Assembly: GCA_024275415.1 (NCBI GenBank)
Contig: JAJRZD010000032.1
Coordinates: 1 to 32,000 of the forward strand
DNA: 32,000 bases
Source of the DNA: an archaeon
Lineage (GTDB): Archaea; Asgardarchaeota; Thorarchaeia; Thorarchaeales; Thorarchaeaceae
Direction of reading: 5' to 3'
Shown: piece after piece, positions 1 through 32,000 of the stretch
How positions within the stretch are numbered: position 1 is the stretch's first letter
Layout of the letters: each line of letters begins with the position of its first letter
The notes under the pieces: model-generated
Told to the model about the DNA's origin: nothing
The model's database searches: none
Seen by the model: only the letters and a program-made list of their open reading frames with translations
Made by a program: the position numbers and the translations under genes

Positions 1-284
1 TTCTGCATGGCCTCAAAACGGTCATCTATCTGCTTCTGCATGGCCTCAAAACGGTCATCTATCTGCTTCTGCATGGCCTCAAAACGGTCATCTATCTGCT
101 TCTGCATGGCCTCAAAACGGTCATCTATCTGCTTCTGCATAGCCTCAAAACGCTTGTCCATAGCCTCGAAACGGTCATCCATCTGCTTCTGCATAGCCTC
201 AAAACGCTTGTCCATAGCCTCGAAACGGTCATCCATCTGCTTCTGCATAGCCTCGAAACGCTTGTCCATAGCCTCGAAACGGTC
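1..284. repeat. Coding tandem repeat: four identical 33-bp units (1-132), then 54-bp units (21+33 bp) at 133-186, 187-240 and a partial one at 241-284
   Basis: Read directly: ttctgcatggcctcaaaacggtcatctatctgc x4, then units combining cttgtccatagcctcgaaacg with a 33-bp variant. All unit lengths are multiples of 3. Confidence 0.95.
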
Positions 285-467
285 GGACGTATCTATTCTC
301 AACTGTCTGATTTCTTGCAATAGCTCGGCAAGCTCATCGCGTTTGACGTATGTCCCAGGCTCTATTGCTTCTAAGAACTGCTCTCGAAGGGATGTATCCT
401 TCCTTAATGCCTCTAGAACCTTTCTGGCAATCTCCTTCTCATCAGAGTTCCGTTTGGATTGCGTCAT
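1..467 (-). CDS. Coiled-coil repeat protein, 3'-partial (resembles the N-terminal coiled coils of archaeal DUF3782/PD-(D/E)XK nuclease-type proteins)
   Basis: Absent from the ORF track because it runs off the window. ATG at 467 gives an open frame to base 1: MTQSKRNSDEKEIARKVLEALRKD...YVKRDELAELLQEIRQLRIDTSD(RFEAMDK-RFEAMQKQMDD)n(RFEAMQKQIDD)n. The nuclease link is recalled from family knowledge; the C-terminus is outside the window. Confidence 0.85.
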   Translation of the reverse strand, partial: MTQSKRNSDEKEIARKVLEALRKDTSLREQFLEAIEPGTYVKRDELAELLQEIRQLRIDTSDRFEAMDKRFEAMQKQMDDRFEAMDKRFEAMQKQMDDRFEAMDKRFEAMQKQIDDRFEAMQKQIDDRFEAMQKQIDDRFEAMQKQIDDRFEAMQ

Positions 468-498
468 TAATACTCAATCATTGTTTCGTGAAATACCA

Positions 499-504
499 TT
501 TAAA
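499..504 (-). promoter_or_regulatory. Candidate TATA box (TTTAAA) for the coiled-coil gene
   Basis: About 32 bp upstream of ATG 467, the typical archaeal spacing. Confidence 0.4.
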
Positions 505-822
505 CATATGTCAGAATGTGCCGTATGAAACACGACTTTCATGGAGTATCTAGAGTCATTCAATTCCTCTGATGACTGTTATCAGTTTACCGCGAAATCT
601 ACGGATCCAGCTGAAGAATTGTTGCAACAATGTCGAGCAAAGTCTATTGAACTACCTGAGCAACACTTTGTTCGCACTTGCCAAAAAAGAATGGAACGGG
701 CTTTGGTTTGTTAATATTCGCTAGTTGCTGGACACTGAAAGGGCATATTGGAACGAAGTGATAAAGTCATTAGGGGGTTTAGTTCATATCAATGCTCCTG
801 AAACAAAGAATGGTGAAAGTCT

Positions 823-2160
823 GTGAATGATGAACTTGTACCTGATGATCTGAAAAAGGCGTATAGAAAGAAGGAGATACTCGAAACTGAGAAAAAGCAT
901 GTGGTGCCCACTGTCGGACATTACTATGAGGAGCCTGTTCTCTTCGTGGAGGGAGAAGGTGCAACCCTGAAAGACAGCAATGGCAACGAATACATTGATC
1001 TTTTCGCAGGCATCTGCACGACCATTGCAGGATATGCACATCCGAAGATCGTTGCCACATTGAAATGGCAGGCAGAACGACTTATCTATACAAGTACACT
1101 TTACTCGACAATCCCATATCCGGTGCTAGCAAGAAAGTTGGTGCAAATCGCTCCGGAGGGACTCTCACAGGCATATTTTGTGAATAGTGGTTCTGAGGCT
1201 AATGAGGCAGCCCTCTTCATGGCTAGGAAGTACACAAACAACCCGTACATCATTGCCTGTTCGAGGGCGTACCACGGACGGACTACCCTGACACGTGAGA
1301 TTTCATCGGCAGGATGGCGGTCTGTTCCCGAGCCACACCCATCAGGTGTACGGTTCACACCTTACGGATACTGCTATCGATGCCATTTTGGAAAAGAATA
1401 CCCAGATTGTGACATTGAATGCGCGAGATACTTGAAGGAAGTGATCAGAACCCAGACCAACAATGCCATCGCAGCGTTCATTGCAGAGCCAATACAGGGA
1501 GTTGGAGGCATCATCCAACCACCAAAAGAATATTTTCAGATAGTCCATGAAATTGTGAAAGAATATGGAGGTATCTACATCTCCGACGAGGTTCAGACAG
1601 GATTTGGCAGAACTGGTAAGAGGTGGTGGGGCATACAGCACACCGGAGTAGAACCAGATATCATCACCATGGCAAAGGGATTTGGTGGAGGGATGCCCAT
1701 TGGAGGATTCCTTACGCGACCAGAATACGCATCAGACTATCTAATGATTGATGGCTTCGCGACTTTCGGAGGTAACCCGCTTTCATGTGCGGTGGGTATT
1801 GCCGTGCTTGAAATCATCGAGGAGCAAGGGTATCTCGAGAAGGCATCTAAACATGGCGAGTACATGAAGAATAAACTGAAAGAACTACAAGAGCAGCACA
1901 ATCTAGTTGGCGATGTACGAGGTCAGGGAATGATGATTGGTGTGGAACTGGTTCGTGATAGGGAAACCAAGGAACCGGCCAGTCAGGAAATCCTCACTGT
2001 GATGGAAATTACAAAGAAGAAAGGGCTTCTTATTGGGAAGGGTGGTCTTGATGGCAATGTCATCAGAATTCAGCCTCCTCTAGAACTCACTAAGAACCAG
2101 ATTGACTCTGCAATTACGATTCTGGATGAAACCTTCTCTGAGGTTGAGGAGAAACTGTAG
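823..2160 (+). CDS. Class III PLP-dependent aminotransferase (beta-alanine/4-aminobutyrate or AGXT2-like)
   Basis: Motifs YIDLFAGI, NSGSEAN, YHG, AEPIQG, SDEVQTGFGRTG, TMAKG (PLP lysine), TFGGNPL, VRGQG. Substrate inferred from the neighbouring ureidopropionase and dihydropyrimidinase. Confidence 0.92.
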   Translation: MNDELVPDDLKKAYRKKEILETEKKHVVPTVGHYYEEPVLFVEGEGATLKDSNGNEYIDLFAGICTTIAGYAHPKIVATLKWQAERLIYTSTLYSTIPYPVLARKLVQIAPEGLSQAYFVNSGSEANEAALFMARKYTNNPYIIACSRAYHGRTTLTREISSAGWRSVPEPHPSGVRFTPYGYCYRCHFGKEYPDCDIECARYLKEVIRTQTNNAIAAFIAEPIQGVGGIIQPPKEYFQIVHEIVKEYGGIYISDEVQTGFGRTGKRWWGIQHTGVEPDIITMAKGFGGGMPIGGFLTRPEYASDYLMIDGFATFGGNPLSCAVGIAVLEIIEEQGYLEKASKHGEYMKNKLKELQEQHNLVGDVRGQGMMIGVELVRDRETKEPASQEILTVMEITKKKGLLIGKGGLDGNVIRIQPPLELTKNQIDSAITILDETFSEVEEKL

Positions 2161-2166
2161 GTCACA

Positions 2167-3039
2167 CTATGGTTTGGTCAGATCATCGTAGGACTCTGGA
2201 CGGCGGTCTCTAAAGAACTGCCAGACATTCCGAACCTCACGAATCATATCCAAGTCGATTTCAGCAACGACCAGCTCCTCGTTCTCACGGGATCCTTTAA
2301 CGACTATCTGTCCCCGTGGGTCGGCCACATATGAACTCCCATAGAACATACCTGTCTTCCATGGCTCCTCGCCAACTCGGTTGATTGCTGCTATAAAATA
2401 CCCATTGGCAACAGCATGTGCAGGCTGCTCGATGCTCCATAGGTGCTCTTACAGCCCTGCGACAGTAGCAGACGGGTTGAACACGATCTCGGCCCCGTTC
2501 AGTCCTAACGCCCGTGCACCTTCGGGGAAGTGACGGTCATAGCATATGTAGAGACCTACCTTTCCGAAGGGTGTTTCAAAAACGGGATAGCCCAAGTTAC
2601 CGGGTCGGAAGTAAAACTTCTCCCAGAATCCGGGGTCGAGATGTGGAATGTGCATCTTTCTGAACTTGCCCAAGATGCTTCCATCGGTATTGAATATCAC
2701 TGCGGTGTTGTAATATACACCCACTTGATCCTCTTCATACATTGGTGCGATGAGAACAAGGTTGTGCTTCTTTGCCAACTTGCCCATTCGCTCAGTCAGA
2801 GGACCAGGGATCGGCTCGGCATACTTGTACCAACGACGGTCCTGTTCTGCACAGAAATAGGGTCCAAAGAACAGCTCCTGAAAACAGAGAATTTGAACGT
2901 TCTGCTGTTCGGCCATCATGGCGAACCCTTCATGTTTCCGGATCATCCTCTCAATATTCTCTTCGATGGTCGCTTCATCAGAAACGTCACCATCCCATTT
3001 TGCCTGAACTAATCCAATGCGGACATTACGCATGCTCAT
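2167..3039 (-). pseudogene. Beta-ureidopropionase/N-carbamoyl-amidohydrolase (nitrilase family) interrupted by one in-frame TAA at codon 197
   Basis: Catalytic E (FQELF), K (RKMHIP), C (ICYDRHFPE) and WEKFYF..G are present. ORFs 2449-3039 and 2167-2349 share a frame; reading through gives PSATVAGL*EHLWSIEQPAHAVANGYFIAAINRVG...FYGSSYVADPRG...RDRRPESY, 290 codons. Pseudogene, sequence error and readthrough cannot be told apart from this sequence. Confidence 0.8.
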
Positions 3040-3254
3040 CTCTCCGGTGAAACAGTACCTTGGAATGGTGGTACATCCTCTAATACGTTTTACTACCAGA
3101 AGTATGAAGTATAACGAGTATGTGGTTCACTGAAATTGTGACCACTTGGGGTGTAGTCTGAATATATCTCATCAGCCATGCATTTTCTCATGGTCGTAGT
3201 GCATTGTCGGCCCAGAACCATCAGAAAAAATGTTCTCAATATGAATGGAATTGT

Positions 3255-3262
3255 CTTATATG
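3255..3262 (+). promoter_or_regulatory. Candidate TATA box (CTTATATG) for the 3311-6239 genes
   Basis: Same CTTATA core as other predicted promoters here; about 50 bp upstream of ATG 3311, with GGAGG at 3305-3309. Confidence 0.4.
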
Positions 3263-3310
3263 ATGGTTTCATATTGATATAGACCTAATGTAGTTAACAT
3301 TCCTGGAGGA

Positions 3311-3940
3311 ATGACAGTGGTACTCGTACTGATGAACTATGCATATCTTACTGTAAGCCTAGCACTATTGCTTTGTATGTTTCCTGTGGCAAGAAGATAT
3401 ATGGAGAGCAAGAACAACGTCATGCTTCTGTTCATAGCGTTCCTTCTCATCTTTGTTATCTCGGGTGTCCTAGGATTTGCTCATGGACTGTTCGACATCG
3501 GGTCAACTGAAGCCGCAATCATCCAGAAGTCAGGACTTGTCCTAGGGATTGCTGCAAGTGCCCAGTTCACGCTCTTCTTGTTGTTCCCACTGAGAGAGCA
3601 GTTTGAAGGGTCGATAGTGAAGCCTTTCCTGTTGCTTGTCCCGATACTGTTCTATCTGTTTGCAGGGATTTCCTTTGCCGTGTTAATGGCAAACCTTGCC
3701 TCCTCAACCCCATTCTGGGTCATCCTCGGATTGCTTGCAACAGCTTTCTTTAACATGATAATCCTCGCGATAGTAGTGATTCGTGAGCAAGAGCCCACGT
3801 ACAAGCGCAGAGTTTCAATACTCCTTATCGGATATGTCATATTCGTGCTAGCATCATTCGTCAGAAGTGAGGAGATTGCAATTCCGTTATTGATGATCAT
3901 TGGCATACTTATTATGACAGTAGGCATCCTGAAAAGGTGA
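3311..3940 (+). CDS. Polytopic membrane protein (about 6-7 hydrophobic segments), function unknown
   Basis: 209 aa, almost entirely hydrophobic stretches with short loops; 7-bp gap to the next gene. Confidence 0.75.
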   Translation: MTVVLVLMNYAYLTVSLALLLCMFPVARRYMESKNNVMLLFIAFLLIFVISGVLGFAHGLFDIGSTEAAIIQKSGLVLGIAASAQFTLFLLFPLREQFEGSIVKPFLLLVPILFYLFAGISFAVLMANLASSTPFWVILGLLATAFFNMIILAIVVIREQEPTYKRRVSILLIGYVIFVLASFVRSEEIAIPLLMIIGILIMTVGILKR

Positions 3941-3947
3941 GCAATTA

Positions 3948-4769
3948 ATGTCCGACACCAAGAGCCTGTATGTCTTCTGCCAGAAGTGTCATGAGAACAT
4001 CCTTGTGGATATCGAAACGGATGCAGTAGAGAAGATGGCAAGTGGTATCACAAGCGTGCTTTCTGTACATGGTAATCCCCAACATGCCGCACTCATCTAT
4101 GTGGACAAGAATTACATGGTGCGCGGGGTCGAGTACCCGTCATCCCTAGAGATAGAGAAGACTGTCACTACAGTGGTCGAGTCCACTAGGACATCGTATA
4201 GACAGGAATACCTGTCGTTCTCATCGCTTGTTGACCTGTTCGGGAAGAAACGAAAAGAGGCGGTATGGGCATTCTCAAGAATCATCACACAAGCATTTCT
4301 TGGCGGTTCGGTGTACATTGTACACGATAGCCCGACCACAGCCTCTACTGTGGTCGAAAGATTGCAGGAGTTTTTCACAGAAGATGTACACATTGCAGCG
4401 GTAACACATGACCAAGTAAAGAGTCTGTCACCTTCGGACTGTGTTTACTCCATCCAGACTGACGAGTTCATCTCAGAGGGCAATAGCATAACCACTAAGA
4501 CTCTTGAAAAGATGGTCGTCCAGTGCCTCAAGGATGAGAGCAGTTTCTTCAGGTTCAAGCTTGACTTGAGCAAGCTTGCCTTCGCGTACAGGAATGTCAA
4601 AGGGATATTGGCAGAACAAAAAGGCAAGATAAAAGATACCGAGATTGCAAAGAAAGCCAAGATTGAGGTGGAGAATGTGCCCTTTCTGCTCGAAATGGCA
4701 GAAAGCGAAGGAATGGATGTGTCCGGAGTCATTCACAACGGCCTGAGCAGGATCGCACGCGGGTTCTAG
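3948..4769 (+). CDS. Hypothetical protein: N-terminal CxxC...H...H putative Zn domain, central DENN-like segment, possible C-terminal HTH
   Basis: CQKC...VHGNPQH...IYVDKNYMVRG at the N-terminus. LVDLFG...IITQAFLGGSVYIVHDSP...VVERLQEFF resembles the cDENN core by eye (inference). Confidence 0.7.
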   Translation: MSDTKSLYVFCQKCHENILVDIETDAVEKMASGITSVLSVHGNPQHAALIYVDKNYMVRGVEYPSSLEIEKTVTTVVESTRTSYRQEYLSFSSLVDLFGKKRKEAVWAFSRIITQAFLGGSVYIVHDSPTTASTVVERLQEFFTEDVHIAAVTHDQVKSLSPSDCVYSIQTDEFISEGNSITTKTLEKMVVQCLKDESSFFRFKLDLSKLAFAYRNVKGILAEQKGKIKDTEIAKKAKIEVENVPFLLEMAESEGMDVSGVIHNGLSRIARGF

Positions 4770-4847
4770 GAACAAGCCACGCCCAGCCTAAAGCCATTTA
4801 TTGTGGCATCTCAATAGAAGAGTTCCAATGAAAGAGGAGGCCATAAT

Positions 4848-6239
4848 ATGTCCGATTATGATTTAGTGATTTCTGGAGGCACAGTGGTTACTGCGACAGA
4901 CATGTTTCAGGCTGATATCGGTGTGAAAGATGAGAAGATTACAGCGATAGGAAAGAATCTGCAAGTAGGTTCTGATACGACACTCATAGACGCAAAAGGG
5001 AAGTATGTTTTTCCTGGGGGTATTGATGTCCATGTCCATTTCCAATTGCCGTTCTCAGGAACCGTTTCTGCTGATGACTTCGAGAACGGGACGAAAGCGG
5101 CTGCCTGCGGCGGAGTCACAACAGTGCTTGATTTCGCAATACAGCAGAAAGGTTCCACCATAATGGATGCAGTCAAGGCGCGGCGTGCCGAAGCAGATCC
5201 CAACGTCTGCATAGACTATGGGCTTCATGCTGCGATTACTGATTGGAATGAGAGGACACAGGATGAGATCAAGCAGATCATCGACTATGGTATCCCCACA
5301 TTCAAGATGTTCATGATCTACAAGAACGAGGGGTGGATGGCTGATGATGGTATGCTGTTTCAAGCACTGGAAGAAACGAAAAAGCATGGCGGGCACATCG
5401 GTGTTCATGCTGAGAGCGTAGATATTCTGGACATGCTAATTGAACGTTATGCCAAGGAAAAGGAGAAGTGGGGGGCGTATGGGCATGCCCTGTCACGTCC
5501 CTGCTATACTGAAGAAGAAGCAATAATCCGAGCCATAAAATGGGCTGAGGTCACTGGTGGGAGATTGTATATAGTCCATATGTCAACTGGAGAAGGAGCA
5601 GATGCAGTTCGGGCAGGGAGAGCGAGAGGCGTCGATGTCTATGCGGAAACCTGTCCTCAATACCTCCTACTTGATGATGAGGTGTTCAAAGGTGAAAATG
5701 GACACCTCTATGCTACATGCCCACAAATCAAGAAACCTCACGACAGTGAACGCCTGTGGAAGGGGCTGCAGGAAGGCGATGTCCAAATAATCGCCACTGA
5801 CACTTGCACATTTACTACTGAGCAAAAGGCAGCTTGGAATGGCGACTTCCGGAAAATACCATTCGGGATGCCCGGAGTAGAAACAATGATTCCTCTCATA
5901 TACACTGAAGGAGTAGGAAAAAGGGGACTCTCGCTGAATCAATTCGTTGCCTTAGTAAGTACAAACCCTGCAAAGCTCTTTGGTATGTACCCCCAGAAAG
6001 GTGCGCTGGAAGTCGGTAGTGATGCTGACATCATGGTGTTCGATCCAGAAAGGGAAATCACAATCCGTGCATCAGACCTTCAGACGAATTGCGACTGGAA
6101 CCCGTTTGAGGGCTGGGAGTTGAAAGGATACCCGTTTGCAACAATATCACGGGGCAAGATTATCGCAACGGAAGGCAAATTCGTAGGCGAAGTCGGTCAC
6201 GGTAGATTCCTACAACGCAAGCCACACGGGAACTTGTGA
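4848..6239 (+). CDS. hydA: Dihydropyrimidinase (D-hydantoinase)
   Basis: PGGIDVHVHF (HxH), AAACGGVTT, FKMFM (carboxylated Lys), VHAES, IVHMST, ETCPQYL, ATDTC, GMPGVET, NPAKLFG, GSDADI. GAGGAGG ribosome-binding site just upstream. Confidence 0.93.
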   Translation: MSDYDLVISGGTVVTATDMFQADIGVKDEKITAIGKNLQVGSDTTLIDAKGKYVFPGGIDVHVHFQLPFSGTVSADDFENGTKAAACGGVTTVLDFAIQQKGSTIMDAVKARRAEADPNVCIDYGLHAAITDWNERTQDEIKQIIDYGIPTFKMFMIYKNEGWMADDGMLFQALEETKKHGGHIGVHAESVDILDMLIERYAKEKEKWGAYGHALSRPCYTEEEAIIRAIKWAEVTGGRLYIVHMSTGEGADAVRAGRARGVDVYAETCPQYLLLDDEVFKGENGHLYATCPQIKKPHDSERLWKGLQEGDVQIIATDTCTFTTEQKAAWNGDFRKIPFGMPGVETMIPLIYTEGVGKRGLSLNQFVALVSTNPAKLFGMYPQKGALEVGSDADIMVFDPEREITIRASDLQTNCDWNPFEGWELKGYPFATISRGKIIATEGKFVGEVGHGRFLQRKPHGNL

Positions 6240-6243
6240 TGAT

Positions 6244-6270
6244 AAATTGGTGCATTATTCCGACCAATTT
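6244..6270. terminator. Inverted repeat between convergent genes, possible bidirectional terminator
   Basis: AAATTGGT (6244-6251) / ACCAATTT (6263-6270): 8-bp stem, 11-nt loop, in the 36-bp gap between two stop codons. Confidence 0.35.
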
Positions 6271-6275
6271 GCAGT

Positions 6276-7097
6276 TTAGAAGATGACGGATGCCTTGGTG
6301 TCCCATCGGGTGTACAGCTTGGCATCCGGCTGGAGAATGAGATAGCGTGGATCTTCTTGCTCCTCTGATACCATACAGTCATCATTCCAAACCACGCCCA
6401 TCCCAAAGGCATCGTATTTCCATAGTCCCAATGCTAGTAACTCGAGCTTCTTATGGCGCTTGTCTGACTTGAATTCCTTCGCCAAGTCCGCGTACTTTCC
6501 TGACGCCATGTGGTTTGCCCCGTATATTTTCTTGAATGATACCTGATCTGGTTTCCATTTCGCCGATAGTTCATTCAGGATATATTCCAGCGAGCGATCA
6601 TCGAACCAATTCGTCATGGCAATGGAAAGCCTGAGTGTGAAGCCATTTGTGCGGATTGATTCACACAGGGCTATCGGGTCATATTGATATCTGTCAGGAA
6701 TTCTCATGATTTTGATAATGGCATCCTTCTCCAATGCAGGCAGTGACAGAGAGATCACACGTATGCCATAGTCATAGAGCAGGTCGAGTTTCTCATCGGT
6801 CAATCCAACACCACTTGTTTGTAGCTCCACATGGGCAAGCCTAGGAGTTACCTTGTTAATGAGTTCCATGATGTCACGGATGTATGTCATGTTGAGTGTG
6901 GGCTCTCCATGACTTGTGACCATCACTGACGCAACTCGGTCGGCCGCGTATCTGAGACGCCTTTCGACCTCCCTCTGCCAGAGGTCGTGGTCACGCCTCC
7001 ATAATGTCCTGAATTTCGTAGCATGTTGACGGTACACGCAGAATCCACAGTCATTCATACACCCCGCGGGCACCGTGACTTGAAGTGATCCAATCAT
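6276..7097 (-). CDS. Radical SAM protein, uncharacterised subfamily
   Basis: CMNDCGFC (CxxxCxxC, 7038-7061), TSHGEP, ELQTSG, ISLSL. No obvious SPASM cysteine cluster. Start placed at ATG 7097; the ORF track extends to TTG 7160. Confidence 0.85.
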   Translation of the reverse strand: MIGSLQVTVPAGCMNDCGFCVYRQHATKFRTLWRRDHDLWQREVERRLRYAADRVASVMVTSHGEPTLNMTYIRDIMELINKVTPRLAHVELQTSGVGLTDEKLDLLYDYGIRVISLSLPALEKDAIIKIMRIPDRYQYDPIALCESIRTNGFTLRLSIAMTNWFDDRSLEYILNELSAKWKPDQVSFKKIYGANHMASGKYADLAKEFKSDKRHKKLELLALGLWKYDAFGMGVVWNDDCMVSEEQEDPRYLILQPDAKLYTRWDTKASVIF

Positions 7098-7509
7098 CAG
7101 ATGTTCATCCACCAAGTCACAATAAACCGGTATTTGATTTAAATGTGTAACAAGTGCCAATATTTGCCAAGAGTCCTAGGTATTGGACAAATCCTCTGAT
7201 ATGATTCACGATGACATGTTTCTTAATCCACATCGGACAATCTAAAGGTTGCCAACAGCTGTACAAAACCTAGACAATCTTGACATCTTGTTGTGGGTGG
7301 TTACATAGTTTCGACGAAACACACTCGGTGAGGCCGTCCATGAGATGCGTAGGATCTCACAGAGTTCATCCAGTACCGTGTTCTGAGAGTACAACACTCG
7401 GGTGTCAAAGCTTGTATAACTCACAATGAACGGTGTGTGATTGTAGAACGGAGGGTCAAGCCATGGGGGAACCGAGTGTCGATTAACTAGACACCAGTAA
7501 TTGGCTATA

Positions 7510-7938
7510 TCATGATATGCTTGCAAGGTATTTTCGTATTGCACCACTGAACTCTGAGGCGTCGTTCACCAATTGGTCTATGGAGTCCCATATGATTCTA
7601 AAATCAATTTCGAGATATTGATGGACTAGGAGGTTTCTCATGGCAACAGCCTGTTGCAGACTCTTGGCTAAGGCTTGGGATATGACATTGTTCGATGCAA
7701 GAAGTGTGATTGTGCCTCGATATGTTTCGCTAATGCCCCAATGCCTTTGAGCAATGATATGACTGCAAATATCAAGTATAGATTGCACAATCAACTCTAT
7801 TGCCTTTGACACGGCTCTCATACTTGTTCCATCACTGAGGAAATCATCAACCTCTACCTTTTTTTTGCTCCTCAGGAATTCGATTTCCTCTAGGATTTTT
7901 GTCAGCCTTCGTTGGATGAGGATTTCATCGAAGGTCAT
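7510..7938 (-). CDS. hepT: HEPN (DUF86/HepT-like) ribonuclease toxin
   Basis: RNLLVHQY matches RX4HXY. About 142 aa from ATG 7938, preceded by GGGGGTGA; overlaps the upstream MNT stop. Confidence 0.88.
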   Translation of the reverse strand: MTFDEILIQRRLTKILEEIEFLRSKKKVEVDDFLSDGTSMRAVSKAIELIVQSILDICSHIIAQRHWGISETYRGTITLLASNNVISQALAKSLQQAVAMRNLLVHQYLEIDFRIIWDSIDQLVNDASEFSGAIRKYLASIS

Positions 7939-8347
7939 CACAGTCACCCCCAAGAGTGGCCCGTAAGAACCGTTGCTCAAAGATTCTGTAGTCGGGATAG
8001 TAAATGAGGACATCTTCTATGAAGTTAGCCCATGAATCACTCTCTTTCTGATAGAGTACGTTACCATCTCGTGCAATACGATAGCGGAGACTCCAGCCAA
8101 CGTCTTCGATGATAACAACATCCACCTTGAGTCTGGGCCCCTCAAACTGCGAGATGATATTAAGGCGCAGTTTGAATCGTTCTGTGTCGTCCTGAACTGA
8201 GGTGCTCACTGCAATGTCCAAATCACTATGCGAATGGTGGTCACCTCGTGCTCGAGAGCCAAAGAGAACAATGAGATTAATATCATGGGGTGCAGCAACA
8301 GCCAGCACTCCCCGGACAAGCTCGTCATGCTCTAGCATCTTGAACAT
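7925..8347 (-). CDS. mntA: Minimal nucleotidyltransferase (MNT) antitoxin
   Basis: LFGSRARGDHHSHSDLDIAV (GSX10DXD) and VDVVII. CTTATATG at 8393-8386 supports a start at 8347 or 8338. Confidence 0.9.
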   Translation of the reverse strand: MFKMLEHDELVRGVLAVAAPHDINLIVLFGSRARGDHHSHSDLDIAVSTSVQDDTERFKLRLNIISQFEGPRLKVDVVIIEDVGWSLRYRIARDGNVLYQKESDSWANFIEDVLIYYPDYRIFEQRFLRATLGGDCDDLR

Positions 8348-8473
8348 CTCGGTATGTGGTACTAGGTGTGGGTAATCAACCATGGCATATAAGCTAGAAG
8401 GTGATCGGGGTTTCACTGGTTTAGATATTCATGACCATGGGAAGTCTGAATACAAAGCCCATCACGCCTCAAC

Positions 8474-9649
8474 CTATCTGTGGCCTGCAATAATATCACT
8501 CTTCAGGTCGGTCAGTATCTCCTCCCACCATTCATCACCGTTCCTTTGTGCGATACGTATTGATTCATCAATGATTGGTAGTGTCTTTTCCTTGTCGATA
8601 TTGGACAGAGCGACCATTGCTTCAGCTGCACCAGGCCAGTTTGGGTCTGCAATCCTTGCCAATAGCTCGCTGATCATAAGAGGTGTTTCAGGGCGCATTG
8701 AGATAATCCTTACGATGGCGGGCCATGTGGCTTTCCAGCCAAGATTTGTCAACCTTATCATCTCTAGGAATTCCTTATCGCTATGATGTTGACTCCAGTA
8801 TTGGATGGTTCTGTTCTGAATCACTTCAGGAGCCCCCCAAGTCAGGGTTTCGTGCCAGGCAATCTGATTCCAAGTTTTTTGAGGAATTGAGAGAGGTTCA
8901 TCAGACAACCTACCAGGAACATACGTCTGCAGGTCATATGGTGAAGGCGCATCTGTTGCTATTGTGGGGCTCACAAAAGAGGATTCAGCACCGGATGAGA
9001 ACCTCTCGATAATAGTTCTCGCGGCATTCCAAATACGGTCTTGGACTCTTGCTTGCGCTAGTATTCTAGTTTCAAAATCCTTGATTATAGGAAGGTTGTC
9101 ACGAAGATCGTTTACTAGGGATTCGATGACTGTCCCATCCGTTTGACCTTGACGCTTCAAAACATTGAGCATACTTTCTATCCAGTTATGGCGAGTCCCC
9201 CACAGCCCATGACTGACTGAGAGTGTGGTATAGAAAATAGGTCCAGAATCATACTCGTGTATGCTGACAAGCAGGGTAATCGCAGGGTCGGGGTAATTCC
9301 ATTCGAGGACTGGAATGCCATCTTCATCGCCAAGTTCCGGTAAGAGGAAATGCATGAAATGTTTCTCTTCACCGGATAGTTTTATTCTGAAGGCACCACA
9401 CAGCTGGACATGGTCGGAAGCAAGATCAGTATGTGAGAATGCCGGTTCAGGAAGTTCATCTAAATATGTCGCATGTAATGGGTGGTTAATTTGCTCGGAA
9501 TGAATGGACTCTCTTTGGTTCCCCAGAGAAGAGAGATACATGGGGTGGAAATCCTCGCCAAACGCCTCATAAAGGAGGTAATCCCATACTTCTTCGACCG
9601 AGTGTTTTGTGTCAATGTGAATCGTTAGTTCTATTGAGTCCATATACAT
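8474..9649 (-). CDS. Hypothetical protein with DUF5071-like C-terminal helical domain
   Basis: 391-aa open frame. The C-terminal LLARIADPNWPGA...LPIIDESIRIAQRNGDEWW resembles the D-x-NWP...D-x-W pattern I recall for DUF5071. N-terminal part unassigned. Confidence 0.6.
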   Translation of the reverse strand: MYMDSIELTIHIDTKHSVEEVWDYLLYEAFGEDFHPMYLSSLGNQRESIHSEQINHPLHATYLDELPEPAFSHTDLASDHVQLCGAFRIKLSGEEKHFMHFLLPELGDEDGIPVLEWNYPDPAITLLVSIHEYDSGPIFYTTLSVSHGLWGTRHNWIESMLNVLKRQGQTDGTVIESLVNDLRDNLPIIKDFETRILAQARVQDRIWNAARTIIERFSSGAESSFVSPTIATDAPSPYDLQTYVPGRLSDEPLSIPQKTWNQIAWHETLTWGAPEVIQNRTIQYWSQHHSDKEFLEMIRLTNLGWKATWPAIVRIISMRPETPLMISELLARIADPNWPGAAEAMVALSNIDKEKTLPIIDESIRIAQRNGDEWWEEILTDLKSDIIAGHR

Positions 9650-9833
9650 ACGAGTGTCTCCAAATTGAAACCTCTTTTCTTTGAAACAAAGTTAACTACA
9701 ACAAAATATGAGAGCAATATAAGGTGGATGTTATGTGAGAAATGGACAGTCAACCACTAAGACTCGCCACCACGATAAAAAGGAGGAATCGAGCTAGATG
9801 CCTCACGACAGCCAGCTCGTTAGTCTGCTGACA

Positions 9834-10496
9834 CTATTTCATTGACTTGACCCATTCGTAGACTGGAGCACAGAGTTCCTTCATCCGCTCTTTCTCTGGA
9901 GTATCGCCTACTGTTGGTTTCCAGCCGTCAGCTGGCTCGAACCACCAGTCAGTCACAGTGCCCTGACGCTCGTCCTCTGGCTTCCAGACTACTTTCACAG
10001 GCATACCAAACTCGGTGTCCCAAGGATCAATGTTCCTGAGCTCGTTAGCAATCGCGGTCTTGCAGCCATCCACAATCACATAGGCAAGTACGAAGGGTAG
10101 TCGTTTGAGCGATGACTTGCCACTCCATCCGGCGATGGTCCAAGTATGCACAATCCCTTCCTGTTTAAGTTCAATCCATTCTGATTTTTCGATGTTGCAA
10201 TCAAGGTTCCAGCAGTTCACACGAGGGGGGAAGAACTTGTCACCGCACTTGGGGCATTTTGTCCCCATGAACTTGCCATCAATGAATCCTTTGCCGAGCT
10301 TGGAAACCTCTGCATATTTCCAGTAATAGAGCTGGTCATAATGGAGGTAGACCTTGAATTGGTCGGTTTCGGTGTCATAGTCGTATCCCATGAACCCGAT
10401 GCCAGTTTCTTTGACATCACCACGAAACTTGTTCGAGTTCTTGATGTCCCATTTGACACGGAGGGGTATCTTGTGCATTCGTTTGTCCTCAGTCAT
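9834..10496 (-). CDS. DUF35 family Zn-ribbon/OB-fold protein (thiolase partner)
   Basis: KCPKCGDKFFPPRVNCWNLDC, G.VHTWT, PFVLAYV, GMPVKVVW. Starts 2 bp after the thiolase stop. Confidence 0.9.
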   Translation of the reverse strand: MTEDKRMHKIPLRVKWDIKNSNKFRGDVKETGIGFMGYDYDTETDQFKVYLHYDQLYYWKYAEVSKLGKGFIDGKFMGTKCPKCGDKFFPPRVNCWNLDCNIEKSEWIELKQEGIVHTWTIAGWSGKSSLKRLPFVLAYVIVDGCKTAIANELRNIDPWDTEFGMPVKVVWKPEDERQGTVTDWWFEPADGWKPTVGDTPEKERMKELCAPVYEWVKSMK

Positions 10497-10498
10497 CT

Positions 10499-11776
10499 TT
10501 AGGGCCTCCTGAGAATGAAGTTCGAGATACTGGTTCCAGTACCTGCGTGGCTGTTGACAAGACCCGTGTTTGCATCTTTGACGTAGGTCTTGGAACTCAA
10601 GTGTTTCTTGGGCGCTGTATCATTGAGGTGGTACATACATTCGATTGCAGACATGAGACCAGTCGCACCGACAGGATGTCCATAGCCCATGAGACCTCCG
10701 CCTACGTTGGTAGGCACATCACCATCAAGGAAGGTGCGTTTCTCACGGATGAACTCCTGCATGTTGTCCTTATCACACCAGTGCAAAGCCTTGTAAATCT
10801 GCACTTCGGAGGAGCTAAAGGCGTCGTGAATCTCTGCTACATCAATCTCCTTCACTGCCCGCTTATACTCTATGCCTGCCATGTCATAGGCAACTTCACC
10901 AGACCTCCGACAAGCAGCGAACTCGGTCATGTCAGGATAGCCCTTACCATATCGTTCATTCCATCCAGGGAAGTCAATTCGATCCCCTGCCCGAATGGTA
11001 CAACTGCTCAGACCTGCCCCATCAATAACGACATAATTGTGTGGAGCGTGCTTCTTCGCCCACTCCTCGGTGGTTATTAAGGCGAACGCACCCCCACGGC
11101 TCATCAGACAACAATCAAGGCGTTTCAGAGGGTAGCTAATCAATCGGCTGTCAATGATGTCTTGGACCTCAAGCTCTTTCTTGTAGTAGGGTGAATCAGG
11201 GTTATTGAAATCGCTCCGATACCACTGAGACTTCTCGTTGTCAGCAGCATAATTCCTGTTCTTCATAGCAGCAAGAGCAAAGTCCTATTCTGTAAGACCG
11301 TTCTCCTTCATGAACTTGTACGCCATTGCTGCATAGTAGATGGGGTATATCCCCCCAGCTAGTGCCTCATAGCGAGTGTCAGACGCCAGTGCAATGAACT
11401 CGGAGCCCTGCGATTGGGTCACATTGTCCATGGTTTCCCATCCTGCTACCCCAACAACATCGAACAGGCCTGACTTTACTGCTAGAAATGCACCATAGAG
11501 TGCAGAACCACCAGTGTTGCCACCATTCTCAATACGCACATGCGGTAAGCCGACTAGACCCAAATGATCGTGCACTATCCACTCTGGGCAAAGCTGCTTT
11601 CCAAAGTGAACTGAAAAGTGCGAATACACCATGAACTCTAGATCCCTAAGACTGAAATCAGGCACATCATGCTGAGTTTCAACAATACAGTTGGCAATCA
11701 TTCCTTCAGGTGTAATATGCATCGGGTAGTCGAAAGGTGTTACCGCACCGCCTGCGATACAAACTTTACGACTCAT
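10499..11776 (-). pseudogene. SCP2-type/archaeal thiolase-family protein with one in-frame TAG (codon 164) and no nucleophilic Cys
   Basis: ORFs 11285-11845 and 10499-11266 share a frame: FMKENGLTE*DFALAAMKNRNYAADN. Motifs EIHDAF, NVGGGLMGYGHPVGATG. ENGGNTGG sits where thiolases have ExACASG. Start at ATG 11776 (MSRKVCIAG). Confidence 0.8.
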
Positions 11777-12593
11777 TTTTTCATCCAATCCTTTCTTCTC
11801 CTCTCGAAGCGACAAAGAGGAATCGAATTCTCTGATTTCTTGCATCTAGTTCCCTGTACTTATACATTACCAAACACATGGTATCAAGGTCAATCTCCTG
11901 ATTGACAATGGCATTTCAATGCAACAGTCCTGAATCGTCCATACATTATTATTTTGTACATAAGTTAATAATGTTTCAAATCCATGGTAATGTGACGGCT
12001 ACATGGAACCTATTCATCATTAAGTTGGAGAGGGCAGAATGACCGCTTTGACTACGATGACAATTATGTGAAGTATCAATGGTGGGACGGCCCACGCTTC
12101 ACATGGGGAAGTAATGGTTATTATTCAGGAGAGTCTAACGAACTCTATATCGATGTGACAATTGCATACCATATGCATGACCTGCCTTTCATAAAGTGTG
12201 TTCATTGAGCACACTTCTTTTTTTGATTGCGATGTCTATGTTTGCCCGGATTATTGGAAATCTCTAAAATGCTATTCGATGCCTCTATCTTCGTGTTCAT
12301 ACCCATCGTGATTACACATACAACGGCATGGCACATGCAGGACAATCAATTCATTATGTTTCTCAGTTGGGTTTCAAACATCTGCGTAGAAACTGGAGGA
12401 AGATACGAGTGTGCACCCTTAGCATTTTATTCTGGGACTAAGAATAGCGCGCCGCTCTTATGTGGGCCATCTGAAAAGTGATAAGACCGCATGTTAATCC
12501 TACAACTTTCTTCAATATTATTCGATTTATTCCAGAGCTGCTGACAAATAGAAACTTATACGACATGTAAAACCGTTAGAGTTGGTGGTAAAA

Positions 12594-12929
12594 ATGACTT
12601 TTCCTGAGAATTGGGAGCAAGAATTGATGATTCACAGTTGGAAAATGATGAAACTCAATCGGTGTAACTATGGGCCGTATTCTGATGGACAATACTACAT
12701 ATTTCCGAACGGAATCACTGTGGAATATTATAATACAATCCGGGTAAATATAGAATTTTCAGGACTTGTAGAGTCACTTCTCAAGGGATGGAAATACAAT
12801 AAGAAAATGAACAGGAAAAAGGGAGAGATTGTATTCAAAGTGGAATTCAAAGATATCGAAGGTAAGAACAAAGTTAGGGGAGATTTTGAGGATCTATGGT
12901 GGGAGCTGTATTCATTAGAGATTGATTGA
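12594..12929 (+). CDS. Hypothetical protein, AT-rich
   Basis: 111 aa. GGTGG before the ATG and CTTATAC at 12555-12561. Two 60-nt lines I counted are 32-33% GC, versus 50% in a 60-nt sample at 16081. Confidence 0.6.
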   Translation: MTFPENWEQELMIHSWKMMKLNRCNYGPYSDGQYYIFPNGITVEYYNTIRVNIEFSGLVESLLKGWKYNKKMNRKKGEIVFKVEFKDIEGKNKVRGDFEDLWWELYSLEID

Positions 12930-12984
12930 CTAATAGATTTAGACCAAGGAATAAAAGCGTCAAGAGATGGATCAGTCACCCATA

Positions 12985-13230
12985 CTATTGAATTTGTCCA
13001 AACGTGTCACCTCCGCAAGGAGAAGCCTGGAGTGAGTCTTGGTATGCGGACAGGACTCGATTAGCATAGGTCATGGCTACATAGGTGTGACGATCCTCAG
13101 ATTGTCCGCAGGATCTGTACTGCATTAGTGTCATATTACGTGGTATCCATGCCCCTTTGCGTGCCAACCTCCTCAAGGTGGAAAGTGACACCCCAAGACG
13201 TTTTGCCATAATTCCGGTTCCGACTAACAT
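12985..13230 (-). mobile_element. Probable degenerate IS607-family tnpA (MerR-type HTH + start of a serine recombinase domain)
   Basis: MLVGTGIMAKRLGVSLSTLRRLARKGAWIP fits the IS607 TnpA HTH pattern G-x2-AK-x-LGVS-x2-TLRR-x4-G. TYANRVLSAYQDSLQ at residue ~54 sits where YARVSSxxQxxDL is expected. Truncated at 81 aa. Confidence 0.5.
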
Positions 13231-14581
13231 GCCTGATGCCAAGTTTTTTACTTTCTGCTAGCAACGAGATAGGATGTTGGCTTCTTTCAGGTACAGGGCT
13301 TGGCCGTGTGCTTGTTTTAACAGTGGTGGCAGTATATACGGGTTCCTTATAGGAAGTCCAATTCAGCCAAGCCGTAATTGCATAGTGATCAGATGCTGAA
13401 TCTGCAAGAGAGCCATCTATAACGGACGAGTTGATGAACAGTCCGTCAAAGAACGAATTGGCAATGATGTAGTCAATCCGCATGAATGCCTCTCCACTTT
13501 GTCCTCCAAAGGTATAGCCAGGATCTGAGGGGTTTAGCTCACGAAATACATCTGTGAAATTGTGGATCTTGGATGCATACTGCCCATAATTGGTGTCATT
13601 AGGATAGAGCATCATGGTCATAGGCCCATATCCGAGAAGCATTGTCGTATCAGGCGCGAGTGTGCCATTGTCATCGGGAGAGAACGAATTCTGGTCACTG
13701 AGATACAAGATTGGCACGTTACCCAAATTGTCCATGTAATTGATGATGCCTTCACTCTCAGCCTCTCTACGTCCCTGATTTGTTTCGCCACCTGATGCCT
13801 TCAGATGACCTCCTATGACATGTACCTGAGTCCCGTTGATGTCCACAAGTGCATCGATGAAGTCGTGTGTGACATAGTAGCTCGTTCCATCGTCAAGTGG
13901 CACGGTATCCACCTGTGTGAAGCTCAGTACAGGAAACCTGCTCAGTATCGCTTCGCCAGTTGTGGAGTATATTACATTTTGAGCGGTGTACGAGTCATAG
14001 GGCATCTCATCAGAGAAATAGGCATTCAACTCGCTTGTCGCTGCATTCAAGGACTCGTTGGAGGTGTTATCGAGAAGACCAGTTTCAACAAGCACCACGA
14101 TGTCAGGGTTCTCTTGCTTTATGATATCCTTCCATCCGTCGTTGAGCCCAGACTCTTTGATATTGTATTCCATGATCTTTAGATAGCCATCAAACGAGAA
14201 TTGTTCATCCACGTTATCAATGGTAACTTGGAAGTGACGAGTGTCTGCATGTCCCGCACTATCCTCAGTGGACACCCGTATCGTGTGACGACCATCGGGC
14301 TCAAGGGTCGTGTCCCACACGAAAGCATTGGATTTCGCTTTCAACGAACCATCGATGTAGACATCCGCAGTCAAGTTCTCCTCATCCGCAATGGTAATAT
14401 TGAACGTGACGATGCCAGAAAGAACGGCATTTTCGCTAGGAACTGTTACGGTTATGATAGGACGTTCATCAACCGCATCTTCAGGTGCGGAAGAGAGAAG
14501 AAAAGCAGCGCCTATAGACGCCACCAGTATGATAATGATGACCACAGCAATGAGTTGCCATTTCCGTTCTGTGCCAGACAT
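13136..14581 (-). CDS. Membrane-anchored endonuclease/exonuclease/phosphatase (EEP) family protein with an Ig-like domain
   Basis: N-terminal hydrophobic helix after GGAGGT-ATG 14581; PITVTVP...NITIAD...DGRHTIRVSTEDSAGH (Ig-like); EEP motifs MEYNI, LVE, GHLKA, SDQNS, RIDYII, SDHYA. Confidence 0.88.
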   Translation of the reverse strand: MSGTERKWQLIAVVIIIILVASIGAAFLLSSAPEDAVDERPIITVTVPSENAVLSGIVTFNITIADEENLTADVYIDGSLKAKSNAFVWDTTLEPDGRHTIRVSTEDSAGHADTRHFQVTIDNVDEQFSFDGYLKIMEYNIKESGLNDGWKDIIKQENPDIVVLVETGLLDNTSNESLNAATSELNAYFSDEMPYDSYTAQNVIYSTTGEAILSRFPVLSFTQVDTVPLDDGTSYYVTHDFIDALVDINGTQVHVIGGHLKASGGETNQGRREAESEGIINYMDNLGNVPILYLSDQNSFSPDDNGTLAPDTTMLLGYGPMTMMLYPNDTNYGQYASKIHNFTDVFRELNPSDPGYTFGGQSGEAFMRIDYIIANSFFDGLFINSSVIDGSLADSASDHYAITAWLNWTSYKEPVYTATTVKTSTRPSPVPERSQHPISLLAESKKLGIRHVSRNRNYGKTSWGVTFHLEEVGTQRGMDTT

Positions 14582-14915
14582 AGAAGACCTCCTTGAACCA
14601 CACAATAAAGTAGCAAATAAGCTTCGCCATTTGTCACAGGCAAAGGTACTCTCGAAACGCCAATACAGCCTTACAGACCTGTGAGAGGTTTCTATCGCTC
14701 TGTCAGACATCCCGATTTGAACGACGATTCTAAAATCAATGAAGCCCTCAAAACGATATCATCTAAAGGTTGCATCAAGCAGGAAAGAATCTGGTACTAA
14801 TTCAATGTGAGAAGTGAGATTCTGCGCTATAACTTCGGTGCTTGAAATACTCTATCTTTCGTCGACGCTGTGCAAATCAATAGTATAATAACTCTCGTTG
14901 TAATATTATGAGATT

Positions 14916-15392
14916 ATGAAGGATGAGGAATGCCTAGAGGAAGTTACCATCACAGTGTTCCCGCCAATTCCCGGGATTGGCATCATCGAAGAGGAACCAG
15001 TTGTCGAGGATGAAGACTCGTGTGGTGACTCGTCAATTACTCAAATTACTCCGAGGATCACTTCATCATCTGAGCAAGTGAGGATGAGAATCTCGGTCAA
15101 TGATCCAATAGTTAGAATCAATCAACTTCTGGAGAAGGCGAAGGAGAAGTACGGGGAACGAATTTGTATCAGAGTTGCAGATTACGATAACATCGATGAG
15201 GCAGTCGAATGGTTGAATGCTGCATTACGGGGAAGTGGGCAGCCTGCTCATCTTGATAATAACGCAGCATCAGCATTCATCGGCACCTCCGCTCCAATCA
15301 TTGCCATCAATAACCGGCTGTCGTTCGTTGGGATGATTCCAAATGAGGCACAGTTCTTCTCACGCCTGAAGGCAAGCCTGCGATCTGAGTAA
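14916..15392 (+). CDS. Hypothetical protein, thioredoxin-like fold suspected
   Basis: APIIAINNRLSFVGMIP resembles the cis-Pro strand pattern of small thioredoxin/ArsD-like proteins; acidic N-terminal insert; no CxxC. Confidence 0.6.
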   Translation: MKDEECLEEVTITVFPPIPGIGIIEEEPVVEDEDSCGDSSITQITPRITSSSEQVRMRISVNDPIVRINQLLEKAKEKYGERICIRVADYDNIDEAVEWLNAALRGSGQPAHLDNNAASAFIGTSAPIIAINNRLSFVGMIPNEAQFFSRLKASLRSE

Positions 15393-15421
15393 CATAATAG
15401 ATGATTATTGGAGCCTGTATA

Positions 15422-18400
15422 TTAGGACGATCCGACTTTGATTGCTTTTGGAAGGCACTCCTGAAGGATAGTTCCCAGCTTCGACACGACTTCATCTACG
15501 TTCTCCTTTGTAAAACATAGAGGAGGTTTGATCTTCAGTACATTTCTCATTATGCCATCAACACTTAGGAGCACTCCAAGTTCCTTCATGCGCTTTACAA
15601 TGTGATGAGCTTCAGCCACTGCCGGAGGACGACCACCACCAGCTCTAATAAGCTCGACTCCAAGGAAAAGTCCGATACCTCGTACATCCCCGATGAGTGG
15701 ATACTTGGACTTCAACCTCAAGAGTTCCTGCTTGAAATATTCACCTACGATTCGGGCATTCTCCTGCAGGTTCTCATTGTCAATCACATCCAACACTGCC
15801 AGTCCTACGGCACAAGACACCGTATTCCCTCCAGTCGTACTAAAGAACTCCATCCCCGTGTCGAAAGACGCAGCTATCTCCGGTGTCGTCACTACAGCCC
15901 CCATAGGATGACCGTTGCCGATAGGTTTGCCTAATGTCACAATGTCAGGAACCACATCTTGTGTTTCAAAGCCCCAGAAATGTGTCCCCATGCGACCAAA
16001 GCCAATCTGAACTTCGTCTGCGATACACACACCACCTGCAGCGCGAACATGCTCGTAAACATGTTTCAGATACTCCGAGGGAAACACCACCTGCCCAGCA
16101 CAGCTCATGACAGGCTCACATATGAAACCTGCAACATTGTACCCGCGCGATTTCAGATTCAAAATGCCAGTCTTCACAGCCTCAGCATGCTTTTTGCCCA
16201 TCCCATCAACAGAGCTATATGGACTTCGATATACATCAGCATTCGGGACTATCTCCACATTCGGTGGGGGATCATGGCCTCCAGGGCCTGCATGTTTATA
16301 GTGGCTCAGACCAATGAGATTGTCGGTATTGCCATGATACCCGCCCTCAAGTGCAATGAACCCACTCCTTTTCGTATGTGCCTTTGCCAACCTGATTGCC
16401 AGCTCATTCGCCTCACTCCCACTATTGACCAAGAAGCATACCTTGAGAGGTTCAGGAAATAACGCACATAGTCGTTTAATGTATCTAGCCAAATTATCAT
16501 GCAAGTATCTGGTGTTTGTATATAGCACCTTGGCCTGATCCTGTATCGCCTTGACTACCATTGGATGGCAATGTCCCACAGTGGGGACATTGTTCACAAC
16601 ATCAAGGTATCTTCGCCCGTCTTCGTCATAGAGATACTGCATCCAACCTCTGACAATCTTCAATGGGCTTTTGTAAGAAACACTCAGGTTCCTTCCGAGA
16701 TGTTGGTTACGGATATCTAGAATTGCCTGCGCAGTCAAGGGTGCCGATGAGAAGATGTCGTGTGATACTCCAAGAAGTAGGTTCGGGTCAGGACACAGGT
16801 TTGTCCAGAGAGACCTTTGATTCGGGGCACAGACACCATAATAGTCCCCCTCGAAATCGAACATATCTAGAATGATCTGGAAATGCAGATGTGGCGGCCA
16901 TCCTCCGTTGCTAGGGTACTCACCAATCCGAGCGATCTCCTGACCTGTGGTAACAGAATCTCCTTCTTTCAGGGAATCCAAGGAATCCTCAGTAAGGTGT
17001 GCGTATAGAGTAAAGAACGAGAAACCCTCATCCGTTTGATGCTTCAATATGATCGTCGGACCGTTGTCGTAGGGCCGGTTGTTATTCTTGAGGGCATGCA
17101 CTTTCCCATCTACGGGCGCGTAGATTGGGGTACCACTAGCAGAGAAAAGATCCATTCCAAGATGTATGGTTCTCGATTCAAAGGTCGATGTCTTGTACTG
17201 TGCACCTACATACATTAATCGTGCCTCATTATATCGTCCAATCCCAACACTGGCATTAGAAGCCTCAATCTTCGTGACAATCACCCGATTGAAACTCTTG
17301 ATATCGTTCAACTCGTCAGGACTTGCATAGTCACGACTTCCTACACTCAAATCAACAACCACAGGTTTCTCAAGATCCAGAACAGATGCAAACTTACCAC
17401 GATTGCATTCCAGCCATTCTTCAATGTGAATACTCTCAGGGTGGGCAGGGAATCCGCACGCATCACGAAATGCATACCACGCAAGTCGGGGATGTATTCC
17501 GCGGAGTTTAGCGAGAGTCCTCCATGCAGGATCCTCAGAAACACGCAGATATTCGTTGTCAGGCTCATAAGAGGCCTGTGCTGCGGACATACATACACTT
17601 TGTATAAGACGAGCGCATACCAGCGGGAAGAGAAGCCTAATCTCGTCCTCCGAGAGTGGGAATACTTGGTGATAGCCAGAAACGATGCTAACAGCAGACA
17701 TCAATGGATCGGGCTTATCGAGGATGGCATACGCGATTCCGATGGCCAAGTCCGCGATTGTGTAGGTGAACACCATATCGCCAAAATCTATTATCCCAAA
17801 AGTACGTCGATCGTCTGACCACGGTTTCTCAATCAAGACATTATAGTCATTCGCATCATTATGAGCAACACTCTTTCTCAGATTCTTCGCATCAGGAAGG
17901 AATTCGCATTCATATAGGCGATAGAAGTGCTCTATGACCTCTCGTCGTTCAGAGTCTGAAATGAGCTCTAAGTGACGCTCCACTATTTGAGGAACGTTCT
18001 TCAAATCCCAAACGAAATCGCGATGTGCCGCATCATGCTCAAAATCTGAAAGAGCGGCACTGATATAACCGAGGAATCGACCGAAATCACGAAGAAGACA
18101 TGGACTATGGGGGAGCGCTTTTGCTAGAACAGTTCCATGAATATACGTGAGCAGGCGGACAAGACACTGCTTGCCATCCCTATCACTGACTCGGACAATC
18201 AACTCGCCGTTCCGAGAAGGGATGACACGAGGAACACTGAAGAGTGGTGACTTCTTAATGATGTGCTCCATTGCCTTGTTCTGAAGATCGAGTACATTCT
18301 TAGTGTCATGAGCAGAAGAAACCTTTAGCACATAGGAAGGAGTATCATTCACAGATATGAGGAAGTTCTGATCACGTTCGCTTGGGAGAGTAGAGAACTC

Positions 18401-18496
18401 ACCGAACACACCATAATGCTCTTGGGCAATTGTCCTTGCAAGAGCTACATCAACCACCGGGCGCCCTTTTGTCCTACTGGTCAATGGAAAAACCAC
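15422..18496 (-). CDS. Fusion: hydroxylysine-kinase-like phosphotransferase + M23 peptidase-like domain + class III aminotransferase/phospho-lyase
   Basis: Kinase: SERDQNF, VLKV, HNDANDYN, IIDFGD. M23: HLGMDLF, YAPVDG, LYAHL, PPHLHFQ. PLP domain: NSGSEAN, ADEVQIGFGRMG, TLGKP, GGNTVS. Confidence 0.9.
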   Translation of the reverse strand: MVFPLTSRTKGRPVVDVALARTIAQEHYGVFGEFSTLPSERDQNFLISVNDTPSYVLKVSSAHDTKNVLDLQNKAMEHIIKKSPLFSVPRVIPSRNGELIVRVSDRDGKQCLVRLLTYIHGTVLAKALPHSPCLLRDFGRFLGYISAALSDFEHDAAHRDFVWDLKNVPQIVERHLELISDSERREVIEHFYRLYECEFLPDAKNLRKSVAHNDANDYNVLIEKPWSDDRRTFGIIDFGDMVFTYTIADLAIGIAYAILDKPDPLMSAVSIVSGYHQVFPLSEDEIRLLFPLVCARLIQSVCMSAAQASYEPDNEYLRVSEDPAWRTLAKLRGIHPRLAWYAFRDACGFPAHPESIHIEEWLECNRGKFASVLDLEKPVVVDLSVGSRDYASPDELNDIKSFNRVIVTKIEASNASVGIGRYNEARLMYVGAQYKTSTFESRTIHLGMDLFSASGTPIYAPVDGKVHALKNNNRPYDNGPTIILKHQTDEGFSFFTLYAHLTEDSLDSLKEGDSVTTGQEIARIGEYPSNGGWPPHLHFQIILDMFDFEGDYYGVCAPNQRSLWTNLCPDPNLLLGVSHDIFSSAPLTAQAILDIRNQHLGRNLSVSYKSPLKIVRGWMQYLYDEDGRRYLDVVNNVPTVGHCHPMVVKAIQDQAKVLYTNTRYLHDNLARYIKRLCALFPEPLKVCFLVNSGSEANELAIRLAKAHTKRSGFIALEGGYHGNTDNLIGLSHYKHAGPGGHDPPPNVEIVPNADVYRSPYSSVDGMGKKHAEAVKTGILNLKSRGYNVAGFICEPVMSCAGQVVFPSEYLKHVYEHVRAAGGVCIADEVQIGFGRMGTHFWGFETQDVVPDIVTLGKPIGNGHPMGAVVTTPEIAASFDTGMEFFSTTGGNTVSCAVGLAVLDVIDNENLQENARIVGEYFKQELLRLKSKYPLIGDVRGIGLFLGVELIRAGGGRPPAVAEAHHIVKRMKELGVLLSVDGIMRNVLKIKPPLCFTKENVDEVVSKLGTILQECLPKAIKVGSS

Positions 18497-18522
18497 CTTG
18501 GAGAGGGGAGTCTACTGGGGAG

Positions 18523-18530
18523 TATATAAG
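18523..18530 (-). promoter_or_regulatory. Candidate TATA box (CTTATATA)
   Basis: 27-34 bp upstream of GTG 18496, consistent with a leaderless transcript. Confidence 0.5.
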
Positions 18531-18780
18531 ACATGCCTTCGTTTTTCTATTTTGAGTGTCCTGTGTTCCGCACCTTGATCTTTGCGGTAGTAAAGATGTA
18601 AACACACCTGTGAAGTCATTAATAGTCCCACATCAATAAGAAAAGACCCTTCCTGACTGGACTTTGGTGTCCTAGTGTCTGCAACAGTTATAGCTCGCCA
18701 TCACCTTGACAGTAAGGAAATCTAGGAGCATCAAATCATGATGTGAACAGAATCAAGGTAATCCGAATATGTCGTCAATC

Positions 18781-19332
18781 TTAGATGTCGGGGTCATAGT
18801 TCAATGAGAAGGTTTTCTCGATCCACCCACTCGGATTGGCCGGGTCGTCTGGGTACGCCCCCTTTGAAGGGTTTTCGATCCGTCGCCGTTCCATCGTTGA
18901 TGAAAGGTTTCGTACTTCTAAGATATTGCCCTTTTCAACCACAATCTCCAATACAGTGCGGTAAGCGATAGGACGCTGGAATCCCATATGCACATACATA
19001 GCATCGATGAAATCCTTGGCAATAAGAATCGCTCCTGTGAACGGCACCTTCATGTGGAGGCTGTCATAGGTGTACTTGAAGAAATCCCCGTCTTTCTTGG
19101 GACGAATCCCATTAATGGAAATAGGTTCTCGGATATTCACTTGCATTGATTCAAGAACTAGTTCATGGTCGTTACAGACAAACGTCAACAGATAGCCTCT
19201 CCAACATGCTGTAGTGGTGAAAAAGGGTTCTAAACCAACGTCTTGAGGCGTGAATAGATCAGAGCCTCGTACGCCCACTAAGTCATAGGTTTCGCCTTCA
19301 TATTTGACCATATCTGGGAACTGTCCGGTCAT
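18781..19332 (-). CDS. Conserved-looking hypothetical protein
   Basis: 183 aa, MTGQFPD...TTACWRGY...HMGF pattern; own TATA box 30 bp upstream. No function assignable. Confidence 0.75.
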   Translation of the reverse strand: MTGQFPDMVKYEGETYDLVGVRGSDLFTPQDVGLEPFFTTTACWRGYLLTFVCNDHELVLESMQVNIREPISINGIRPKKDGDFFKYTYDSLHMKVPFTGAILIAKDFIDAMYVHMGFQRPIAYRTVLEIVVEKGNILEVRNLSSTMERRRIENPSKGAYPDDPANPSGWIEKTFSLNYDPDI

Positions 19333-19361
19333 CGGGTATCAGAGGGGATTATACTTGAGAG

Positions 19362-19369
19362 CATATAAG
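19362..19369 (-). promoter_or_regulatory. Candidate TATA box (CTTATATG)
   Basis: 30 bp upstream of ATG 19332. Confidence 0.5.
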
Positions 19370-19385
19370 GGAAACCTGCATTTTC

Positions 19386-19919
19386 CTATCTTCTACTCCC
19401 TGTACCACGTACCTTTGGAACCTTTGGTGTAAGAAGGATACGGCTTGAATCAAGGTAAGTGTCCATGACGAACATGGTGAGCGTACGGTCAACCTCGGGC
19501 ATCTGGCGAAGGAAGTCCACAATGAAACTGTTCATCTCTTCCACATCGCGAGTCCTGACCTTGAGGAGCACATCGAACTCTCCGCTAAGGACATGGACAG
19601 ATTGAACGAAAGGGTGCTCAGCGATATCCTTACAGAATTGGCGTTGTGACAGGATCTCTTTTCTTCCAGGCACCCGGTATCGCACCGTGATGAGAATCAT
19701 TGCCACTGTGGGACGACCTACTTTCGCTCCGTTAATCAAGGCGGTGTACCCTTCGATGACCTCCGACTCTTCCAATGCCTTGATACGGTTATGTACAGTC
19801 GAGATGCCTTTGCCGACCTTCTCGGCTATATCGCCAATCTTCATCCTCGCGTTCTGCTGGAGAAGCTCGATGATCTGGACATCGGTATGATCGATTTTTC
19901 CCGAAAAAATTTCAGTCAT
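19386..19919 (-). CDS. Lrp/AsnC family transcriptional regulator
   Basis: IDHTDVQIIELLQQNARMKIGDIAEKVGKGISTVHNRIKALEESEVIEGY HTH; C-terminal VHVLSGEFDVLLKV...V.RTLT ligand-binding domain. Confidence 0.93.
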   Translation of the reverse strand: MTEIFSGKIDHTDVQIIELLQQNARMKIGDIAEKVGKGISTVHNRIKALEESEVIEGYTALINGAKVGRPTVAMILITVRYRVPGRKEILSQRQFCKDIAEHPFVQSVHVLSGEFDVLLKVRTRDVEEMNSFIVDFLRQMPEVDRTLTMFVMDTYLDSSRILLTPKVPKVRGTGSRR

Positions 19920-19971
19920 ACTAGAAATATGTTGAAAAAACTGAAATATTTTCTGTTTTCTGCCGATAAAT

Positions 19972-19978
19972 CTTATAC
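19972..19978 (+). promoter_or_regulatory. Candidate TATA box (CTTATAC) for glnA
   Basis: 35 bp upstream of GTG 20013; preceded by AT-rich near-palindromes. Confidence 0.4.
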
Positions 19979-20012
19979 TTACATTCTGAGTGATGACACA
20001 AAACCCTTACTG

Positions 20013-21317
20013 GTGAACATATTGGAACAAGTTGAGGATATGGAATTCATTCGTGTGCTTTTCACATCGATTCTTGGAAAGACGTACAGCATCGAACTCG
20101 CATCAGAGAGAGCAGATGAGATATTTGGACCTGGTATATGCTTTGACGGGTCGTCAGTGCCCGGATATGCCGAAGTGAATTCCAGTGACCTCCTTCTCCG
20201 CCCACTGGTAGCCGCGCCACTGCCAGCCCTATGGGATAAATCCACAGGAATAGTGCCCTGTGCGGTCTATGAAACATCAGGAGAACCGCACGAATGCGAC
20301 CCGATTAACATCCTCCAGAAAGTGGCGAGGGCCTGCCGAGAGAAGGGATTCGAATTGGTCGCTGGATTCGAGCTTGAATTCTTTCTTGTGAGATCGGACG
20401 ATGGTGGTATCGCCCCAGCAGATGTAGGAAACTACTTTTCAACACCGCCACATGATAGGGGATTCGAGATTCGAAGGGATGTCATGAGGTCGCTTGAGCA
20501 CATGGGTATCGCGACAACAGCTCATCATCATGAGGTTGCAAGTGGTCAGCACGAGATAGGGTTGAAGCACGAGAAGGCTGAGAAGGCTGCCCTTTCCTTG
20601 ATGCTTGCGAAACATGTCATAAACCAGATAGCATGGCAAAAAGGATACGTTGCCACCTTCATGCCAAAACCGTTCATGGGAATCAACGGGAGCGGGATGC
20701 ATATTCATCAGAGTATCTGGTCCAGCGATATGGAACGCAATCTCTTCACTTCGGATGAGCCATCTGACATATCACCCATTGGGAAACGATACATTGCGGG
20801 TATCTTGGAATACGCCAGAGCGCTCTCAGCCATCGTTGCGCCAACGGTCAACTCCTTCAAACGATTGGTTCCCGGATACGAGGCCCCAACAAGAGTCGCT
20901 TGGGGACCAAAGAACCGGACAACAATGGTCAGGGTGCCACATTTCAATGGATCAGGTTCTTCTGCACGAATTGAGTTCAGATGTCCTGACCCTTCGTGCA
21001 GTCCACACCTTGCTCTTGCCGCAATACTTTCAGCAGGAATGCATGGGATAGAGAAAAACATGACTCCACCTGAACCTGTAACAAGTGACCTCTTCCATGG
21101 TGAGGCAGATGTGCAATCATTGCCAGGGTCGCTCGCGGAAGCCCTCGATATGCTTGAGAACGCACACCAGTTAGGTCTGAGGTTGGGTAGTAAGCCAGTC
21201 AGGCGGTTCTTGGAACTCAAGAGAAAGGAGTGGGAACGATATCACTCACAAGAAAACCATGTTGACATATCAGGAGTGACAGACTGGGAGATTAAAGAGT
21301 ATCTCTACAGTTCGTGA
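20013..21317 (+). CDS. glnA: Type I glutamine synthetase (or GS-like gamma-glutamyl ligase)
   Basis: FDGSS, FELEFF, HHEVASGQHEI, PKPFMGINGSGMHIHQS, NSFKRLVPGYEAP, RIEFRCPDP. Start moved from 19791 to GTG 20013 to remove the overlap with the Lrp gene and match the TATA spacing. Confidence 0.9.
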   Translation: MNILEQVEDMEFIRVLFTSILGKTYSIELASERADEIFGPGICFDGSSVPGYAEVNSSDLLLRPLVAAPLPALWDKSTGIVPCAVYETSGEPHECDPINILQKVARACREKGFELVAGFELEFFLVRSDDGGIAPADVGNYFSTPPHDRGFEIRRDVMRSLEHMGIATTAHHHEVASGQHEIGLKHEKAEKAALSLMLAKHVINQIAWQKGYVATFMPKPFMGINGSGMHIHQSIWSSDMERNLFTSDEPSDISPIGKRYIAGILEYARALSAIVAPTVNSFKRLVPGYEAPTRVAWGPKNRTTMVRVPHFNGSGSSARIEFRCPDPSCSPHLALAAILSAGMHGIEKNMTPPEPVTSDLFHGEADVQSLPGSLAEALDMLENAHQLGLRLGSKPVRRFLELKRKEWERYHSQENHVDISGVTDWEIKEYLYSS

Positions 21318-21377
21318 ACGGCATCCAAAAGACTTCTAACTCTCAATGTAGCATTAGCGTGCAGAGGTTTGTTTGGG

Positions 21378-21800
21378 ATGCCGTTCTATGAAAGTACAGA
21401 ACAACTTCAACAGGTGTTTGAAACATTCTGGCCACGGATATTGGAAATGGATGATGTATACCAGAAGCTTGTCAAATCGGGCATTATCGTGAGATTTGAC
21501 ATTGAACAACCCGAGCTCCATGTAACAATCGACTTCAAGAACCCGGGGCCTGACGGAAAGGTCGGAACCATCAGTTTCGACTCGGAAGTCGAACCGCAGA
21601 TTGTGGTGTGGAGTACCTCTGAAACTACCAACAAGTTCTGGCAGGGGAAACTCAATACCACCATCGCAATGGCAAAAGGACAGGTGAAGATGCAGGGTTC
21701 TATCGCCAAGGCACTCGGGCTTCTCACCAAGATAAAGCCGGTCTTCAAGGTCTTTCCTGACGTATTACGAGAACTAGGACTTGATCACATGATCCTCTAA
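21378..21800 (+). CDS. SCP2 sterol/lipid-binding domain protein
   Basis: VRFDI...VTIDF...KFWQGKLNTTIAMAKGQVKMQGSIAKALGL matches the SCP2 'G-x-L-x4-A-x3-G-x-vK-x2-G' signature. Confidence 0.85.
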   Translation: MPFYESTEQLQQVFETFWPRILEMDDVYQKLVKSGIIVRFDIEQPELHVTIDFKNPGPDGKVGTISFDSEVEPQIVVWSTSETTNKFWQGKLNTTIAMAKGQVKMQGSIAKALGLLTKIKPVFKVFPDVLRELGLDHMIL

Positions 21801-21931
21801 CACGAATAAAACAATCGAGCAACAGTGTGGACAATGGAAAAGTTCTTCTTGGCTGTCGGTTCGTAACTATCGCAATCTATATATTCACAGAGTTGTGGAT
21901 TAATAATAGTTAATAAAAAAGGTTGGCAACC

Positions 21932-22144
21932 ATGACTGAAGAGATAAAAAAGAGCATGACTATAGCAGAGGTCGTCACAAAGTGGCCGGAAACAGCAGGT
22001 ACATTCATGGAATGGGGCTTGCATTGTTTTGGATGCGCAGTAGCTAGGTATGAGAATATCGAGCAAGGCGCAGTAGCCCATGGTATCTCAGCGGACGACC
22101 TAGTGAAAGCACTGAACGAAACGATATCCAAAGAGAAGGAATAA
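21932..22144 (+). CDS. DUF1858 (hybrid-cluster-associated redox disulfide) domain protein
   Basis: IKKSMTIAEVVTKWPE...GLHCFGCAVARYENIEQGAVAHGI...LVKALN. Confidence 0.88.
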   Translation: MTEEIKKSMTIAEVVTKWPETAGTFMEWGLHCFGCAVARYENIEQGAVAHGISADDLVKALNETISKEKE

Positions 22145-22165
22145 ACAGGCCCCTCCACGGGCGCC

Positions 22166-23020
22166 TTACTTTTCTTTTGGGTTGACCCTACCATAGAGTC
22201 GACCAGATTCTTCTTCTAACATCTCAAAGCTGTGTTCTTCGTCAGGGAACACACCGTTTCGCACCTCATCCGAATACTCCTGCACAGCTTCTCTGATGAC
22301 AGAAGCAATGTCTGCATATTTTTTCAGGAACTTTGGCTTGAAATCCTCGAAGAGTCCCAGCATATCCCACAGCACGAGCACTTGACCGTCACAGTGAGAT
22401 CCAGCCCCGATGCCAATTGTCGGAATATCGATGGCCTCCGTGATGGCCTTGCCAGTTTCTGCTGGCACGAGTTCGACGACAATGGAAAAGGCTCCAGCTT
22501 CTTGTAGCGCCAGCGCATCGTCCACAAGCTTGTTCGTGGTTTCAGCAGTCCTACCCTGCACACGATAGCCACCAAGTTCGTAAATCGACTGTGGTGTAAG
22601 GCCGATATGTCCCATAACGGGAATACCTGAATCGACGACAGCGGAAACAATATCAACGACCCTTCCGGCGCCTTCGATCTTCACTGCTTCTGCCCCACCT
22701 TTCTGTAGCATCAATGCACAGTTCTCAAGGGCTTGCTCCACGCTGACCTTATAGCTCATGAAAGGCATGTCGCCGACAATGAGGCTTTTTGGCTTTGCTC
22801 GCGCCACTGCTGCGCAATGATGGACGATATCATCCAGTGTCACAGGGATAGTACTCTCATACCCCAGCAACGAGTTGCCCACGGAATCTCCAACAAGGAT
22901 GATGTCCACCCCGACCTCGCTCAATATCTTGGCTGTAGGAGCGTCGTACGCGGTGAGCATGACAATCTTCTTGCCCTTCTTTTTCATCTGTCGGATCCTG
23001 AATGTGGTCTTTCGAGCCAA
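22166..23020 (-). CDS. panB: 3-methyl-2-oxobutanoate hydroxymethyltransferase
   Basis: IVMLTAYD, ILVGDS, VGDMPFMSY, AVKIEG, VMGHIGLTPQS, TIGIGAG, DGQVLV, PKFLKKY, FPDEEH. TTG start at 23020 inferred from the upstream GGAG. Confidence 0.95.
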   Translation of the reverse strand: MARKTTFRIRQMKKKGKKIVMLTAYDAPTAKILSEVGVDIILVGDSVGNSLLGYESTIPVTLDDIVHHCAAVARAKPKSLIVGDMPFMSYKVSVEQALENCALMLQKGGAEAVKIEGAGRVVDIVSAVVDSGIPVMGHIGLTPQSIYELGGYRVQGRTAETTNKLVDDALALQEAGAFSIVVELVPAETGKAITEAIDIPTIGIGAGSHCDGQVLVLWDMLGLFEDFKPKFLKKYADIASVIREAVQEYSDEVRNGVFPDEEHSFEMLEEESGRLYGRVNPKEK

Positions 23021-23105
23021 TCGAGAACACTCCACGGAGAAACAGCGCACAGGGGAATATATAGGATTCCAATATCAATTTGAATCAATATATATTATAT
23101 AGTTA

Positions 23106-25070
23106 TTACGTCTTTGTGAAGAAAGAATCGGAGGACGGGAGGTAGATGCCTGTCAGCACCTTACGGAGCACGCAGAGAGCGGTCTTCTTTGAGATGGATC
23201 GGGACTTAGCAAACTCAGTCACGTTCAACGGTCCTGCTTCCGATATATGATCCTTAAGAAGTGCAAGCCATTGAGTGGAAATTACTACCCCACATTCCTC
23301 GAAAAAATTCTGATCATCTGTCAAGGTGTCCTCAACATCACTCTGAACTTCATCAAAGTCAAGCTCCAATTCCTCACAAAGAGAACTGATATCAACAATA
23401 CCATTACGATTCACGGATTCTGCAATCTTTCTGAGAAGCCAAGGTCTATTGACGTAGTTGTCATCCCATGTGCGATACGAATCAACCACAAGTGGCTGGA
23501 TTGTCTTCTCGATCTCGGCTGTGTCCAGACCTCTCTGGATTGCCAAATCGTAGGGACGAAGTACGCCCATGTCATGGAACTCCCTCTTCAGCTCGTTGAG
23601 AAGAGCATCCTTTGAAACCATCTTACCGTCTGCATCCAGCAGAGTATCGGACTCGATAGTAGCAACAATCGATTCGATGACACCGGGTTCGGTATCAAAC
23701 CTCTTTGCGATTTCCTCTGGATCCAAGAGCTCGCCCGTGCTAAGGGCTTCGGCCAGCCACCTGCGAACCCATGAGATGGAGAGATAATCACCAGAATGAG
23801 TCGAAACTGTCTTTAGACCGAATCTTTTCAGCAGTGCAGCGAGCTCGACCCTGCTCACCAACCAACGCTTCTCGAATTCGTCTGCATGAACAATCCCTGA
23901 ACTCTTTACCTCCTCTAAGATGTGATTGCGTAATGCACGGTAGGAAACAAACCTGCCATCTCGTACTTTGCGAACATCGGGGTGGTTGCTTAAGATCTTC
24001 TCAGCCAAGCGGGTGTCGATACCAATTCGCATGGCGGTTTCCTTGGGCTTGAGAATTCCTGCAAGCTCTATGTCGTCCAATATCTCTTGTTTCACTTGGT
24101 CAATAGTCATGACCGAGCCATCATTAGTGGTTATGAGTGTCAGTCCAAGTTTCTGAAGAACCTTCTTGAGTGTGTCTGTAGAGATTTTCAGCCGGTTTGC
24201 TTCGACATTGACATCGATATGACCCTGACTCTCAAGAAGAGCAGTCAAGTCCTCTTGAAGAAGATGCAGAGGGAGAAGCTTGTCGTCGAACCCCTCCACA
24301 AGATCCCACTTGTATAGTGTAACAACTTTCAAGATGTCATCAGGAGTCAGATCAAGTCGTGCTGCCTCATGCTCCAAGTCAAGAAACCCCATTTTTGAGA
24401 TACTTCTTTCGAGGGTTCCCAGTAGCCACTTCACTGAATATACTAGACCTGATGAGGACTGCCAGACATACCATCCCCATGACTTGATCAGGTGTACCAA
24501 CTCATCAACATCGACCCGCAACCGTTGTGCCTCGGCAACGACATCAGCCCGCCCTTGTAGTTCAAGAGATTCGCGGATGCGCTCTTTCAGTTCAGGCACT
24601 AGCAGGTAATCACCATCCTTAGTCCGTAAGATATCAAGTCCTTCCTGCTCACTTATGTCATGGACAATCTGCTCGATCTTGGCAGGGGCGACATCCCATC
24701 GGATAGCCTCCTTGTCGACGTGGACGATTGAATTATTGACCAGCGTGTCCTTTATCCTCTTGCGCAACCCGACTGAGGACACGACCGAGGTCTTGGAGTA
24801 ACTCAAGATTCCATTGCGAGTGCGCCCTACCAGCTCATAAAGGGTCTTCAAATCCATTCCCCTAGAATCTAGTAAATAAGATAGTTCCGAAAGGGCTATC
24901 GATGACCTTGAATTCAGGATATGGTCAATCTCTCCAATCAACTGATGCCTTCTACGGGCGATGAGCTTGAGATACCCCCAGAAGAACAAGACGGAAATCC
25001 CAATAGCAACGGCAAGTGGCCAGAGGGGATCCTCAAGTAAGACAAATTGTTCGAGTAGTATCTCTGCCAT
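23106..25070 (-). CDS. N-terminally membrane-anchored protein with about 11 tandem ~55-aa winged-helix-like repeats
   Basis: TM segment LWPLAVAIGISVLFFWGYL, then a repeated L-x3-G-x-[ILV]-x4-A-x-R-L-x-[LIV]...G-x-[YFV]-[LV]-S-x2-W-L pattern. Starts 10 bp after the ATPase stop. Confidence 0.85.
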   Translation of the reverse strand: MAEILLEQFVLLEDPLWPLAVAIGISVLFFWGYLKLIARRRHQLIGEIDHILNSRSSIALSELSYLLDSRGMDLKTLYELVGRTRNGILSYSKTSVVSSVGLRKRIKDTLVNNSIVHVDKEAIRWDVAPAKIEQIVHDISEQEGLDILRTKDGDYLLVPELKERIRESLELQGRADVVAEAQRLRVDVDELVHLIKSWGWYVWQSSSGLVYSVKWLLGTLERSISKMGFLDLEHEAARLDLTPDDILKVVTLYKWDLVEGFDDKLLPLHLLQEDLTALLESQGHIDVNVEANRLKISTDTLKKVLQKLGLTLITTNDGSVMTIDQVKQEILDDIELAGILKPKETAMRIGIDTRLAEKILSNHPDVRKVRDGRFVSYRALRNHILEEVKSSGIVHADEFEKRWLVSRVELAALLKRFGLKTVSTHSGDYLSISWVRRWLAEALSTGELLDPEEIAKRFDTEPGVIESIVATIESDTLLDADGKMVSKDALLNELKREFHDMGVLRPYDLAIQRGLDTAEIEKTIQPLVVDSYRTWDDNYVNRPWLLRKIAESVNRNGIVDISSLCEELELDFDEVQSDVEDTLTDDQNFFEECGVVISTQWLALLKDHISEAGPLNVTEFAKSRSISKKTALCVLRKVLTGIYLPSSDSFFTKT

Positions 25071-25080
25071 CGAACGTCGC

Positions 25081-28029
25081 CTATAGAGTTATTCCTTTCC
25101 TGCGACAATAAGCCTTGTAAACCTCCAGACCTATCAGCGCTGGCAAGGTTGCCATGAAGGCGATGAACCAATCAAAGTATGTCAGGGGTAAGAAATAGAA
25201 TTCAAAGCCGGGGAGTGCCCCGACGAGGATCTCTTGGGCTAGTGGATTGTACATCAGCAGCAGAAATGCCATTATAATAAGTCCCAGCAACACAACGTAT
25301 CGGATGATTCCAGGCTCTGAAACAGACTTGTGGAAGGGTAGATTTACCCTTCGAATGATCAAGACCAATGTGCTTTCGAATATCAGTATCATGGTAAGCA
25401 GCATCGTTGTTGCTTTTGCTATCTGCAAATCCCAGCCAAATGGAAGTTGGGCTTCTTGACTATAATAGCCAGTCAAATTCTCAGGTACCAGCGCTAGTGG
25501 GTCACCCGGCTGAGCATTGAATGCAAGTGCGTACACTATCGAAGTGCCAATGACCATTAGAAAAACACCAACACCCATGAGTACAGCAAGCCGTCTCGTG
25601 ATAATGTCCTCACTATCTCGCGGCTTCTCCTCCATCGCCCGCGGTGAAGTCTTATCAAAGACAAGTGCCAATCCAGGGAACGAATGGGTTGTTGCCACGA
25701 GAAGAAGGCTTTGCCAAGAAGTCAGCATGTTGAATCCGGCAGGAAGGAGAAACAGAGCTCCGAAGAATATGATGGACTCAAAGAGATTGATGGCGATGTA
25801 GAAGAAGACCATCATCCGGATCTTGTTGAAGAGACCTCGACCCTCGTGTACCCCTGTGACGATAGACGCAAAACTATCATCCGTGATGACAATATCTGCT
25901 GCTTCCTTTGCTACGTCAGTGCCTGTTATTCCCATCGCAATCCCGGCATCACTCATAGCTAGGGCAAGAGCATCGTTCACGCCATCCCCAGTCATTGCCA
26001 CGACCTTGTTCTGATCCTGATATCGTTCGACAATCAGCTGCTTGTGCTCAGGGTTTACTCTGGCAAAGACATTCACGCGCTGGAAGTCATCCTCGGAAAT
26101 CTCAGCAATCTGGGAACCTTCGACAGCAAGCGAGCCGGGTCTGTAAATGTTCAGGTTACTGGCTATTGTCTTTGCTGTGGCGGCTGCATCCCCAGTTATC
26201 ATAATAACATTGATGCCAGCACTGTGGCACTCGCAAACCGCTTCCTTGACACCCTCTCGCGGTGGATCCACAATACATGCGAAACCTAGGTAGACGAGGT
26301 CTCGTTCAACTTGGTCACGTGCGTCAGGGACTGATGGCAGAACGTCCATCGTACGGTATGCAAGGGAAATGACTCTATAGCCTTTCGCTGCGAACCCATT
26401 GGTGAGGTCGGCAATCTGACCGCGGACATCATCCGTCAACAATGTCAGCGTTCCCGAATTGTTGTAATGAGTGCACCGAGGAAGCATGACTTCCGTTGCC
26501 CCTTTGGTAAAGACGATGTACTTTGAGTCGTGATTACAAATCTTCGACATGCGTTTGTATTGAGAGTCGAAGGGAAATTCCATCTCGACCTGATAGTTAT
26601 CCTTCACTTCATTCTCGTTCATTCCACTCTTTCGAAATAGGGTCAAAAGAGCTGCATCTGTAGGATCGCCAACAGCCATATAGACTGGCCCTTGGTCGGG
26701 GATGTCCTTTGTGATGATGGCAGAGTCATTATTGATTCCGCCACATAGTAGCAACAGTCGCAAGTTGTCATATGACTCGACGCCCAGCAATGGTGATGTG
26801 TTTTCAGTGTCCAGATTGTCGTATGTGACATCATCACCTAATCTCAGGATCTCTCCATCAGGTTCGTAACCATTGCCCGTGACAGTATAAAGGTGATTCA
26901 TATCCCAGATGTATTTCACAGTCATCTCATTTTTAGTCATGGTGCCAGTCTTATCCGAGCAGATGACACTGACACGCCCCAAGCTCTCAACAGCAGAGAG
27001 GTCTCTGATGATGACACCTTGCTTTGCCATCGCAAGAACGCCTGTAAGGAGGACTATCGTGGTAAGCAACGGGATGTTGATGGGCATTATCGTCATTGCT
27101 TTAGTGATTCCCGCCGTTATCGTGTCAATAATCTCATCGAAGCTCTCGACTCCAGGGGAACCAGTGAAGAAGGGGCCGAGAAAGGTGGCCCATGAGATGG
27201 AAACGAGCATCAGAAAGACTGCTGCAATCCCAAGGAGTTTCGCCAAGAGGTTCACTTTCTTTCTGAGGGGGATATCGCCAGTATTAAGCTCCTCGAGTGT
27301 GCCCTGTATCTTGCCAATCTCTGTCGCTCCGCCTGTTGTAGTTGCCACCACTTTTGCGGTTCCTGTGGCGATATACGTACCTAGGAATACCATGTTGTGC
27401 ATGTCTGTCAGGGGTGCATCTGCATCAACCACCACATGAGCGTCCTTTGTGACGGGGACGCTCTCACCAGTCAAAGATGCCTCATTTGCGGCCAGATTCG
27501 AACATTGGATGATCCGACCGTCAACGGGGATTCGGTCACCCTGTTCGAGCTTAAGGATGTCGCCAGGCACAATATCTGCTGGATCGACTTTCATTTCTTC
27601 ACCATCGCGGATGACCCGTGCATCACCAGCAGAGAGCTTCTCCAAAGCTTCGAGCTTTTTCTGAGCCCTGAATTGCTGGAAGATAGCAACGATACAGTTC
27701 ACGGCCACAATGACCAGCCAGAACATAGCCTGTTCGAATTGAGAATTCTCCGTTGGGAACATAAAGGCGAGGAAAACAAGTGCAAATGAGCTCAGCAGAT
27801 AGATGGTAATCAACCAGTTCAGTATTGGGGCAAGGTAAACCTTCCAGAATGAGCCTTTGACCTTTGGAATGACATTCGGTCCATATCTGTGAAGCCTTTG
27901 TTCGACCTCGTCCTGAGAAAGACCATAATCGGGGTTCACTGACAAGACCTGCAGGACTTGATCCGGGGTCATAGCGTGATACTGTTGAGTCTTTGGTTCG
28001 AGTTCGATGGTGGATTGCTGCTCGGACAA
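25081..28029 (-). CDS. P-type ATPase, P2A (SERCA-like) scaffold with non-canonical ion-binding residues
   Basis: YGPN, LTGES, CSDKTGT (26941-26955), FPFDSQYKRM, TKGA, DPPR, MITGD, FARVNP, MTGDGVNDA, ITDDSF. TM4 reads PINIP. TTG 28029 start preferred (GAGGT upstream); the ORF track starts at 28104. Confidence 0.93.
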   Translation of the reverse strand: MSEQQSTIELEPKTQQYHAMTPDQVLQVLSVNPDYGLSQDEVEQRLHRYGPNVIPKVKGSFWKVYLAPILNWLITIYLLSSFALVFLAFMFPTENSQFEQAMFWLVIVAVNCIVAIFQQFRAQKKLEALEKLSAGDARVIRDGEEMKVDPADIVPGDILKLEQGDRIPVDGRIIQCSNLAANEASLTGESVPVTKDAHVVVDADAPLTDMHNMVFLGTYIATGTAKVVATTTGGATEIGKIQGTLEELNTGDIPLRKKVNLLAKLLGIAAVFLMLVSISWATFLGPFFTGSPGVESFDEIIDTITAGITKAMTIMPINIPLLTTIVLLTGVLAMAKQGVIIRDLSAVESLGRVSVICSDKTGTMTKNEMTVKYIWDMNHLYTVTGNGYEPDGEILRLGDDVTYDNLDTENTSPLLGVESYDNLRLLLLCGGINNDSAIITKDIPDQGPVYMAVGDPTDAALLTLFRKSGMNENEVKDNYQVEMEFPFDSQYKRMSKICNHDSKYIVFTKGATEVMLPRCTHYNNSGTLTLLTDDVRGQIADLTNGFAAKGYRVISLAYRTMDVLPSVPDARDQVERDLVYLGFACIVDPPREGVKEAVCECHSAGINVIMITGDAAATAKTIASNLNIYRPGSLAVEGSQIAEISEDDFQRVNVFARVNPEHKQLIVERYQDQNKVVAMTGDGVNDALALAMSDAGIAMGITGTDVAKEAADIVITDDSFASIVTGVHEGRGLFNKIRMMVFFYIAINLFESIIFFGALFLLPAGFNMLTSWQSLLLVATTHSFPGLALVFDKTSPRAMEEKPRDSEDIITRRLAVLMGVGVFLMVIGTSIVYALAFNAQPGDPLALVPENLTGYYSQEAQLPFGWDLQIAKATTMLLTMILIFESTLVLIIRRVNLPFHKSVSEPGIIRYVVLLGLIIMAFLLLMYNPLAQEILVGALPGFEFYFLPLTYFDWFIAFMATLPALIGLEVYKAYCRRKGITL

Positions 28030-28224
28030 TGTCAGAACCTCTTCATAGGTGCATTGGATGAAAGGACTTGCCATTGATAAATGAACTTGTAATCTATAGT
28101 CCATCCCACCGCTTTCATTTGTATTTGGTAAGCTCCATCCCTTTTGAAGATTATTGATACCATTTTCGACAGGTTCTTGTGCTTTTGCTATTGGTCAAGT
28201 AGTACCTTAACAAGAGGTGTCAAG

Positions 28225-30198
28225 ATGGCTATCTATTATGATATTCCACCAGAGCAAACGAAGTCCAGCGGTAGCAGGAAAATAGTAGCAGTGATCATCA
28301 TCATCCTGATTCTCCTATCGACGGGAGTCATGGCCCTTTTCCAATTCATTCCCTCATTTGGGTCATTTTTTAACAGTGGTTCGGTTCGTGTAGCAGTCAT
28401 CGATTCAGGACTTGACCAAGACGTTTCTATTTCAGGGAGGGTGGTTGCAGAACAAAGTTTCATACTGCCACAATATGGGTACAACATCACAGACTCGTCC
28501 ACATCAGATTCAAACCCTGATGATGGTGCTGGAAATAACGTAAGACATGGCACTATGGTGACAAGAGCCCTGCTCCAAAATAGTGACAGTGCCCAGATTG
28601 TGGTTGCGAAAGTCATCGATTCATCGGGCCACGCTACTGCCAGTGCATTGGTAGCTGCAATATACTGGGCGGTGGAACAGAATAGCACAGTAATCAACAT
28701 GAGCCTCGGTACAAGTCCGTCCTTCGGCGATCCCTTACAAGATGCAGTAGAGTATGCATTCTCGAAAGGCGTCATCGTCGTTTCAGCTGCAGGAAATGAG
28801 GGGGAGAACGGCATAGCAGGGAATAGCATCAGCTCACCAAGTGTCTTCTCGAAGGTCATCTCCGTAGCTGCATTGGACGAGAAAGGGGAACCTGCGTATT
28901 ATTCAAGTTGGGGACCAACTGCCGATAGGAGCATGAAGCCAGACATCGCGATAGAGGGCTTCTTCGAGACCTCCAGTGCGATCTATTATGGAACGAGTTT
29001 TGCGGCACCAAGGGTCTCAGCCTATGTGGCCGAACTTGTGGCGTATTGCCAGAGCAAAGGGTACGAATATACACCGGGATTGATAATGGCAGCCTTATTC
29101 GAGGGAGCGACACCTCTGAACTATCCAGAATACATTGTTGGTGCTGGAAAGGCAAACTTGCAACAGTCAATGAACATCATAGATGCAGCATCAATCCAAG
29201 ATGGCCTTCCACGTCTCATCAGTGTGGACACAAGTGGGTTGCCTCTTGACTTCGAAACTCTATTCCAAGGCGATAACTACACATTCAACGTTGAGATAAC
29301 CACATCGACAGTATCAGAGGTCACAATCTCACTCATTGACATTGCTGAGGGAATCGTCGAGATACCAAGTCCGGTGAACATCAATCAAGTCGGAACCGTT
29401 CCTCTCTCGATCCATGTCCCGATGAGCTCGTCGCCAATCAGCGGGATGGTGTTTATCGAGGATGCATACTCGAATGCCACAGTGAGGGTTGAAATCACTC
29501 CTCAAGTAGCGGTAGCAAGGATAGCGTTCGATATCACGCACACCCCTTGGAATATAGATACTACCTATGGACAATTCAAGGAGCTTTACATCCAACTCAC
29601 AGAACAGGACATATCTGTAACGGAGATTAGGGACAGGAACCTTCTGACGGCAGAGTACCTCTCTCTCTTTGATGCCGTATTCATGCTAGACCCAAGTGCA
29701 TGGGACAGAAATGACACAGACTACAATAATCCAACGGCATTCTCCATTCCTTTCACTCCTGATGAGATTGATGCTTATGAGGAGTATTTCCTCGATGGCG
29801 GTGGAATCTTCATAACTGCACTGGATAACAGTAGCTTGGACATTGAATCGTTGAACGGGTTCCTAGAATGGACTGGCGCATCTGTTGCATATGATTCTGT
29901 CCCAGGAACTATTGGTGTGGTTGAGATAACTGACGTGGTCGCACATCCGATAACAGTAGGTGTTAGCTCCTTTGACTATCTTGGAGCGTCCATTTTGACT
30001 AATTCAAGTTACACCACACTTGGAAGATTCAGTGGGAAGACTGTCCTAGCAGCCTTTGAGGGAACATCTGGTGGACGGATCGTCATCACAGGAACCAACT
30101 TCTTCATCGATAACTGGGGAATGAAGGGGATGTACGGATCACCTGATGATGATGTTCTCTCACTACGAATCGGTCTATGGTTAACTGGACTCATGTGA
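28225..30198 (+). CDS. Membrane-anchored subtilisin-like (S8) serine protease with a C-terminal GIFT/GATase-like domain
   Basis: Triad VAVIDSG (D), RHGTMV (H), GTSFAAP (S); oxyanion SAAGN; N-terminal TM helix; C-terminal RIAFDITH...FDAVFMLDP...FTPDEID.YEEYFLDGGGIFI...GRIVITG. GAGGTG before ATG 28225. Confidence 0.9.
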   Translation: MAIYYDIPPEQTKSSGSRKIVAVIIIILILLSTGVMALFQFIPSFGSFFNSGSVRVAVIDSGLDQDVSISGRVVAEQSFILPQYGYNITDSSTSDSNPDDGAGNNVRHGTMVTRALLQNSDSAQIVVAKVIDSSGHATASALVAAIYWAVEQNSTVINMSLGTSPSFGDPLQDAVEYAFSKGVIVVSAAGNEGENGIAGNSISSPSVFSKVISVAALDEKGEPAYYSSWGPTADRSMKPDIAIEGFFETSSAIYYGTSFAAPRVSAYVAELVAYCQSKGYEYTPGLIMAALFEGATPLNYPEYIVGAGKANLQQSMNIIDAASIQDGLPRLISVDTSGLPLDFETLFQGDNYTFNVEITTSTVSEVTISLIDIAEGIVEIPSPVNINQVGTVPLSIHVPMSSSPISGMVFIEDAYSNATVRVEITPQVAVARIAFDITHTPWNIDTTYGQFKELYIQLTEQDISVTEIRDRNLLTAEYLSLFDAVFMLDPSAWDRNDTDYNNPTAFSIPFTPDEIDAYEEYFLDGGGIFITALDNSSLDIESLNGFLEWTGASVAYDSVPGTIGVVEITDVVAHPITVGVSSFDYLGASILTNSSYTTLGRFSGKTVLAAFEGTSGGRIVITGTNFFIDNWGMKGMYGSPDDDVLSLRIGLWLTGLM

Positions 30199-30225
30199 GC
30201 GATGTGTTTCTCCGTACACGTCGCT
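30198..30225 (+). terminator. Hairpin directly after the protease stop codon
   Basis: AGCGATGTGT / ACACGTCGCT: 10-bp stem with one G-U pair, 8-nt loop. Confidence 0.4.
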
Positions 30226-30451
30226 TGCTGGATTTAGGAAGCTTAAAAGGGAGGATGTATATTGTTAAGGTACAAAAAACGAGTCGAAGTCGGATAAAAA
30301 TCTGAGTCCGGATTCGTCCGGATTCTGGTTAGCTGGTGGTCAGGCAATCTGTTCACCAGCTATCCGCACATTCATTCTGCTTGGTTATAATCATCATATT
30401 TACATAGCACATACCTTTGTCATCTTGCTCAACAAAGGAGATTGCATTGAC

Positions 30452-31666
30452 TTGGCCAAGATAACAAAGGCGTCCTACGGTGTTTTGATTGCATGTACAA
30501 TCTCTCACTTCATGAATCATCTCTATACAGGTGCGCTCTCTCCTTTCTTGCCCCTTATCCGTGATGAGCTGGGACTTACGCTGACTGAGGCAGGTGTCCT
30601 CACAAGTGCAGTCATCGTCACAATGACCTCTGCCCACCTAGTTGTGGGATATATGGGTGATAAAGGATGGCGGGATATTTTGATCTCGGTGAGCGTCATA
30701 CTATCTGCTGTTGTGATGCTAATAGAGAGTTTCGCCACAAGTTTTTTGTTCCTAGTAGGAACACAGGTAGCATTGGGTTTTGCGGTGTCAGGATATCATC
30801 CCTCTGCATTCCCAGCAATCTCAAAGAAGTTCCCCCGAAATGCAAGAGCCAAGGCCATTGGGTTCAATGCTGCTGGGGGTCTTGTGGGAATGGCAATCAC
30901 ACCATTCCTCGGAGTATTTCTCTTGGTAGTCCTTGGTGGTTGGAGAAACCCGCTATTTACACTGGGCTTGATGGGGGTTGCATTGTTCATCCCGATCCTG
31001 TTGTTGATGAGGTATGCAGACAACCAAGCGAAAAATGATTTCGAGAACGGGGAGGTGGAGGACGAAGGCCCACAAGTTGGATGGACACGGAATTATTTCA
31101 TAGCAATCATATTTATGGGTCTCAGAAGCATCCCGTTCCGTTCGACGACATTGATGATGCCGATATACCTTGTGGACAGTTACGGATACGAGCCAGTCTG
31201 GGCGGGCTCACTGACCGCAATCATGTTGATGGCAGGTCTGTTTGGAGAATTAGTGTCTGCACCCATATCAGACCGGTCAGGAAAACGCGTACCGTACATG
31301 TTCCTCTCTGTCGTCAGCATGGTGCCCTTGTTCCTAATGCTGAACTTGGCACTTGAGCCACTACCGCTACTTCTTGTCCTCATAGGTATCGGATTCATCT
31401 ATTTCTTTGGAGTACCTCCAGGTCAGGCATTCGAAACTGAGGTGACGCCCACTGAGAAACAAGGACTGGCATTCGGATTGCTATTCTCAGTAGGTGCGAT
31501 TCCAGGGTCTCTTGCACCAGCCATCTTTGGCTGGATTGGCGATGTGTTCGGACTGGCATCCTCAATTCTGTTCCTGGTGATAGTGTGTGCGATTGCGTCC
31601 GTCGTAGCCCTGTTCCTGAAAGACACACCACTTGAGCATCATGTGGTTATTGCAATGGAGGAGTAG
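30452..31666 (+). CDS. Major facilitator superfamily transporter
   Basis: About 12 hydrophobic segments; GYMGDKG and PISDRSGKR (motif A variants); GYHP; RAKAIG. Start at TTG 30452 after AGGAG; 30425 is also possible. Confidence 0.9.
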   Translation: MAKITKASYGVLIACTISHFMNHLYTGALSPFLPLIRDELGLTLTEAGVLTSAVIVTMTSAHLVVGYMGDKGWRDILISVSVILSAVVMLIESFATSFLFLVGTQVALGFAVSGYHPSAFPAISKKFPRNARAKAIGFNAAGGLVGMAITPFLGVFLLVVLGGWRNPLFTLGLMGVALFIPILLLMRYADNQAKNDFENGEVEDEGPQVGWTRNYFIAIIFMGLRSIPFRSTTLMMPIYLVDSYGYEPVWAGSLTAIMLMAGLFGELVSAPISDRSGKRVPYMFLSVVSMVPLFLMLNLALEPLPLLLVLIGIGFIYFFGVPPGQAFETEVTPTEKQGLAFGLLFSVGAIPGSLAPAIFGWIGDVFGLASSILFLVIVCAIASVVALFLKDTPLEHHVVIAMEE

Positions 31667-31696
31667 AGCCAACGTTTGAATCGAGTTGAGGGAAAG

Positions 31697-32000
31697 ATGA
31701 TAGACTATCATGTCCATCCCGATTACTCCATCGATGCACAAGGCTCGATTGATGAATACTGCAAGAAAGCAGTTGAGAGAGGGTTGAAGGAAATTGCGTT
31801 CACAACGCATGTCGATACAGATCCAGAAACTGACGACTGCATCGTATCAGTTCGTGGAAAAACAATCGATGTGCGGACTTCCCGTTGGATCGAGGACTAC
31901 GAGTACGCAATCAGGGCAGCTGAGGAAACCTATGTCGAACAGGGGTTGACCGTACTCATGGGCATGGAACTGGACATATACCCCGAAGTGGTCAATAACC
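31697..32000 (+). CDS. PHP-domain phosphatase (HisJ/histidinol-phosphatase-like), 3'-partial
   Basis: Absent from the ORF track. MIDYHVHPDYSIDAQGSIDEYCKKAVERGLKEIAFTTH...LMGMELD carries the PHP HxH, D, H and GxE motifs; GAGGG upstream. Confidence 0.9.
   Translation, partial: MIDYHVHPDYSIDAQGSIDEYCKKAVERGLKEIAFTTHVDTDPETDDCIVSVRGKTIDVRTSRWIEDYEYAIRAAEETYVEQGLTVLMGMELDIYPEVVNN

Follow-up and report, generated by a model that had tools for sequence, protein, structure and literature searches.

Together, UFL1 and DDRGK1 (UFBP1) form an E3 ligase of an unusual, scaffold-like type, which holds the 60S subunit in a clamp at the ER. Structures of the pair (8b9x, 8c0d, 8ohd, 8qfc; PMC9627666, PMC10937380) depict a membrane-anchored, cytosolic chain of seven PCI-like winged helices (WHs), distributed over two polypeptides, in which helix 1 of every unit builds the backbone. 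UFL1 starts with a UFC1-binding helix (residues 1-25) and a partial WH that needs DDRGK1, the two proteins sharing a split, composite WH. The C-terminal helical domain of UFL1 (CTR/CTD) occupies tRNA sites and has a PTC loop, and DDRGK1 carries a long charged helical NTR and a UFM1-interacting motif (UFIM) between its transmembrane (TM) segment and its WH, and ends in a partial WH that its partner completes. In the 60S-bound structure every WH except UFBP1 WH1' contacts the ribosome, and UFL1 residues N78 and Q83 contact eL13 (PMC10937380). That UFL1 and DDRGK1 originated in Asgard archaea has already been published, in one sentence, together with the proposal that the Asgard homologues have a UFM1-independent role (Picchianti 2023, PMC10183829); Asgard homologues also figure in a preprint (Liu 2021, 10.1101/2020.10.19.343400).

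What does such a scaffold bind without UFM1, and what was its role before UFM1 tagging arose? A Thorarchaeota family that combines a DDRGK1-like anchor and a UFL1-like WH rod in one confidently modelled chain, in genomes without detectable UFM1 machinery, provides a concrete protein for asking both. The window that we analysed, a stretch of 32,000 nucleotides from a contig of the Thorarchaeaceae (JAJRZD010000032.1, assembly GCA_024275415.1), encodes this protein in a single open reading frame of 654 amino acids that occupies exactly 23106..25070 on the minus strand. The gene and the parts of its product are listed below, with the supporting evidence in brackets.

23106..25070, minus strand: WH-array gene, 654 aa, TM anchor plus 11 WHs (ORF list and translation, PF09743, AlphaFold2 model)
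23106-23108, minus strand: stop codon of the WH-array gene
24960..25025, minus strand: TM anchor, residues 16-37 (hydropathy, relatives, AlphaFold2 helix 17-54)
24777..24959, minus strand: WH1, residues 38-98, divergent, basic (pI 9.8), adjoining the membrane (secondary structure of the model)
24591..24776, minus strand: WH2, residues 99-160; helix 3 is long (aligns to the composite pWH'/pWH of DDRGK1-UFL1)
24405..24638, minus strand: block of highest conservation in the family, residues 145-222, comprising the WH2 wing and WH3
24435..24590, minus strand: WH3, residues 161-212, the most conserved repeat (aligns to UFL1 WH1)
24270..24434, minus strand: WH4, residues 213-267 (AlphaFold2 model, repeat alignment, profile-profile comparison, four-WH model)
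24105..24269, minus strand: WH5, residues 268-322 (AlphaFold2 model, repeat alignment, profile-profile comparison, four-WH model)
23943..24104, minus strand: WH6, residues 323-376 (AlphaFold2 model, alignments; single-WH structural matches at Z 8-9)
23778..23942, minus strand: WH7, residues 377-431, basic, pI 9.3 (AlphaFold2 model, alignments)
23613..23777, minus strand: WH8, residues 432-486, acidic, pI 4.2 (AlphaFold2 model, alignments)
23448..23612, minus strand: WH9, residues 487-541 (AlphaFold2 model, alignments)
23277..23447, minus strand: WH10, residues 542-598, net charge -11 (inside the best PF09743 stretch, 538-639)
23109..23276, minus strand: WH11, residues 599-654, basic (repeat alignment, invariant columns)

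The original prediction described the product as a membrane-anchored array of about eleven WH repeats of some 55 residues, resembling a hybrid of DDRGK1 and UFL1. Its anchor is borne out. The top 19-residue Kyte-Doolittle window scores 2.03 (residues 19-37; cut-off 1.6), and the segment is flanked by acidic residues on its N-terminal side (E3, E7, E12, D13) and by basic residues on its C-terminal side (K35, R39-R41), with an RRRH stop-transfer sequence after the membrane span. Six of the seven full-length relatives checked likewise carry a hydrophobic N-terminal segment followed by a basic cluster; one relative, P0012, falls under the 1.6 cut-off. By the positive-inside rule only, the acidic N-flank and the RRRH sequence show a predicted N-out/C-in topology, with just about 15 residues outside and, as for DDRGK1 with its N-terminal TM anchor, the WH part in the cytosol.

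In the AlphaFold2 model of the protein (mean pLDDT 83.3), eleven H-(b)-H-H-b-b units come after helix 17-54, and these units of about 55 residues align in register with MAFFT. When family alignments of the units are compared profile against profile, repeats 2-9 detect one another with 76-98% probability over about 50 columns, and repeats 10 and 11 have links of at least 90% to several other repeats; repeat 1 attains at most 33% against the others and is recognised by structure alone. The number and length of the repeats thus agree with those originally proposed, and the sequence strings quoted for the array are all present, in repeats 3, 4, 5 and 10, the quoted C-terminal wing being that of repeat 11. 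Homology of ten repeats is shown by sequence, and that of the eleventh by fold. The repeats are old and divergent; a plain self-BLAST of the 654-aa protein returns no internal repeats. A separately modelled four-WH fragment reaches a pLDDT of 91.7 and a pTM of 0.76, values at which the interdomain packing is predicted to be rigid and is confidently modelled.

Conservation is highest in WH3 (0.65, with 11 near-invariant columns). Of the eight 15-residue windows with the highest conservation, four fall in the block of residues 145-222, which overlaps the part that matches UFL1 best in HMM alignments. At the other end of the rod, the terminal wing of WH11 has invariant G641, Y643 and D648 in the family alignment; here the confidence of the model is low, its final two blocks being at pLDDT 62 and 44, and all WH elements are present in the repeat alignment.

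The WH rod and the WH array that scaffolds the UFM1 E3 ligase (UFL1 plus DDRGK1) are homologous. The Pfam family PF09743 (E3_UFM1_ligase), whose cut-off is 23.2 bits, matches the 654-aa protein with 45.1 bits (E 1.3e-11), and it matches 18 of the 19 family members at E<=0.01 (best 2.7e-14). Searched against the PDB (177,635 sequences, E<=1), the family profile hits chains of UFL1 or UFL1 chimeras only (8b9x at 4.5e-8, 8c0d at 1e-4), while the first four PDB matches of an N-terminal family profile are UFL1 sequences, aligned to UFL1 residues 27-90. A search of NCBIfam with the 654-aa protein yielded nothing meaningful. Structural comparison points the same way: the top five Foldseek matches are all UFL1 or the UFL1-DDRGK1 chimera, and UFL1 scores 6.9e-12 versus 3.6e-5 for SelB. 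With VIA, the four-WH model aligns to the human DDRGK1-UFL1 chimera 8b9x_B at Z 14.1, with 223 of 224 residues aligned and an rmsd of 6.6, and the exhaustive VIA search over 48,161 chains ranks 8b9x_B, UFL1 8qfc_B (Z 9.9) and 8c0d_D (Z 9.1) first to third; another VIA comparison gives Z 12.1 for 8b9x. In the Atlas fold search the nearest cluster is of Asgard origin, with PCI, UFL1 and DDRGK domains, followed at ranks 2-3 by two eukaryotic UFL1 clusters, and all three clusters carry PF09743.

Could the likeness to UFL1 be convergent, or stem from repeat composition in a generic tandem-WH array? The PF09743 signal sums over several repeats, each stretch alone being sub-threshold, the register on UFL1 is ambiguous (WH10-11 in the best Pfam stretch, WH2-3 in the PDB profile alignment), and a protein-language-model score of 0.77 lies under the trust level. 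We nevertheless find this explanation hardly credible, given a profile search of the entire PDB set that yields UFL1 alone, the presence of PF09743 in nearly every family member and the leading ranks of UFL1 entries in VIA and of PF09743-bearing clusters in the Atlas. The next-best multi-domain structural match, the C-terminal array of SelB (1lva, 4zu9, 2pjp), is prokaryotic and has four WHs, but reaches only Z 6.7-6.8 in VIA at rmsd 5.7-9.4. SelB, in which a GTPase is fused to the array, is a binder of SECIS RNA; SelB WH Pfam models find no match in the 654-aa protein, nor is there any other sequence signal. ESCRT-II, RPC62 and SelB were rejected as identities, since UFL1 outscores them by orders of magnitude in the structural comparisons. 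The units are winged helices, and their array fits UFL1 far better than generic tandem-WH arrays do; in this respect the original prediction of a UFL1 resemblance holds. PCI proteins, which combine a helical-repeat subdomain with one WH, are approached here only by single units, which resemble the WHs of CSN/proteasome-lid PCI proteins at Z about 8; the PCI family itself (PF01399) has no Pfam match in the 654-aa protein.

Taken singly, WH units match PurR, Z-alpha, BirA and the WHs of PCI proteins from CSN and the proteasome lid, with Z values of 8-10. With IclR, ScpB and SelB also among the best single-domain structural matches, and with WH1, WH7 and WH11 basic, the protein might be thought to tether the chromosome, a plasmid or mRNA to the membrane, its WHs acting as DNA- or RNA-binding wHTH domains. 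We regard this as very unlikely, since the protein as a whole is acidic (pI 5.1), WH8 and WH10 strongly so, none of the DNA-binding HTH families in Pfam scores above its cut-off in the 654-aa protein, and multi-domain geometry together with sequence favours the protein-binding UFL1/PCI-like class over SelB.

How far does the correspondence extend to DDRGK1? Four consecutive WHs superpose on DDRGK1 WH1', the composite domain, UFL1 WH1 and UFL1 WH2, and the order of TM anchor, WH, WH (at the composite domain) and WH (at UFL1 WH1) is the one, colinear, that results when UFL1 is placed after DDRGK1. As in the eukaryotic complex, helix 1 of every unit builds the backbone. In contrast to that complex, all WHs, eleven in number, reside in a single chain, and WH2 is a complete, continuous WH where UFL1-DDRGK1 has the split one. 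The N-terminus is a TM anchor in place of the UFC1-binding helix and partial WH of UFL1. Helix 17-54 runs from the membrane straight into WH1 without the NTR spacer or UFIM of DDRGK1, and according to the model and Pfam the protein stops at the WH11 wing, with no UFL1 CTD or PTC loop.

The only trace of DDRGK1 in sequence lies at WH2, whose PDB profile alignment spans the DDRGK1/UFL1 junction of the 8b9x chimera and continues onto UFL1 residues 27-90, gaining about 6 extra bits compared with UFL1 alone. The DDRGK Pfam family (PF09756) has no match at E<=10 in the 654-aa protein and matches none of the 19 family members at E<=0.01. Of the postulated hybrid, the UFL1 half, the anchor with cytosolic WHs and a modest alignment across the junction stand, whereas a DDRGK domain recognisable to Pfam does not. 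The motif ITGVIDDRGKF, given in the original prediction as the end of DDRGK1's terminal WH, is placed by alignment in the wing of DDRGK1 WH1', and its likeness to the C-terminal wing of the 654-aa protein is generic to most repeats. The 654-aa protein is neither a UFL1 nor a DDRGK1 orthologue; it is devoid of the N-terminal helix that binds UFC1 and of the UFL1 C-terminal domain, and Pfam gives no DDRGK signal.

The protein also allows a test of whether the eukaryotic composite WH is the scar of a gene fission. Under such a scenario, the family would keep or re-create an unsplit, membrane-anchored state of DDRGK1-UFL1, and the eukaryotic pair would have arisen from a break inside the second WH. 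The unsplit chain would read TM, WH, a continuous WH at the position of the composite pWH'/pWH and then UFL1-type WHs, and in the archaeon the protein would already serve to dock the large subunit of the ribosome, or some other large complex, at the membrane, with no UFM1 tagging involved. We judge this combination of events rather unlikely; the narrow distribution of the family and the many other UFL1-like arrays of Asgard archaea limit what can be claimed about the eukaryotic ancestor.

Is a UFM1 pathway at hand for a ligase scaffold? In the Thorarchaeota genome searched (92.9% complete), Pfam models detect no UFM1, UFC1, UQ_con, ubiquitin, UFSP (Peptidase_C78) or CDK5RAP3, and PF09743 and the family profile each match the WH-array gene alone. 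Across 400 Asgard genomes, nothing scores above the cut-off of the Pfam Ufm1 model. Divergent Ufm1 homologues, invisible to this model, have been reported in nine Asgard clades (PMC12962969), so that a modifier may be present undetected in the genome. Together with the sole E1-like match of the genome, a single ThiF, these homologues speak for a true E3-like scaffold of a divergent, undetected Asgard conjugation system of UFM1 type. We consider it quite unlikely that the protein serves in this manner: no UFC1/UQ_con-type E2, ubiquitin or UFSP accompanies it in the Pfam searches, the UFC1-binding helix of UFL1 has no counterpart at an N-terminus taken up by the TM anchor, and the ThiF match is generic, of a kind that most prokaryotes have, as judged from control genomes.

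Several weaker matches were also seen. Sub-threshold Ufm1 matches occur in proteins of about 700 aa from another Asgard family (L024, L026), which are without a UFL1-like domain. Matches of the DDRGK model elsewhere in the genome (C110, C21) were discarded as sub-threshold, generic wHTH; the model also matches in 9 of 14 control genomes. A soluble UFL1-like paralogue was rejected as well, the two genome proteins matched by the query (P0033) being hit only via an unrelated C-terminal domain.

The lack of ligase-specific additions, along with a genome in which no UFM1 conjugation set is detected, leads us to the view that the protein is probably a non-catalytic, UFM1-independent scaffold that docks some large partner from the cytoplasm at the cell membrane. 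It is a single-pass membrane protein whose short N-terminus is predicted to face outward and whose TM helix passes straight into a cytoplasmic rod of 11 WHs.

By analogy, the large ribosomal subunit may tentatively be named as the first candidate partner, because the WH domains of UFL1 lie along the 60S subunit. The conserved block 145-222 includes the stretch aligned to UFL1 27-90, which holds the eL13-contacting N78 and Q83; the two positions are not kept in identity, being D176 and A181 here. The UFL1 C-terminal domain, the source of much of the 60S specificity, is missing, which counts against a ribosome dock. Modelled as a complex with the eL13 of this genome, WH2-WH5 scored 0.01, which lends no support and which we use neither for nor against binding. 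Orthologues of the WH array occur in about nine genera only, all belonging to a single Thorarchaeota family, an odd distribution for a general ribosome-handling factor, and the tight linkage to a P-type ATPase, described below, hints at another job.

Juxtamembrane use of such rods finds a parallel in receptor-like surface proteins of Asgard archaea (P0029, P0036, P0039, P0045 and the G009 protein of 1258 aa), which have UFL1-like predicted cytoplasmic tails and are the nearest non-orthologous relatives in profile searches (E 7.5e-27 to 1e-5). As in the 654-aa protein, their WH array comes after a TM segment, itself a prediction and in most of them marginal (1.61-1.62), and lies on its cytoplasmic side. 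Large ectodomains set them apart (PKD, NosD beta-helix, laminin-G, GIFT), as does a smaller number of WHs. A second group consists of soluble Asgard proteins of 700-790 aa (L020, L021 and the Atlas cluster) with PCI, DDRGK and E3_UFM1_ligase matches. These belong to the same WH superfamily and the same phylum and are also single-chain; in L021, a DDRGK match at 128-218 is followed by a UFL1 match at 237-435, and the Atlas cluster compares to the 654-aa protein with a TM-score by query of 0.61. Unlike the family described here, the soluble proteins have Cys-rich zinc-finger N-termini, are without a TM anchor and reach the PCI and DDRGK cut-offs, whereas the 654-aa family, restricted to one Thorarchaeota family, combines 11 repeats with a bare anchor at the N-terminus and shows a UFL1 signal alone.

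Directly upstream of the WH-array gene, on the same strand, lies a pump of the Asgard-type P-type ATPases.

25081..28104, minus strand: P2-type cation ATPase, 1007-aa ORF (Pfam families of orthologous neighbours)
25071..25080, minus strand: 10-nt spacer between the ATPase stop and the WH-array start (sequence)

In six orthologous loci, whose WH products are 30-62% identical to the 654-aa protein, this spacer measures 14-24 nt, and the two genes are likely co-transcribed. P-type pumps with single-pass regulators are well precedented. Might the protein then be an accessory or regulatory subunit of the ATPase, co-translated with it, whose WH rod recruits or regulates factors at the pump? Conserved adjacency on the same strand and the precedent of single-pass regulators speak for this, yet we hold it to be unlikely. 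ATPase orthologues (at least 61% identity) are found in 81 of the 86 genomes of the family, including WH-negative genera. The entire block of S8 peptidase, ATPase, panB, DUF1858 and SCP2 is syntenic, which makes adjacency weak evidence, and the TM segment is poorly conserved (0.40 in the family alignment). In the WH-negative sister genera panB follows the ATPase directly; the pump therefore works without the WH protein, which rules out an obligate partnership. In the window itself, a TATA-like, AT-rich run (23087..23102, minus strand) lies directly past the stop codon of the WH-array gene and is possibly panB's own promoter.

P0001, the 654-aa protein under study, combines a predicted single-pass membrane anchor with a confidently modeled cytoplasmic rod, in which 11 UFL1-type winged helices (WHs) pack rigidly. 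The original prediction had placed its gene exactly:

23106..25070, minus strand: gene of P0001, a single ORF of 654 aa

The anchor it had proposed is likewise present. Residues 16-37 (Kyte-Doolittle mean 2.03 over 19 residues) form the only strongly hydrophobic segment of the protein. Four acidic residues precede this segment and K35 and R39-R41 follow it, so that, by the positive-inside rule, a short N-terminus is predicted to lie outside and the remainder in the cytoplasm. Anchor and basic cluster recur in six of seven distant full-length relatives checked, the exception being P0012, whose anchor score falls under the cut-off.

An AlphaFold2 model of P0001 was built from 11 homologues (mean pLDDT 83.3). 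In this model a helix spanning residues 17-54 exits the membrane and turns into helix 1 of the first of 11 units, the number of repeats that had been estimated beforehand. Each unit comprises about 55 residues in the pattern H-(b)-H-H-b-b. When cut at the model boundaries, all 11 align in register and share a conserved Gly past helix 1 and a D/S-G turn in the wing. The sequence strings originally quoted as repeats are all found, in units 3, 4, 5, 10 and 11. Profile-profile comparison of family sub-alignments links units 2-9 to one another at 76-98% probability and units 10 and 11 to several other units at 90% or more, while unit 1 reaches 33% at most; sequence homology is thus evident for ten units, and unit 1 joins them by predicted fold only. 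Single units resemble ordinary wHTH and PCI WH domains (Z 8-10), and each modeled unit is therefore a bona fide winged helix.

Could such an array have arrived at its likeness to UFL1 by convergence? We consider it highly improbable that P0001 is a generic array of this kind, as Pfam, PDB profile, structure and Atlas searches, four kinds of evidence, all agree on UFL1, with no competing match. PF09743 (E3_UFM1_ligase) scores 45.1 bits in P0001 against a cut-off of 23.2, the signal being spread across units 2-3, 5-6, 9-10 and 10-11, each sub-threshold alone. It matches 18 of 19 family members (best E-value 2.7e-14); the second-ranked Pfam family matches only four. When all 177,635 distinct PDB sequences were queried with a profile of the 19 members, the only retrievals at E<=1 were 8b9x, the human DDRGK1-UFL1 chimera (4.5e-8), and UFL1 8c0d (1e-4). 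With a profile restricted to residues 1-215, four UFL1 sequences came out on top, matched at native UFL1 residues 27-90. Foldseek with the full model ranked UFL1 (8qfc, 8ohd and 9gy4; 6.9e-12 to 2.2e-10) and 8b9x first, followed by SelB at 3.6e-5. A fragment model of units 2-5 (pLDDT 91.7, pTM 0.76) was compared with each of 48,161 representative chains, bypassing any Foldseek prefilter. Here 8b9x was the top match (Z 14.1, 223 of 224 residues aligned), with 8qfc at Z 9.9 and 8c0d at Z 9.1; SelB, at Z 6.7-6.8, trailed the best single-WH match (60 residues, Z 8.8). The nearest Atlas fold cluster is an Asgard one of 788 aa carrying PCI, PF09743 and DDRGK (TM 0.61), ahead of two eukaryotic UFL1 clusters and then SelB. 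A language-model search returned three eukaryotic UFL1 clusters at 0.77, a mere lead. Generic HTH arrays thus do not match better than UFL1, SelB being weaker throughout.

Is P0001 then a hybrid of DDRGK1 and UFL1, as first suggested? In DDRGK1 (UFBP1) a TM segment leads into a long helical NTR, then WH1' and finally a partial WH; UFL1 starts with an N-terminal helix and a partial WH, continues with WH1-5 and closes with its C-terminal domain; a composite domain arises where the partial WHs of both proteins combine (Peter 2022 PMC9627666; Makhlouf 2024 PMC10937380). In the best sequence alignment, UFL1 27-90 falls on P0001 unit 2 (end of H2, long H3, wing) and unit 3 (H1, b1, H2). On the 8b9x chimera the alignment crosses the junction into the final DDRGK1 residues, with the nearly invariant W125 of P0001 coinciding with a DDRGK1 Trp; this extension gains about 6 bits compared with UFL1 alone. 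The order TM, WH1, WH2 (aligned to the composite domain) and WH3 (aligned to UFL1 WH1) would thus be colinear with DDRGK1 followed by UFL1. This colinearity is suggestive rather than established, because the units resemble one another and other registers are preferred by the best Pfam stretch and by structural aligners. P0001 lacks the UFC1-binding helix and C-terminal domain of UFL1, the split WH of the UFL1-DDRGK1 pair, and the NTR/UFIM of DDRGK1 together with any DDRGK signal (the Pfam model matches none of the 19 family members), and is therefore an orthologue of neither. The original observation is borne out, and its reading is supported with caveats: the array, the UFL1 homology and the DDRGK1-like anchor topology stand, without a DDRGK signal.

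We find no catalytic or ligase-specific element in P0001. That it serves as E3 for an undetected modifier appears quite unlikely. A UFM1/UFC1-like gene had been thought worth seeking, and Pfam models for Ufm1, UFC1, UQ_con, ubiquitin, Peptidase_C78 and CDK5RAP3 match nothing in the window's 92.9%-complete genome, which holds one generic ThiF. This negative result does not prove absence, since divergent Ufm1 homologues have been reported in nine Asgard clades (Koestlbacher 2026, PMC12962969), yet the Pfam Ufm1 model finds nothing above cut-off in 400 Asgard genomes. Sub-threshold matches to the middle of the Ufm1 model (positions 19-56, ~17-20 bits) occur in ORFs of 300-920 aa, mostly ~700, with no other Pfam domain, in five of 12 genomes of one Asgard family, as at L024 (G081:C130, 1-1923, minus strand) and L026 (G084:C80, 1210-3105, plus strand); these could reflect chance or beta-grasp domains embedded in the ORFs. 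The best DDRGK match in the window's genome (20.1 bits, sub-threshold, model positions 101-152) lies in a 150-aa ORF at G000:C110:42940-43095 (plus strand), probably an ordinary wHTH protein, since the DDRGK model also matches in nine of 14 control genomes.

Taken generally, P0001 is probably a scaffold with UFL1 homology. It would be a non-catalytic docking platform at the membrane, sharing ancestry and mode of action with the UFL1-DDRGK1 WH scaffold but acting without UFM1. That it instead tethers nucleic acid is very unlikely given its pI of 5.1. For the docking scaffold, the large ribosomal subunit would be the first candidate partner, because in the 60S-bound complex every WH domain but UFBP1 WH1' touches the ribosome (Makhlouf 2024 PMC10937380), and because block 145-222 (WH2 wing and WH3), the most conserved in the family and including the stretch best matching UFL1, contains the stretch aligned to the eL13-contacting segment. 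That UFL1 segment includes N78 and Q83, which contact eL13 (Makhlouf 2024 PMC10937380), and belongs to the minimal ligase module (Peter 2022 PMC9627666). The proposal, drawn by analogy, is weakened by the lack of conservation of the contact residues in the alignment, the missing UFL1 C-terminal domain and the narrowness of the family, and we regard it as possible but doubtful.

A word-indexed protein search yielded ten relatives at 49-62% identity, of which seven span ~650-660 aa and three are partial; all four named ones are Thorarchaeota MAGs. An exhaustive profile search added 14 near-full-length cluster representatives (610-665 aa, to ~30% identity) and, beyond these, partial matches only. 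All named members are Thorarchaeota, plus one MAG labelled Lokiarchaeota with identical synteny. A survey of 400 genomes from the phylum located full-length orthologues solely in the GTDB family to which the window belongs, where about nine of 16 genera have them; in two large genera of that family the tally was 2/28 (weak partial matches only) and 0/17, and other Asgard families yielded weak partial matches only. The gene is single-copy in the window's genome. Our literature search found no paper on this TM-anchored 11-WH family; Liu et al. (10.1101/2020.10.19.343400) reported Asgard fusion proteins that contain an E3-UFM1-ligase domain.

Directly upstream of the P0001 gene lies a cation pump, its stop codon 10 nt away:

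25081-28104, minus strand: P2-type cation ATPase

In six loci, encoding products with just 30-62% identity to P0001, the order is S8 peptidase (on the opposite strand), then the P2-type cation ATPase, WH gene and panB, with 14-24 nt between ATPase and WH gene and ~80-120 nt from there to panB (a small extra ORF intervenes in one locus); DUF1858 and then SCP2 follow on the other strand. An AT-rich, TATA-like run lies 3' of the P0001 stop codon. From this layout, P0001 and the ATPase are likely co-transcribed, and panB a separate unit. Such an arrangement might make P0001 an accessory subunit of the ATPase, which is unlikely, as the pump is present without the WH gene in sister genera. Orthologues of the ATPase, 61-78% identical, occur in nearly all genomes of the GTDB family (81 of 86), including genera without the WH gene. 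In six WH-negative genomes panB directly follows the ATPase; the WH gene has thus been inserted or lost in a lineage-specific way where the ATPase unit ends (3' side), and the pump is independent of it. Most genomes of the family also encode a second ATPase paralogue (~36% identity), one at G000:C81.

Past SCP2, two related Thorarchaeota loci carry a giant gene (encoding 2878 to 4596 aa, without a Pfam match on record; L004 12751-17953 and L006 12709-17956, both minus strand), where the window has a glutamine synthetase. The longest ORF of the latter (508 aa, 19791-21317, plus strand) overlaps a divergent AsnC/Lrp-type regulator gene (19386-19919, minus strand); as orthologues measure 429-435 aa, translation probably begins ~75 codons further downstream. 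A 1024-aa ORF (15422-18496, minus strand) combines APH-type phosphotransferase, Peptidase_M23 and class-III aminotransferase domains in one chain.

Kindred WH arrays exist in other Asgard proteins, among which the P0001 family, with its bare N-terminal anchor, is closest to DDRGK1 in topology. Receptor-like proteins (P0029, P0036, P0039, P0045; L023, G009:C90, 765-4538, minus strand) comprise a signal/TM segment, a large ectodomain (PKD, NosD beta-helix, laminin-G or GIFT/ABC_transp_aux), a second predicted TM segment, often marginal, and a cytoplasmic UFL1/DDRGK-like WH array. In a 2867-aa protein the array forms the tail (PF09743, 44.6 bits). Soluble proteins of 700-790 aa with Cys-rich zinc-finger N-termini reach the PCI, DDRGK and UFL1 cut-offs; two from other Asgard families, with CxxC-type N-termini and in the 700-726 aa range, are:

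L020 (G127:C23), 1707-3884, minus strand: soluble WH-array protein
L021 (G133:C68), 1155-3260, plus strand: soluble WH-array protein

In L021 a DDRGK match (128-218) lies ahead of the UFL1 match (237-435).

Follow-up and report, generated by a model that had tools for sequence, protein, structure and literature searches.

What defines the subfamilies of P-type ATPases is the ion site in the membrane, and a site that has been rebuilt throughout a lineage usually means a new specificity or a new coupling rule. The known Ca2+ pumps that carry a single ion (LMCA1, SPCA and PMCA) bind it at site II, and in the P3A pumps the proton acceptor is D684 of AHA2, the equivalent of SERCA D800. A hydrophobic residue at the position of SERCA E309 is the rule in P3 H+-ATPases, and P4 flippases combine PISL in M4 with a DGET loop and require a CDC50 partner (PMC4937031). 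In P1B-4 pumps, His657 of the HEGxT motif in M6 is functionally essential and has been proposed to act as a metal ligand and/or a built-in counter-ion (PMC8880997). For the Asgard archaea, at least one comparative study has cited orthologues of a putative Ca2+-ATPase (TC 3.A.3.2.21), possibly the pumps considered here, in support of Ca2+ signalling (PMC7997004). In the literature on Asgard P-type ATPases and on P4, P5 and flippases, we found no description of a clade of pumps with PINIP in TM4, nor does the review of Palmgren (2023) mention one. The pump described below is encoded in a window of 32,000 nucleotides, the whole stretch of thorarchaeal DNA that was analysed; its nearest likeness is to the P2A Ca2+ pumps, and the ion it moves is probably, judging by the residues of its site, a small cation other than calcium.

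The pump gene, its family and its fold

The gene occupies 25081-28104 on the minus strand, as do all features given below, and according to the open reading frame list and its translation it encodes 1007 residues counted from the first ATG. The database copy of the pump, annotated by JGI as a Ca2+-transporting ATPase, has 997 residues, which makes Met11 at 28074 the probable true start. Five Pfam domains are recognised (Cation_ATPase_N, E1-E2_ATPase, Cation_ATPase, Hydrolase and Cation_ATPase_C). Translation and motif scans locate the DKTGT phosphorylation motif with Asp384 (26941-26955), the TGES dephosphorylation loop of the A domain (residues 212-215, 27460-27471), TGD at residue 637, the GDGVND hinge motif of the P domain (residue 706, 25972-25989), which reads on as GDGVNDA, and the KGA nucleotide motif, and the alignment is invariant at all of them. 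The catalytic motifs are thus as intact as an earlier note on this DNA had reported, and the catalytic engine, with its ten transmembrane helices, appears competent.

In both sequence and fold the pump most resembles the P2A group (LMCA1, SPCA1/PMR1 and SERCA), with which it shares, beside these motifs and the ten helices, the A, N and P domains, an Asn and a Glu in M5, a Glu in M8 and unwound segments in M4 and M6. The AF2 model (pLDDT 86, pTM 0.80, with residues 1-35 below pLDDT 50) breaks the M4 helix at 340-342, as in SERCA M4, and M6 at 807-808. Foldseek aligns it with SERCA over about 1030 columns at a TM score of 0.76-0.78, with 28-29% identity over the full length, and the sequence match to LMCA1 has an E value of 6e-121. 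The membrane half diverges strongly: a PDB search with TM5-10 by themselves retrieves only LMCA1, at E 0.002.

Family models place the pump in the superfamily and in none of its subfamilies. The sole model that it passes is TIGR01494 (P-type ATPase superfamily, HAD-IC; 266 bits vs a cutoff of 62.3), and every subfamily equivalog fails. The PMR1-type TIGR01522 gives 472 (cutoff 798.3) and the SERCA model TIGR01116 gives 424 (cutoff 703.4); other members of the clade defined below score 421-514 on the P2A equivalogs, and pumps with the PEGLP motif score 670-823. On the P3A model TIGR01647 the pump reaches 327 against a cutoff of 615.5, which true Asgard P3A pumps exceed at 660-1077, and P1B models give it 170-240 bits. 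It scores 98.7 bits on the P4 model TIGR01652 (cutoff 431.25), where clade members (86-114 bits) overlap with ordinary PEGLP pumps (75-103 bits); on the P5 models the clade obtains 198-240 bits and ordinary Ca2+ pumps 249-274.

Ion-site residues compared with those of Ca2+ pumps

The residues that set this pump apart lie in the membrane. HMMER pairs AVAAIPEALSS of the Listeria Ca2+-ATPase LMCA1 with AMTIMPINIPL of the pump, and the LMCA1 segment LFINLVNDSLPAIAL with the pump segment LLLVATTHSFPGLAL, from which the replacements E309>Ile, N796>Val and D800>His (SERCA numbering) follow. A MAFFT alignment of the clade with 108 PEGLP-type pumps agrees with HMMER in these columns, with Glu in 100% of PEGLP pumps vs Ile, Asn in 97% vs Val, and Asp in 91% vs His. 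In the same frame the TM4 motif PINIP (residues 341-345, 27070-27084) places Ile342 where SERCA has E309 and Asn343 where it has G310, and 43 residues separate its proline from the phosphorylated Asp, the same distance as in SERCA. TM6 carries Val803 (25696-25698) at the N796 position and His807 (25684-25686) at the D800 position. The three replacements are those proposed in the earlier note, whose coordinates for PINIP and for the His agree exactly with these.

With Ile342, Val803 and His807 in place of the M4 Glu and the M6 Asn and Asp, Ca2+ binding at a canonical site II is ruled out, as that note had also argued, since all three ligands are replaced. The site I ligands that it listed as retained are indeed present, namely Asn773 and Glu776 in TM5 (25777-25788; SERCA N768 and E771) and Glu910 in TM8 (25375-25377; SERCA E908 position), with which the span given in the note begins. 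Its further statement that T799 is kept holds among close orthologues (T806) and fails across the wider clade, where the equivalent position is Thr in 27%, Val in 27% and Ala in 17%. As this position varies, the site cannot be described simply as site I preserved.

Across the clade TM4 reads Pro (100%), Ile, Phe or Val (73, 10 and 7%), Asn (93%), Ile, Leu or Phe, and Pro (83%), and the TM5 pair is Asn in 90% and Glu in 100%. The D800 position is invariably His in the clade (100%), and Asp, Glu or Asn in 91, 5 and 5% of PEGLP pumps; the N796 position is Tyr, Phe or Val in the clade and Asn in 97% of PEGLP pumps; and the TM8 position is Glu in 97% of the clade vs Gln in 57% and Glu in 35% of PEGLP pumps. 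Aromatic residues are enriched near the M6 His (Tyr or Phe at 801 and 803, F809, W797) and in M1 and M5. The cytoplasmic entry also differs. Gln144 in TM2 (27673-27675), in a position that we take to be SERCA E109, is Gln in 87% of the clade and Glu in 98% of PEGLP pumps, and would represent a neutralised acid of the entry funnel. In TM1 (27817-27828), Pro93 and Asn96, which we presume to correspond to SERCA Q56 and D59, stand where PEGLP pumps carry Gln and Asp; position 96 is Asn in 80% of the clade and Asp, Asn or Ser in 45, 21 and 18% of PEGLP pumps, so that Asp is there a plurality only, and position 93 is Pro in 87% of the clade and Gln in 93% of PEGLP pumps. The change from Gln to Pro at 93 replaces no acid, yet occurs together with those of the funnel acids.

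Distribution and phylogenetic position of the clade

PINIP and the TM6 His are invariant in 121 of 121 orthologues (61-100% identity), in which N773, E776 and E910 are also invariant or almost so. An assembly artefact or a lone mutant is thereby ruled out; the earlier note had named peculiarity of the substitutions to this assembly as something that would refute its reading, and this is clearly not the case. With a relaxed signature (TM4 Pro-hydrophobic-Asn-x-Pro, TM5 Asn and Glu, TM6 His, TM8 Glu), a search that covered 1.84 billion proteins exhaustively assigns to the clade about 45 of the best 150 clusters at 50% identity, and in these roughly 45 cluster representatives the signature persists down to 36% identity. 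Over this range (36-100% identity) the site residues of TM4, TM5, TM6 and TM8 are the most conserved membrane positions. Named members come from Thor-, Loki-, Odin-, Hel-, Hermod- and Heimdallarchaeota, including the cultured Ca. Lokiarchaeum ossiferum, and a few records carry other titles; the clade is a large, old and deep P-type ATPase lineage that is essentially Asgard-archaeal. Matches at E<=1e-100 occur in 273 of 301 Asgard species genomes, mostly two in each, and the source genome itself encodes a canonical paralogue with AIPEGLP and NLATDGFPA.

In trees with P1B sequences as outgroup the clade is monophyletic (SH-like support 93 in FastTree; SH-aLRT 90 and 100 in IQ-TREE), and the PEGLP, P3A and P3B pumps all fall opposite it. 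The split from all sampled PEGLP pumps (P2A/P2C-like, with eukaryotic P2A outside the sample) is supported at 99, 97 and 97 in three trees. An AU test on 42 rows under LG+G4 does not reject the clade as sister to P3 (p-AU 0.60). The clade sits beside the P2 and P3 pumps and not inside P2A.

A proposed transport site and its possible substrate

Taken with the conservation described above, these residues allow a model to be constructed in which the pump, quite probably, moves a single small cation per cycle through a rebuilt site, the substrate not being canonical Ca2+. A SERCA-type site II has been removed, the E309 position being hydrophobic, that of N796 aromatic or Val and that of D800 His, and acids of the cytoplasmic entry funnel have been neutralised. 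This leaves a single buried polar cluster at the position of site I, formed by Glu776 and Asn773 of M5, Glu910 of M8, His807 of M6 and the new Asn343 of M4, and the cation may pass through this site I-like cluster. Ile342 could serve as a hydrophobic gate, by analogy with the Ile or Val of P3A H+-pumps, and His807 as a ligand or a built-in counter-ion, by analogy with His657 of P1B-4 pumps.

Asgard P3A pumps read IPVALP in TM4, and with AHA2 and Pma1 they share with PINIP a hydrophobic Ile or Val at the E309 position in a P-x-x-x-P frame, together with a site of few carboxylates; however, the M6 Asp that accepts the proton in P3A is His in the pump, and fewer C-terminal features are held in common. 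With P1B-4 pumps (sCoaT, CtpD) the His in M6 is the only analogous feature: P1B pumps have SPC in M4 and HEGxT in M6, where the pump has PINIP and THSFPG, and they belong to another lineage of different topology, without the P2-type M7-M10 bundle.

As to what the cation might be, H+ or a monovalent cation would rank first, although this assignment is held at somewhat less than even confidence; true P3A pumps occur beside clade members in several Asgard genomes (at least four), and this, together with the replacement of the P3A proton acceptor Asp by His, counts against H+. A transition metal (Mn2+, Fe2+ or Zn2+, for example) would come second and is possible, if rather less likely, with the six P1B metal pumps of the source genome and the loss of four carboxylates with none gained counting against it; other substrates would share the remainder.

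An alternate scenario, which we consider unlikely, is that the protein continues to pump Ca2+ (or Mg2+), with one divalent ion held in a site I-like pocket of E776, E910, N773, N343 and water and with His807 replacing the missing counter-charge. The top-scoring models and structures (PMR1-type, SERCA, LMCA1) are all of Ca2+ pumps, both site I glutamates and the Asn are retained, the JGI name is that of a Ca2+-transporting ATPase, and the Asgard orthologues listed in PMC7997004 are of a putative Ca2+-ATPase. However, the scores lie far under all Ca2+-ATPase equivalog cutoffs, and the one site that known single-Ca2+ pumps use is the one destroyed here. The position of D800, a residue common to both SERCA sites, is His throughout the clade, and the acids of the entry funnel are neutralised. 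In addition, the canonical PEGLP/NLATD paralogue in the genome and the two matches in most Asgard genomes argue that the pump does a different job. If the pump cited in PMC7997004 does not carry Ca2+, the case made there for Asgard Ca2+ signalling needs another look.

A P5B-like polyamine or amine pump, or a flippase-like pump, would accommodate the hydrophobic residue at the E309 position, as in P4 PISL, and the aromatics around the M6 His and in M1 and M5, and two acids with aromatics would suit an amine; even so, an organic cation or lipid-like substrate appears improbable, more so than a divalent ion. The P4 and P5 scores do not exceed those of ordinary Ca2+ pumps, TGES stands in place of DGET in the A domain, and the P5 double-proline motif PP(E/A)LP is missing. 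Beyond the Ile, PINIP departs from PISL in having Asn-Ile-Pro for Ser-Leu, and the conserved, buried ionisable residues (E776 100%, H807 100%, E910 97%) stand in direct contrast to the uncharged groove of P4 pumps, which lacks a conserved buried Glu/Glu/His set, and suit a site for ions, not a groove for lipids. CDC50/LEM3 (PF03381) has no match in the source genome, which is 92.9% complete, and the control genomes likewise lack one. The earlier note had taken Ile at the E309 position as a pointer to P4 flippases or their origin; that suggestion is not borne out, as a hydrophobic residue is usual there in P3 as well, and flippase ancestry is rejected, given the scores on the models, the loop reading TGES, the charges buried in the membrane and the example of P3A. 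Least credible is a non-transporting ATPase, cycling without substrate as a sensor or regulator, or a decaying paralogue: it would agree with a divergent membrane half and the lack of a nameable substrate, but about nine in ten of the sampled Asgard genomes carry the gene, and this wide occurrence, with intact motifs and site residues that are the most conserved membrane positions, is the pattern of strong purifying selection on the binding site.

The preferred reading, of a single small cation moved through a rebuilt site, could be extended. It is conceivable, though doubtful, that the PxNxP/His pumps constitute a P-type subfamily undefined until now, of the rank of P2 or P3, which arose in or before the Asgard ancestor with a Glu-Glu-His-Asn site for a substrate carried by no known P2 or P3 pump, such as a transition metal, ammonium or an amine. 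Bolder still would be the proposal that a class confined to eukaryotes, P5 or P4, has its prokaryotic stem in this lineage. With its Glu/Glu/His/Asn site in a SERCA-like framework, such a pump would offer a natural experiment on how charge, gating residue and counter-ions bear on selectivity, and the pump is tractable, since it consists of one subunit, has no obligatory partner and occurs in a host that has been cultured.

Gene context gives no hint of the substrate, as no neighbour is common to the seven loci compared (Thor, 'Loki', 'Kor', Promethearchaeota and other MAGs) beyond synteny within Thorarchaeota. There the local order is subtilase, pump, winged-helix-repeat protein and panB. The winged-helix-repeat gene (23106-25070, minus strand, 654 residues) lies 10 nt past the stop of the pump and encodes one N-terminal transmembrane helix followed by winged-helix-like repeats; it adjoins the pump in two of the loci and not in two others or in more distant clade members, and is regarded as a neighbour in some Thorarchaeota only, with no claim that it is a component of the pump.

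A rebuilt ion site in an intact pump

The P-type ATPase gene of the window (25081-28104, minus strand, by ORF translation) encodes P0001, a pump of 1007 aa with the full P2/P3-type architecture (Pfam Cation_ATPase_N, E1-E2_ATPase, Cation_ATPase, Hydrolase and Cation_ATPase_C), and all catalytic motifs are intact (TGES 212, DKTGT 384, KGA 534-536, TGD 637, GDGVND 706), as an earlier note on this DNA had stated. Since the database copy has 997 aa and residues 1-35 are disordered in the structure model, the true start is probably Met11 at 28074. PINIP in M4 (aa 341-345; 27070-27084), His807 in M6 (25684-25686) and Glu910 in M8 (25375-25377), all on the minus strand, lie exactly where that first reading had placed them. 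In a HMMER alignment with the Listeria Ca2+-ATPase, AVAAIPEALSS pairs with AMTIMPINIPL of P0001 and LFINLVNDSLPAIAL pairs with LLLVATTHSFPGLAL. In a MAFFT alignment, the columns of Ile342, Val803 and His807 are Glu (100%), Asn (97%) and Asp (91%), respectively, in 108 PEGLP-type pumps. Because pairing and columns agree, the proposed substitutions of SERCA E309 by Ile, N796 by Val and D800 by His are real. M5 N773/E776 and M8 E910 are kept in P0001, as proposed; the same was claimed of T799, which holds in the close family, but outside it the equivalent residue is not conserved among 30 members of the PINIP/His clade (TM4 P-hydrophobic-N-x-P, TM6 His).

Comparison of 30 full-length clade members with the 108 PEGLP pumps identified three strictly discriminating positions: Asn343 (Gly in PEGLP pumps), His807 and Arg377. 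E776 is found in 100% of clade members and E910 in 97% (Q57/E35 in PEGLP pumps). Position 93 is Pro, against Gln in PEGLP pumps. Position 144 is Gln in 87% of the clade vs. Glu in 98% of PEGLP pumps, and position 96 is Asn in 80% vs. D45/N21/S18, where Asp is a plurality only; at these positions the cytoplasmic entry funnel of the clade is neutralised. The AF2 model of P0001, built on a 56-row alignment (pLDDT 86.2, pTM 0.80), has ten TM helices and is broken in M4 at 340-342 and in M6 at 807-808, the same spots at which unwound M4 and M6 form the ion sites of SERCA. Its best Foldseek matches are SERCA E2 states (TM 0.76-0.78, ~1030 aligned columns, 28-29% identity), followed by SPCA1, LMCA1 and the H,K- and Na,K-ATPases. 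TM5-10 alone is so diverged in sequence that its one PDB match is LMCA1 (E 0.002).

A distinct lineage of Asgard pumps

Among P-type pumps, those with PINIP/His form a separate Asgard lineage in which the ion site is rebuilt. P0001 passes the cutoff of the generic P-type model TIGR01494 only and fails all subfamily models, namely PMR1-type (472 bits, cutoff 798), SERCA (424, 703), P2D (412, 645.05), PMCA (402, 507.05), P2C (344, 946.1), P3A (327, 615.5), P3B (313, 610.75), P5 (222, 618.25) and P4 (99, 431.25). Trees were rooted on the source genome's own P1B pumps and included genuine P3A/P3B sequences from other Asgard genomes and PEGLP pumps, three of them Na,K-like, without eukaryotic P4 or P5 sequences. 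In all three, the clade is monophyletic and apart from every sampled PEGLP, P3A and P3B pump, with support for the clade and the other side of 93 and 99* (FastTree, 144 rows), 90 and 97* (IQ-TREE LG+C20 PMSF, 76 rows x 879 columns) and 100* and 97* (IQ-TREE LG+G4, 42 rows). Among the orders of clade, PEGLP and P3 tested, the AU test does not reject a tree that joins clade and P3 (p-AU 0.60).

The observation stands, and the family is conserved: PINIP, His807, N773 and E776 are invariant in 121/121 orthologues (61-100% identity) and E910 is present in 120/121, so that the substitutions are not unique to this assembly. The closest orthologues bear Thorarchaeota names. When 1.84 billion cluster representatives were searched exhaustively with HMMER, 89,096 matches resulted; among the best 150, ~45 (36-64% identity, 500-1284 bits) carry a relaxed signature of P-[I/V/F/W/L]-N-x-[P/V] in M4, N..E in M5, His-x-x-Pro in M6 and Glu in M8, and all others carry PEGLP with N-x-x-T-D. 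The PEGLP pumps P0171, P0225, P0249, P0258 and P0271, on another branch, are a second case of a rebuilt site: Asn takes the place of D800 (NLVTNGLPA or NIVTNGLQD), and three of them have lost the M5 Glu (SSNAGL).

Clade members derive from sources named Thor-, Loki-, Hod-, Odin- and Helarchaeota, Promethearchaeota and one 'Korarchaeota' MAG. P0001 finds a match at E<=1e-100 in 273 of 301 Asgard species genomes, two in most, and in many of the 301 one match exceeds 800 bits, a score reached by clade members only. A DNA pattern for MPINIPLLT occurs in at least 119 stretches of GTDB species genomes; among the matches listed, ~74/80 belong to genuine clade genes, in which the motif precedes DKTG by 44 residues, and extend to Heimdall- and Hermodarchaeota, Atabeyarchaeia, Ca. 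Asgardarchaeum, Promethearchaeum sp. and the complete genome of cultured Ca. Lokiarchaeum ossiferum (L053). Full-length PINIP/His pumps also occur in records with non-Asgard titles (L029/L039, Nitrososphaeria; L065, Bathyarchaeia; L035, Aerophobetes), including a complete Dehalogenimonas sp. chromosome (L099, CP139473.1); their 54-57% identity to copies from Asgard archaea (Ca. Asgardarchaeum, Odin, Lokiarchaeum) suggests that the gene left the Asgard archaea by horizontal transfer or that the records were mis-binned. In one Asgard genome, tandem clade members (G025:C86:1220-4123 and 4610-7483; 885 and 847 bits to P0001) indicate local duplication.

The source genome (3.5-Mb, 127 contigs, 92.9% complete) holds eight P-type ATPases including P0001, of which six are P1B-like (M4 CPC, APC, CPH or YPC) and one, which reads AIPEGLPAVV and NLATDGFPA, is a canonical pump; P0001 thus adds to an ordinary Ca2+-type pump and does not replace one. 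P3A and P3B ATPases are absent from this genome. Elsewhere their distribution is scattered, with bona fide P3A over cutoff in 30/201 Asgard genomes and P3B MgtA-type in 18/151 (G041, G058, G174, G034 and others). Database annotation calls the P0001 family a cation- or Ca2+-transporting ATPase, and a literature search found no published description of the PINIP/His clade. Asgard orthologues of the putative Ca2+-ATPase TC 3.A.3.2.21 have been taken as support for Ca2+ signalling (PMC7997004), an entry that may be the PINIP clade or the canonical PEGLP paralogue.

Candidate mechanism and substrate

The buried Glu/Glu/His, conserved at 97-100%, indicates an ion site. With site II gone, the funnel carboxylates lost and a single polar cluster left at the site I position, P0001 is probably a one-site cation pump. 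In this scheme Ile342, like its P3A counterpart, would act as the hydrophobic gate, Asn343 would supply a new ligand from M4, and His807 would be a ligand or built-in counter-ion, for which His657 in the M6 HEGxT motif of the P1B-4 pump sCoaT offers a precedent (PMC8880997). Four acidic residues are lost on balance, which favours a substrate of low charge, H+ or a monovalent cation. Chemically, a His/Glu/Asn site would suit Mn2+, Fe2+ or Zn2+ equally well, and genomic context and phyletic pattern do not discriminate between the two. P3A pumps co-occur with clade members in some Asgard genomes, and six P1B pumps are present in the source genome.

A link to P4 flippases, suggested earlier from Ile at the E309 position, is rejected on the TGES loop, ordinary P4-model scores and the buried conserved Glu/Glu/His. 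The PISL Ile of P4 flippases does occupy the position of the PEGL Glu, but P3 ATPases such as AHA2 also have Ile or Val there (PMC4937031); Asgard P3A pumps carry IPVALP in M4. In place of the P4 hallmark DGET, P0001 has TGES. Clade members score 86-114 bits vs. 75-103 for ordinary PEGLP pumps on the P4 model and 198-240 vs. 249-274 on the P5 model, and so have no special affinity for either. CDC50 (PF03381), another hallmark of P4 pumps, had no match in the source genome in a search run without a positive control.

Neighbouring genes

Starting 10 nt past the pump stop, a 654-aa protein (23106-25070, minus strand) has one N-terminal TM helix, then many winged-helix-like repeats of ~55 aa, with a weak Pfam E3_UFM1_ligase match (E 1.3e-11). 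Its counterpart holds the same position in the Thorarchaeota-type loci L013 and L014 (20-nt overlap or 18 nt away), but neither L015/L016 nor the loci of distant clade members have it; its place next to the pump could mark a partner confined to this lineage or plain synteny. A subtilase (Peptidase_S8, E 2.5e-33; 28144-30198, plus strand) is divergent from the pump across a gap of ~40-120 bp, likewise in L013 and L014, where an MFS transporter follows (30425-31666 in the window). A 1024-aa fusion of APH-type phosphotransferase, Peptidase_M23 and class-III aminotransferase (15422-18496, minus strand), which matches NCBIfam NF004799 at 1209 bits, a model named only 'hypothetical protein', is also kept near the pump in L013.
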